From Candidatus Bathyarchaeota archaeon (GTDB lineage Archaea; Thermoproteota; Bathyarchaeia; Bathyarchaeales; DTEX01): DNA of 52,734 nt. The first letter of the stretch is position 1. Each line of letters starts with the position of its first letter. Where the stretch lies: assembly GCA_018396405.1 (NCBI GenBank), contig JAGTQD010000004.1:1-52734 (forward strand). The letters are read 5' to 3'. Both the position numbers and the translations under genes were made by a program. The notes under the pieces are model-generated. The model did not search any database. It saw only the letters and a program-made list of their open reading frames with translations, and was not told the origin of the DNA. This document shows, piece after piece, positions 1 through 52,734 of this stretch.

Positions 1-1788
1 TCAGCTATGACAAATACTGGTGAGGAAAAGCAGTTCATTGCGGAGAAAACAGGAGAGGATGGAAAAGTCATTAACGAGTTTATAGAATATTTAGGAGATT
101 TTGACCCGGATATAATTATTGGTTTTGAGACAAACAGGAAGGATATACCATATTTGATGACAAGGGCAAGAATAAACGGGATTCCTCTAAAGATTGATAG
201 AACTGGCGCAGAGCCCCATACAAGCACATATGGGCATATCTCCATAACTGGTAGGGCCAACATCGACCTCTTTGATTACGCGGACGAATTTCCTGAGGTT
301 AAAATTAAGACTCTAGAATATATAGCAGATTACCTTGGAATTATGAAAATTAAGGAGAGAACGTTGATAGAAGATATCGAGTATTCTCATTACTGGGATG
401 ACCCAAGGAAGAGACCAATATTATTAAAGTTCTCTATGGATAATACGAGATGCATAATGGGTATAGCCGAAGCAATCCTGGACTTTGCCATCCAGCTCTC
501 GAGCCTAGTCGGTTTGCCATTAGATCAAGTGGGCGCTGCGGCGACCGGATTTAGGGTTGAATGGTTTTTAATACGCCACGCACACCAAATGGGCGAATTA
601 ACACCAAAAAAAGTTGAGAGACCATATACCCCATATGCTGGAGCCCTCGTCTTAGAGCCTAAGCCAGGGATACATGAAAATATAGCGGTCTTAGACTTTA
701 AATCCATGTACCCTAATATAATGATAGCGTATAATGCTTCGCCAGACACTTATATTTCGCCGGGAGAGCCGGAGCCGGAGTCTGGCGTCTTCATAGCGCC
801 TGAAGTTAATCATAAGTTCAGGAAAGAACCACCAGGATTTTATCGTGAAGTTCTCACAAAACTTATTAAAGCAAGGGATCAGGTGAGGGCGGAGCTTAAG
901 AAAGTTGACCTTGGATCCATTAAATATAGGCTTCTTGACGCCCGCCAGAAGGCAATCAAGGTGATTGCGAATGCGACATATGGTTATGCTGGATGGATAG
1001 GTGCAAGATGGTATATTAAACCCGTCGCTGAGGCAGTTACGGCGTGGGGTAGACATATAATTATGGATACTATAAAAATTGCAAGAGGGCTTGGTCTAGA
1101 GGTAATTTATGGTGACACGGATAGTATCTTTGTGAAGAATGATCCAGAAAAAATAGAGAAATTATCTAAAATCGTTGAGGAAAAATATTGTTTAGAGATA
1201 AAGCCAGATAAAGTATATCTACGCGTACTTTTCACCGAAGCTAAAAAGCGCTATTGTGGGCTAATGCCTGATGGAAGACTCGATATAGTTGGATTAGAGG
1301 TTGTTAGAGGGGATTGGGCAAATGTTGCGAAGGATATTCAAGAAAAAATTTTAGAGATAATTTTGAAGGAGCGATCTGTAAATAAATCGGTTGATTATGT
1401 GCGCAAATATATAATGGATTTAAGAAGGAGGAAGGTTCCATACCGAGATTTAATAATATGGAAAACGTTAACAAAGTCCCCTGAGGAATATGAGGTGAAA
1501 GCACCGCATGTTGAGGCTGCGAAGCTTCTTCAGAGAGAGGGCTGGACGTTGACCGTTGGTGACAAAGTTGGTTATGTCATAACAACCGGGTCGGGTAAGC
1601 TTCATGAACGGGCGAAACCATACTTCCTAGCATCCTATGATGAAATCGACATAGAATATTATGTGACAAACCAGATAATCCCAGCTGCTCTTAGGATACT
1701 CTCATTGTTCGGTATTAGAGAGAACGATCTATTGCCCCCTAAGACAGGAGATACTCAAACGTTACTCGAGTTCTTCAGGAGAAGCTAG
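1..1788 (+). CDS. polB: Family B DNA polymerase (archaeal PolB3-like), 5'-truncated by the window edge
   Basis: Motifs DFKSMYP, KVIANATYGY, YGDTDS and KKRY are present. The frame is open from base 1 and the N-terminal/ExoI part is missing. Confidence 0.95.
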   Translation, partial: SAMTNTGEEKQFIAEKTGEDGKVINEFIEYLGDFDPDIIIGFETNRKDIPYLMTRARINGIPLKIDRTGAEPHTSTYGHISITGRANIDLFDYADEFPEVKIKTLEYIADYLGIMKIKERTLIEDIEYSHYWDDPRKRPILLKFSMDNTRCIMGIAEAILDFAIQLSSLVGLPLDQVGAAATGFRVEWFLIRHAHQMGELTPKKVERPYTPYAGALVLEPKPGIHENIAVLDFKSMYPNIMIAYNASPDTYISPGEPEPESGVFIAPEVNHKFRKEPPGFYREVLTKLIKARDQVRAELKKVDLGSIKYRLLDARQKAIKVIANATYGYAGWIGARWYIKPVAEAVTAWGRHIIMDTIKIARGLGLEVIYGDTDSIFVKNDPEKIEKLSKIVEEKYCLEIKPDKVYLRVLFTEAKKRYCGLMPDGRLDIVGLEVVRGDWANVAKDIQEKILEIILKERSVNKSVDYVRKYIMDLRRRKVPYRDLIIWKTLTKSPEEYEVKAPHVEAAKLLQREGWTLTVGDKVGYVITTGSGKLHERAKPYFLASYDEIDIEYYVTNQIIPAALRILSLFGIRENDLLPPKTGDTQTLLEFFRRS

Positions 1789-1804
1789 ATGGCATATAGT
1801 AAAC

Positions 1805-2944
1805 TTAGTCAAGTATATCGTCAAATGTCAGTAAGGAGACTCCTAAAGGCTGCTTTATAACGTCTGAGATTCGTGCTCCAATGAGGTATTTAATATTTCT
1901 TTCACTGGCTATATCAACAAGCCTTTGAGTTATTATTCCATCGAAGACTACAGTATTTACACCTTCAATTTCCCTAAGCTTTTCAGCAAGCTCGCTTACA
2001 GGGAGTCTACTAATCCTTTCCATCTTTTCATTAAAGAGAATCGCCTCAAGGCTCCCTTTAAGCTCCTCTGCAGCCTCAACTATCTCCTTTGATACGAGAA
2101 CTCTTTTACGCCTCCTCCGCCGCTCAAGAATCTCCTCAACTGGAACCTTGGCTCGTAAAGCTTCCTCAATCTCCTTAGCCGTTAAATCCTCAACTTCCTT
2201 TCCCCTAGGTGCCCTAGCCACATACTTTATATTAGCGACATTCAACAGCTCCTTTAGAATTAAGTCCCCGCCATGATCGCCATCCAGAAAAGCTGTCGCT
2301 TCTTTCTCCCTAGTTAACTTGATGACTGTATCAGGTATTTTAACACCCTCTAGCGCTATAACATTGTATATACCATGTCTAACAAGATTTATTACATCCG
2401 CTCTGCCTTCAACAATGATTATTTCTTTCGCAGAATCTATTTCCGGACCAGCTGGAAGCTTCTCCGGACCATACTCCCTTATCCTTGCCATTCTGAGTAT
2501 TTCTGAAACTTCTTTTAGCATCTCTTCGGTCTCTGGCAACGTCTCGAGACTCCATTTCTGAAGTATCTCCTTCGCCCTCTCAATTATAGCTTTTCGCTTA
2601 GTCTCCCTTATGTCCTCAATCTTCTCCAAAGTTATTTTAGCTATACATGGTCCAATCCTGTCTATACTCTCAATGCTCGCGGCTATAATTGCTGTTGAGA
2701 CTTTATCTAGACTTGTTGGAATAATTATTGTCCCCGTTGTCTTGTTATCTCTTTGCGAGGTTATTTCAACCTCTATCCTACCAACTCTACCTGACTTCTG
2801 AAGTTCTCTTAAATCTAATTCCGCCCCGAAAAGTCCCTCTGTTTGACCGAAGATTGCGCCAATAACATCTGGCTTCTCAACTATTCCATCAACATCAAAT
2901 CTTGCCCTGATTATATATTTTATTGCCGATGAATGCGAACTCAT
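1805..2944 (-). CDS. dnaG: Archaeal DnaG (TOPRIM, exosome-associated)
   Basis: VEKPDVIGAIFGQTEGL N-terminus, IIVEGRADV and FLDGDHGG TOPRIM motifs. Confidence 0.95.
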   Translation of the reverse strand: MSSHSSAIKYIIRARFDVDGIVEKPDVIGAIFGQTEGLFGAELDLRELQKSGRVGRIEVEITSQRDNKTTGTIIIPTSLDKVSTAIIAASIESIDRIGPCIAKITLEKIEDIRETKRKAIIERAKEILQKWSLETLPETEEMLKEVSEILRMARIREYGPEKLPAGPEIDSAKEIIIVEGRADVINLVRHGIYNVIALEGVKIPDTVIKLTREKEATAFLDGDHGGDLILKELLNVANIKYVARAPRGKEVEDLTAKEIEEALRAKVPVEEILERRRRRKRVLVSKEIVEAAEELKGSLEAILFNEKMERISRLPVSELAEKLREIEGVNTVVFDGIITQRLVDIASERNIKYLIGARISDVIKQPLGVSLLTFDDILD

Positions 2945-3043
2945 TAATCATAACCTCCAAGCAACGGGATAACCTCAAACTACCAATAATATTTTTACTT
3001 CTCTGAAACTTTATCAACATTATTCTTACATATATTTTTCTTT

Positions 3044-3478
3044 TCAGTCATTAAATATATCCTTTTCAACCTTCTTTCTTAGGTTTTTCAAGTAGACTGC
3101 TAATCCCTCTATATCTTTTATATCGTTGCCAAGCAAACCGCATAATTCCCTCCAAAACCTCAAATTAACCTTTACTCTCATCCCCTCAAAAGATCTACAT
3201 AAGCGTATTGCAAGCTCTCTTCCTCTCCTATCAAAGTCTGTTAGTAATATGATTTCTCTATCTGAGAGGGAGATCTCATCTATAATTTCCTGAAGGGTTT
3301 TTCCACCAGACTTAACAGCTACTATATTATCTTTAATTCCGATGGCTCTAAGAGAAACGATGTCTTTCTCTCCCTCAACAATTAGTAACGCGCCTGCTGA
3401 AACCTCATCTTTAAGTCTCTCAATTAAATAATTTAATTTTTCAAGTTTTCTCTCGAGACACACCACAGCTACTCTCAC
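3044..3478 (-). CDS. Small TOPRIM-domain protein (RNase M5-like)
   Basis: LIVEGEKD, LLTDFDRRG and DIEGL motifs. Confidence 0.85.
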   Translation of the reverse strand: MRVAVVCLERKLEKLNYLIERLKDEVSAGALLIVEGEKDIVSLRAIGIKDNIVAVKSGGKTLQEIIDEISLSDREIILLTDFDRRGRELAIRLCRSFEGMRVKVNLRFWRELCGLLGNDIKDIEGLAVYLKNLRKKVEKDIFND

Positions 3479-3496
3479 TTTTCCTAAATAGTTATA

Positions 3497-4342
3497 CTAA
3501 GGTCTTAAAAATTTAATGATTACTATCGGCTTATGCTCCAATCTTTTAAGCATATCCCATGTCACACCAGTTAGACTTACACAAAACCTCTCAGCCATAT
3601 CCCAAACAGTGGAGCCTGATCCGTGCCCTCTAGCCTTCTCGGCAATATCAGCTATGTTAAGCGCTAAATCCACACCTATTATAGCGCCAGCCACCGCAAG
3701 CGGCGTGGGCTTACGCTTAAGTTTGAGAGATCTGCCAACAACATATGCTATAAATCCAAGGAGAGTATGTATTCCCTTTAATGGCCGCAGTCTATGTGTG
3801 AAATGAAAATTTCTAAAGGAATACGTTTTATCCGTGTCAACAATCATTACTACTAGATTTATTCCAAGCCTACTTTTTAGGTACTTATGGATCTCCTCAG
3901 CAATTTGTTGAGCACTTTTTAGAGGGAGACTAACATATGCGTAGGGGAGGTTGCTTCCGTCTATGCCGCCTTCAGAACCCCACATTAAAGCGTGAAGAAA
4001 GCCAGCATATCTCAATGCGACTTCCTTATGGGCTGCGCCCTCCCTGAGCGGGTAATTTCTTAAACGCATAACATTTCTCTTCTTTAAGTGGCATAGGGGC
4101 CCAAGAAAATATCCCCAAACAAATCTCATCCAGAAGCGAGCTAGGAAGCGAGCAAGGAGACTTGGCTTAATGTTCTCTTCATTAATTAGTAGTTTCTTCG
4201 CCACACAAATTGCTTTCTCGGAGATGACTATTATATCGCCGTTAGAAACCCTCCCCTCTATAGCCTTTAATATCTTCTCCAGATAATTTTCTCCAGGCAT
4301 CCAATACTCGGTCTTGATAGCTTCCGCATAAAATTTATGCAC
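3497..4342 (-). CDS. Coenzyme F420-0:L-glutamate ligase-like (CofE/DUF129 family) protein
   Basis: DIIVISEKA, GGIDGSN, VMIVDTD and ARGHGSG match the CofE-like family. Confidence 0.75.
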   Translation of the reverse strand: MHKFYAEAIKTEYWMPGENYLEKILKAIEGRVSNGDIIVISEKAICVAKKLLINEENIKPSLLARFLARFWMRFVWGYFLGPLCHLKKRNVMRLRNYPLREGAAHKEVALRYAGFLHALMWGSEGGIDGSNLPYAYVSLPLKSAQQIAEEIHKYLKSRLGINLVVMIVDTDKTYSFRNFHFTHRLRPLKGIHTLLGFIAYVVGRSLKLKRKPTPLAVAGAIIGVDLALNIADIAEKARGHGSGSTVWDMAERFCVSLTGVTWDMLKRLEHKPIVIIKFLRP

Positions 4343-4397
4343 AATATATATCTGAGGAAGAGACTATATAATTGTTGGGGTAAAACGGTAACAAGAT

Positions 4398-6119
4398 TTG
4401 CGGAGAAGCATGTTATTATCTAAGGAAAAGTCAATTCATTTAAGTGATGAGTTAAAGAGAGAACTCCATTCACTTCTGAATAATAAGATTACTGATGTTT
4501 TTGCTGGTTTAGTTTATGGGGCGTATGCTGGAGGATATGCGGATGAAAAAAGCGCGATAGATGTTTTAGCCATAACTGAGTCAAAAAGAACTATTTTAAG
4601 GTGCTGGTCTGAATGGATAGCAGATAAGAAGGTTCGCTTATTAGTAGTCAACAAGAGTAGTTTCGAAAAAGATATTAAATATGAGTATTTTGGTGGAATA
4701 TTCTCTGAAAACCTTATAACCCCTTATGAGCCGATTATAGGCGCGGATTATTTATGGGACCAAGAGATCAGGGTAAAAAAGAATACTGTAAATAATATCT
4801 TGACCAACTTAGTCTTAGGTTTCCCAGAAATGTCAAGGGACTTTTTGATTAAACCTGAGTACTTCATGTATGAGTATTTTATGCGTAGGGCAATCCTCTT
4901 CCCGCCGATCTCCTATCGCTTTATAAATATTCTAAGGGGAAAGCGAAAGGAAAGAAATCTTGCTAAAATGATTGGGGGATTTAGGGTCGTAATAAAGGAG
5001 CTTATTGATGAAGGATCTCTTTACACGGTTGATGAGAGCTTCCTTAAGATATCTGATGAATATATTACTAAAGCTAAGAGGAGACGCGGATACTATTTAG
5101 CGGGCCTATTTAATGCTGTTAGAATTAATATAGTCCGCTATCTCCTCGGAATTTTTCCAGGAATTAGGGAATCCCTTTTAGATGAGGGCAGAATATGTAA
5201 GACATATTATCTAGGAGACCTCTCTAAAAATCCTCTAAGAGCACTTGAGAATCCGAGAAAACATATCTTTGTGCCGACAGCATTAGGTATAATGCCATTT
5301 AGTGAAAGAATGAGTGTGGAAGAAGCTGTTAGGAAGCTTATTGTTAAAGGTTCTGTTTCTGCCGCATATAGCATTAAAAAGCTGGGCGGGGCCTTTAACA
5401 GCGTATATATCTTAAGATTTTCCAGGGGAGAAGAGAGGAAGATTGTTATTAAAGTGTTTAAGGATTGGTATGGCTGGAAATGGTTCCCAATAACCCTTTG
5501 GACTCTTGGAACAAGAAACTTCGCCGTGCTTGGAAAAACTAGGCTTGAGAGGGAATACACAATAAACAGATTTTTATATTCTAATGGAATTAATGTTCCA
5601 GCGATAATTTATGTAAGCCCAGAAGAAAAAATCGTTATTCAAGAATATATTGAGGGCATAACGGTCTCCAAAGTGATTAAACAGTTACGTGATGCAATAG
5701 GAGAAGAAAAAAGAAATCTTCTTGAGGTTGTCAGAAAAATAGGATGTGAAATAGCTAGGATTCATATGTTGGGTGTATCTCTTGGTGATTGCAAACCCGA
5801 AAATATAGTAGTGGCAAATGATGGAAAGATATTTTTTGTAGACCTCGAGCAAGCGGAAAGAGGTGGAGACCAAGCATGGGATATAGCCGAATTTCTGTAT
5901 TACTCAGGACACTACATTTTACTGCCAGCAAACGTTATTGAGGAAATTGTAAGTGAATTTATAAATGGATATATATCATCAGGCGGAAATATAGAGAACA
6001 TTAAAAAGATCCTGTCACCTAAATATATAAGAGTGTTCAGTTTTTTTACATCACCATATACGCTTTTAGCTATAGTAAACTCATGCAAAAATCTGTTGAA
6101 AGCGCTAGAGTATAGTTAA
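4398..6119 (+). CDS. Nucleotidyltransferase-like domain fused to a Bud32/RIO/Kdo-type kinase domain
   Basis: N-terminal YGAYAGGYADEKSAIDVL is NTase-like. C-terminal VIKVF, LGDCKPENI and FVDLEQ are kinase motifs. The start may be ATG 4410. Confidence 0.7.
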   Translation: MRRSMLLSKEKSIHLSDELKRELHSLLNNKITDVFAGLVYGAYAGGYADEKSAIDVLAITESKRTILRCWSEWIADKKVRLLVVNKSSFEKDIKYEYFGGIFSENLITPYEPIIGADYLWDQEIRVKKNTVNNILTNLVLGFPEMSRDFLIKPEYFMYEYFMRRAILFPPISYRFINILRGKRKERNLAKMIGGFRVVIKELIDEGSLYTVDESFLKISDEYITKAKRRRGYYLAGLFNAVRINIVRYLLGIFPGIRESLLDEGRICKTYYLGDLSKNPLRALENPRKHIFVPTALGIMPFSERMSVEEAVRKLIVKGSVSAAYSIKKLGGAFNSVYILRFSRGEERKIVIKVFKDWYGWKWFPITLWTLGTRNFAVLGKTRLEREYTINRFLYSNGINVPAIIYVSPEEKIVIQEYIEGITVSKVIKQLRDAIGEEKRNLLEVVRKIGCEIARIHMLGVSLGDCKPENIVVANDGKIFFVDLEQAERGGDQAWDIAEFLYYSGHYILLPANVIEEIVSEFINGYISSGGNIENIKKILSPKYIRVFSFFTSPYTLLAIVNSCKNLLKALEYS

Positions 6120-6137
6120 AACTGGGAGAGATGTAGA

Positions 6138-7454
6138 TTGGTAGTTAAAATATCCTTCTATGGCGGCGTGAATGAGGTTGGCGGCAATAAAATCCTAATA
6201 GAGGATGAGGATACGAGGATCTTCTTTGATTTTGGAGCTTCTTTCACTTTGAGAAACAAATTCTACTCTACGCCCTTCCTCTCGCCAAGAAATTGCATTG
6301 AGATGATTAAGACGGGATTACTGCCCAACTTAAAGGGAGTATACTATTTTGATGAATCCGAAAGATATATTGACGCAGTCTTCCTCTCGCATTCCCACAT
6401 GGATCATTCAGCCCATATATCGTTCTTGAGGAGAGATATACCAGTTTACTGTGGTGAGACAACATCTATTATACTTAACGCCCTAAATGAAGTGCGCCCA
6501 GCAGATATGGAGTTTAATCTTAAAGGAATAACGTTTAAAAGATTCCGTACTGGGGATAGTATAAGGATTGGTTCTCTCGAAGTCATGCCAGTCCATGTGG
6601 ATCACTCTGTTCCGGGATCATATGGATTTATAATTTATACTTCCTCCGGCCCAATCGTCTATACAGGTGATTTTAGGAGACATGGGCAGAGACCGGAATT
6701 AACTGAAGATTTCCTAAACGCTTCGGCTAAAGAGAGGCCGGAGGCTGTTATATGTGAGCATACAAATATGACTGAGGTTGAAGTTTCCTCTGAACGTGAA
6801 GTCATGGAGAAACTTGATATGGTGGTCGGAAATACCCGTGGTTTAGTCTTAACAGATTTCGCCTACACTGATGTTGATAGACTGAGATCATTCTATGAAA
6901 TTGCATTGAAGAATAATAGACGGCTTGTAGTTACGCCTAAACAAGCTTATCTATTATATATGTTGAGTTCAGATAGCCGATTAAATGCTCCGAGGCTTAA
7001 AGATGTCTTAGTTTTTCAGAGGGAGAAGAAAAAATATTTTCGGTGGGAGCAGAAGATCATAGATTGCTGTGATGTGATAGACCCGCAGGAAATATCGAAG
7101 AGGCAAAGGGAGATAGTTATGTGTTTACCCTTCTTTAATCTAAATTGGCTTGTTGAGATCGACCCTCTCCCGGGAAGCTGTTATATATTATCGGCGTCGG
7201 AACCATTTAATGAGGAGATGGAGGTAGACTTTAATAGGCTTATAAGTTGGCTTGAGTATTATGGCCTACCGCAGTATCACATTCACGTCTCTGGGCATAT
7301 AACGCCGTTACATCTCAGAAAATATCTAGAAGCAACGAAGCCAAAAAGGGTCTTTCCAATACATGGTGAGCATCAAAAATTATTCAGCAGATTCTTAAGC
7401 GACTTAGGCAGTGAGATAATTCTAGTGGAAAGGGGAGAAACTTATAAATTATAG
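6138..7454 (+). CDS. Beta-CASP metallo-beta-lactamase-fold ribonuclease (RNase J-related)
   Basis: GGVNEVGGN, HSHMDH, VDHS, YTGDF, HVSGH and PIHGE motifs. Confidence 0.85.
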   Translation: MVVKISFYGGVNEVGGNKILIEDEDTRIFFDFGASFTLRNKFYSTPFLSPRNCIEMIKTGLLPNLKGVYYFDESERYIDAVFLSHSHMDHSAHISFLRRDIPVYCGETTSIILNALNEVRPADMEFNLKGITFKRFRTGDSIRIGSLEVMPVHVDHSVPGSYGFIIYTSSGPIVYTGDFRRHGQRPELTEDFLNASAKERPEAVICEHTNMTEVEVSSEREVMEKLDMVVGNTRGLVLTDFAYTDVDRLRSFYEIALKNNRRLVVTPKQAYLLYMLSSDSRLNAPRLKDVLVFQREKKKYFRWEQKIIDCCDVIDPQEISKRQREIVMCLPFFNLNWLVEIDPLPGSCYILSASEPFNEEMEVDFNRLISWLEYYGLPQYHIHVSGHITPLHLRKYLEATKPKRVFPIHGEHQKLFSRFLSDLGSEIILVERGETYKL

Positions 7455-7481
7455 GGAAGACATTAGCGAAAAATTTAGAGA

Positions 7482-8168
7482 ATGGTGATTAAGAATTCTA
7501 TGAGTTGGGAAGAGATTTTAGGCAACATTAAGAGCGCAATTGTGAACCTTGATATCGAGAACATTCAGAGATTATGCCTAGAAGCCATTAAAGCGGGGAT
7601 CCCAGCTTATGATATTATAATGAAGGGGTTTTCTAAAGGTTTAGAAATTGTTGGCGAAAATTATGAAAGAGGAGAATATTATTTAGCCGAGTTAGTCGTG
7701 GCTGGCGAAACCGTTAAAGAGGGCATGAAAGTCCTTGAGCCTTACCTAAAAGGTGATGAAGCCCAAAAAATCGGCAAGGTAGTTATTGGAACTGTCAGAG
7801 GAGACTTACACGACATAGGCAAAAATATTGTCGCAATACTATTAAGAGCATCTGGCTTTGACGTGATAGATTTGGGAGTGGACGTACCCCCAGAGAGATT
7901 TGTTGAGGCTGTCAGAGAGCATAAACCAGATATAGTTGCCATGTCGGCATTACTAACAACAACCATGAATGAGATGGAAAATGTCATCAAGGCGCTTAAG
8001 GAGGCGGGGTTAAGAAATAATGTTAAGGTGATTATCGGTGGCGCCCCCGTAACTGACGAGTTTGCAAAAAAGATTGGAGCTGATGCTGCTGCGAAAGACG
8101 CTGTTGAGGGCGTAAATATATGTAAATCGTGGCTGTATAGGGCTGATCAGTCATGTCAAGCGAACTAA
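7482..8168 (+). CDS. Corrinoid (B12-binding) methyl-carrier protein, MtaC/MtbC-like
   Basis: Helical cap domain plus GDLHDIGKN, SAL and IIGGAP. Confidence 0.93.
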   Translation: MVIKNSMSWEEILGNIKSAIVNLDIENIQRLCLEAIKAGIPAYDIIMKGFSKGLEIVGENYERGEYYLAELVVAGETVKEGMKVLEPYLKGDEAQKIGKVVIGTVRGDLHDIGKNIVAILLRASGFDVIDLGVDVPPERFVEAVREHKPDIVAMSALLTTTMNEMENVIKALKEAGLRNNVKVIIGGAPVTDEFAKKIGADAAAKDAVEGVNICKSWLYRADQSCQAN

Positions 8169-9226
8169 AACCCCGTGAAAGAATAAAAAGGATTTTAGAA
8201 CACCACGAGGCGGATCGCGTCCCAATTCATGATAGTATTTGGCAGGCAACAATTGACCGATGGAGGAGCGAAGGATTACCTCCCGGAGTTTCTCCAGAAG
8301 ATTACTTCGGCTTCGAGATCAGCATCTTTGAGGCGGATACGAGCCCACGTTTTCCAATCCTCGTGCTTCATGAAGATGAAGAATATATTGTCGAAAGGGA
8401 TCAATATGGTGGTGTAAGAAAAAACCGGAAAGATTATTCAACAACCCCCCTAATAATCGATTATCCATGCAAATCTAGAGAGGACTGGGAGGTTTCCATT
8501 AAGCCTAGACTCATCGCTGATGATTATAGGGTTGATTGGGTCTCCGGCCTTAGAAACTTCCACCGTGAGCATAGTCGTGGGCGATTCATAATGTATGGCG
8601 CCACAATAGGGTATGATAGAGCACAGAGATATATCGCCCCTGAAAGACTATTAAGGGCGATTATCAAGGAGCCTGATTGGGTTATTGACATATACCGGAC
8701 CGACGCTAAGCTCGTTATGGAAATGTGTGAGCGAATGATGAAAGGAGGTTTCAAATTTGACGGGGCCTTCCTTTACTGCGATTTAGGCTACAGAAACGGC
8801 TTATTCTTTTCACCAAAACATTTTGAGGAACAACTCCACCCGATTTTAAAAGAACTGTGCCAGTTCTTTCATAGCCATGGAATGTACGTTTTTCTACATT
8901 CTTGCGGCCGGGTTAAGGATCTCATACCCTATTTTATTGAGGAGGGAATTGATTGTCTACAGCCTCTGGAAGTTAAGGCTGGAATGGATTTAATAGAACT
9001 GAAAGAGAAGTATGGAGATAAAATTACGTTTATGGGTGGAATAGATACAAGGCTTATGTCGATAGACGACCCAAGACCAATAGAGGAGGAGATAAAAAGG
9101 AAAATAACCGTCGCTAAAGAGGGTGGAGGATATATTTACCATTCAGACCACTCTATTCCGAAGAACGTTAGCTTCGAAAATTACAAAAGAGTTATCGAGC
9201 TTGTTAAAAAGTATGGTAAGTATTAA
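8153..9226 (+). CDS. UroD-fold methyltransferase (MtaA/CmuA-like)
   Basis: DRVP, HSCG metal motif, GGID and DHSIP. Overlaps the corrinoid gene. Confidence 0.85.
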   Translation: MSSELKPRERIKRILEHHEADRVPIHDSIWQATIDRWRSEGLPPGVSPEDYFGFEISIFEADTSPRFPILVLHEDEEYIVERDQYGGVRKNRKDYSTTPLIIDYPCKSREDWEVSIKPRLIADDYRVDWVSGLRNFHREHSRGRFIMYGATIGYDRAQRYIAPERLLRAIIKEPDWVIDIYRTDAKLVMEMCERMMKGGFKFDGAFLYCDLGYRNGLFFSPKHFEEQLHPILKELCQFFHSHGMYVFLHSCGRVKDLIPYFIEEGIDCLQPLEVKAGMDLIELKEKYGDKITFMGGIDTRLMSIDDPRPIEEEIKRKITVAKEGGGYIYHSDHSIPKNVSFENYKRVIELVKKYGKY

Positions 9227-9325
9227 TGAATGATAGTTATGGACGATTCGTGGGGTTTCAACCAATAAAATTATTTGGCGACTGACCATAAAAATAAATT
9301 TAAACAAGGATTGGTGGGGAAGAGG

Positions 9326-11182
9326 ATGGTTGGTGGGTATGCTGGTAAAATACTGAGAATTAACCTCTCTAACAAAAAATTTCACATAGAGGATCTCGAT
9401 TTATCTTTGGCAAAGAGTTTGCTTGGCTGCCTTGGAATCGCATCTAAAATCATGCTTGAAGAAGTAGATCCAGCTGTGGAACCGTTTAGCCCAGAAAATA
9501 AGCTGATTTTCTTAACAGGAGTCTTAACAGGTTCCACAGCTCCGGCAGCATGTAAGTCTATTGTCGTATCAAGATCCCCCCTAACGAACATTTGGGGCGA
9601 ATCTGTTTTCTCAGCTAATACTGGAATCGAGCTTAAACGTGCGGGATACGACATGCTTATAATTGATGGAGCGTCAGACAAGCCAGTATACTTATGGATA
9701 CATGATGATAGCATCGAAATTAGGGATGCAAGCGGCTTCTGGGGCATGGACACCTACACAACCTGCGAAGCCATAAAGAATGATTTGGGTGAGAAAAAAG
9801 CTGCTGTTGTATGCATTGGCCCAGCTGGCGAGAATCTCGTCAGGATATCTTCAATTATAAGCGATAATGGTAGGGCTGCAGGACGGTGCGGTTTGGGCGC
9901 AGTTATGGGCTCAAAGAATCTAAAGGCTATAGCAGCTCTCGGCTCTAAAAATATAGAAGTTGCTAATCCAGGTCTTCTCAATGATCTAAGGAAGGAAATA
10001 ATAAGCATTACGAGAGAGCGTTTAAAGGCTCTCTCCGATTATGGAACTGCTAGGGGTGTTGTAGCTTTTGAAGAGATGGGAAACCTACCAATAAAAAATT
10101 GGACGAAGGGCAGGTTTCAGGGAGCCGAGAAAATATCTGGCATGAGGATGGCTGAGACAATTCTAGTGGGTAAAAAAGCTTGTTTTGCATGCCATATAGC
10201 TTGCGGAAGATATATTAGAGTAAGTGAGGGGCCTTACGCCCCCCTCGAAGGTTATGGCCCAGAGTATGAGACTATAGCAGCTCTCGGCTCCCTCTGCATG
10301 AATGATAATTTAGAGAGCATAGCAAAAGCAAACGACTTATGTAATAGGTTTGGGCTTGACACAATATCTACTGGCGCAACAATAGCCTTTGCAATGGAAT
10401 GTTACGAGAGGGGCATAATAACTAAAGACGATACTGGAGGAATCGAGCTTAACTGGGGTAACCTGGACGCGATAATCAAGGTTATTGAGCTTATAGGTCG
10501 GAGAGAGGGCATCGGCGCCATATTGGGTGAGGGGTCGAAAAGAGCAGCTGAGAAAATAGGTGAGGCTGCTGAGAGGTACGCGATGCATGTTAAGGGGCTT
10601 GAGATCCCAATGCATAGCCCATATCGATTCAAAGAGATGGGACTACAGTATGCGGTTTCTGAAAGGGGGGCTTGTCATTTAAGAGGGCTCTCCATGCTCC
10701 CGGCGAGAGGGATTCTTTTTCCGGATATAGGGTTTGATCGGCAAGTGGATGGATTCTCAATCGAGGGAAAAGCCCATTTAGTTAAGGTTATGCAGGATAT
10801 ATGCCGTGTAGTTGACGCTCTGGGACTCTGTAAGTTCGTATATCTTTTCGGCGGAGTGCCGCTAAGGAGACTCCCTCAACTTTACACGGCGGTGACTGGG
10901 TGGGAGACATCATTAGACGATTTAATGAGAGCTGGGGAGAGAATATGGATCCTTCAAAGGATCTTTAACGTAAGGATGGGTGTAAGAAGAAAAGATGACA
11001 TGTTGCCCAAAAGGTTCCTAGAGGAACCACTAAACGAAGGGGCCGCTAAGGGACAGATTGTCGAGCTGGAACCTATGCTCAACGAATTCTATGTGGAGAG
11101 GGGATTAGACGATGAAGGTAGGCCGAAAATGGAGAAGGTTCTTGAACTAGGCCTAAATTTTGCAGCAAAATATATTGCTTAG
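9326..11182 (+). CDS. aor: Tungsten aldehyde:ferredoxin oxidoreductase family
   Basis: SRSPLT, GRCGLGAVMGSKNLKAI, CFACHIAC, EYET, DTIS, RGACH and DALGLC. ATG 9326 taken as start. Confidence 0.93.
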   Translation: MVGGYAGKILRINLSNKKFHIEDLDLSLAKSLLGCLGIASKIMLEEVDPAVEPFSPENKLIFLTGVLTGSTAPAACKSIVVSRSPLTNIWGESVFSANTGIELKRAGYDMLIIDGASDKPVYLWIHDDSIEIRDASGFWGMDTYTTCEAIKNDLGEKKAAVVCIGPAGENLVRISSIISDNGRAAGRCGLGAVMGSKNLKAIAALGSKNIEVANPGLLNDLRKEIISITRERLKALSDYGTARGVVAFEEMGNLPIKNWTKGRFQGAEKISGMRMAETILVGKKACFACHIACGRYIRVSEGPYAPLEGYGPEYETIAALGSLCMNDNLESIAKANDLCNRFGLDTISTGATIAFAMECYERGIITKDDTGGIELNWGNLDAIIKVIELIGRREGIGAILGEGSKRAAEKIGEAAERYAMHVKGLEIPMHSPYRFKEMGLQYAVSERGACHLRGLSMLPARGILFPDIGFDRQVDGFSIEGKAHLVKVMQDICRVVDALGLCKFVYLFGGVPLRRLPQLYTAVTGWETSLDDLMRAGERIWILQRIFNVRMGVRRKDDMLPKRFLEEPLNEGAAKGQIVELEPMLNEFYVERGLDDEGRPKMEKVLELGLNFAAKYIA

Positions 11183-11466
11183 TGAGGGTGCAGATGATTA
11201 AAGTAAAACTAGTGTTCTTAGATGAAGATTTGAGAAAGGCTTTGGGAATTAAAGAGGATACCTTTAATCTTCCCGAAGGCTCAACGATTAAAGAGTTATT
11301 GTTGGCGGCTGCCTTAAAGTATGGTGAGAAAATTATAGAGAAAGTGTCAAAAGCTGGAACAATAATAGCGCTCAATGGCCAAAATATAGAGTTTCTGGGT
11401 GGGACGAATGCTAGATTATTCGATGGGGATAGAGTTGCAATAATCCCCCAGATAGAGGGTGGCTGA
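11182..11466 (+). CDS. MoaD/ThiS/SAMP ubiquitin-like sulfur carrier
   Basis: Beta-grasp pattern with C-terminal IEGG. Start overlaps the aor stop. Confidence 0.9.
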   Translation: MRVQMIKVKLVFLDEDLRKALGIKEDTFNLPEGSTIKELLLAAALKYGEKIIEKVSKAGTIIALNGQNIEFLGGTNARLFDGDRVAIIPQIEGG

Positions 11467-11546
11467 ACATATGAGGAGCACGAGCATAATATACTTTTAT
11501 ATCTCTTTAGACAAATAGCTTCACAAAATGTTATGTGAGTGTTTAA

Positions 11547-12530
11547 ATGCCGCTCGTTAACGGAAAAGATCTACTCTTACCAGCTTTCAAAGAAGGAAAA
11601 GCCGTCGGCGCATTTAACGCAAATAATATGGAAATGACCCAAGCAATTATATGGGCTGCAGAAGAAATTAGCAAGGAACTGGGTGAACCCGTTGGAGTGA
11701 TAATTCAAGTTAGTCCAGGAGCCGTGAAATATGCTGGCTGGTCCCTCGCCGCTGGAATTGTTAAGATCGCGGCTGCTGAGACCGACGTGCCTGTGGCATT
11801 AAACCTTGATCATGCAACCGAGATAGAGCAAATTAAGAGGGCTCTTGAGATGGGCTTTACATCTGTCCTCTTCGACGGCTCTTCACTACCGCTGGAGGAG
11901 AATATCCGCTTAACTAAAAAGGTTGTTGAAATATGCCACGCTAGGGGTGTACCAGTTGAGGCAGAGATCGGTAAGATACCTAGAATAGAAGACTATTTTA
12001 CTGAGTCTGAAATAGCCTATTTAAGATCTATCCCTCCTGCCGAGGCTGTGAGGATCATACGTGAGAGGACAAGAAAATCTCTTGATGATTTAGTGGCCAA
12101 GCCAGAGGATGCTGAATATTTTGTTAGAAATACTGGATGCGATTTTCTTGCAGCCGCATTTGGTTCGATCCATGGAATGTGGGATGATATATGGCCCATA
12201 AGGCTCGACCTATTAATCGCCATAAAGGAGAGGGTGCGTATACCGCTTGTCTCGCATGGTTCTTCTGGGATACTCAGGACAAAAAAGGATGCTGAAAGAA
12301 AGGGGATCCCCCTCTTAGAGGGAGAAGGAACACTGCTAGATGCCATTAAGTTTGGTGGTGTAGCAAAGGTTAATGTTGCAACAGCACTATCTGTAGCATT
12401 CATAGATGGCTTTATAGAGACATGGAGAGCTAATCCGTCTGAAAAAGACTTCCGCAAACTTGGCGAAAATGCCCGTAATAAGGTAAAAGAAAAGGTGAAG
12501 GAATACATAAATCTTTTTGCGGGAAAATAA
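11547..12530 (+). CDS. Class II (metal-dependent) fructose/tagatose-bisphosphate aldolase family
   Basis: GAFNANN, LNLDH, FDGS, VEAEIG, SIHG, SHGSSG and KVNVAT. Confidence 0.9.
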   Translation: MPLVNGKDLLLPAFKEGKAVGAFNANNMEMTQAIIWAAEEISKELGEPVGVIIQVSPGAVKYAGWSLAAGIVKIAAAETDVPVALNLDHATEIEQIKRALEMGFTSVLFDGSSLPLEENIRLTKKVVEICHARGVPVEAEIGKIPRIEDYFTESEIAYLRSIPPAEAVRIIRERTRKSLDDLVAKPEDAEYFVRNTGCDFLAAAFGSIHGMWDDIWPIRLDLLIAIKERVRIPLVSHGSSGILRTKKDAERKGIPLLEGEGTLLDAIKFGGVAKVNVATALSVAFIDGFIETWRANPSEKDFRKLGENARNKVKEKVKEYINLFAGK

Positions 12531-12674
12531 ATTGATAATAACGTATTGAGTAAATTATGAAGATCTTCTTTGCATTATTCTCCCACATACGTTAAGGGCA
12601 ATATCAATATTTATTTAAAGTGAAAAGTATATATTTCATGTCTTTAATAATATTACCTTAGGTTATGATGCAAT

Positions 12675-13682
12675 ATGGAACAAAGAAAGATTATGTCTCT
12701 TGGGCGTTCCTCATTAGTGATTTCTCTTCCGAAATATTGGACCCAGCTGGCCGGGTTAAAGGCTGGTGACATAGTCTCAGTAGCCGTTGGCCGAGACCGC
12801 TCCTTAATAGTTTATCCTGGCCTCAAAAAGGAAAAGGAGATGAGTGAGATAACTCTTCATATCGAGCCCGATGAGGATCTCTTTCTTATATCCAGAAAGA
12901 TATCTGCCTGCTATCTTAATGGTTACTCAATAATTAAACTTGTTTCAAAAAATTATTTCACACCTTCACAGCAAAGGGTTATACAAAAGACTGCCCGGAG
13001 ACTCTACATGCGCATCATGGAAGCCGATATAAGGGAAGTCCGCTTAATGACCCTCATGGATGAATCAAAGGGTTCAGTAAAGGCTAGTGTATCAAGGATG
13101 TATAATGTTTCTAGTTCTATGTGCCATGACGCGCTTACAGCCCTCAAAAACCATGATACTGATTTAGCCAGATCTGTATATATTCTCGGCGGCGAAGTCG
13201 ACCACTTCACTTTCTTTCTTTCAAGGTTAATTCGAAGAGCATCTATAGATCCATCTCTAGCGAACGATCTTGGACTCGACGCCATCGACTGCCTTGATTA
13301 TCAGTCCTTGATCTACAATATTAAAAATGTTGCTGATCAGACCACAAATATAGTAAAGCATATCATAATGCTTGAGGAAAGAAAAAAGAGGATCACTGAT
13401 CGATTATTGGAAAAATTATACTCTTTTGGTCATAATGCCCTATCTATTTACGAAAAAGCGTTCTCATTATTTTCGGGAGGAGACTTAAAAATATTAAGTG
13501 AAATCTCTAGATGTAAAAGTCAACTAAGAAAAATAGACGAAGAGATAGCAACCCTATCTTTTACGGAAGAAAAAAGTGCAGAGACGATATGCGCATGCTG
13601 CGCTTTACGCGACAGTATACTGCGAATAGGAGACTACGCAGCTAATATAGCCGAGATAGCGGTTAATCGGCTCTATAGGTAA
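12675..13682 (+). CDS. AbrB-PhoU family regulator
   Basis: N-terminal RKIMSLGRSSLVISLPKYW AbrB domain followed by two PhoU helical repeats (RIGDYAANIAE). Confidence 0.9.
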   Translation: MEQRKIMSLGRSSLVISLPKYWTQLAGLKAGDIVSVAVGRDRSLIVYPGLKKEKEMSEITLHIEPDEDLFLISRKISACYLNGYSIIKLVSKNYFTPSQQRVIQKTARRLYMRIMEADIREVRLMTLMDESKGSVKASVSRMYNVSSSMCHDALTALKNHDTDLARSVYILGGEVDHFTFFLSRLIRRASIDPSLANDLGLDAIDCLDYQSLIYNIKNVADQTTNIVKHIIMLEERKKRITDRLLEKLYSFGHNALSIYEKAFSLFSGGDLKILSEISRCKSQLRKIDEEIATLSFTEEKSAETICACCALRDSILRIGDYAANIAEIAVNRLYR

Positions 13683-13691
13683 ATCGTGCCT

Positions 13692-15416
13692 TCATTTCCT
13701 CTTTTTTGAAGGATAACTTAGCGTCACAGAGAGTTTTGAAGATAAAACTTCGCCTCTCAGGATCTTTCTTGCCAGCTGAAGGGCGTAGTTATATTCAAAA
13801 ATAGATGGTTTCTCTGCTCTCCGAGCTTCTCTTAGAATCTCCTGCTCCAGCCTATATTTTAGTCGGCCTATAGTCAAGGCGCCTATTGCATATACTCCTG
13901 GAACAATCTCTTTTGCATCGTCATCAAGCCTTATCCCCTCAACGCCCAGTGGTGGAACTGCGTTAACATCAGCTATAACCTTAACGGTCTTAACGGCGTT
14001 TAACATCTCTTTATCAATAACTTGAATACCAGCACCAGCAGCGCAGAAGATCACATCCGCCCTTTCAATAACCTCCATTTTCTTCTCCCTAGTTGGGGCG
14101 AAGACCCCCTTAACTTCAGCGTTATACCTTGTTCTAAGTAGATTTGATAAATTTACAACATACTCTTCCCCGTCTGTACGCTGCGGGTTAGGGCTAACTA
14201 TCGTAACATCGCATCCAAGCCTAGATAATAAGATCGCTACCGTTCTTCCAACAGCGCCAGTCCCGAGAACCGTACATCTTTTACCACTTAGGGCTCCAAG
14301 GCTTAAGCGAGCTAAAGTCTCTTCAACTTTAGCAACCATGGCGGCTGCAGTAGTATAGGCTCCGGCAGGATCAATTATGATGCTCGTTTTAAATGGCGGA
14401 AACATTGACTCCTGAACAACTTTAAAGACTTCCTCAGTCTTATCCATATCCTTTCCCCCAATGAAGAAGCATGTCCGCCTAATTCCCTTCGGATCCCTTG
14501 AAAAGATTGCGTCTTGAACTATCTTCTTCGCATCTTTTGCAGATACATTTTCATATGGGATAACAATGTTGAAGCCAGCGTCATAGGCCATACATATATC
14601 AAATGGGCTGGCTTTCTCATCTGTATCCAAAAAGAATAATATATATGGAATTTCCTCCTCAGTAGACTTTTTAATTACTGGTTTAATTTGAATTTGCATT
14701 ACCCTCAATAATTCCCTGAGGTCACTTGAGGATACTTTTTCTGTAAAAATTACTTTTTTCTCTGGTTTAATTACTTCTACTTCTACGTCAACGGATTCTA
14801 AAATCTTTTTGACACCGTTTACGTGCTCCGGGCTAGATAGATGTATGCAGACAATCTCCTCTTTATCGATCTTTCTAGCATTCTCAAGAATCCCCATCAC
14901 TATCCATCTTTCTCTAACAGAAAACTTTATTTCGCGTTCAGCTTCCTCAATTTCCTGCTGCAAATACTGTAAATAAGCGGTTAAGAATTCTTCTTCGAAT
15001 GTCCTCGCTTCTCTTTTTTCATCAGAAATTTCTTCAAGAGCTTTTATTATCTCATCCCTTAACCTTATCTTTTCATCCACTAAAGATGCAAGGCTCTCCT
15101 TTGCACGCTCATCGATATCGACAGGGAATAATGGCACATCTTTCTTTTTAAAGACCTGATATAAAGCGTTATTCTCCACAAACTCTTTCAATGTCCGGTT
15201 ACCCAGCTCCTCTGTTGCAAAGTCAGGTTTGACCTCGTTAATGAGTCTTTCAATAAATTCGCAGAAGGCTATTGATGGCTTGAAAGCGGATGGAACGGAA
15301 TTTCTAGATCTATCATAGATCGGCTTAGTGATCCAGAATGGTTCACTATACTCCTTCTCGACAATAAACACTTTCAATCTCTTCCCTTCAAGCGGACTTA
15401 TCTCAAGCGCCTTCAT
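13692..15416 (-). CDS. NAD(P)-dependent methylene-H4MPT/H4F dehydrogenase (MtdA/MtdB family) with a ~255-aa N-terminal extra domain
   Basis: ASPFDICMAYDAG, VQDAIFSR, FIGGKD, SMFPPF, DPAGAYTTAAA, GTGAVG and DVNAVPPLG in the C-terminal ~320 aa. Confidence 0.85.
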   Translation of the reverse strand: MKALEISPLEGKRLKVFIVEKEYSEPFWITKPIYDRSRNSVPSAFKPSIAFCEFIERLINEVKPDFATEELGNRTLKEFVENNALYQVFKKKDVPLFPVDIDERAKESLASLVDEKIRLRDEIIKALEEISDEKREARTFEEEFLTAYLQYLQQEIEEAEREIKFSVRERWIVMGILENARKIDKEEIVCIHLSSPEHVNGVKKILESVDVEVEVIKPEKKVIFTEKVSSSDLRELLRVMQIQIKPVIKKSTEEEIPYILFFLDTDEKASPFDICMAYDAGFNIVIPYENVSAKDAKKIVQDAIFSRDPKGIRRTCFFIGGKDMDKTEEVFKVVQESMFPPFKTSIIIDPAGAYTTAAAMVAKVEETLARLSLGALSGKRCTVLGTGAVGRTVAILLSRLGCDVTIVSPNPQRTDGEEYVVNLSNLLRTRYNAEVKGVFAPTREKKMEVIERADVIFCAAGAGIQVIDKEMLNAVKTVKVIADVNAVPPLGVEGIRLDDDAKEIVPGVYAIGALTIGRLKYRLEQEILREARRAEKPSIFEYNYALQLARKILRGEVLSSKLSVTLSYPSKKRK

Positions 15417-15606
15417 ATTTTATCACCAAATGTATATATTCAAAAACTAAATAAATATTTAATCGAAATATTATATGTAAAAAGTAATATCGTATATATC
15501 TTTGTTTGAAATCATCAGTTAATACTTAGAAACTGTTAATAAAGAGTTGGGGGACTCGCACTAAAATGAGTTCAAGTCTATTTTACTTAATTGGAATTTT
15601 GCTCCG

Positions 15607-15783
15607 CTAACTTAAATATAAAAATTTGAGGGTCATCCTTGTCCAGTGGGCTCTAACCCGCTCTAAAAGCAGGTATGACGCGTCAGTTATCGTTTATCCC
15701 TTAACCTTACGTCTTTTCTCCAGTCTCAATAAACTTTTTAGAATCTCCCTTTAACGATCAATAAGTATGTAAGTTCGAACCAT
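15607..15783 (-). pseudogene. Possible decayed small gene (Lrp/AsnC ligand-binding-like start)
   Basis: Reads MVRTYILIDR*REILKSLLRLE...* with in-frame stops. The resemblance is weak. Confidence 0.2.
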
Positions 15784-15936
15784 TTTGGCCATCATATTTT
15801 AATAAAAATATAATGGAGGTGGAAGCAACAATTAGACAAGATATAAAGAGATTTGCAGAAGACTGCAGATCACTTTAATAGTGTAGAAAAATTCTTCCTC
15901 TCATCTTTTTAATACTTAGAATATTCATTTAATCTT

Positions 15937-16028
15937 TCATAGTTTTCTCTTCGATAATACTGTAATGATTGTTGTGGTAGTGCTATTAATGTGAGGACTA
16001 TTGTTATCGACGGGTATTCTGGGATTAC
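15937..16028 (-). pseudogene. Frameshifted C-terminal remnant of a PEF-CTERM-type surface protein
   Basis: Minus strand reads VIPEYPSITIVLTLIAL, then after a frameshift TTTIITVLSKRKL-stop: motif, TM helix and basic tail. Confidence 0.55.
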
Positions 16029-16510
16029 CCAGTAGGCGCAATTGTCTCTGCAAAAATTGAAGATTACCATTATTTATTTATGATTGCTGCTATTTCCTTG
16101 CTTTAGCTATATTTCTTGCATTCCTATGAGAAGATTTTAACGTTATGTAATGTGCCTTCACCCATTATAACTTCGGTTTTCGACGCGACATCGTAGAATC
16201 TAAAACATGGGACTCTCAAAACCCTTTTTAGATCCTTGATTCCTATTCCCATTCCTTCATCTTCTCCCCAGCGTACTTCAAAAAACTAAATATCTTGTGG
16301 CATATCCAGCGCTCTCTTTAGCATCATTTTAGAATTAGACTTCGTAAGAATCTCTATCTTAATTAAAATTATTTGGCCACTCATCGCATAAGTGCGAATC
16401 TTTTTATTGGATCCACTAATAGAAGAGCGGCCTAAAGCCAAAAATGAGACAAAACATCTTAAAATGGAAAATTGTAATGGCGCATTATTTATGGTTCTCG
16501 AACCCAAAAG

Positions 16511-16648
16511 TGGCGGGCCCGCCGGGATTTGAACCCGGGATCTCCGGCTCTCCTTAGCTCCCTTCACGTCTGAGGTTCACTTTAGAAGGCCGGCGCGTTA
16601 TCCATGCTACGCCTCCCGAATCGGGTTTGAGCCCGATTTCACGGGCCC
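16511..16648 (-). tRNA. tRNA-Arg(TCT) with two introns (16613-16639 at 9/10; 16550-16582 at 37/38) and encoded CCA
   Basis: The spliced 78-nt cloverleaf is GGGCCCG-TG-GCGT-AGCATGGATA-ACGC-G-CCGGC-CTTCTAA-GCCGG-AGATC-CCGGG-TTCAAAT-CCCGG-CGGGCCC-G-CCA, with all four stems fully paired. Confidence 0.95.
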
Positions 16649-16689
16649 ATATTATTATCCCAGCGGCCCATCTTATTTTGATAATACAG

Positions 16690-16712
16690 TGAAATTTAAA
16701 TTTAATCTTTAA
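16690..16712 (-). promoter_or_regulatory. Putative TATA box for the tRNA (region shared with the divergent dcd-like gene)
   Basis: AAAGATTAAATTTAAATTTC on the minus strand, about 45-60 nt upstream of the tRNA 5' end. Confidence 0.35.
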
Positions 16713-16795
16713 TTTGACATATTTTTTACATATATGTTTATGTATTCGAGAAAGTTTTAAATTTCAAGAGTTTTCCATCTTGATGGGTGTTATAG

Positions 16796-17320
16796 ATGTG
16801 CATACTTGGTAGAGATAAGCTGCTGGAGTTGATAGAGAAGTATAAGTGTATTCATCCATTTGATCCTAATCTTCTCGACGGAGATGGCTATATTTTGACT
16901 GTTAAAGAAGATGTTACATTACAGTATCTTGAGCATAAAAATCTCATATCGAATGAAATTGTATTCACTCCATCAAATATCGTTGCACATTTGACGGCAA
17001 AGAGTAAATATGGTAGGATGGGTCTATCTTTTCTTAATGCAGCCAAGGTGCATAGCGGCTTTGTTGGGAGACTTGCCTTAGAAGTAGTTAATCTGAGCAA
17101 CGATAGACAGCCAATAACAATTAAGCGTGGGGATCCATTCATGCACATAGAATTTATAACTAGAGTGGGCGCCCCATCCCCCTATACGGGTGAATATCAA
17201 TTCCAATATATGACTGATGAAGAAATAAATCTATACATTCCAATTTTAAAAAATGTCTTTGAGAATTACGATGAATTGGCTAAAATATGGTTCAGGAATA
17301 GACCATTAACCTTCAAATAA
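16796..17320 (+). CDS. dCTP deaminase/dUTPase-superfamily protein (divergent)
   Basis: AKSKYGRMGL, VHSGFVGRLALE and PYTGEYQFQ correspond to Dcd motifs. Confidence 0.75.
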   Translation: MCILGRDKLLELIEKYKCIHPFDPNLLDGDGYILTVKEDVTLQYLEHKNLISNEIVFTPSNIVAHLTAKSKYGRMGLSFLNAAKVHSGFVGRLALEVVNLSNDRQPITIKRGDPFMHIEFITRVGAPSPYTGEYQFQYMTDEEINLYIPILKNVFENYDELAKIWFRNRPLTFK

Positions 17321-17431
17321 ATTTAATTTAGCTTTAACCGAGTTAATTTTGCTTTGAATTAACCCACACCTTTATATCTAAGGTTTAAATATTTTGATGA
17401 AAATTTAGTAATGGAGTTCAGGGAATAGAAT

Positions 17432-17956
17432 ATGAAGGCGCGAAATTACAGAGAAGTTAAGGGTATGGCATATACTAGAATAGAATATATTGATAGCATT
17501 CCACAGCCAAAAATAACAAAGTATACTCTAGGAAAGCCTTTAGAGACCTATACCTACCAAGTTTCACTCGTAGCAAATGAAAGAGTTCAAATCAGGCATA
17601 ATGCCCTCGAAGCAGCACGTGTCGCAGCCAACAGATATTTACAGAAGATGCTCGGTGAAAGGTTCTTTATGCGGGTTATTCCTATTCCACACATTATTTT
17701 AAGAGAGAATAAAATGATATTCGGTGCGAAGGCTGAAAGGCTCCAGAAAGGTATGCGTAGAGCTTTTGGTAAACCTGTTGGTAGGGCGGCCCGGGTTGAA
17801 CCGAATCAAGAGATAATAGTCATTAGGGTAGATGAAAGCGGTTTAGAAGTTGCGAAAGAAGCTCTTAGAAGGGCTGCCTCTAAGATTCCAACCACATGCA
17901 GAATAACAGTTGAAAAGATCTCTAGTCAGCAAGTTAATTCTCAGGGCGGCGAATGA
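17432..17956 (+). CDS. rpl10e: 50S ribosomal protein uL16 (L10e)
   Basis: QIRHNALEAAR, LRENKM and GMRRAFGKP. Confidence 0.97.
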   Translation: MKARNYREVKGMAYTRIEYIDSIPQPKITKYTLGKPLETYTYQVSLVANERVQIRHNALEAARVAANRYLQKMLGERFFMRVIPIPHIILRENKMIFGAKAERLQKGMRRAFGKPVGRAARVEPNQEIIVIRVDESGLEVAKEALRRAASKIPTTCRITVEKISSQQVNSQGGE

Positions 17957-17972
17957 CGCGAGAGGATGAAAA

Positions 17973-20378
17973 GTGACTAGAAGAAGGGAGTATATATTAT
18001 GGCTTGATGAAATAGGCGTCGAAGACATACCGCTCGTTGGCGGTAAAAGTGCAAATTTAGGCGAAATGGTTAGAAAAGTCGGTGTTCCAGTCCCCTACGG
18101 TTTTGCAGTAACTGCTAAAGCATATGAATACTATATAAAAGCTAACGGTCTTGACGAGAAGATAGCCGAGACCCTTAGAGAACTAAGCGATTTGAATGAT
18201 ACGGGGACCCTTCAGAGAGTCGGAGCGACGATAAGGAAGATAATATTATCGGCCAATATGCCCAGGGACTTAGAAGAAGAAATTATAAGTGCCTACAATG
18301 AGCTTTCTAAGAAGATTGGTGAAGAGGATCCACCCGTCGCGATTCGTAGCTCAGCTACGGCTGAGGATTTACCAGATGCTAGCTTCGCTGGTCAGCAGGA
18401 GACTTATCTTAATGTTCGAGGAGCGAAAGAGGTTCTCGAAAAAATAAAGCTATGCTATGCAAGCCTATTCACTGACAGAGCAATATTTTACAGGGCTCAG
18501 AAAGGCTTCGATCACATGGCCGTAGCGTTAAGCGCGATTGTTCAGCTAATGGTTTTCAGTAAGGCTAGCGGAGTAGCATTTACGCTTGATGTGACCACTG
18601 GTGATAGAAGTACTGTTCTAATAGAAGCTAGTTATGGGTTGGGCGAGTATATAGTTCAAGGAAAAGTAACGCCGGATGAATATTATGTTAGAAAGGCAGA
18701 CTTAGAGATCGTGAAGAAGATAGTTCCAAAAAAGACCGTTCAGTTAACGAGGAAACCTAATGGTGGGACTGAGGAGAAAGCTGTCCCATTAGAGCTGCAG
18801 GATAAACAAGTTCTTACAGACGAGCAGATTAAGGAGATTGCTAAATATGCCATAATGATCGAGCAGTATTATGGTAAACCTATGGATATCGAGTGGGCCT
18901 TGGATGAGAGAACAAATAAAATATTTATACTTCAGGCTAGACCTGAGACATTTTGGTCCCTTAAGGAGAAGGTTAAAGAAAAACCAACAATTGCGAGGGA
19001 GAGGAAAATACTGGTTTATGGTCTTCCAGCCTCACCTGGCATGGCTGTTGGTAAGGTCCATATTATTAAATCGATTGAGGATCTTAACGGTTTCCAGAGG
19101 GGCGGAATACTTGTTGCGGAGATGACTGCTCCAGATTGGGTTCCAGCGATGCGCAAGGCATCCGCGATTATAACGAATTCTGGTGGAGTAACATGCCACG
19201 CAGCGATAGTCTCAAGAGAGCTTGGTATACCATGTGTCGTTGGAACCGCCTCTAAGGGGACGCCAGCAACAGAAGTCCTTAAGGATGGAATGATTGTAAC
19301 CGTAGATGCAAATCTTGGCGTAGTATATGAGGGGGCTATTGAAGAGTACTCCGTTGAGGAGGTCGAGTTTAAGGAGGAGGTTGCAGCCTTATCTGCGAAG
19401 GCTCCTGCTGAGCAATATATTGTTACTGGGACTAAGATTTATGTGAACTTAGGTGAACCTGAACTTGCAGAGAAGGTTGCAGCCTTGCCAGTTGATGGTG
19501 TAGGGCTTCTGAGACAGGAGTTTATTTGGTCTAGCGAGATAGGAGAGCATCCGCTTTATATGATTGAGACTGGTAGGGCTGAAGAATTTGTGAATAAGCT
19601 TGCTAATGCAATTCGTCGCATCTGTGCTGCTTTCTATCCGAGACCAGTTATAATGCGCTTCAGCGATTTTAAGTCCACAGAGTATAGGAGACTAAAAGGT
19701 GGAGAGAAATATGAGCCTATTGAGGCTTCAGCGCTCCTTGGGTGGAGGGGGGCCTCAAGATACTATGATCCAAAATATATTGAGGCGTTCAGACTTGAGA
19801 TTAGATCTGTCAAGAAAGTTAGGGAGGAGTATGGTCTTAAGAACCTTTGGGTCATGATACCATTCTGTAGACGGGTTGAAGAGATGGATAAGATAATTAA
19901 GATAATGGAGGAAGAAGGGCTAAGGAGGGGCCCTGATTTCAAGATTTGGTTAATGGCTGAGTTACCAAGTAATATTCTACTCGCGGACAAGTTTAATAAG
20001 TATATTGATGGTTATAGCATCGGTAGCAATGATTTAACCATGACGATCTTAGGCTGCGACAGAGATAACGAGACCGTTGCGCACTTGTTTGACGAAAGAG
20101 ATCTAGCCGTGAAACGCGCGATTAAATTGCTGATTAAGCTGGCTCATAGGGATGGGAAGACTGTAAGCATATGTGGACAAGCTCCAAGCGTATATCCAGA
20201 CTTCGTAGAGTTTTTAGTTAGATGTGGGATAGATAGTATATCGGTTAATCCGGATGCCGTTATACAAACAAGGAAGCTTGTAGCCTCGATAGAACAGCGC
20301 ATATTGCTTGAAAATGCGATTGGTAGAGGCATTAAGAAGGATTCACGTCTGGAGATACCCCTCGACGACGAAAAATAA
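17973..20378 (+). CDS. ppsA: Phosphoenolpyruvate synthase
   Basis: VGGKSANLGE, RSSATAEDL, SFAGQQ, GGVTCHAAIVSRE and SIGSNDL. Confidence 0.97.
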   Translation: MTRRREYILWLDEIGVEDIPLVGGKSANLGEMVRKVGVPVPYGFAVTAKAYEYYIKANGLDEKIAETLRELSDLNDTGTLQRVGATIRKIILSANMPRDLEEEIISAYNELSKKIGEEDPPVAIRSSATAEDLPDASFAGQQETYLNVRGAKEVLEKIKLCYASLFTDRAIFYRAQKGFDHMAVALSAIVQLMVFSKASGVAFTLDVTTGDRSTVLIEASYGLGEYIVQGKVTPDEYYVRKADLEIVKKIVPKKTVQLTRKPNGGTEEKAVPLELQDKQVLTDEQIKEIAKYAIMIEQYYGKPMDIEWALDERTNKIFILQARPETFWSLKEKVKEKPTIARERKILVYGLPASPGMAVGKVHIIKSIEDLNGFQRGGILVAEMTAPDWVPAMRKASAIITNSGGVTCHAAIVSRELGIPCVVGTASKGTPATEVLKDGMIVTVDANLGVVYEGAIEEYSVEEVEFKEEVAALSAKAPAEQYIVTGTKIYVNLGEPELAEKVAALPVDGVGLLRQEFIWSSEIGEHPLYMIETGRAEEFVNKLANAIRRICAAFYPRPVIMRFSDFKSTEYRRLKGGEKYEPIEASALLGWRGASRYYDPKYIEAFRLEIRSVKKVREEYGLKNLWVMIPFCRRVEEMDKIIKIMEEEGLRRGPDFKIWLMAELPSNILLADKFNKYIDGYSIGSNDLTMTILGCDRDNETVAHLFDERDLAVKRAIKLLIKLAHRDGKTVSICGQAPSVYPDFVEFLVRCGIDSISVNPDAVIQTRKLVASIEQRILLENAIGRGIKKDSRLEIPLDDEK

Positions 20379-20390
20379 TCCTTATTTGCA

Positions 20391-21422
20391 TTGACGGAGA
20401 TTTTCATGGCGATTTTGTCGGGGTTATTTAATCTAGAGGAAGAAAGGATCAAAAGTGAAATTATTAAACGAAAGCCTTCCAAGGTCTTAGTACAGCTGCC
20501 TGAAGGCCTTAGGTCTAAAGCTCTCCAAGTATCTTCGATCGTAGAGGGGGCTGGAGCCCTAGCAATAATTTCTGCAGATCCCTGTTATGGCGCGTGCGAC
20601 CTAGCGCTTAATGAAGCTAGAATATTGTCAGCTGACCTGCTAATACATTTTGGGCACTCTGAAATAGATCTTTTCAGACAACAAGATACCATACCAGTAA
20701 TTTATATTGAGGCAAAGGCATCAATCGATGTTAGAGGAGTAATTGAGGAGTCTCTGAGTTATCTTAAAAGCTGGGAGAAGATTGGATTAGTCTCAACCGT
20801 CCAGCATGTTGATTCTCTAAATGAGGCTAGAGAGATCTTAGAGAGATCTGGTAAAAGCGTATATATTGGAAATGAACCGGGCTTAAAATACCCAGGTCAA
20901 GTTTTAGGCTGCGATTACAGGAACTGTAAATCGATATCAAGCATAGTGGACGCTTTCCTCTTCATTGGATCTGGGCTATTTCATGCCGTTGGAATTTTTC
21001 TGGCTACAATGAAACCCACACTTATAGCTGATCCCCTCTCTGGGAAGATTGAGAGGATTGATGATAAGGCTAGGCTTATAATAAATAGGCGGTGGATGGA
21101 GATATGCGAGGCCTCGGATGCCAAGAGATGGGGGGTAATAATTGGTCTAAAATTTGGGCAGCGAAACTTTGAAACAGCAATAAAATTGAAGAAGGAAATT
21201 GAAGGTTGCGGAAAAAGGGCTATCTTATTGTCTATGAGGGAAATAACACCTGAAACCTTGAGAGACTTCGTTGATATTGAGGCTTACGTAAATACAGCTT
21301 GTCCGAGAATCTCCCTCTACGAGACAAAAATATTTCCAAAACCAGTTTTAACTCCCAGAGAAACTCTCGTCGCCCTCGGAAGAATGAAGTGGGAAGAATA
21401 TTTGAGAGCGGGGCTCTTATAA
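20391..21422 (+). CDS. dph2: Diphthamide biosynthesis enzyme Dph2
   Basis: QLPEGL, CYGACD, GQVLGC and TACPR (three Fe-S cysteines). Exact start uncertain. Confidence 0.95.
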   Translation: MTEIFMAILSGLFNLEEERIKSEIIKRKPSKVLVQLPEGLRSKALQVSSIVEGAGALAIISADPCYGACDLALNEARILSADLLIHFGHSEIDLFRQQDTIPVIYIEAKASIDVRGVIEESLSYLKSWEKIGLVSTVQHVDSLNEAREILERSGKSVYIGNEPGLKYPGQVLGCDYRNCKSISSIVDAFLFIGSGLFHAVGIFLATMKPTLIADPLSGKIERIDDKARLIINRRWMEICEASDAKRWGVIIGLKFGQRNFETAIKLKKEIEGCGKRAILLSMREITPETLRDFVDIEAYVNTACPRISLYETKIFPKPVLTPRETLVALGRMKWEEYLRAGLL

Positions 21423-21433
21423 ATATTTTAAGA

Positions 21434-22075
21434 GTGAAGGATGACCGAAAATTGCTGAGAAGAAAGCATATAGCTATTCTTCTTTCGCAACTGGAACCTA
21501 TCCCAAACCCGAAACTTAGATGGGAAAGCTATACACTTGACTCTGAAAGCGCTGCCACAATAGTTTATATCGCGGCATATGAACATGATGACATACGTGG
21601 AAAAAAAGTTATTGACCTTGGCTGCGGCTCAGGCATCCTAGCGATAGCTGCCTCTTTATTCGGCGCAGAGTGGACTGTTGGGGTCGATATTGATAGGGAG
21701 GCCATAAAAGTCGCAATAAAAAATGCTAGTAAAGTTGGTGTCCAAGTTGACTTTATTAATGGAGATATAGGCTGCGTAAGTGGGCATTTTGAAACAACGT
21801 TGATGAATCCACCCTTTGGAAGCTGGCATAAAGGTGCAGATATAAATTTTATAAAGAAGGCTTTGGAAATCTCAAATGTAGTATATCTGGTGCACAAAAG
21901 AAGCCCGTCTGTGAAAGACTTTTTAAGCAGCACCATTCCAAAATTGGGTGGTGTCATAGATCGCATTTATAACATAGATATAGTCATAAAAAGGATATTT
22001 AAATTCCATAGGAAGAAATACTATAACGTTAAAGCAGCCCTCTATAGAATAATAAGTGAAACGTATAAAGACTAG
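21434..22075 (+). CDS. METTL5-family N6-adenine RNA methyltransferase
   Basis: WESYT, DLGCGSG and NPPFG. Start is GTG 21434 or TTG 21452; the longer track ORF overlaps dph2. Confidence 0.88.
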   Translation: MKDDRKLLRRKHIAILLSQLEPIPNPKLRWESYTLDSESAATIVYIAAYEHDDIRGKKVIDLGCGSGILAIAASLFGAEWTVGVDIDREAIKVAIKNASKVGVQVDFINGDIGCVSGHFETTLMNPPFGSWHKGADINFIKKALEISNVVYLVHKRSPSVKDFLSSTIPKLGGVIDRIYNIDIVIKRIFKFHRKKYYNVKAALYRIISETYKD

Positions 22076-22152
22076 TAGCATGAGGCAAAACTATATTTTA
22101 AGATCTTCCTTATTAGAAAAGAATAAGAAAAGGGTGGCTGGATCATCAGGTC

Positions 22153-22734
22153 ATGTTAAAGGAGAAGAAAGGTGACCGCTTCGTTACACCTGGAGATAAG
22201 ATATGTGTGATAGAGGAGTTTATACCTGGATATGGAACTTATGTTGCTGATGGCATCATATATGCGAATAACGTTGGTTTTCTTTCGATCGATCCAAAGA
22301 GTAGGACAGTCTCAATCCAGCCAGTGTCTCGCAGAATATGCGCGCCAAGAGTTGGAAACACAGTCATAGGTTATGTATGGAATATTCAAACAGCCATGGC
22401 TTTCATAAGGATATTCAAGATCGAAAAATATTTCCTCTCAGGCTTCTTTACGGGGATTCTGCATGTTTCGGATGTTGATGTAAAGTTTACTAAAGATATT
22501 TTAGATGCACTTAAGGTGGGTGATATAGTGCGCGCAAAAGTTATAAGCGAGATAAATAGAACATATTTTCTAACCACGAAAGGAGAGAACTTAGGCATAA
22601 TATTGGCACTATGCTCTAAATGTGGTGGCATATTAGGATTAAAATCTAAAAGAGAGAAAAAATTGTATTGCGAGGAATGCGGAAATATTGAGACGAGGAA
22701 GATTGCATCAGATTATGGCACCACTAATCTTTAA
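22153..22734 (+). CDS. csl4: Exosome subunit Csl4
   Basis: VTPGD, S1 domain and C-terminal CxxC...CxxC ETRK Zn ribbon. Confidence 0.95.
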   Translation: MLKEKKGDRFVTPGDKICVIEEFIPGYGTYVADGIIYANNVGFLSIDPKSRTVSIQPVSRRICAPRVGNTVIGYVWNIQTAMAFIRIFKIEKYFLSGFFTGILHVSDVDVKFTKDILDALKVGDIVRAKVISEINRTYFLTTKGENLGIILALCSKCGGILGLKSKREKKLYCEECGNIETRKIASDYGTTNL

Positions 22735-22737
22735 GGG

Positions 22738-23049
22738 GTGATTGAGGTGCAGTTAAAGGTGTTGGAAAAGAAGCAAAATGAGGTTGTAATTGAAATTGAT
22801 GGAGAGGGGCATACTCTATGTAATCTTCTTGAATCAGTTCTGCTTGAGGATGACGAAGTTGAATTTGCGGGTTACACGATTCCTCATCCATTAGTAGGAA
22901 AGCCAATTTTAAGGGTGAGGACAAAAGGGAATAAAGAGCCAAAGGATGCTTTGAGGGAGGCGCTTATAAAAATTATTGAGAGAGGCAGAGCTCTTAAAGA
23001 AGAGTTTGAAAGAACCCTTAAGGAATACCATGAAGTGAGTTCAAATTAA
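22738..23049 (+). CDS. rpoL: RNA polymerase subunit L (Rpo11)
   Basis: GEGHTLCNLL and YTIPHPL. Confidence 0.96.
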   Translation: MIEVQLKVLEKKQNEVVIEIDGEGHTLCNLLESVLLEDDEVEFAGYTIPHPLVGKPILRVRTKGNKEPKDALREALIKIIERGRALKEEFERTLKEYHEVSSN

Positions 23050-23464
23050 AGTTAGCATGCCCCTTAATTCTCTCTAAAATTACCTTCAATAGTATACTAA
23101 TATTATCTGCTAAATCGCCTTCACATGCCAGTATGTCGACGGTTTCCTTAATAGATATTATGCCTGAAAGCCAGCCGTAAACTATCAATGCTTCAGCGGC
23201 ATTCGCTTGCTCATGCTTATTCACCCTATGCGAGAGCATTCTTCTTATACCAGACTTTCGTGAGGCTAAGGATAAAATAGAATTATTTAGTTTCCGCCCA
23301 GCTGGCTTGCCGGAGCTCTTCGATAAAGCTAATGAATAGGCGAAATTTATATATGCGTCTCCGAGAGAAGCCAAATCCTTATCACTTAGCACTTCCTCAA
23401 TCCTTGAATATTTATGTAAAAATTTGAAATACCCGCTTAAGCCAACCTCAGCCAACAATGTCAC
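23018..23464 (-). CDS. Archaeal mini RNase III-family protein
   Basis: LASLGDAYINF and ANAAEALI signatures. Overlaps the rpoL 3' end; start uncertain. Confidence 0.75.
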   Translation of the reverse strand: MTLLAEVGLSGYFKFLHKYSRIEEVLSDKDLASLGDAYINFAYSLALSKSSGKPAGRKLNNSILSLASRKSGIRRMLSHRVNKHEQANAAEALIVYGWLSGIISIKETVDILACEGDLADNISILLKVILERIKGHANFNLNSLHGIP

Positions 23465-23517
23465 CTAGTAATTTTCTTCCAAATATATTTAAAGGAGGCA
23501 TATTTATTTTTGGGTTG

Positions 23518-24576
23518 ATGAAGAAAACTATAATTATAAAGGTTAGTAAGGAGAATCCTGAGCCAGACAAGATAAGAATAGCAGCTGATATTATACGCAG
23601 GGGTGGTCTGGTAGCCTTTCCAACAGAAACCGTTTATGGTTTGGGAGCGGACGCTTTAAATCCCGACGCCGTTAAAGAAATATATGCTGCAAAAATGAGG
23701 CCGCCGGATAACCCAATAATAGTTCATATCGCCAGAAAAGAAGATGTCTATAAGCTTGCTGTTGACATTCCTAAAAGTGGAGAGAAACTCATAGATATCT
23801 TTTGGCCTGGTCCACTAACGCTTGTCCTAAAAGCCTCAAATATTGTGCCTAGGGTGACAACTGGCGGCCTAGATACAATTGCTATAAGGATGCCTAAGCA
23901 TGAGGTTGCTCTGGCCTTGATAAGGGAGGCGGGAAGGCCAATAGCCGCACCGAGCGCCAATCTTGCTGGTAGGCCAAGCCCGACATTAGCTGAACATGTT
24001 CTTCAGGATCTTTTTGGCAGGATAGATGCTATACTTGATGCTGGGCCAACAAATATAGGGGTTGAATCGACGGTTCTCGATCTTTCATGTAATCCACCGC
24101 AGATACTTAGGCCTGGCGGAGTCACTTACGAGGATCTAAAGGCAGTTTTAGGAGAGGTTAGTATACACCCAGCCGCGGTAGCCAAGAGTGAAGTTCACAT
24201 TGAGCGTACCCGCTCTCCTGGAATGAAGTATAAGCATTATGCCCCCAAGGCTGAAATGCTCGTTGTCGAGGGTGAACTAAAATCTGTGATCATGAAGGTT
24301 AGGGAGCTGGCTAAATATTATATTGAGGCTGGAAAGAAAGTTGGCATACTCGCTACAGACGAAAGCATGAAAGAATATAATTTGGGTATAGTGAAGTCTA
24401 TGGGGAGCAGGAATAACTTAGCCTCCGTGGCCAGAAACCTGTTTAAGCTTCTTAGAGAGCTCGATAATGAGGGTGTAGATCTAATTATCGCTGAAGGTCT
24501 CCCGCAGGAGAATCTAGGCTTAGCGGTGATGAACAGGCTTAGAAAGGCTGCTAGCTATAATATAATTAACGTCTGA
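23518..24576 (+). CDS. sua5: Threonylcarbamoyl-AMP synthase Sua5
   Basis: PTETVYGL, NPIIVH, APSAN, SPGMKYKHYAP and C-terminal SUA5 domain. Confidence 0.96.
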   Translation: MKKTIIIKVSKENPEPDKIRIAADIIRRGGLVAFPTETVYGLGADALNPDAVKEIYAAKMRPPDNPIIVHIARKEDVYKLAVDIPKSGEKLIDIFWPGPLTLVLKASNIVPRVTTGGLDTIAIRMPKHEVALALIREAGRPIAAPSANLAGRPSPTLAEHVLQDLFGRIDAILDAGPTNIGVESTVLDLSCNPPQILRPGGVTYEDLKAVLGEVSIHPAAVAKSEVHIERTRSPGMKYKHYAPKAEMLVVEGELKSVIMKVRELAKYYIEAGKKVGILATDESMKEYNLGIVKSMGSRNNLASVARNLFKLLRELDNEGVDLIIAEGLPQENLGLAVMNRLRKAASYNIINV

Positions 24577-24590
24577 GCGTCCTCTTGGCA

Positions 24591-25535
24591 TTATTCTTCT
24601 TCCGCGTCAGTTATTCCTTTCTCAGTTATCATGAAGCAGCATTCTCTCTCAGGTAAGTATGGACTATCAATTATTCTGGCGATTCTAATCCCTTTATTTC
24701 CTTTTCTTAAGTATACTCTATGTGTGCATGCATGAGCCATTATATGTCCGCCAGCTGGTCTCGTGGGATCGCCGAAGAAGGCTGCCGGATTGGCTTGAAC
24801 CTGATTAGTTATAACGACGGCTAAATTATATGCCTCAGCCAGCCTAAGAAGCTTATGGAGATATTGATTCAGCTTTTGCTGTCTCTCTGAAAGTGTTTCA
24901 CGCCCAATATATTCTCCTCTAAAGTGGCTTATCATACTATCGACCACCACAAGCTTTACATTATTCTCCGGGCATATCGTGAACAACTTATCTATAAGCA
25001 AACATTGATGGCTACTATTATATGCCCTTGCAACAAGAATATTGCTAGCAGCCTCATGTGGATCGATTCCTAGGCTAGAAGCTATCTGGTATATCCTTTC
25101 AGGCATGAATGTCCCCTCAGTATCTATAAATACTGCTCTACCCTCGAGCCCGCCCCTTTCATATGGCAGCTGAGCTGTAACTGAAAGCATCATGCATATC
25201 TGAGTCTTTCCAGAACCATACTCACCTATGAACTCCGTGATCGCCTGCGTTTCTACCCCACCACCAAGTATTTCATCCAGCTTTTTTGACCCAGTTGTGC
25301 AGCGCCTCATGTTCTTTCTCTGCTCATAATACTCCAGCGCGGTCTTAAAGTCAGCCGATAACATCTTACGTGCCGACTCTTGGATCTTAAGTATCGTATT
25401 TAACCCTATGCTTGTTTTCTCAGCTATCTCCATTGGGGGCGTTACGGCTATAGCCTCTATAGTCGTGAAGCCCGCAGCCCTAAGTTTAGAGGCTATTGTC
25501 GGCCCCACACCATCTAACGTTTCCAAGTCTTCCAT
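24591..25535 (-). CDS. radA: DNA recombinase RadA
   Basis: N-terminal Hh[23 protein letters not shown] and DSPYLPE. Confidence 0.97.
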
Positions 25536-25580
25536 CCTGGTATGACACGCTCCAAAATGTATTCATGTTTACACATATAT

Positions 25581-25925
25581 TTAAGGAATCTGTGAAAGAT
25601 TAGTGGGGGAGGGGGTCTGAAGGGCTGACGCGCCCAGCGCTTCTAAGAGAAATTCTATTAAAATTTTAGCTGTCTTATTTTCTAGGTTTATTTGGTATGT
25701 CCTCGGCTCACACTGGTTTTCTTTGATCCAGCCTATTTTTACGAGCGTTTTAAGGTATCTATCTATAGATGGTGTTCTAAGTCCGGTAGCTTTGGTGAGA
25801 GCATACTTTGTAAAGGCTTTATCTGGATTTAATGCCAAGTAAACTAAAACTCTAAATTTTTTCCCTCCACCAAGACCTAGCTCGAGCTCTTCCAGAGCAT
25901 CCTTCTTAACTCCTTTTTCTCTCAT
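25581..25925 (-). CDS. Winged-helix (ArsR-like) DNA-binding protein
   Basis: FTKYALTKATGLRTPSIDRYLKTLVKIGWI HTH pattern. Lies between cdc6 and radA. Confidence 0.75.
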   Translation of the reverse strand: MREKGVKKDALEELELGLGGGKKFRVLVYLALNPDKAFTKYALTKATGLRTPSIDRYLKTLVKIGWIKENQCEPRTYQINLENKTAKILIEFLLEALGASALQTPSPTNLSQIP

Positions 25926-25929
25926 ACCC

Positions 25930-27102
25930 TTATCCACTTTGCTCTAATTGTCTCATCAAATTATCGAGGAATCTTTCTAGGTCTATGAGCGCCGCGCCCG
26001 ATATTCCTATCTCTAATAATGATTTCATATCTATTATTCCACGATAAATGAGATCCTGAATTCGTTCCTCAACCTCCTCAACTGGCTTGACATTATATTC
26101 TTCACAGACGATATTATAGAATTTTCTGAGATCCCTCAAGCTTATATAAGCTGATTTACTTGCTTTCAGCCCTCTTGCAAGGGCAAGGAGTATCATTCTG
26201 CTATCTTTATCTAGGCTCAATATATCTTCAGCCGTTATTGTCGGGTTTATTTCGCTGTAAACCTTGCGAACGTGCTCGGGAGTAACTTTTATTGAGCCAG
26301 TATTCTCGGCTAGTATCCCGGAGTAATAGAGTAATTCAAGCCCAATCCTTACGTCGCCATTAATAGGCGGGTTAGCAGTTATATCACTTATTAAGTCGAG
26401 GGTTTCATCTGAAACAACATTTGGCTGAAAGGCCTCTTTAACCCTATCCGCCAATATATCTCTAATCTGCCTACTAGTATATCTTGGAAACTCTATTATC
26501 CCCCTACCAAGCGTAGACCTCTCCCCCTGCTCTAAAAGGTCATGCCATTTAAGAGATCTCGCAACAAATATCCCGCCGATTATGGGTATAGGTGTGCCGG
26601 GCTGCATCTCCGGTATTCGCGTCAAATCATATATCACATGCTCTTTCGGATTAATTTGGACAAAATAGTCTATTTCGTCAAGAGTTATTATCAGGAATAT
26701 TTCTTCAAATTTTAGGTAATTGATTAATTGTCTTATCATCTCTTCAGGGCTTAGGCTTTTAGTTGAAATTTTTGGGGTCACCTTTTTCACCAAATTACTA
26801 TATAGGACATATCGTGTTGCCCCATCGACCTTACAATTTACATAGACGTGTTGCAGGTTTATGCCCCTATTATGTGCCCTCTCCGAAATAATCTCGCCAA
26901 ACCTAATAGTCGTGCATGTCTTTCCAGTCCCAGCAGGCCCAACAACCTCTATGAAGCGCGGATAGGCCCCCCATATATCCTCAAGCATACCCTCATAAAT
27001 CGATAAAAGCATATTTATCTGCTGGTCTCTATGAGGAAGCCTCCTCGGAATATAATATGGTGAGAGCTTATTCCTATCTTTAAAGATCAAAGATTTGGGC
27101 AA
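25930..27102 (-). CDS. cdc6: Orc1/Cdc6 AAA+ protein
   Basis: LPHRD, GPAGTGKT, YVNC, LDEID, FPRYT, GDVR and a C-terminal wHTH. Confidence 0.92.
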   Translation of the reverse strand: MPKSLIFKDRNKLSPYYIPRRLPHRDQQINMLLSIYEGMLEDIWGAYPRFIEVVGPAGTGKTCTTIRFGEIISERAHNRGINLQHVYVNCKVDGATRYVLYSNLVKKVTPKISTKSLSPEEMIRQLINYLKFEEIFLIITLDEIDYFVQINPKEHVIYDLTRIPEMQPGTPIPIIGGIFVARSLKWHDLLEQGERSTLGRGIIEFPRYTSRQIRDILADRVKEAFQPNVVSDETLDLISDITANPPINGDVRIGLELLYYSGILAENTGSIKVTPEHVRKVYSEINPTITAEDILSLDKDSRMILLALARGLKASKSAYISLRDLRKFYNIVCEEYNVKPVEEVEERIQDLIYRGIIDMKSLLEIGISGAALIDLERFLDNLMRQLEQSG

Positions 27103-27192
27103 GATCTAACCCAACAAAAATTTGTGCAAAAATGTAAATATATTTTTGGCTCCTATTTTAGAATCCTTGATTAATTATCAGTTGGTGTAATC

Positions 27193-28209
27193 ATGCCAGG
27201 CAAAGTGCCGCCTAAAATCATGGAGAGCCTTGTCTATAGAAGGCTTGGCACGTTTGATCCAAGCGTCCTCGTTGGGCCTGCTGTTGGCGAGGATGCCGCG
27301 GTAATAGATATTGGCGGTGGGATGGCCTTAGTAGTCCACAACGATGCTATTAGCGGTGCAAGTAGTCTTTTAGGATGGCTTTCTGTTCATATAGCCGCTA
27401 ACGATATAGCTGTTATGGGAGCTAAGCCGAGGTGGTTTCTGATCTCTCTATTTCTCCCAGAAAGTTCTACTGAGGGTCTTCTTGAGGGGATCATGGCTCA
27501 AATAGACAGCGCGGCTAAAGAGTTAGGTGTAATGGTTGTGGGGGGACATACTGAAAAGACTTATGGAATTAATAGGCCGTTGGCTGGCACAACGGCGATC
27601 GGCTTAGCCGAAAGGGATAAGGTTGTCACTAGCTCTGGTGCGAGGAGTGGGGATTATCTGCTTATGAGTAAGATGGCGGCGCTCGAGGGAACAGCGATAC
27701 TCTGCACAGACTTCGCTGATATTTTAAGAAGTAAAGGCGTCAGTGAGAGGATACTCAGGGAGGGTTCAAGATTCCTAACTAAAGTGAGCGTTGTTAAGGA
27801 GGCTTTAGCCCTAGCAGAAAAAAGGTTAGTGACAGCCATGCATGACCCAACGGAGGGAGGCATACTTGGAGGGGTAGCTGAAATAGCCTATGCTTCAAGG
27901 AAAACTATTGATCTGTGGCCAGAAAAGATTCCAGTATCTGAGGAGACAAAGACTGTTGCCAAGGCGCTTAACGTGGATATTTTGCGGTTGATTAGCTCTG
28001 GCTCTTTAATAGCAACTGTCCCGCCCGGGAAAATTGAGGAGGCTATTAAGACTCTAAATTCTCTCAATATTAACGCTAATATTATCGGGAGAGTTAAAGA
28101 ATATACTGGCCACCTTATTGAAATCGTGGAGGACTCATCGATAACCTACATTGATGATGTCTATGTCGCAGATGAAATTTTTAGGCTTTGGGAAACATTG
28201 GCAAAGTAA
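27193..28209 (+). CDS. AIR synthase/HypE-like (PurM-like) family protein
   Basis: GEDAAV, ANDIA, GGHTE and MHDPTEGG. Confidence 0.88.
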   Translation: MPGKVPPKIMESLVYRRLGTFDPSVLVGPAVGEDAAVIDIGGGMALVVHNDAISGASSLLGWLSVHIAANDIAVMGAKPRWFLISLFLPESSTEGLLEGIMAQIDSAAKELGVMVVGGHTEKTYGINRPLAGTTAIGLAERDKVVTSSGARSGDYLLMSKMAALEGTAILCTDFADILRSKGVSERILREGSRFLTKVSVVKEALALAEKRLVTAMHDPTEGGILGGVAEIAYASRKTIDLWPEKIPVSEETKTVAKALNVDILRLISSGSLIATVPPGKIEEAIKTLNSLNINANIIGRVKEYTGHLIEIVEDSSITYIDDVYVADEIFRLWETLAK

Positions 28210-28312
28210 ATTGACAGAAATATATTGCTCCTTTCCTTAAATACTGGATCATAATAGCTGTCTTTAAGAAAACAGAAATTAATGTTATATTGGATTATTG
28301 GTGTAATTATAT

Positions 28313-30040
28313 ATGCTTGTGATTACGGAGAAACCTTCCGTCGCAAAAAACATTCGGTTGGCAATAAAGCCGCCACCACCAACTCTTGCTCTCAGAGGGC
28401 ACATTTTAGAGCTGGATTTTCCTGAACAATACTCTAGGTGGAGAAGTGTTGATCCACGTGAACTCTTTAATGCTCCAGTAAAATGGACTATTAGGGATCA
28501 AGACACATATAAAGAACTAGTGAAGGCTGTTAAAAAAGCTGGGATTCTCGTTTTAGCTACTGATAACGATCCTGAGGGAGAATTAATAGCATATGAGTCT
28601 ATTCTAGTGGCTAAGGATTCCCTTGGTAGTATGCCAAAATACTGCCGAATGAGATTCAATACCGTTACATTAAGCGATCTACGGCATGCGTGGGAGAACC
28701 TTGAGCCAGACCTTAAATGGAACTGGGTTTGGAAAGCTCTATTTCGCCATAAATTCGATTTAATAACAGGTGCCGCGTATACTAGACTTCTAACCCTATC
28801 TAAGAAACTGGGTAACGGCGACAGCATAATTTCTTGGGGCTCATGTCAAATGCCGACACTATGGTTTGTTTATCAGAGAGAGATGGAGATTAGAAATTTT
28901 AAGCCCGAGAAATATTATGTCTTATCTGTAGTTTTAAATGTTCATGGCGTTAAAGTTAAGGTTTCCTCTGAACCAATTAAAGACAGTAATAAGTCTCGAG
29001 AAGCATACGCTTTAGCCAAAACGGCCAAATACGCCCTAGTTATGGACTTTCAGCTCATAGATGAGATTGAACAAAAGCCTCTCCCAACCGATACAGATTC
29101 AATGCTTCAAGATCTCTCTAAGATTACTGGTTTAAGCGCCGCTAAAATAATGTCTTTGGCGGAGTCTCTTTATGGTGATGGTTATATAAGCTATCCGAGA
29201 ACAGAGACAAATATGTGGTTAACCACTAATCATAGATCAATACTTTCAATGCTATCTTCAACGCCATTGGGCAAATACATCAATATGATGAATTATAGCC
29301 CTAGAGATGGTAAAAAGAATGATGGAGCGCATCCACCAATATATCCGACAGCATACTATCCATGGTCTGATGATAAAGGTAAAGTTTGGGAATACATCGC
29401 TAGAAGATACATCGCTAACGTTGTCGGCAAGAATGCAATCTTAAAAAAGTGGAGGTTACGAGTTGACATAAATGGTCTAAAGTTGGGTGCGGCTGGCAGA
29501 TACTTTGTTGATGAAGGTTTCTATCAGATTTTTCCATACTTTAAACCAAAAGACACCCTTTGGATTCCTCAGCTACACATAGGTGAAAAGCTACCCATCG
29601 TTGAGGTTAAACTGGAGGAGAAGAAGACAAAGCCCCCGCCACGTCTGACGGAGTCAGAGCTACTCAGTCTTTTGGAAAAGCATTTTATTGGGACGGACGC
29701 TACGAGGGCTGATTATCCGCAGATAATTGTTGAGAGGGGCTATGCTGAAAAAAAGCGTAAATCCTTTTATTTAAGTGATCTAGGTGAAGCTCTAGTGAAT
29801 TTATTAAAGGATGTAGATGAGCGGCTCGTTACGCCAGACACAAGACGTTACGTTGAACAGCTAATGGGTGAGGTTGAGCTTGGAAGAATTAGCGAAGAAG
29901 ACGCCCTCAAAAAAGCCCTAAAGATATACGAGAACCTCTTTGATAAAGTTTCACTTAAGCTAAAAACTATGAGAGATTCTGTTAACACGGGGATCAAGAA
30001 CACTCCCAATTCCATGAAGAAATCAAAATTCACATTCTGA
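28313..30040 (+). CDS. topA: Type IA DNA topoisomerase (compact, no Zn-ribbon tail)
   Basis: ITEKPS, ATDNDPEGE, SYPRTET (catalytic Tyr), AHPPIYP and IGTDATR. Confidence 0.92.
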   Translation: MLVITEKPSVAKNIRLAIKPPPPTLALRGHILELDFPEQYSRWRSVDPRELFNAPVKWTIRDQDTYKELVKAVKKAGILVLATDNDPEGELIAYESILVAKDSLGSMPKYCRMRFNTVTLSDLRHAWENLEPDLKWNWVWKALFRHKFDLITGAAYTRLLTLSKKLGNGDSIISWGSCQMPTLWFVYQREMEIRNFKPEKYYVLSVVLNVHGVKVKVSSEPIKDSNKSREAYALAKTAKYALVMDFQLIDEIEQKPLPTDTDSMLQDLSKITGLSAAKIMSLAESLYGDGYISYPRTETNMWLTTNHRSILSMLSSTPLGKYINMMNYSPRDGKKNDGAHPPIYPTAYYPWSDDKGKVWEYIARRYIANVVGKNAILKKWRLRVDINGLKLGAAGRYFVDEGFYQIFPYFKPKDTLWIPQLHIGEKLPIVEVKLEEKKTKPPPRLTESELLSLLEKHFIGTDATRADYPQIIVERGYAEKKRKSFYLSDLGEALVNLLKDVDERLVTPDTRRYVEQLMGEVELGRISEEDALKKALKIYENLFDKVSLKLKTMRDSVNTGIKNTPNSMKKSKFTF

Positions 30041-30144
30041 AAAACCCTTTCATTCATTAATTTTCATCGGTTAAAGAAAATAGTTTTAGCTTGCTTATTT
30101 AGAGAAATTAATATTCTACGCAATCATGTCTAAATCTACTTATT

Positions 30145-30415
30145 TGAGCGCCTACCCTAAAAGATCCTAGAAGCTGTTGTGGGATTTATGGATTTTCATC
30201 CCTTCCCCCTCAATTATTTCATTAGGGGCTTTCTGTGGCAACGGAGACTTCCCTCATCCTGCGCGTGACCACCACATATTGGGCGTAAGCCCATTTGGCG
30301 CTCCACTCATCAATCACGAAATACACTAAACATCCATAAAATCTATCTATTAGGAGCTATCGTCAACCCTAAAATATGGGCTTTATCAAATAAAATTATT
30401 GGGTAAGGGCGCTGA
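30145..30415 (-). mobile_element. Possible non-autonomous IS200/IS605 (tnpB 3'-end/omegaRNA-like) remnant
   Basis: Minus strand GATGAGGGAAGTCTCCGTTGCCACAGAAAGCCCCTAATGAAATAATTGAGGGGGAAGGG resembles archaeal tnpB tails from memory. Imperfect inverted repeats flank it. Confidence 0.4.
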
Positions 30416-30487
30416 GGAGAATTAAGTAGTTTTCGTATTACAAAAGTTTAATATTTGCTTCAGGGAACATTAAGGAGAGGGAGTATA

Positions 30488-31243
30488 TTGGGCATCAATA
30501 ATGAGATTAAAATTGTTGAGATTAGGGATATTTCTGAAGGTCTCACAGTTGTTTGCGGTTTACCAGATGTTGGTTTAGTTGGCGTCATTGCGGCAACACA
30601 TATAATCTCGAAGCTAAATCTTAGAGAGGCGGCTTACGTGGAAACAGATCTATTCCCACCAGTAATTATACTTGAGGGCGGTTTACCAAAGTCGCCAGTA
30701 AGGATTTTTGAGGGTGGGGGGATCGCGGTCTTAACTTCCGAAATAGCTATCCCTTCAGATACACTTTACCCATTAGTGAGGAGTATAGTGGACTGGGTGT
30801 GGAGGAAAAAGGCTGAGAAAGTATTTGTTTTAAGTGGGATTCCAGTTCCAAATAGGCATGAGATTGAGAAGGTTAGAGTTTTTGGGGCCGCATCAGACGA
30901 GAACATGCTAAAGACTTTAAAAGATAATGAGGTTGAAATCATTGAGAGGGGTTTCATAGTCGGCCCACAAGCCTTAATACTAAAGTATTGCATGGATAAG
31001 AAGATACCGGCAGCAGCTTTATTAGCTGAAACATTCTATAATTATCCCGATCCAGAGGCATCATCTATGGTAATACAGACACTTAACAGAATAATAAACA
31101 TAAATGTTGACGTATCCGAGCTAATAGAGAGGGGAGAAGAAGTTCGTCTGGCTATGAGGGATATGATGCGGAGAACGCAGGCTGAGCTTGCCAAGATTAA
31201 AAAATCTCATGAATATGATGTCCCAAGCTTCTATATTAGGTAG
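30488..31243 (+). CDS. Proteasome assembly chaperone (PAC2/PbaA-like)
   Basis: GLPDVGLVG, PVRIF and YPDPEA. TTG start follows a purine-rich RBS-like sequence; C-terminus is FYIR. Confidence 0.88.
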   Translation: MGINNEIKIVEIRDISEGLTVVCGLPDVGLVGVIAATHIISKLNLREAAYVETDLFPPVIILEGGLPKSPVRIFEGGGIAVLTSEIAIPSDTLYPLVRSIVDWVWRKKAEKVFVLSGIPVPNRHEIEKVRVFGAASDENMLKTLKDNEVEIIERGFIVGPQALILKYCMDKKIPAAALLAETFYNYPDPEASSMVIQTLNRIININVDVSELIERGEEVRLAMRDMMRRTQAELAKIKKSHEYDVPSFYIR

Positions 31244-31251
31244 GTGCTAGT

Positions 31252-31710
31252 ATGGGAGGTGCGGAAGTGAGCGTAAGAAGGCGGAGATCGATTTTTGACC
31301 TACTACGCGAATATATTGAGGAAATTGAAGCCTTAACGGATGAGATTTTTGAGAGGGTTACAGAGAAACCTAGCTGGGATATTAGTTCACAATCACTCGA
31401 ACCTTTATGCGATGTTCATGTCAGCCATGATAGGGTTATCGTGACCGCCGATTTACCAAAGGCCGATCCGGAGAGTATAAGAATAAGCAGTATAAGGGAC
31501 GACCTTATAGAAATCACTGCTAAGATGAGGGTTAAGATAAGGTTCGAGGATTTAGGCGTATCTCATAGGAGAGGAGAATTCACATGCTTCTGCTGTAGAG
31601 TGCCATTACCGGTTCCAGTTGATATTAGTGGTGCAAAAGTCAGATATGTTAAGGGCATACTGGAGATAACACTTCCAAGAAAGAGGGGCTACGAGATTAA
31701 GATAGAGTAG
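31252..31710 (+). CDS. Small heat-shock protein (Hsp20/alpha-crystallin)
   Basis: EPLCDV, VTADLP, LPVPVD and GILEITLP, with a C-terminal IKIE. Confidence 0.9.
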   Translation: MGGAEVSVRRRRSIFDLLREYIEEIEALTDEIFERVTEKPSWDISSQSLEPLCDVHVSHDRVIVTADLPKADPESIRISSIRDDLIEITAKMRVKIRFEDLGVSHRRGEFTCFCCRVPLPVPVDISGAKVRYVKGILEITLPRKRGYEIKIE

Positions 31711-32047
31711 CCCAGCTTAAATTGGTTGCCGTCTCCAATATTCCGGTGATTACCTGCCTCATATATATGAGACTAAATAGCTCTCAGATTCTTTCATAGA
31801 AGGCTGAATTGTAGCGTTTAGCAAGAATGCAAATAAAGTGCCTTCCTTCTTAATCCTAAAGCATAGAGAACTAAAGGTTCTCAGGGGCTTAGAAGATGAT
31901 TCCGTAGTTTTTATAGACTATTACTGTGAGAAGCGCTATAAATATGAGGACAGCAATAAACTCCTCGGAACAACAAACAATATTGAGTAGAGGAGCTAGA
32001 CCAAACGATGCCGGCAGACTCATTGAGACAGTGAGGGTGGCGGCCTC

Positions 32048-32125
32048 GCAGCACCATATAACTTAAGCGGATCCGACTACAGCGGTCGGAAAGCTCAAAA
32101 GCTTGCAGTGCCATATAACTTAAGC
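32048..32125. repeat. Pair of 21-bp direct repeats GCAG(C/T)(A/G)CCATATAACTTAAGC separated by 36 nt
   Basis: Copies at 32048-32068 and 32105-32125, 19/21 identical. Confidence 0.85.
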
Positions 32126-32421
32126 CTGAATGTAAACAAACCGTGGGGGATAAGCATCCATAAAACTTTCATTTCTCTTCATCATATACATGGGGAATAT
32201 CGGCAAGAGACTTGAAAAATCTCAAGAAGGTAATTGAGACGCCCTGCTCTTGGATTCTCGATGGATGGAGGATTGTGAAAGGACTTTTTTTGGATCCTCC
32301 AGGATTTATGAGGGAGAAGACAGCAATGCCGTAATGATCCGACTAAATGACCTAGTAGGAAAGCTGGGGCCCTAAACAATCTAAAGAAAAATGGGCGGCA
32401 TAACCTAAGTTAACCGAGTCT

Positions 32422-33003
32422 TCATCTCGGTTTACATATTATCTCTTTTATTTTCCTTCTCTCTTCTTTCCTGCCGAATATTGTCTCTAACTCAAGGAAG
32501 TCTTTGCTCCTTATTGCCTCAATAATGATTGCGGTATCCGCTCCCCCACCCTTTTCGTAACCAAGTCTGCCAGTTCCGCCAATAGCGATAACTTCTTCTT
32601 TCGGTCTTATAAAGCCCATCTCCGTTGCAATTAAAGTAACTTCAACGCAAACCTTAAGCCCCTCACAGAACCTACGTAATGTATCTTGGACGACCTCTGG
32701 GAACTCATACTTAACATCAGAGGCATAACAGAAATTATGCCCCATTTGCCCTATCTTCCGCTGTAAATCCTCTGGAAAACCTGGAAATTGCGGACCCTTT
32801 ATGCTCACAATAGTCAATTTAATGTCAGTATCCTTGAAGATCTCTAGCGCCCTCTCAGCAGTAAAGCCAGTTACTGAGGCTATAATAACATTTTTTATGC
32901 CTTTTTCAAGAGCTTTCTCTTTAGCTAAGCTAAGCGTAATATCAGTATTGTGCCTTCCGCCAGATTCAAAATAAACAATTTTCTCCACTATCATACTACT
33001 CAA
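32422..33003 (-). CDS. Pyruvate-kinase C-terminal-like (MTH1675/DUF1867) protein
   Basis: YFESGG.HNT, IIASVTGFTA, GLKVCVEV, GGADTA and IICKPR. Confidence 0.85.
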   Translation of the reverse strand: MSSMIVEKIVYFESGGRHNTDITLSLAKEKALEKGIKNVIIASVTGFTAERALEIFKDTDIKLTIVSIKGPQFPGFPEDLQRKIGQMGHNFCYASDVKYEFPEVVQDTLRRFCEGLKVCVEVTLIATEMGFIRPKEEVIAIGGTGRLGYEKGGGADTAIIIEAIRSKDFLELETIFGRKEERRKIKEIICKPR

Positions 33004-33174
33004 CCAACTTATGTTAAGACTTTTATTTTTAATAATTAAAGCTATATTTATCTCTTATTTTTGTGGGGTTTAGGGGATACGAAATATGCGTAAAGCTGGG
33101 TTCGCTGACGCGAAATTTAAAATTTTTGAGGAGTAAGTATTTTATGATAAGGAAGGTTGGGGAGGGGAAGCTTC

Positions 33175-33912
33175 ATGAAGGTTCTTGAGGTTATTAATGT
33201 AACCAAGCGTTTTGGTGGGCTTGTTGCTCTAAACGACGTATGTCTTCACATAAATAAAGGTGAAATAGTTGGTCTTATCGGACCAAACGGTTCTGGAAAA
33301 ACAACGCTCTTTAATGTCATATCTGGTACATTTAAGCCTGATTCTGGCATGATATACTTTGAGGGAAAAAATATAACTGGTTTATCTCCGTATAAGATTT
33401 GTAAATTGGGAGTTGCTAGAACATTTCAGATACCGAAACCTTTTCCCAATATGACCGTTTATGAAAACCTTTTTGCGTCGGCATGTTTTGGGCGTGCTGA
33501 AGGAAATAAAGTATCAGACATAAAGAAGGATTTAGAAGAGATATTGGAGAGACTCGAGTTAAAAAAGAAAAGTAATATCTTAGCATCAAACTTAACGATT
33601 TTTGATCAAAGAATGCTTGAGTTGGCAAGAGCGCTTTCCATTAAGCCGAAACTTTTACTGCTAGACGAGGTCTTGGCTGGTTTAAATCCAATGGAGACCA
33701 TGCATGCACTCAGAATTATTAATGACCTCCAAAGCAGAGACGGTATCACCATCTTTATGATTGAGCATAACATGCGTGCGATAATGGAGATCTCGGATCG
33801 GATTATCGTTCTTCATTACGGGAATAAAATAGCTGAAGGAACTCCTGAAGAAGTGGCCAGGGAACCAGAAGTCATTAAAGTTTATTTAGGTGAAGCGTAT
33901 GCTGGAAGTTAA
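33175..33912 (+). CDS. livG: Liv-type ABC transporter ATPase
   Basis: KRFGGLVA, GPNGSGKTT, ARTFQ, LLDE and VYLG. Confidence 0.9.
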   Translation: MKVLEVINVTKRFGGLVALNDVCLHINKGEIVGLIGPNGSGKTTLFNVISGTFKPDSGMIYFEGKNITGLSPYKICKLGVARTFQIPKPFPNMTVYENLFASACFGRAEGNKVSDIKKDLEEILERLELKKKSNILASNLTIFDQRMLELARALSIKPKLLLLDEVLAGLNPMETMHALRIINDLQSRDGITIFMIEHNMRAIMEISDRIIVLHYGNKIAEGTPEEVAREPEVIKVYLGEAYAGS

Positions 33913-34603
33913 TAGACTCAATGTCTCACGAGGGGTAATCCCGGTTTTATGGGATGTTTCCCTTGAAGTTAGAAGAGGGGAGATAGTATCATTAATAGGC
34001 GCAAATGGCGCTGGCAAGACAACACTTTTAAGCACAATTGCTGGTTTATTAAAGCCGTCCTTTGGAACTATTATATTTAATGGCAGGGAGATAAGCAATC
34101 TTCCGCCTCACAAAATTGTAAACTTAGGACTATCTTTTGTACCCGAAGATAGAAAAATCTTTGCACACATGAGTGTTCGAGAGAACCTCCTTTTAGGCGC
34201 TTATACCTCTAGAGGGGAAAAATCAAAGGAGAAGATGTTAAGATTTGTTTACGAGATTTTTCCAGTATTGAAGGAGAGGGAGAACCAGCTGGCAAGTACC
34301 CTGAGCGGAGGAGAACAGAGAATGCTTGCAATAGCCCGCGGCTTAATGTCCAACCCAAATCTATTAATGCTTGATGAACCAACCCAAGGCCTCTCACCAA
34401 GGCTAACAATTAATCTATTTAACGCCATTAAGAATCTTAAAGAGCATGGACTCAGTATCCTTTTAGCTGAACAAAATGTCTATTATTCCTTAAAAGTGTC
34501 TGATAGAGCATATATAATGGAGACTGGTAGAATAACTTTGCATGGAACGGGCGAAGAACTTTTAGAAAATGAATATATTAAGAGAGCCTTCTTAGGAATC
34601 TAA
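33899..34603 (+). CDS. livF: Liv-type ABC transporter ATPase
   Basis: GANGAGKTT, VPEDR, LSGGEQ and EQN. Confidence 0.9.
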   Translation: MLEVNRLNVSRGVIPVLWDVSLEVRRGEIVSLIGANGAGKTTLLSTIAGLLKPSFGTIIFNGREISNLPPHKIVNLGLSFVPEDRKIFAHMSVRENLLLGAYTSRGEKSKEKMLRFVYEIFPVLKERENQLASTLSGGEQRMLAIARGLMSNPNLLMLDEPTQGLSPRLTINLFNAIKNLKEHGLSILLAEQNVYYSLKVSDRAYIMETGRITLHGTGEELLENEYIKRAFLGI

Positions 34604-35568
34604 GGGTTTATTCTCTCTTTTGAGAATTTTCCTTTGAATTTCTCAACTATTCCCATTAGGCCATTTGGCATGAACATTATTATAAGGATTAGCAGAAAAC
34701 CTATTATTGCTAGGAAATGATAGGGATAAGCTACTCTAAGGTATTCCTCAAGTAGTGATAAGAGTACTGCGCCAGCAATTGGTCCATAAATTGTCCAAGC
34801 CCCTCCGAGAAGGGTCATAACAGCTGGTAAGAAAGAAAAGAGCGGATCAAACGCTATATCTGTATTTATATATGCGAACCTTGTCGTGAAGCATCCACCC
34901 ATAAATCCAATACACATGGCACTAGCTCCAAAACTCATAGTTTTAAACAGCGTTGCATTTACACCCACATGAAGGGCTGTTTCCTCACATCCGCCGATCA
35001 TCTTCAGCGCTAAGCCAAATTTAGACTTTCTTAAAATTGTTGTCAAGACAAATACTGCAAGCGTGGTTATCAAAATAGAGTAATAAATTGTTCCACTATC
35101 AAATAGTATAGGAAGATACGTTCCACGCGTGCCAGTTATCCTTATCTCCCACCACTGGAAAATATTCCTAAGCATTTCGCTGATCCCGAATGTAAGTATT
35201 GCAAAATATATGCTCTTCACTCTTAAAGTTACCAGACCGATGGCCGAGGCTAATGCAAAGTTTAATAGTCCTGCCAATAGCACGATTAGGGGCATTGGTA
35301 GAAGCGGAAAATAACCGCGGTAACTTAGTTCTAGATATTTTGCAGTAAAGTATGCCCCAAGCCCAAAGAAGCCAGCAGATCCCAACGAAACATATTTTGT
35401 GAGACCAGAAAAGAAGTGCCAGCTTACAGTGAGAGCGAGCCATAAGAGCACAGTTCTTAGAATTGAAAGATGATAGTCGGCTAAGAAAAATGGGGCAAAA
35501 ATTAACACTAGGAGTGCCAGAACTGACAACAGTAGAGTAACATTAGCCTTTATTTTTTTCTCTAACAT
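34600..35568 (-). CDS. livM: Liv-type ABC transporter permease
   Basis: SLGSAGFFGLGAY, YFAILT and PNGL; hydrophobic. Confidence 0.88.
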   Translation of the reverse strand: MLEKKIKANVTLLLSVLALLVLIFAPFFLADYHLSILRTVLLWLALTVSWHFFSGLTKYVSLGSAGFFGLGAYFTAKYLELSYRGYFPLLPMPLIVLLAGLLNFALASAIGLVTLRVKSIYFAILTFGISEMLRNIFQWWEIRITGTRGTYLPILFDSGTIYYSILITTLAVFVLTTILRKSKFGLALKMIGGCEETALHVGVNATLFKTMSFGASAMCIGFMGGCFTTRFAYINTDIAFDPLFSFLPAVMTLLGGAWTIYGPIAGAVLLSLLEEYLRVAYPYHFLAIIGFLLILIIMFMPNGLMGIVEKFKGKFSKERINP

Positions 35569-35571
35569 AGA

Positions 35572-36432
35572 TTATCGCCCAAATAACCCTCTTGGCCTAC
35601 TTATAAGGAAAACTATAAGGAATAAATATATAATTGCCATAACCATGAGAGGCTCAATCTTTAAGGTTAAATAATATATATATCCTATAATGAAGCCGCC
35701 CGCTAAGCTCCCTATAAAGCTTCCAAGACCGCCCAAAACAATTATTGCAAGAGCGATAAATGTATATTGCGGTCCTATATATGGATTTATGTTTGTATAG
35801 ATCATGGACACCATTGTGCCAGCAATAGCAGCTAATAAGACGCTTAAGCCAAACGACAATGAATGAATCTTTTGGACATTTACGCCCACAAGCTGGGCGC
35901 CTATAGGTTCCTCAACAACGGCTCTCAGGGCCAGCCCTATCTTCGTTGAGCATAATAATAAATAAAGAACTATACTAATAGCCACGGACATTATCGCTGA
36001 GGCTATCATATTTATCTGAAATCTCTCCCCAAATATGAAAATAGCCTCTGTAAGATATGTGTTGCTTATTGGCATTGCACCGAAAACTGCTCGAACCATA
36101 TTTTGGATAACGAAGAGGAGCCCAAAGCATGCTAAAAGTGATCGGAACTCGAGCTCTTCAGCCGATTTAGATATGGAAACAATTTTACGGAAAATAAGAG
36201 CTTGTATTAGAATCCCTAAGATGAAGACTACTGGCCCGCTCATTACCAACGAGATGAGTGGATTTAAACCGTAATAGCTGAAAAAGATATTAGTGACATA
36301 GGCGCCGAGCATGAGAAACTCTCCATGCGCCACATTTAATATTCTCGTCACACCATATTGTAAGTTAAGCCCAACAGCTATTAGAGAGAAAATCGCTCCT
36401 AAAATTGCGCCGCCAATAATAACATCTATCAA
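35572..36432 (-). CDS. livH: Liv-type ABC transporter permease
   Basis: GLNLQYGV..ILNVAHGE, GGLGS and RPRGLFG. Confidence 0.9.
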   Translation of the reverse strand: MIDVIIGGAILGAIFSLIAVGLNLQYGVTRILNVAHGEFLMLGAYVTNIFFSYYGLNPLISLVMSGPVVFILGILIQALIFRKIVSISKSAEELEFRSLLACFGLLFVIQNMVRAVFGAMPISNTYLTEAIFIFGERFQINMIASAIMSVAISIVLYLLLCSTKIGLALRAVVEEPIGAQLVGVNVQKIHSLSFGLSVLLAAIAGTMVSMIYTNINPYIGPQYTFIALAIIVLGGLGSFIGSLAGGFIIGYIYYLTLKIEPLMVMAIIYLFLIVFLISRPRGLFGR

Positions 36433-36516
36433 ACTCCTATACCCCCAAAATAACTTTATGATATAAAAAATAATAAAGGGGGGATTTTAAGGTTGGACAA
36501 TAACGTTATCCCCCTT

Positions 36517-37869
36517 TTAAGATGGCCAAGCTGGCTTTGGACAAATAATCTTTGCTGAGGCAACCTCCAGCGGCCATATAACCTCCATCATGTCCCCGCC
36601 TTGCCATTGAGTTAATGTTCCCGCCAACTCGCATTGCGCGCTATAACCTTGTCTAAATCTGAATTTTCCGACTATGGTATCAAATGTCTCCGTTGCTAGG
36701 GCATCTCTTATCTTATCCCTATTAAGACCATACTTCTCAACAGCTTTAAGGAGACACTCAAGGCCGGCGTAGAATGTTGCTGAAGCAGGGAACGGATATG
36801 CACCGATGCGTTTCTTATGTTCTTCAGCCCACTCCTTCAGCTTTGGCTCCTTATAAGCTGTTGCAGGCCAGCCATCGTAGTAGCATACTCCAATGAGGTC
36901 CTGTGGAGTGAACCCAAAGGGGCCGTATACTAGGCCTGGAACTTCCATTGTCGGTCCAACAAATATTAACTTTGGATTAAAGTTCTGGGCTTTGCATTGA
37001 TGTACAAATAATGCTCCCTCCGTATAACCACAAAGGATTACGACATCCACATTCGCGGTTTTAAGCGTACTTATGAGTGGAGTGAAGTCTGCGATATCTG
37101 GTGGATAGCTTTGGTGAATGGGCACTTCAAATCCTCTCATTACTAAGTGGGAGTATATTGCTCCGGAGTACTCCACACCATGCTGATCTGAGTGATATAT
37201 TATTCCTATACGCTTAATCGGCGTTATCTCTTTATTTATGTATTCAAAAAGGTCAGCTATCTCCTTTCCAGTCTCGCTGGGTAAACCAAGAACGCTAAAG
37301 GCATACTTAAATTCTCCCTTTCGCATCTTTTCAGCAGCTATCTCGGAACCGAACGTCAGGGCAACTAGTGGATAACGGTACCTTTCGGTAAGCGGAAAAA
37401 CCGCGAAGTTAAAAGCTGTGCCCCAGGGCGCAAAAAGTAAGTCCACTTTATCTTCAACTATAAGCTTCTCGACTAAAGTTAGCATTGTGTCTATAGAGTT
37501 CTTGTCATCGTATTCTATGAGCTTTATGCGCAACCGCTTTCCATATTCAGGAACGTATAGCCCACCCTTCGCATTATAATCTTCGACAATCATATGATAA
37601 TATGCATGGTGAAGGGCACAAGCGGCTGCCTGCGGTCCCGAAAGAGTGTGTGCCACTCCAATGACCACATACTCTTTGGGTGGAGGAGCTGGTGTGGGTG
37701 TTGGTGCAGGTGTCGGCGTTGGTGTGGGTGTAGGTGGTGCTGTTGGGGGTGTAGGCGGGGCTGCCGGAGGAAGTGTAGCAAAATAGTAGGCTACGCCTAC
37801 CACGACTACAACGATCAATATAACGGCAATAATTATAGCTTGTGTTTTTGTAATAGCCTTTCTTTTCAA
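36517..37869 (-). CDS. Liv-type substrate-binding protein with N-terminal membrane anchor and Pro/Thr linker
   Basis: KRKA followed by a hydrophobic helix, a PT-rich linker, then a type I periplasmic binding fold (YDDK, DLLFAPWGT, QWQ). Confidence 0.88.
   Translation of the reverse strand: MKRKAITKTQAIIIAVILIVVVVVGVAYYFATLPPAAPPTPPTAPPTPTPTPTPAPTPTPAPPPKEYVVIGVAHTLSGPQAAACALHHAYYHMIVEDYNAKGGLYVPEYGKRLRIKLIEYDDKNSIDTMLTLVEKLIVEDKVDLLFAPWGTAFNFAVFPLTERYRYPLVALTFGSEIAAEKMRKGEFKYAFSVLGLPSETGKEIADLFEYINKEITPIKRIGIIYHSDQHGVEYSGAIYSHLVMRGFEVPIHQSYPPDIADFTPLISTLKTANVDVVILCGYTEGALFVHQCKAQNFNPKLIFVGPTMEVPGLVYGPFGFTPQDLIGVCYYDGWPATAYKEPKLKEWAEEHKKRIGAYPFPASATFYAGLECLLKAVEKYGLNRDKIRDALATETFDTIVGKFRFRQGYSAQCELAGTLTQWQGGDMMEVIWPLEVASAKIICPKPAWPS
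37678..37770 (-). repeat. Low-complexity Pro/Thr/Ala-coding repeat in the binding-protein linker
   Basis: Encodes PPAAPPTPPTAPPTPTPTPTPAPTPTPAPPP. Confidence 0.9.
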
Positions 37870-38037
37870 GAAAATCCCCTAATTACTTAGAATAGAATAA
37901 AGATGTATTTATATCTTGCTTATTCTTGCTTCTTAAGGACTTTTAGTCTAATCTAATCATCAAGTATATTGACAGAGCTGAAAAATCGCCGTTGTTGCAA
38001 TAAAAGTCGCTTTCGATTGTAGCGTAACTCATCTGCA

Positions 38038-38094
38038 ATGATGAAAAGTCTCCCTAAGAGACACTTAGGGACTTTGAGAGCTTAAATGCTCTGA
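38038..38094 (+). ncRNA. Candidate box C/D sRNA
   Basis: Intergenic ATGATGA (38038-38044) and CTGA (38091-38094), 57 nt in total, with an internal hairpin. Confidence 0.4.
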
Positions 38095-38310
38095 CCTAAT
38101 ATCTCTTATATAGGTAAAGTCATGTCATTATTAATCCATTCCTGGGCAGACCCATTACACATCACACATTCAACGTTGATGTATTCAATCTTAAAGCTAT
38201 TTTTAGGTTTTAACATTATTACCCACAAGATATTTTATAGTTCAGAGTTCCTGGATCCATAAACGTTTTATAGATTTTGATGGAAAGTACTTTGAGAAGA
38301 GGAGGAAACC

Positions 38311-39459
38311 TTGTCCATATTATTTTTTGGGGTTCCTTTAGATCCAGATGATAGAGAAGAAAGATGCTTGATTAAGCGCGCGTACATTTATGCCCTTATT
38401 AGGGGGCATGTTCCAACGCCAAATTTTCTTACGCCCTATGAAGCGCTTATGCATTATTTGCAGGAGATATTTGTAGATCCAAAATTTGTTAAGCTAGGTG
38501 AGATTCCTGTGGAGTCGTGGCTTAGGCCGAAGCCTAGTTTCAGAGATCTCTCAATGATAAACCCAGATACGTTCTCCGCCTTTCTAGCTGCTGACTGCTG
38601 TAGAGATTATGCTGAGATGGTTAATATATTCGTTAGAAGAAAAGTTCTCCCAAATAAATTTGTAATGATAGGGGTTGACCACTCTTCGACTGGAGGATGC
38701 TTAAAAGCTCTTACAAGTTTTTATGGTGTAGAGAAGATTGGTGTAATCATCCTTGATTCTCACTTTGACGCTTTTCATGCAAAGCTTGGAAAAAGTCTAT
38801 TCACGTACATTAAAGAGCACGGCATCCCCGCGTTTATGCCTCATACTAATAATTTTGAGGGGCTTCTAGAATTAGATGCCCCTGAAACTTACAATAGCGG
38901 AAGCTTCCTTCGTTATTTATTGGAGGAAAGAGTAATTCTTCCTGAAAATGTCATAGTAATTGGGGTGGCAGATTACCCAAGTAAGGGGCTTGAGGAAATA
39001 GAGGATGAACGTGTGAAAAAGTGGGTTAGTGAATATAGGCGGTTTGAAAGAGAGGGCGTACTCATTCTACCGCGCACAAGATTGAAAAGAGAAGGAATGA
39101 ATCCCTTAAAGATGGCTTTAAATAGCTTAAGGACGCCCTTTATCTACATATCTTTAGATATAGACGTGATGTCCTTTAGAGAGGTTTACGCCGCCAGAAT
39201 ATTGAACACTATAGGATTAGATCCGAATGAAGTCTATGAAATACTTGAAATAATTAAGAAATATATTATTAAGAAAGGAATTGAACTGGTTGGTTTTGAT
39301 CTTATGGAGATTGATGTTCATGCAGCTAACGCCCATCTAAAAAATGGGATAGTTGATAGAACATATGATATATCAAAAGTCGTCATAAGAAAGATAATAG
39401 ATGGCATGATTAATGGTTCCTTTGATGAAGCTACTGGGAACGTTTACCAAAAATTTTAA
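38311..39459 (+). CDS. Arginase/ureohydrolase-family metallohydrolase
   Basis: GVDHS, DSHFD and SLDIDV supply the metal ligands. Has an insertion after DxHxD. Confidence 0.85.
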   Translation: MSILFFGVPLDPDDREERCLIKRAYIYALIRGHVPTPNFLTPYEALMHYLQEIFVDPKFVKLGEIPVESWLRPKPSFRDLSMINPDTFSAFLAADCCRDYAEMVNIFVRRKVLPNKFVMIGVDHSSTGGCLKALTSFYGVEKIGVIILDSHFDAFHAKLGKSLFTYIKEHGIPAFMPHTNNFEGLLELDAPETYNSGSFLRYLLEERVILPENVIVIGVADYPSKGLEEIEDERVKKWVSEYRRFEREGVLILPRTRLKREGMNPLKMALNSLRTPFIYISLDIDVMSFREVYAARILNTIGLDPNEVYEILEIIKKYIIKKGIELVGFDLMEIDVHAANAHLKNGIVDRTYDISKVVIRKIIDGMINGSFDEATGNVYQKF

Positions 39460-39496
39460 AAAGGCCATTTTGTAAAAGCTTGATTGGTGATTTTGT

Positions 39497-40129
39497 TTGT
39501 CTTTAGAGGATCTTGTTGAGGCATTCATTAACCTCGAGGAGGAGAAGGTTCTTAAAAATGTTGAGAGTCTAGTTAAGATGGGTAAAAATCCATATGAAAT
39601 CCTTGAAGCATGTAGAAGAGCGGCAGAAGTTGTAGGCGAAAGGTTCGAGAGAGGCGAATATTTCCTTTCCGAGCTCGTTTATGCTGGTGAAATATTCAAC
39701 AATGTTATGAAAATTGTTCTCCCACTAATTAAGAGGGAGATTAAGCCACTAGGCACGATACTTTTAGGTACAGTCCAAGGAGATGTACATGATATAGGTA
39801 AAAATATTTTTAAGGCCTTTGCAGAGGCTGCCGGGTTTAAAGTTATAGATATCGGTGTAGATACTCCGCCGGAGAAATTTGTGGAGGCTGTTAAAATATA
39901 TAAGCCTGATATTGTCGGCATGAGTGGACTACTAACAATAGCTTATGACGCGATGAAGAGGACTGTTGAGGCCCTGAAAGAGGCAGGTTTAAGGGATAAA
40001 GTGAAGGTGATAATTGGAGGGGGTAGAGTGGACGAGAATATAAAAAGGTATACTGGGGCAGATGAGTGGGCTGATAATGCAATAGTAGGTGTAAAAAAGT
40101 GTAAGCAGATGCTAGGGCTTGGGGGATGA
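39497..40129 (+). CDS. Corrinoid methyl-carrier protein
   Basis: GEYFLSEL cap, GDVHDIGKN, SGLL and IIGGG. Confidence 0.93.
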   Translation: MSLEDLVEAFINLEEEKVLKNVESLVKMGKNPYEILEACRRAAEVVGERFERGEYFLSELVYAGEIFNNVMKIVLPLIKREIKPLGTILLGTVQGDVHDIGKNIFKAFAEAAGFKVIDIGVDTPPEKFVEAVKIYKPDIVGMSGLLTIAYDAMKRTVEALKEAGLRDKVKVIIGGGRVDENIKRYTGADEWADNAIVGVKKCKQMLGLGG

Positions 40130-40135
40130 GATGCC

Positions 40136-41380
40136 ATGAGAGTCGTAAAGGAGTCTAAACCAAAAACTCCTGAGGAAGCCTTAACAGAGAGAAGAGAGAG
40201 AATAGAAAAGGCCGTAGAACTAAAAGAGCCAGATAAAGTGCCCTTAATATTATCTTCTTGTGGTGATCTCTTACGTAAATATATTACTGGTCACGACCTT
40301 TACTTTAACTATGAGAAAGCCCGTGAAGCAGTTATAAAATTTGTTAAAGACTACCAGGTAGATATGTTTTTACCAGTTTTAGGAGCTGAGGGCTTCATAT
40401 TCGCCTTAGCCTTCGCTGAGTACCCGGATATAGCGCCAGCCGTTAGATTCTGGTCCGGACCCATGCACGACATCCTTAAAGATAAGTTCACGAAGTGGCC
40501 TGGTAGGGAACTCCCAGAGGACAGTATTTTCCAGTTCATTGGCGGACAATTTATGGACATTAAAGAATATGCCAAATTCTCTGAGGATCCGATAGCTTTC
40601 GTAAATGAGGTTATTCTCCCTAGGTCATGTATAAACTTAGAGAAGATTGGATCGCCGAAAGCCAATGCCGCATTAATTAGGCTTGGATCCGAGGCATCTA
40701 AGGCTCTCAAATTCTTAGTAGATGTTACTGTGGATTTAGCTAATGTTGGAATGCCCTCATTGCCCCTAACATCTGCTTATGCCCCACTAGATTATATAGG
40801 AGACTTTCTTAGAACCCCCGTGGGAGTCCTTTTAGACATAAGGAGATACCCAGATGAAGTTAAACGCGCTTGTGAAGCGCTTGTTGAGCCAATAATTAAG
40901 GTTGCGTTGGCTCTAAAACCAGCCGGAGCAAAATATGCATTTATACCATTACACCTCAACGAGTATTTATCTCCTAAGCTGTATAACGAATTTTATTGGC
41001 CGACACTTAAAAAAATTATAATAACTCTATATGAACAGGGAATAAAATCATTTGTGTTTTTCGAGGGATGGCACGACGCCCATCTTGAAACAATATTGGA
41101 TCTACCTAAAGGTTGGGGGGTAGCATTGTTCGAGAAGACTGATGTAAGGAAAGCCAAAAAAGTTTTAGCTGGACATACTTGCGTAATGGGTGGGATCCCA
41201 TCATCACTATTACTTGAGGCATCACCAGACAAAATCAAGGAATATATAAAGAATCTCTTGAAGGAAGTGAAGGTTGGTGGAGGGTTTATATTAGCAAACA
41301 GTGTTGAAATTCCAAAAGATGTTCCCTCAGAGAATTTAAGAGCGCTAATAGAGGTCGTGGAAGAAGAGGGAAGATATTAG
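40136..41380 (+). CDS. UroD-fold substrate:corrinoid methyltransferase, O-demethylase MT1-like
   Basis: EPDKVP, PLDYIGDFLR, FIPLH, FYWPTLK, FFEG and FE. Directly follows the corrinoid gene. Confidence 0.8.
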   Translation: MRVVKESKPKTPEEALTERRERIEKAVELKEPDKVPLILSSCGDLLRKYITGHDLYFNYEKAREAVIKFVKDYQVDMFLPVLGAEGFIFALAFAEYPDIAPAVRFWSGPMHDILKDKFTKWPGRELPEDSIFQFIGGQFMDIKEYAKFSEDPIAFVNEVILPRSCINLEKIGSPKANAALIRLGSEASKALKFLVDVTVDLANVGMPSLPLTSAYAPLDYIGDFLRTPVGVLLDIRRYPDEVKRACEALVEPIIKVALALKPAGAKYAFIPLHLNEYLSPKLYNEFYWPTLKKIIITLYEQGIKSFVFFEGWHDAHLETILDLPKGWGVALFEKTDVRKAKKVLAGHTCVMGGIPSSLLLEASPDKIKEYIKNLLKEVKVGGGFILANSVEIPKDVPSENLRALIEVVEEEGRY

Positions 41381-41609
41381 CAGGCAATATAATGTTACTC
41401 AAAACACTTCAATAATTAATACCTCAATTGCGATCAGAAAGTAGAACCGATATAAACGAAGCATATAGAGTTAATGATTAATTTTTTAGACTTTTAAAAG
41501 GCGAATAAATATTAAATGGGAATATTCGCCCGGAATTCGACCCATTCATCGCTTTTAGGCTAATTAGAGGATAAAGTACATTAAAAAGAAAAGATGATTG
41601 CGTTTTCAG

Positions 41610-42392
41610 TCATATACCTTTGAATTTTGGTCTTCTTTTCTCTAGGAAGGCAGTTACTCCCTCTTTAAAGTCTTCTGTCGCGGAGATTAAGGCTATAAGC
41701 GCAGCCTCATATGCCAGTCCAGTTCTTATATCCAAGTTGAGACTTGAATTAACTAGTAGCTTAGCGAGAGCCAACGCAAGTGGTGGTTTACCTATGAGCT
41801 CTTTAGCAAATTCCTCAGCAGTTGTCATAAGCTTGTCTAATGGTACAACTTTATTGACGAGGCCTATAGACTCCGCAGTCTTCGCGTCAATCATTTTACC
41901 AGTAAAAATGAGTTCTTTAGCAATTGCTTTACCGACTAGTCTGGGTAAACGTTGGGTGCCACCGCCACCAGGGAAGAAGCCTAGATTTATTTCTGGTTGA
42001 CCAAGCATTGCGTTTTCTGAGGCTATACGCATATCGCATGCTAATGCTATTTCCAGTCCTCCTCCCAGAGCGTAGCCATTAACTGCCGCTATAGTGGGCT
42101 TACTCCCCTCCTCCAGAGATAGCGTCAGCTCATGTAGTAACCTAACAATCTTGAACATTTTTATTGGATTTGCGTCTTTAATGAATTTAAGGTCTAGCCC
42201 TGCACAAAATGACCTGTCCCCAGCCCCAGTAACTATTATAGTCTTAATATTATCGTCTCTGTTTGCATCATTTACCTCAAAGAGAAGCTCCTGGATTGTC
42301 TCCTCATTTATGGCGTTAAGCACCTCTGGGCGGTTTATGGTTATGACGGCTATATGGTCTCTCTTTTCATAAATCGTGTTCTTAAGCTCCAT
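41610..42392 (-). CDS. crt: Enoyl-CoA hydratase (crotonase)
   Basis: INRPEVLNA, FCAGLD, GGGLE, QPE and GGTQRLPR. Confidence 0.9.
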   Translation of the reverse strand: MELKNTIYEKRDHIAVITINRPEVLNAINEETIQELLFEVNDANRDDNIKTIIVTGAGDRSFCAGLDLKFIKDANPIKMFKIVRLLHELTLSLEEGSKPTIAAVNGYALGGGLEIALACDMRIASENAMLGQPEINLGFFPGGGGTQRLPRLVGKAIAKELIFTGKMIDAKTAESIGLVNKVVPLDKLMTTAEEFAKELIGKPPLALALAKLLVNSSLNLDIRTGLAYEAALIALISATEDFKEGVTAFLEKRRPKFKGI

Positions 42393-42402
42393 GCAATGTC
42401 CC

Positions 42403-43281
42403 CTAAGCGGGTTGAGGCCACTCATAGAAGCCTCTGCCAGTTTTCCTGCCAAGAAAACCAGCCCTAACCATCTGCTTTAAGATTTGATTTGGCTTGAACC
42501 TTGGACCTAATTCTTTTTCTAAGACTTCAAGTATTGCTAGAGCCGTATCTAGGCCGATGTAATCAAGCAGCTTTAATGGCCCCATAGGCCAATTTAATCC
42601 AAGCTCGCATGCCTTATCTATATCATCTCTCTCAGCAATTCCCTCCCAGAAAAGATTTAGAGCCTCATTTAACGCTGCCATAAGTATCCTGTTAACTATG
42701 AAGCCAGCGCAATCCTTCTTAACGATCACTGGCTCCTTTCCCATTTTTCTAGCGACCTCAGCAACAATATTTATTGTTTCATCAGATGTCCTCGCGCCTT
42801 TAATTATCTCCACGAGCTTCATTAATTGCGGTGGATTAAAGAAGTGCATCCCGCAGAACCTTTCTGGCTTACTTATCAATGAAGCTAGCTCCGTTATGCT
42901 TATTGAGGAAGTGTTTGTCGTGATTATAGATTCAGGTTTAGCTGCTTTGCTAATCTGTAAAAGCACATTTTTCTTCGACTCTATATCTTCAGCAATAGTC
43001 TCAATTATTAAATCCACGTCTGAAACTGCTCTCTCTAAATCTGAGAGTGGCATAGTGTGTATTCTCCCTAGAGTCTCCTTAACTTGGTCTTCTGTCAACA
43101 AGCCCTTTTTATGGAATTTCTGTAGGCTATCCTTTATCATTCCCATCGCTTTCTCGAGGGTTGATAAACTTCTACTTAACATTACTACGTCAAACTTTGC
43201 TACCTGAGCGGCTACTTGCGCTATGCCGTGACCCATTACGCCAGCTCCAATAACAGCTACTTTTTTAATCTCCAAACTCAA
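42403..43281 (-). CDS. hbd: 3-hydroxyacyl-CoA dehydrogenase
   Basis: GAGVMG, NTSS, HFFNP, GFIVNR and GLD. Confidence 0.92.
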   Translation of the reverse strand: MSLEIKKVAVIGAGVMGHGIAQVAAQVAKFDVVMLSRSLSTLEKAMGMIKDSLQKFHKKGLLTEDQVKETLGRIHTMPLSDLERAVSDVDLIIETIAEDIESKKNVLLQISKAAKPESIITTNTSSISITELASLISKPERFCGMHFFNPPQLMKLVEIIKGARTSDETINIVAEVARKMGKEPVIVKKDCAGFIVNRILMAALNEALNLFWEGIAERDDIDKACELGLNWPMGPLKLLDYIGLDTALAILEVLEKELGPRFKPNQILKQMVRAGFLGRKTGRGFYEWPQPA

Positions 43282-43375
43282 ATCCTCCCCAAATTTTCTC
43301 TTGTCTCACCATATATTGTGTTCCCCTAATAAGGCTTATCAAAATACATTCCATTACACTTTAATGTGTGCATCT

Positions 43376-43729
43376 TTAACTTTTAGAGTAACCAGCAATG
43401 ACTAGCATTGTAGCTGGCGTATTTGTCTTGTTTATTAGAGCGCGCTTCTCACCAGCGGGTATATATATGGAGACCAGCGGCTTCAAAGTTATCTCCTCTC
43501 CCTTCTCAGTTATAACCGTCATCTCTCCAGAGACCATTACGTAAACTCTCTCAAAGTTAGCTGCGGACATTTCAGCGCCACCCCCAGGTAAAAAGTGGGA
43601 TAACCCGACCCAGAAACTCTCTACACCAGTTGTCTCCTTGTGCTGTAAGCGTAAGGCAACCATCTTAAAGTGCCCTGCCGCCTCATAAGGCTTAGCATCC
43701 TTTAACTCCACTTTTTTCATTCCACTCAC
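43376..43729 (-). CDS. Cupin-domain protein
   Basis: SHFLPGGG...ERVY.MVSGE and YIPAGEKR. Lacks the usual metal-binding His residues. Confidence 0.8.
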   Translation of the reverse strand: MSGMKKVELKDAKPYEAAGHFKMVALRLQHKETTGVESFWVGLSHFLPGGGAEMSAANFERVYVMVSGEMTVITEKGEEITLKPLVSIYIPAGEKRALINKTNTPATMLVIAGYSKS

Positions 43730-43944
43730 CTCTGAACATTTCCATCTAAATTAAACTTACTTAATTAATATTTTTGGTTCTTTGAGAAATTTTGTCATGG
43801 GCAAGCCAAAATTTCATTCTAACACAGAAACGAGCTTGGCTTGAAAACATTCTTTGGGAAAACTATAATAGTTTTTGACTAGATTTCTAAGTCGTGGATA
43901 ATCTTTCATTAATGTTAAATAGATCTATGGGGTAGGGTAAAGTT

Positions 43945-44901
43945 ATGTTTTATAAGAAAGGGATTGTTAGGGACTATAAGCTCCAGGAAGGTATGACTAT
44001 AGATGATCTTATAGAGCAGATGAGAGAGGCATGGGGCTTCACCGCTGGAAAAATCGTGGCTGGAATAGACATATTAGTGGAGATGATTCTCGATAAAGAG
44101 TGCCTGAAATTCCTTTCTTTTCCAGCATGTATTGTAGCTACTGGGGCTAGAGGTGTTCTTATTGAAATTGTTAAGCGCCGCCTAGTAGACGTGATTGTGA
44201 CAACCTGTGGAACACTTGATCATGATTTAGCAAGGAGTTGGAGAGATTACTATCACGGATCATTTGATATGGATGATGTGGAGCTCCATAAAATGGGGAT
44301 AAACAGGCTTGGAAATATACTGATACCAAACGAGAGCTATGGCCTAATAATTGAGGAGAAAATGCATGAACTTCTAACAGACTTGTGGAATAATGGCGTT
44401 AGAGAGATTTCGACAAAAGATCTTTGTCGGGCAATAGGATCAAAAGTATGCAGGGAGGATTCAATACTTTATTGGGCAGCGAAAAATAATATACCAGTCT
44501 ATGTCCCCGGAATTACTGATGGGGCTGTAGGCTATCAAATGTGGCTATTCTCCCAAGATCACAAAATAAAGATTGATGTCCTTAAAGATGAGCAGGAACT
44601 CAACGATCTAATATTCAGTGCAAAGCGCACTGGCGCGCTTATAATAGGCGGAGGTATTTCAAAGCACCATGTAATATGGTGGAACCAATTTAGAGGCGGA
44701 TTGGACTATGCCGTCTATATAACCACCGCGGTTGAGTGGGATGGAAGTCTCTCTGGAGCAAGGGTTCGCGAAGCTATCTCTTGGGGGAAAGTTAAGGAGA
44801 CGGCAAAACATGTAACTATTGAGGGGGATGCAACAGTAATACTTCCATTAATGGTGGCTGCGCTAATATCAAGAGTGCCCAGGCAGGATACTAAGCGATA
44901 A
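43945..44901 (+). CDS. dys: Deoxyhypusine synthase
   Basis: NRLGN, GGGISKH, DGSLSGA and EAISWGK. Confidence 0.96.
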   Translation: MFYKKGIVRDYKLQEGMTIDDLIEQMREAWGFTAGKIVAGIDILVEMILDKECLKFLSFPACIVATGARGVLIEIVKRRLVDVIVTTCGTLDHDLARSWRDYYHGSFDMDDVELHKMGINRLGNILIPNESYGLIIEEKMHELLTDLWNNGVREISTKDLCRAIGSKVCREDSILYWAAKNNIPVYVPGITDGAVGYQMWLFSQDHKIKIDVLKDEQELNDLIFSAKRTGALIIGGGISKHHVIWWNQFRGGLDYAVYITTAVEWDGSLSGARVREAISWGKVKETAKHVTIEGDATVILPLMVAALISRVPRQDTKR

Positions 44902-44909
44902 TTACACTT

Positions 44910-45419
44910 TTAGCCTCTTATCTGCTTTCTTACGCTCGCATCCTCAAGTAACATTTCAACAACCCATCTAGCGACCTTACCAGCAACATCAGTACATTTA
45001 TCTCTATGCCCGCCCATCTCCTCAAACTTCTTGTGATCTTCTGGATCCCATAAATTAAATGATCTCCCAAAAATTTTTGTCTGGACATCTTTACAGATAC
45101 AGCTACCAAACTCCTTAACGAACTTGTCATGAAGCTCCTTTGCCTTGGCATATGATTTAAGAAACCTTCCCTTTCCCATATCCTCTAGACTTCTGCCGTA
45201 AAAAATGCCGAGTGCTATAACCCCACCTGTAAGAGCCCCGCAAGTTCCGTTTCCGCTAAGCCCTAAGCCTCCAGCTAATGCATGCGCCGACTTAATTATG
45301 TTTTCTATCCCCTTAAGGTTAAATACCTCATATATCGCCCTCAGGACGGCTTGCGGACAGCTTCCATACTCAGCCTCATACTTAAAAGCTAAGTTATAGG
45401 CTCTTTCAGCCTCACTCAT
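44910..45419 (-). CDS. C_GCAxxG_C_C family putative redox protein
   Basis: CPQA, TCGALTG, SCIC and KC. Confidence 0.88.
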   Translation of the reverse strand: MSEAERAYNLAFKYEAEYGSCPQAVLRAIYEVFNLKGIENIIKSAHALAGGLGLSGNGTCGALTGGVIALGIFYGRSLEDMGKGRFLKSYAKAKELHDKFVKEFGSCICKDVQTKIFGRSFNLWDPEDHKKFEEMGGHRDKCTDVAGKVARWVVEMLLEDASVRKQIRG

Positions 45420-45476
45420 ACCTTATCACCAAAAATTTATAACATTATTAAAGGCAATTTAATTCTTGCGTGAAAA

Positions 45477-46478
45477 ATGGCTAAAAAGGAGATAGATGAT
45501 CTGAAGGATAATATTGAGAGGACAAGGGAATTAAGCTGGAAGTATTTTGGCAAGGTAATACATTTTTATGTACCTGGCTTCACATACTATCATAATAAGT
45601 ATTTTAAGTCCTCAGCAACAATTTTCCCATCAATATCAATTACTGGCTCCTCCTGCTGCCTAAGGTGTGATCATTGTGGCGGCATAATCCTTAAAACAAT
45701 GATTCCAGCCACGACCCCGAGTAAACTGATAGAGGTCTGCTCAGACTTGAGAAGCCGCGGCGCGATTGGCTGTCTTATAAGTGGGGGTTGTTTGCCAGAT
45801 GGATCAGTGCCGATAGAGAGATTTATAGACGCTATATCAGAGGTCAAAAGAAGATTTGGTCTAACCATCGTCGTTCATACTGGATTAATAAATTTTGAGA
45901 CGGCTAAAAGGCTTAAGGAAGCTGGTGTCGACGCGGTCTCGGTTGACATAATAGGTTCTAATGAAACTATAAGGGAGATCTATCACCTTAATTGTGGCGT
46001 AGAAAAATATGCTGAGACGCTTGAGGCATTAAAGAGAGCTGGGATACCATTTACACCACATATCCTTGTAGGTTTGCATCATGGAGCTATTAAAGGCGAG
46101 TTTGAAGCATTAAAGATGATCGCGAAATATGATCCATCAGCCCTAATACTTATAATCTTCTTTCCAATCAGGGGCACAAAGATGGAGTTTGTTAAGCCGC
46201 CTCCGCCAGAAGCCGCGATAGAAATTCTCCTAAGGGCAAGATCTATGATGCCAAGAGTTCCAATAGCTCTCGGTTGCGCAAGACCCAAGGGTAAGCATAG
46301 GGTTGAGACAGATCTATTGGCGATTGAGGCGGGCGTTAACGCAATAGCTTTCCCAAGCCTAGAAGCTATAGAAAAGGCGAAGAGTTTAGGTCTAAGAATG
46401 AGGTTTTCGCAGGTCTGCTGCTCTCAAATTTATAGAGATGCTGTCCCTGAAGGCTCAAACTCTAATAAACCCTCTTAA
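45477..46478 (+). CDS. Radical SAM protein, archaeal-type lipoyl synthase subunit LipS1-like
   Basis: ISITG..CCLRCDHC, plus LGCARP and a C-terminal CC motif. Confidence 0.75.
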   Translation: MAKKEIDDLKDNIERTRELSWKYFGKVIHFYVPGFTYYHNKYFKSSATIFPSISITGSSCCLRCDHCGGIILKTMIPATTPSKLIEVCSDLRSRGAIGCLISGGCLPDGSVPIERFIDAISEVKRRFGLTIVVHTGLINFETAKRLKEAGVDAVSVDIIGSNETIREIYHLNCGVEKYAETLEALKRAGIPFTPHILVGLHHGAIKGEFEALKMIAKYDPSALILIIFFPIRGTKMEFVKPPPPEAAIEILLRARSMMPRVPIALGCARPKGKHRVETDLLAIEAGVNAIAFPSLEAIEKAKSLGLRMRFSQVCCSQIYRDAVPEGSNSNKPS

Positions 46479-46986
46479 GGGAATTTTCTACAGAGACTTT
46501 CTCCCCAATTTTATAAAAGATTTTTCCAGAGTAGTGAAGAATTGGCTTAAAGTCTATTTGACTTACATGTTCTTCAACAACTCTGCCGACAATGATATAG
46601 TGATCACCAAACCTCTCCATGAACTCAACAATGCATTCAAGGTTGACCGGACAGCTTTTTATCCTAGGTGGGAGAACCTTTAAACTCTTTTCGGTTTCAA
46701 GTCCAGAGAGGGCAAATTTATTGAAATCTCTGCCCGATTTAGTCCCGCATATCCACACTTCCTTAAGCATCTCCTCGCTTGGGATATTCACAACGAACTC
46801 TTTAACTTCATTAAGGTTCTTAAATGTGTGTCTTTCGGGCGCTACTGAGAAGGCTATATACTTTGGTTCAAAACTAACAGGCATTAGAAAGGAAAATGAA
46901 GCAACATTGGTTCTTCCGCTTCTATCACAAGTTGTTATGAGGGCTACTACTCGAGGAAATATAAGCCTACTAATAACCTCAACCAT
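46462..46986 (-). CDS. Flavin reductase-like (flavoredoxin) protein
   Basis: FVVNIP, GTKSGR..K, LEC and GDH. Confidence 0.88.
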   Translation of the reverse strand: MVEVISRLIFPRVVALITTCDRSGRTNVASFSFLMPVSFEPKYIAFSVAPERHTFKNLNEVKEFVVNIPSEEMLKEVWICGTKSGRDFNKFALSGLETEKSLKVLPPRIKSCPVNLECIVEFMERFGDHYIIVGRVVEEHVSQIDFKPILHYSGKIFYKIGEKVSVENSLKRVY

Positions 46987-47095
46987 ACATTAGAGATAAA
47001 TTAATTCGACATTTAAACCTTGCTTATCAGATTCTGGGAGAAAAATCGAAATTTAGAAATACTTTTCTTGAAATAAAATTAGATTTAGGATTAAT

Positions 47096-48223
47096 ATGAG
47101 CGACATCAAGAAGATTAGCGTTTTTATCCCAGTTTACAGGGAATCCGATTTCCTTGAACAAACATTATCATCCCTTTTAAATGAGCCATACAAGGAGAAG
47201 GAGATTTTTGTCGTGATAGATGAACCCACACAAAAAAGCCTAGAAATTGCCAAAGAATTCTCCTTAAAGGGAGTCCACTTTAAGCTTAATGGTGAAAGAA
47301 AGGGTAAATCTAACGCGCTGAATGAGGTTGTTAAGGAATCAAGTGGTGACATTTTTCTCTTTCTAGATTCTGATGTCTTAATAGATAATGCTTCCGGAAA
47401 AAGTTTTCTCGAAACTATATCTAGAGAAATGGAGAATGCTGACATAGTTGAGGTTAGAAAGGAGGTTATTCGAGATTCATTTATAGCCAAAGTCGCAAGC
47501 TATGATTACTTAGGTTTCACGCTGGCTAATTCATATTTTTCTCGTAAAGTTGGACGATGTCTAGTTATAAATGGCGCAGCCTTTGCCATAAAAAGAGAGA
47601 TATTCGAGAAATTGGGTGGCTTTAGGAGAACTATATGTGAAGACCTAGACATAGCTACTAGGTCTTTTGCTAGCGGAGCGCGCTTTAAATTCATAAGTGA
47701 CTTAATCGTATTCACTAAAGCGCCTTCTTCATTGAGGGAATGGTTTAGTCAAAGGAGGCGATGGGCGATCGGTGCCGCCTTTTGGATTAAAGATAACATC
47801 AAAACCCTTAGGAAGGCTCTTCGGAAGCATCCCAGAGTTATAGTTTTATCGTTACTTTCATCCTTCCCCCATATCCCACTTTTCCTAATGAGTCTTTTTC
47901 TACCGGATAAAATTTTTGCTAATGCATTATATATGCTGCTTTTACTGTTCTCGGCAACAACTAGCTTTCTAATATTCCCAACAGCCATGACATCTCTGAT
48001 AATCCCTGCCTTTAAAAGTCTCACTGTGCTCTTCAGCATATTTTTTGGATACTCCTTAATATTTTATGTCATTTCAAGGAAAATCAGATTTCGCTTTAAT
48101 TTCCTAGAGTTTACTGTCTTCTATTTTGTTATGGCGCCGCTATGGCTTATATTAATAGTGACTAGTATAATTAGGGTTCTCGCTAAGAAAACCAGTAACA
48201 TAAAGATTGATTGGAAAATATGA
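47096..48223 (+). CDS. GT2 family glycosyltransferase with C-terminal TM helices
   Basis: IPVYRE, KSNALN, DSD, CED and QRRRW motifs. Confidence 0.9.
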   Translation: MSDIKKISVFIPVYRESDFLEQTLSSLLNEPYKEKEIFVVIDEPTQKSLEIAKEFSLKGVHFKLNGERKGKSNALNEVVKESSGDIFLFLDSDVLIDNASGKSFLETISREMENADIVEVRKEVIRDSFIAKVASYDYLGFTLANSYFSRKVGRCLVINGAAFAIKREIFEKLGGFRRTICEDLDIATRSFASGARFKFISDLIVFTKAPSSLREWFSQRRRWAIGAAFWIKDNIKTLRKALRKHPRVIVLSLLSSFPHIPLFLMSLFLPDKIFANALYMLLLLFSATTSFLIFPTAMTSLIIPAFKSLTVLFSIFFGYSLIFYVISRKIRFRFNFLEFTVFYFVMAPLWLILIVTSIIRVLAKKTSNIKIDWKI

Positions 48224-48264
48224 GATGAAAGAAAATAGTGCTCTTAGCCACCGAATAGGAATCC

Positions 48265-49596
48265 TCATATTAATGGTTTTGTGAAGTTTACCTCACTGAT
48301 TAAGGCGTGCGGAACCAAGGATGGTATTTCAACCTCCCACCATTTAATCCATACTCTGGATCTGCCTAAGTCTACTATATTCTGGAGTATTCTAAGCATG
48401 TTATCGCTTATTCTTAGTTCTCTGAAGGAGGAGACTATTTCTCCACGCCTTATTCTGAATATTCCATCTCTTGGTAGCGTTGAGAAGTCTCCAGTCCTAT
48501 AATTTTGATATCTGAGGTACCAGTCATTTGTGACATATATTCCATCGTCGATTTGAGCAGATAGTTCCTCAAAGGATTTGCCGCCGGGCTCGACGATAAG
48601 GTTCCAGGGGGTTGGCACTATTATCCCAGCATTGCCAGTGGTCTCCTTACCAAACTTTTTGGCAGTTATACTGTTATGTAAATAAGTCTTTAAAACACCA
48701 TTCTCTACTATAATATTCCTCCTCGTCGGGACACCCTCATCATCAAATGCTCTAGCGCCGATGCTTCCAGCCAGCGTTGGATCATCGACTAAAGTAAACT
48801 TCTCGGAAGAAATCTTCTCTCCAATCTTATCAACAAGGAACGATTGCCCAGCATCTACCAGAAATGCTGAGGAGAGTATACCCACTTGGTTAACAATGTC
48901 CGCGAAGACCATTGGTCCAAGTAAAGTCATATATTTCCCTGGTTCCCCTGGCACGGGATTATCCGCGGCTCTCGCTATTTCTCCAGCGACCCTGCCAGCC
49001 TCCTCAGGATTAAAATCTTCTGGTTTACCAGCAATTGAGAGGAAGTGCCCCGTTGCAACATCCGAAATGAAAGCTCTAATAGACAGCTCTAGCCCCGCCT
49101 TCTCCTGCGAAGCATATACCTCCCCTGAGGTCGCTATACTTATCTCACTTTTAAAGGCACTTAATGTTCCAGCGGCTCTTTTCGCACCACTTTCCAATGC
49201 GCTATTAATGGCCCTCTCGACGTAACTAGACAGCGTCTCTGGATCTAATGGTACTTCAGGAGCTTTCAGCAGTCTTGGGTCATAGGAGAACGGGCCCTTT
49301 GGGAGCGGGGCGTATACGTCTGCTGGCGTCGTCATCTTAGCTACCCTGATGAGAGTTTTAACGTTCCTCTCTATGTTTTTAATTGATAATGTATTGATAG
49401 AGGTTGCAGCCCTATGCTTCTCAACCATGACGAATATTTCTATTGTGGCTTCATGGAAGATTTTTGATATAGTTACCTCATTATTCGAAAACCTTATCAT
49501 CACTTTCTGGGATTCAATGAGCTTCGCGGCTATATCCGTCGCCCCATACTTTCTCCCCAAATCAACAATATAGGACGGAATCTCTTTTACATTCAT
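48265..49596 (-). CDS. pmbA: TldE/PmbA family protein
   Basis: RFSNN, FDDEGV and TGNA; no HExxH motif. Confidence 0.88.
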   Translation of the reverse strand: MNVKEIPSYIVDLGRKYGATDIAAKLIESQKVMIRFSNNEVTISKIFHEATIEIFVMVEKHRAATSINTLSIKNIERNVKTLIRVAKMTTPADVYAPLPKGPFSYDPRLLKAPEVPLDPETLSSYVERAINSALESGAKRAAGTLSAFKSEISIATSGEVYASQEKAGLELSIRAFISDVATGHFLSIAGKPEDFNPEEAGRVAGEIARAADNPVPGEPGKYMTLLGPMVFADIVNQVGILSSAFLVDAGQSFLVDKIGEKISSEKFTLVDDPTLAGSIGARAFDDEGVPTRRNIIVENGVLKTYLHNSITAKKFGKETTGNAGIIVPTPWNLIVEPGGKSFEELSAQIDDGIYVTNDWYLRYQNYRTGDFSTLPRDGIFRIRRGEIVSSFRELRISDNMLRILQNIVDLGRSRVWIKWWEVEIPSLVPHALISEVNFTKPLI

Positions 49597-51041
49597 TCCC
49601 GCATCCCACCAACTCTAACTTTTCTTAAGCGTATGTGTGGTCCACCAGTCCAGACTGGTATCCCCTGCATCGGGTCGCCCTTACCGCAATAGGCTGCCTG
49701 AAACTCTAGATCTTTGCTAGCGGCATCTACAGCTGACCAGAGACCAATAGTCGTCATCTCTAAGACTGGCGCTCTAACTGGATTCTTTATTTCGCCATTC
49801 TCTATTTTGTATGCTTCTAGCCCGACATAACGCTGGTTAAATCTTCTGTCATCTATGTTCCACTCCATAAAACTCTTCACGTAAATTCCCTCCTTAACAT
49901 CCTCAAACAGTTCGTCCTTTGAATAATCTCCTGGAAGGAAGAATGTATTTGACATCCTAATTATCGGCTCACGATTATAGGCCACCGCTCTAGAAGCGCC
50001 GTTACTCATGACGCCAAATATGCTCGCTGTCTCACGGTTATGGAGAAATTCGTTAATCACCCCCTCTTTTATTAGGATCCTCCTTCTAGCCTTAACCCCC
50101 TCGTCATCATAAAGATAAAAACCAAATGAGCCCTTTATGGTTGGATCATCCGCAACATTTACATATTTACTTCCAACCCTAAGCCCAATAGAGTCTGACT
50201 TGAGAAATGTCTCCCCAGCCTGAGCAGCCTCCCTGCCAAGTATTCTATCAGCTTCACAGGGATGACCACATGATTCATGGCTCACAATACCAACAATTTC
50301 TGGCCCAAGAATCACATCCATTTCTCCTGCTGGAGACTTTTTAGCTTCTATCAAAACCCTAGCCAGCGCAGAAGTTTCTTCATGAAGGATCCTTGGCAGA
50401 TTCCATCTCTCACAAGCTTCCCACCCACCAGTCTCCCCCAAATTGATGTATCTTTGAAGCAATCCCCCCTGTGGGTGGAATAGTGTAATTAGGGCGAAGA
50501 AGGCTATTCTAGGGGTTACGCTGTAAATACTCGCCCCATCACTTGTCTTAACGAGCTTCTCTGTAATCCATGTGTCTAATGTCATAATTCTTGCTGGAAC
50601 CTTGACATCAAAAGTAGATGCCGAGCTAATTATTTCCTCGTCAGTCTCCTTAATCAGACTGGTGCGCGCCTCTGGATCAACGCTTGTGAAGCTCACCCTT
50701 GGCTTAACAATAACCTTTTCATTTCCAAGTTCTCCCTTCCCCATGGAGATTTTATGCTTAACTAGCTTGGATGTAGACTTAGCAGCCTTGAAAGCCTGCT
50801 TTAAAGCTTTCTTAATGTCATCTTTCCTTAACCGATTAGTTGATGCAAAGCCGAGTGACCCATCCACTAGAACTCTTATTCCTACACCCCTAGACTCTTC
50901 AAAAGTAAATGCCTCGAGCACATTATTCTTAAAGATTATTGATTCACGCAGATCAGTATGAAGTCTAGCCTCAGCATACTCAGCGCCCATCCCCACCGCA
51001 CTTTCAACTATAAACTCGGCTAGATCCTCCAACGAACTCAC
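49593..51041 (-). CDS. tldD: TldD metalloprotease
   Basis: HESCGHPCEAD, YDDEG, RMSN and CGK. Confidence 0.92.
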   Translation of the reverse strand: MSSLEDLAEFIVESAVGMGAEYAEARLHTDLRESIIFKNNVLEAFTFEESRGVGIRVLVDGSLGFASTNRLRKDDIKKALKQAFKAAKSTSKLVKHKISMGKGELGNEKVIVKPRVSFTSVDPEARTSLIKETDEEIISSASTFDVKVPARIMTLDTWITEKLVKTSDGASIYSVTPRIAFFALITLFHPQGGLLQRYINLGETGGWEACERWNLPRILHEETSALARVLIEAKKSPAGEMDVILGPEIVGIVSHESCGHPCEADRILGREAAQAGETFLKSDSIGLRVGSKYVNVADDPTIKGSFGFYLYDDEGVKARRRILIKEGVINEFLHNRETASIFGVMSNGASRAVAYNREPIIRMSNTFFLPGDYSKDELFEDVKEGIYVKSFMEWNIDDRRFNQRYVGLEAYKIENGEIKNPVRAPVLEMTTIGLWSAVDAASKDLEFQAAYCGKGDPMQGIPVWTGGPHIRLRKVRVGGMRE

Positions 51042-51139
51042 CCAAATAAATTCTCTAACTGATTTAAAACAAATAATTTGCTAACTTTTCTATAAAAAAC
51101 CAAATAAGCAATTAATCCCATCTTTCTTGTGGGACCCGC

Positions 51140-51787
51140 ATGTCTCTTCAAAGCTTTCCATCTAACAAGAAAGAGATGATTTTATCAGAGATCTGTCGAG
51201 TGCTTAAAAGGACTAATGCGATAGAATTTGGCACATTTAGGCTGCCTGGCGGCAAAATAACACCATATTATATAGACTTAAGGGTCATCCCAAGCTTCCC
51301 AGACGCGTTTGCAAAGATTATTGAAATATTTGTAGACGCTGTGAAGAGTGAGATTGGTGTAGAGAACTTTGATAGGGTTGCAGGTATACCGACCGCGGGT
51401 TTACCCCTAAGCGCGATTACAGCCTACATCTTAAAGAAACCCTTCATTTACATCCGCCAGAAACAGAAGCTTAAAGGTAGGGAGCGGAGGGTTGAGGGGG
51501 TGATCATGCCTGGTGACAGAATCTTATTGGTAGACGATATGGTGATGACTGGATTGAGCCTTGTTAGATCGACATTAGCTGTCAGGGCTGAGGGTGGCCT
51601 CGTAACCGATGCATTCGTTTTATTCGATAGGGAGGAGGGTGGAGAAAGGAGACTCGCAAAGATCGGCGTTAAACTCCATGCCGTTCTAGGGGCAAGCGAA
51701 GTCGCAAGAAAATTGTATGAAATGAATATTATAGAAGAAGATAAAATGAAGATAATAATCAGCCAAGTAAAAAAGGCAAAGAAGTAA
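51140..51787 (+). CDS. pyrE: Orotate phosphoribosyltransferase
   Basis: FGTFRL.GGKITPYYIDLR, LLVDD..TG.S and DREEGG. Confidence 0.88.
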   Translation: MSLQSFPSNKKEMILSEICRVLKRTNAIEFGTFRLPGGKITPYYIDLRVIPSFPDAFAKIIEIFVDAVKSEIGVENFDRVAGIPTAGLPLSAITAYILKKPFIYIRQKQKLKGRERRVEGVIMPGDRILLVDDMVMTGLSLVRSTLAVRAEGGLVTDAFVLFDREEGGERRLAKIGVKLHAVLGASEVARKLYEMNIIEEDKMKIIISQVKKAKK

Positions 51788-51790
51788 TCT

Positions 51791-52339
51791 TTAAACAATT
51801 TTTTCCAAAATTTCGGTTAGCTCACCTGGGTTATCAAAATCAAATTCGAGAAATGGCAATGTGGTCTGACCATATACATTAAGCTCTTTTTCCAGAAACT
51901 CAATGAAAATTCCCTTCTCATTCTGATAGAGTAATCCATTCCTCATGGATATCGCCGTCCTAACCGCGCATGATGGAGAGCGCTTTACCCCAATAACAGC
52001 AATAATATGAATACGTGGGTTTTTGCTCATGGTGACAAGCATTTTTATTTGTTTGGCAAAAGTTCTTGCTAATCTTTCGCAATGCTCCTTAAAGCCGGGC
52101 AACACTTCATATTCATCCTTTCTTCTAGAGGGGCGCGGGTTCCCACAGAAAGTGAATTCTGGGCACGGCATCTGAATTAATCCAATATTATGTCTTAAAG
52201 CATACTCGATCACATTGTTAGCCAATCCAATATTTCTCTCAAGTGGTTTTCCCTCCTGCCACCACCTTACGCTCTTATTCAGTAGGCAGTGAGAGACCAC
52301 TAATACTTTTGATGTAAGACTATTCATAAATATCACCAT
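51791..52339 (-). CDS. TudS/DUF523-related Fe-S desulfidase-like protein
   Basis: VSHCLLN, QMPCPE, RSPSC and GIF, the three-Cys TudS pattern. Confidence 0.7.
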   Translation of the reverse strand: MVIFMNSLTSKVLVVSHCLLNKSVRWWQEGKPLERNIGLANNVIEYALRHNIGLIQMPCPEFTFCGNPRPSRRKDEYEVLPGFKEHCERLARTFAKQIKMLVTMSKNPRIHIIAVIGVKRSPSCAVRTAISMRNGLLYQNEKGIFIEFLEKELNVYGQTTLPFLEFDFDNPGELTEILEKIV

Positions 52340-52344
52340 GAAGT

Positions 52345-52710
52345 TTATTGTTGAGGTGGACGTTTCTGAACATAAAGGTATCTTTTTGCTCTACCCTCAC
52401 GAGTCAATATTCCATCCCTAACCAGATCCAAGAGTACATGCGCCACAGCGGTTCTATCATAATGATAACCCCTTCTACTCATTTCAGTATGAACATCATT
52501 TAATGAACGGGGCGCAGAAAACCAGCCCTCCCTCCACAATTGCTCAACCACACCCCGACAAGTTTCCGCTCTAGTCGGAGGAGATTTGATCTCCGGGACA
52601 GGAACTTCCTTCAAAGAATAACTTGTGGCACTAGAAAGAACCTTCTCTACAACCTCCTTTACTTGATCCTCTCGGCACCTTATCTCAAACTCAATATTCC
52701 CAACTCTCAT
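52345..52710 (-). CDS. Hypothetical protein with C-terminal winged-helix
   Basis: EGWFSAPRSLNDVHTEM...LVRDGILTR wHTH-like pattern. Confidence 0.6.
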   Translation of the reverse strand: MRVGNIEFEIRCREDQVKEVVEKVLSSATSYSLKEVPVPEIKSPPTRAETCRGVVEQLWREGWFSAPRSLNDVHTEMSRRGYHYDRTAVAHVLLDLVRDGILTREGRAKRYLYVQKRPPQQ

Positions 52711-52734
52711 CTTTATATGAACTAAAGGTTTTGC

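Follow-up and report, generated by a model that had tools for sequence, protein, structure and literature searches.

Our analysis indicates that a single gene of a bathyarchaeal genome joins an MtdA/MtdB-type dehydrogenase to an extra N-terminal domain of about 255 residues, that this fusion is real and conserved, and that in its class it occurs, with one exception, alongside the F420-dependent Mtd (F420-Mtd) rather than in its place. The explanation that we regard as best, and that we hold tentatively, with a confidence somewhat short of even, is that the protein is an NAD(P)-linked Mtd acting beside F420-Mtd, and that its N-domain is a divergent accessory domain of TraB/Tiki fold that binds a metal or ligand. 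The gene lies in a stretch of 52,734 nucleotides from Candidatus Bathyarchaeota archaeon (contig JAGTQD010000004.1), here called the window, and its parts are collected in Table 1.

Table 1. The fusion gene, its predicted parts and the adjoining gene, in window coordinates.
Feature	Position	Strand	Remarks
Whole gene, TraB-like N-domain + MtdA/B-type dehydrogenase	13692..15416	-	574 aa plus stop
N-terminal domain, residues 1-255	14652..15416	-	AlphaFold2 model, hhalign to TraB, structural neighbours, conservation
Long antiparallel helical hairpin, residues 103-181	14874..15110	-	between N-domain strands 3 and 4; AlphaFold2 model
Mpt_N domain (PF09176), residues 271-351	14364..14606	-	pterin-binding N-terminal domain of MtdA/B-type enzymes
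Rossmann-type NAD(P)-binding domain, residues 352-552	13761..14363	-	invariant glycine-rich motif G385-T-G-x-x-G390
PhoU domain + AbrB/MazE-type DNA-binding domain gene	12675..13682	+	convergent; 9 nt from the fusion's stop

By its sequence, the C-terminal half of the protein is an MtdA/MtdB-type enzyme, as an earlier note on this DNA had claimed from its motifs. In Pfam the Mpt_N match lies far above its curated cut-off (E 3.9e-29, 101.1 bits against 27), spans the full profile (1-81) and scores 104.9 bits in the whole-genome search; Rossmann-type NAD(P) domain matches follow on its C-terminal side, and phmmer aligns residues 259-552 with chain residues 5-287 of solved MtdA (6tlk, 6tge and 1lu9; E about 5e-36). 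The glycine-rich motif of the Rossmann domain reads G385-T-G-A-V-G390, and GTGxxG is invariant in 21/21 aligned fused homologues. The catalytic module is complete in a protein of 574 aa, as against about 290 aa for stand-alone MtdA/B, and no specific NCBIfam model fits the ORF. Since the N-terminus MKxLEIxPLEGK is kept among homologues, we take the ATG start to be right. The motifs quoted in the note are all found in the N-domain, EVKPDFATEEL at 61-71, PVDID at 98-102, VRERWIVMGI at 167-176 and HLSSPEHVNGVKKIL at 192-206, and there is, as it also said, no G-x-x-H near the N-terminus of the fusion protein.

An assembly artefact or a mis-joined ORF is ruled out by full-length homologues and by a class-wide survey. 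A word-indexed search finds 904 proteins that match the fusion at E<=0.001, and because the best 120 of these 904 are full-length (all 562-598 aa, with 98-100% query coverage and 62-97% identity) the fusion is not an artefact. Among the matches listed, the names are methylene-tetrahydromethanopterin (methylene-H4MPT) dehydrogenase of Bathyarchaeia or Bathyarchaeota, with one labelled differently. The survey finds fusions in 11/151 Bathyarchaeia genomes, and they occur in Asgard lineages too; in an alignment of 21 fused homologues the N-domain is conserved as well as the catalytic half. The fusion had been called apparently undescribed, and indeed we found no published account of it or of its extra domain in a literature search whose scope excluded subscription-only papers and supplements. 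In the available text of PMC9012536, PMC5103831, PMC12533140, PMC11291895 and bioRxiv 10.1101/726976 the gene goes by no other name than mtd or mtdB, and an extra domain is not mentioned.

What kind of domain has been added? For residues 1-255 there is no match in Pfam, even at E 10, in NCBIfam or among PDB sequences. An exhaustive phmmer search of 1.84 billion representatives (50% clustering) returns 82 proteins at E<=0.001, of which 58 were scanned with Pfam, 24 fragments under about 160 aa being omitted. Mpt_N is carried by 18 of the 58, most of them N-domain+Mtd proteins of 550-580 aa, and in one, P0143, the order is reversed, with Mpt_N at 16-95 and an N-domain-type region at 322-487. The remaining scanned representatives stand alone, at about 190-280 aa, and the named ones are each a 'hypothetical protein' of Promethearchaeota. 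In none of the 58 does the N-domain region match a Pfam family, PF01963 (TraB) included.

AlphaFold2 models the domain with a pLDDT of 88.3 and a pTM of 0.82; the folded core covers residues 13-216, pLDDT falls below 50 at 245-255, and the blocks that span 221-255 are weak as well. Five helix-flanked strands (13-20, 66-70, 96-99, 187-194 and 212-216) are predicted in the order b1-a-b2-a-b3-helices-b4-a-b5, which is the order in the predicted model of a genuine TraB protein. The helical hairpin at 103-181 dominates the list of structural matches. The N-domain profile reaches a best E of 0.076 against PDB sequences, and Foldseek with the model finds nothing in the PDB at E<=0.001. At rank 2 of the Foldseek list (E 0.029) stands 8b6h_DQ, which is the best neighbour of the genuine TraB control model, and the two models have whole-domain neighbours in common (a ciliate complex IV subunit, ChaN and EreC, methylases too). 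Since the TraB profile has no match among PDB sequences, Tetrahymena subunit DQ is not confirmable by sequence as a TraB protein. The nearest named cluster to the N-domain in the Atlas is TraB/GumN, a weak similarity of 0.78. A complex prediction of the N-domain with the Mtd domain scored 0.00 and is uninformative either way.

The earlier note had heard echoes of TraB, GumN and ChaN motifs in this domain, and profile comparison, together with the structural neighbours common to the TraB model, supports this likeness as that of a probable remote relative. Against 10 genuine TraB/GumN ORFs (PF01963 matches) from genomes of the same class, hhalign gives a probability of 61%, P 8.1e-5 and a score of 38.3 over 152 collinear columns, in which KPDFATEEL, VDID, RERW and SSPEH of the N-domain are paired with KPsVVALEL, ID.P, ERN and GxGH of TraB. 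Controls with one side reversed score 11.2 and 12.4 (P 0.71 and 0.55) and those against the unrelated Mtd profile 17.1 and 19.6, with P between 0.16 and 0.71 for all controls; when the query profile is restricted to close fused forms, the match is weaker (22.2, P 0.025). In the available text of PMC6254334, the core of the Tiki superfamily consists of five parallel strands with flanking helices, and its catalytic motif of 2His/2Glu at the strand ends. G17 and H20 of the first G-x-x-H are invariant in 10/10 genuine archaeal TraB proteins, and the fusion has V-E20-K-E22-Y at this place. Because the first His is absent, the full 2His/2Glu motif is not present in the N-domain; kept are the second His (H198) and the Glu after strand 2 (E70), both aligned with those of TraB. 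Taken together, the profile match and the predicted fold are remote but consistent indications that the N-domain is probably a TraB/Tiki-superfamily relative.

The candidate site residues of the N-domain are E20, E22, E69, E70, D100, R168, W171 and H198. They lie at C-terminal strand ends or on the helix preceding strand 4, and E70, D100, R168 and H198 are the residues that hhalign pairs with TraB-invariant ones. We compared their conservation between 44 long forms (21 Bathyarchaeial or unplaced, 23 Asgard) and 38 stand-alone paralogs. In the long forms R168 and W171 are 100% conserved, E69, E70 and D100 are 100% acidic, and E22, E20 and H198 are kept in 98%, 95% and 93%, respectively; H192 is not conserved (18/44). 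In the stand-alone paralogs the site has decayed, with E69 in 21%, H198 in 24%, E20 in 42% and E22 in 47%. This pattern suggests that the fused copy has a binding or catalytic pocket and that the paralog may be a degenerate partner copy. The stand-alone paralog is encoded at 33 Asgard loci, and at 23 of the 24 analysed the next gene follows on the same strand, either with an overlap or at a distance of 0-18 nt; its product has 556-561 aa (412 aa in L039), and 6/6 of those scanned are N-domain+Mtd fusions. One bathyarchaeial genome, G053, shows paralog and fusion in this same order, with NfnAB-like genes after them, and the Asgard loci are flanked by HdrA/MvhD-, CCG-, FrhB- and GltD/NfnB-like genes.

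In the host's class Mpt_N occurs in 32/151 genomes, of which 11 encode the fusion, 19 a short stand-alone form (ORFs of 296-350 aa) and 2 a longer ORF; in the one of these two that was scanned, G063, this is an Mtd-Mer fusion. Short archaeal forms are common, and the notion that the MtdA/B family consists of bacterial stand-alone enzymes only is not borne out. A sensitive N-domain profile (E<=1e-50) matches 13/151 genomes, namely the 11 with fusions, G062, where a contig end truncates the N-domain gene, and G005, a 100%-complete genome with a stand-alone N-domain and no Mpt_N; it has no match in the 21 other Mtd genomes, short-form ones included. F420-Mtd (PF01993) is found in 97/151 genomes of the class, and in 10/11 fusion genomes as against 0/19 short-form and 0/2 Mtd-Mer genomes. 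In G038, G130 and G145 its gene immediately precedes the fusion on the same strand, in G097 the two are 1.2 kb apart, and 5/5 Asgard genomes with paralog and fusion have F420-Mtd. A role replacing F420-Mtd, which had been proposed for the fusion, fits the short forms instead. For a transhydrogenase-like role, in which the two Mtd enzymes jointly would replace Fno (TIGR01915), the distribution of Fno offers no real support (1/11 fusion genomes versus 41/140 others). In a quick tree of 60 Mtd domains, whose deep nodes are weak (support 30), no long form falls within the main clade of short Bathyarchaeial forms (support 99), a second lineage of short forms branches from within the clade of long Bathyarchaeial ones (support 99), the Asgard long forms group together as one clade (support 100), and G053/G029, P0125, P0130, P0131 and P0143 stand apart from the main long clades.

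The host genome is the single exception among the 11 Bathyarchaeia to the co-occurrence of fusion and F420-Mtd. Its assembly (1.49 Mb in 108 contigs, 95.6% complete) has the fusion as its only Mpt_N gene, one Mch (E 4.9e-119), two Ftr and CdhD/E, and searches of it for F420-Mtd, the FolD C-domain, Mer (TIGR03555) and TraB (PF01963) returned nothing. In G020, of the same genus, the genes upstream of F420-mtd match contig C25 of the host as far as 258 bp before the contig end, with the position of F420-mtd still about 1 kb beyond, and the next 3.5 kb of G020 have no match in the host assembly. The simplest reading is that F420-Mtd is missing through an assembly gap after C25, its syntenic place being just beyond the contig end; the alternative is loss. 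No decayed F420-mtd or flavoprotein gene is found in the 1.1 kb before the fusion's start, which contain no ORF (best tblastn E 0.57). In 8/8 Bathyarchaeial loci examined the N-domain gene has as its neighbour a PhoU + AbrB/MazE-domain gene, which is convergent in the window, G020, G145, G130, G067 and G097 but divergent in G053 and G005. The two corrinoid-protein/URO-D-like pairs of the window are 4.5 kb and 24 kb from the fusion, behind unrelated genes. No corrinoid gene adjoins the fusion at 7 other Bathyarchaeial loci, and none is among the 19 neighbour proteins that were scanned at 9 Asgard loci, so that the proposed link to nearby corrinoid systems finds no counterpart elsewhere.

How might the two halves work? 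We propose that the C-terminal half oxidises methylene-H4MPT with NAD(P), as its family predicts, and that the fusion would be a second, NAD(P)-linked methylene-H4MPT dehydrogenase working beside F420-dependent Mtd. The methylene/methenyl-H4MPT couple would therefore link the F420 pool with that of NAD(P), or it might offer the C1 pathway an alternative electron carrier. The N-domain is probably not a TraB-type protease. Its pocket of Glu, Asp, Arg and His at the C-terminal strand ends, where the active sites of the Tiki superfamily lie, may bind a metal or small ligand, and the domain would then modulate or assist the dehydrogenase in cis. Where the upstream paralog with the decayed pocket is present (Asgard and some Bathyarchaeia), the two domain copies could pair.

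Other explanations account for parts of these data. The earlier note had the fusion substitute for F420-Mtd or Hmd and oxidise methyl groups delivered by the nearby corrinoid methyltransferase systems. The host genome taken by itself would allow this, given that no F420-Mtd was found at 95.6% completeness, that the fusion is its only Mpt_N gene and that two corrinoid-protein/URO-D-like pairs lie within the window. However, the wider sample speaks against it, both through the presence of F420-Mtd in the 10 other fusion genomes of the class and in all five Asgard ones and through the short forms, which fit the role; with the syntenic F420-mtd site mapping just past the end of C25 and no corrinoid gene adjoining the fusion at other loci, we consider such a substitution improbable. 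It is also conceivable, though in our judgement quite unlikely, that the N-domain is unrelated to TraB/Tiki, an independent alpha/beta domain whose likeness reflects a common three-layer arrangement. Against this, four residues that are invariant in TraB are aligned by hhalign with four near-invariant ones of the N-domain, the TraB match exceeds the controls by 18-27 score units, the secondary-structure order is that of the genuine TraB model, the two models share their whole-domain neighbours, methylases included, and the Atlas, weakly, has TraB/GumN as the nearest named cluster.

The N-domain could also serve as a scaffold only, a docking or oligomerisation module with a ~60-residue-long hairpin that tethers Mtd either to the N-domain paralog or to Hdr/Mvh/Frh/Nfn-like electron-transfer complexes, its polar residues being structural. 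The long hairpin in the model, the paralog gene directly upstream at nearly all analysed Asgard loci and in G053, the electron-transfer-type neighbours in Asgard and the NfnAB-like genes after the G053 fusion all agree with such a role. We nevertheless think it unlikely, since the most conserved residues are charged and at strand ends, a pattern of an active or binding site more than of an interface, and since no Hdr/Nfn-type genes surround the fusion in the window or in 5 other Bathyarchaeial loci. Less likely again, and to be viewed with considerable doubt, is a bifunctional enzyme in which an N-domain hydrolase of Tiki/Ere type takes over the following step and hydrolyses methenyl-H4MPT or methenyl-H4F to the formyl form, as a non-homologous analogue of FolD. 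The near-invariant Glu/Asp/Arg/His constellation of the long forms would suit this, as would the occurrence of both fusion orders, typical of enzymes acting sequentially, and the lack of a FolD C-domain in the host genome; members of the Tiki superfamily are, moreover, hydrolases with a His-Glu pair according to the available text of PMC6254334. But the host has a canonical Mch, another residue stands in place of the motif's first His, the site is decayed in the stand-alone paralogs, G005 has the N-domain and no Mtd, and the available literature on the Tiki superfamily offered no precedent for such chemistry. The specific form of this idea, a Tiki-fold methenyl-H4MPT/methenyl-H4F cyclohydrolase fused to its dehydrogenase as a new kind of pterin-C1 hydrolase, we regard as a long shot; if it were true, Bathyarchaeia and Asgard would have a non-homologous FolD analogue parallel to the classical F420-Mtd/Mch route.

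Returning to the reading of an accessory domain on a second dehydrogenase, we note that one name, 'mtd', covers both a short NAD(P)-type enzyme, found in the sampled class only where F420-Mtd is missing, and a long form bearing a conserved TraB-like domain, which occurs together with F420-Mtd and sometimes in a common putative operon. This contrast changes the reading of the electron carriers of the methyl branch. Wood-Ljungdahl reconstructions for Bathyarchaeia and Asgard rest on annotations that name the gene simply 'mtd', and these archaea are central to ideas on sediment carbon cycling and on the metabolism of the archaeal ancestor of eukaryotes. The N-domain itself belongs to an uncharacterised family of 82 representatives that Pfam does not cover; its polar site is conserved, and its partner is a degenerate paralog.

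Several known systems resemble the fusion in part. The TraB/PrgY/GumN family (PF01963) of the Tiki superfamily (Tiki, ChaN, erythromycin esterases and HopBA1) has a five-strand alpha/beta core whose order is like that predicted for the N-domain, and a collinear profile match pairs a Glu, an Asp, an Arg and the second His of the two. The N-domain differs in falling below every Pfam threshold, in having V-E-[KS]-E-[YF] for the first G-x-x-H, in the helical hairpin of 80 residues that separates strands 3 and 4, and in being always cytoplasmic and attached to or beside an Mtd gene, except in G005. FolD, the bifunctional methylene-H4F dehydrogenase/methenyl-H4F cyclohydrolase, likewise combines a pterin-C1 dehydrogenase with a second domain in one polypeptide, to which, however, the N-domain has no sequence relationship. 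The short archaeal MtdA/B-type proteins (about 300-350 aa; for instance P0252 and the MSBL1 protein P0282) have the same catalytic domains, with 37-49% identity to fusion residues 256-574; they lack the N-domain, and none was detected elsewhere in the short-form Bathyarchaeia genomes. The Mtd-Mer fusion (G063, L013:5236-7152) is a further case in Bathyarchaeia of an MtdA/B-type module fused to a partner, but there the partner is C-terminal and belongs to a known next-step enzyme family (luciferase-like/Mer), and the genomes are without F420-Mtd. Finally, MtdA of Methylorubrum extorquens, the NADP-dependent methylene-H4MPT/methylene-H4F dehydrogenase of 288 aa, aligns end-to-end with fusion residues 259-552 and has the same Mpt_N domain and Rossmann domain with glycine-rich motif. 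In comparison with it the fusion is twice as long, owing to its N-terminal domain of ~255 aa, it belongs to an archaeal host, and it co-occurs with F420-Mtd, which to our knowledge the bacteria do not have.

The gene for a PhoU + AbrB/MazE-domain protein that adjoins the N-domain gene in the window has a counterpart beside the N-domain gene in every one of the Bathyarchaeial loci examined (8/8, counting the window), where two kinds of relative orientation occur. This neighbour is retained in G005, a Bathyarchaeial genome, even though no Mtd is attached to the N-domain there, and a regulatory link between the two genes is possible. G005 is the sole case of an N-domain uncoupled from Mtd; this 100%-complete genome contains no Mpt_N gene and does carry an F420-Mtd. 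Conserved synteny ties neither the two corrinoid/URO-D-like pairs of the window nor its aldehyde:ferredoxin oxidoreductase and ThiS-like genes to the fusion.

Features in the window and in two other Bathyarchaeial genomes
Feature	Location	Strand	Remarks
Corrinoid protein + URO-D-like methyltransferase	window 7482-9226
Aldehyde:ferredoxin oxidoreductase, then ThiS-like gene	window 9275-11466
PhoU + AbrB/MazE-domain gene	window 12675-13682	+	adjoins N-domain gene
tRNA match	window 16521-16615	-	Rfam, 30.9 bits over 95 nt
Corrinoid protein + URO-D-like methyltransferase	window 39497-41380
Stand-alone N-domain gene	L012:6004-6690 (G005)	+	229 aa
Mtd-Mer fusion	L013:5236-7152 (G063)	-	639 aa; Mpt_N 20-100, luciferase-like/Mer 321-612

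Immediately upstream of the fusion gene, the ~1.1 kb of window 15417-16520 holds no ORF of at least 60 aa, gives no Rfam match and contains no remnant of either F420-mtd or a flavoprotein gene; in G020, a genome of the same genus, a flavoprotein gene occupies this place. The tRNA match that follows was not called by ARAGORN and is probably an archaeal tRNA with an intron.

In the assembly that contains the window, Ftr, Mch and CdhD/E are all present, yet a search of the whole assembly did not find Mer (TIGR03555), so that the methylene-to-methyl step is unaccounted for. Mtd is itself joined to Mer in G063, where an FrhB-like gene adjoins the fusion; G107 has an ORF of 647 aa at the corresponding place, and F420-Mtd is absent from both genomes. 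In the fusion of Mtd with the N-domain, the order of the domains can be reversed, as in P0143, an N-domain family protein of 496 aa (Mpt_N 16-95, then the TraB-like domain 322-487).

At the Asgard loci L029-L060, where a stand-alone copy of the N-domain (the paralog) is encoded just upstream of the fusion, this pair is flanked by HdrA/MvhD-like, CCG (HdrB/C-like), FrhB-like and GltD/NfnB-like genes, in arrangements of several kinds. L039 lies on a complete chromosome, and here the paralog is followed by a gene of just 412 aa.
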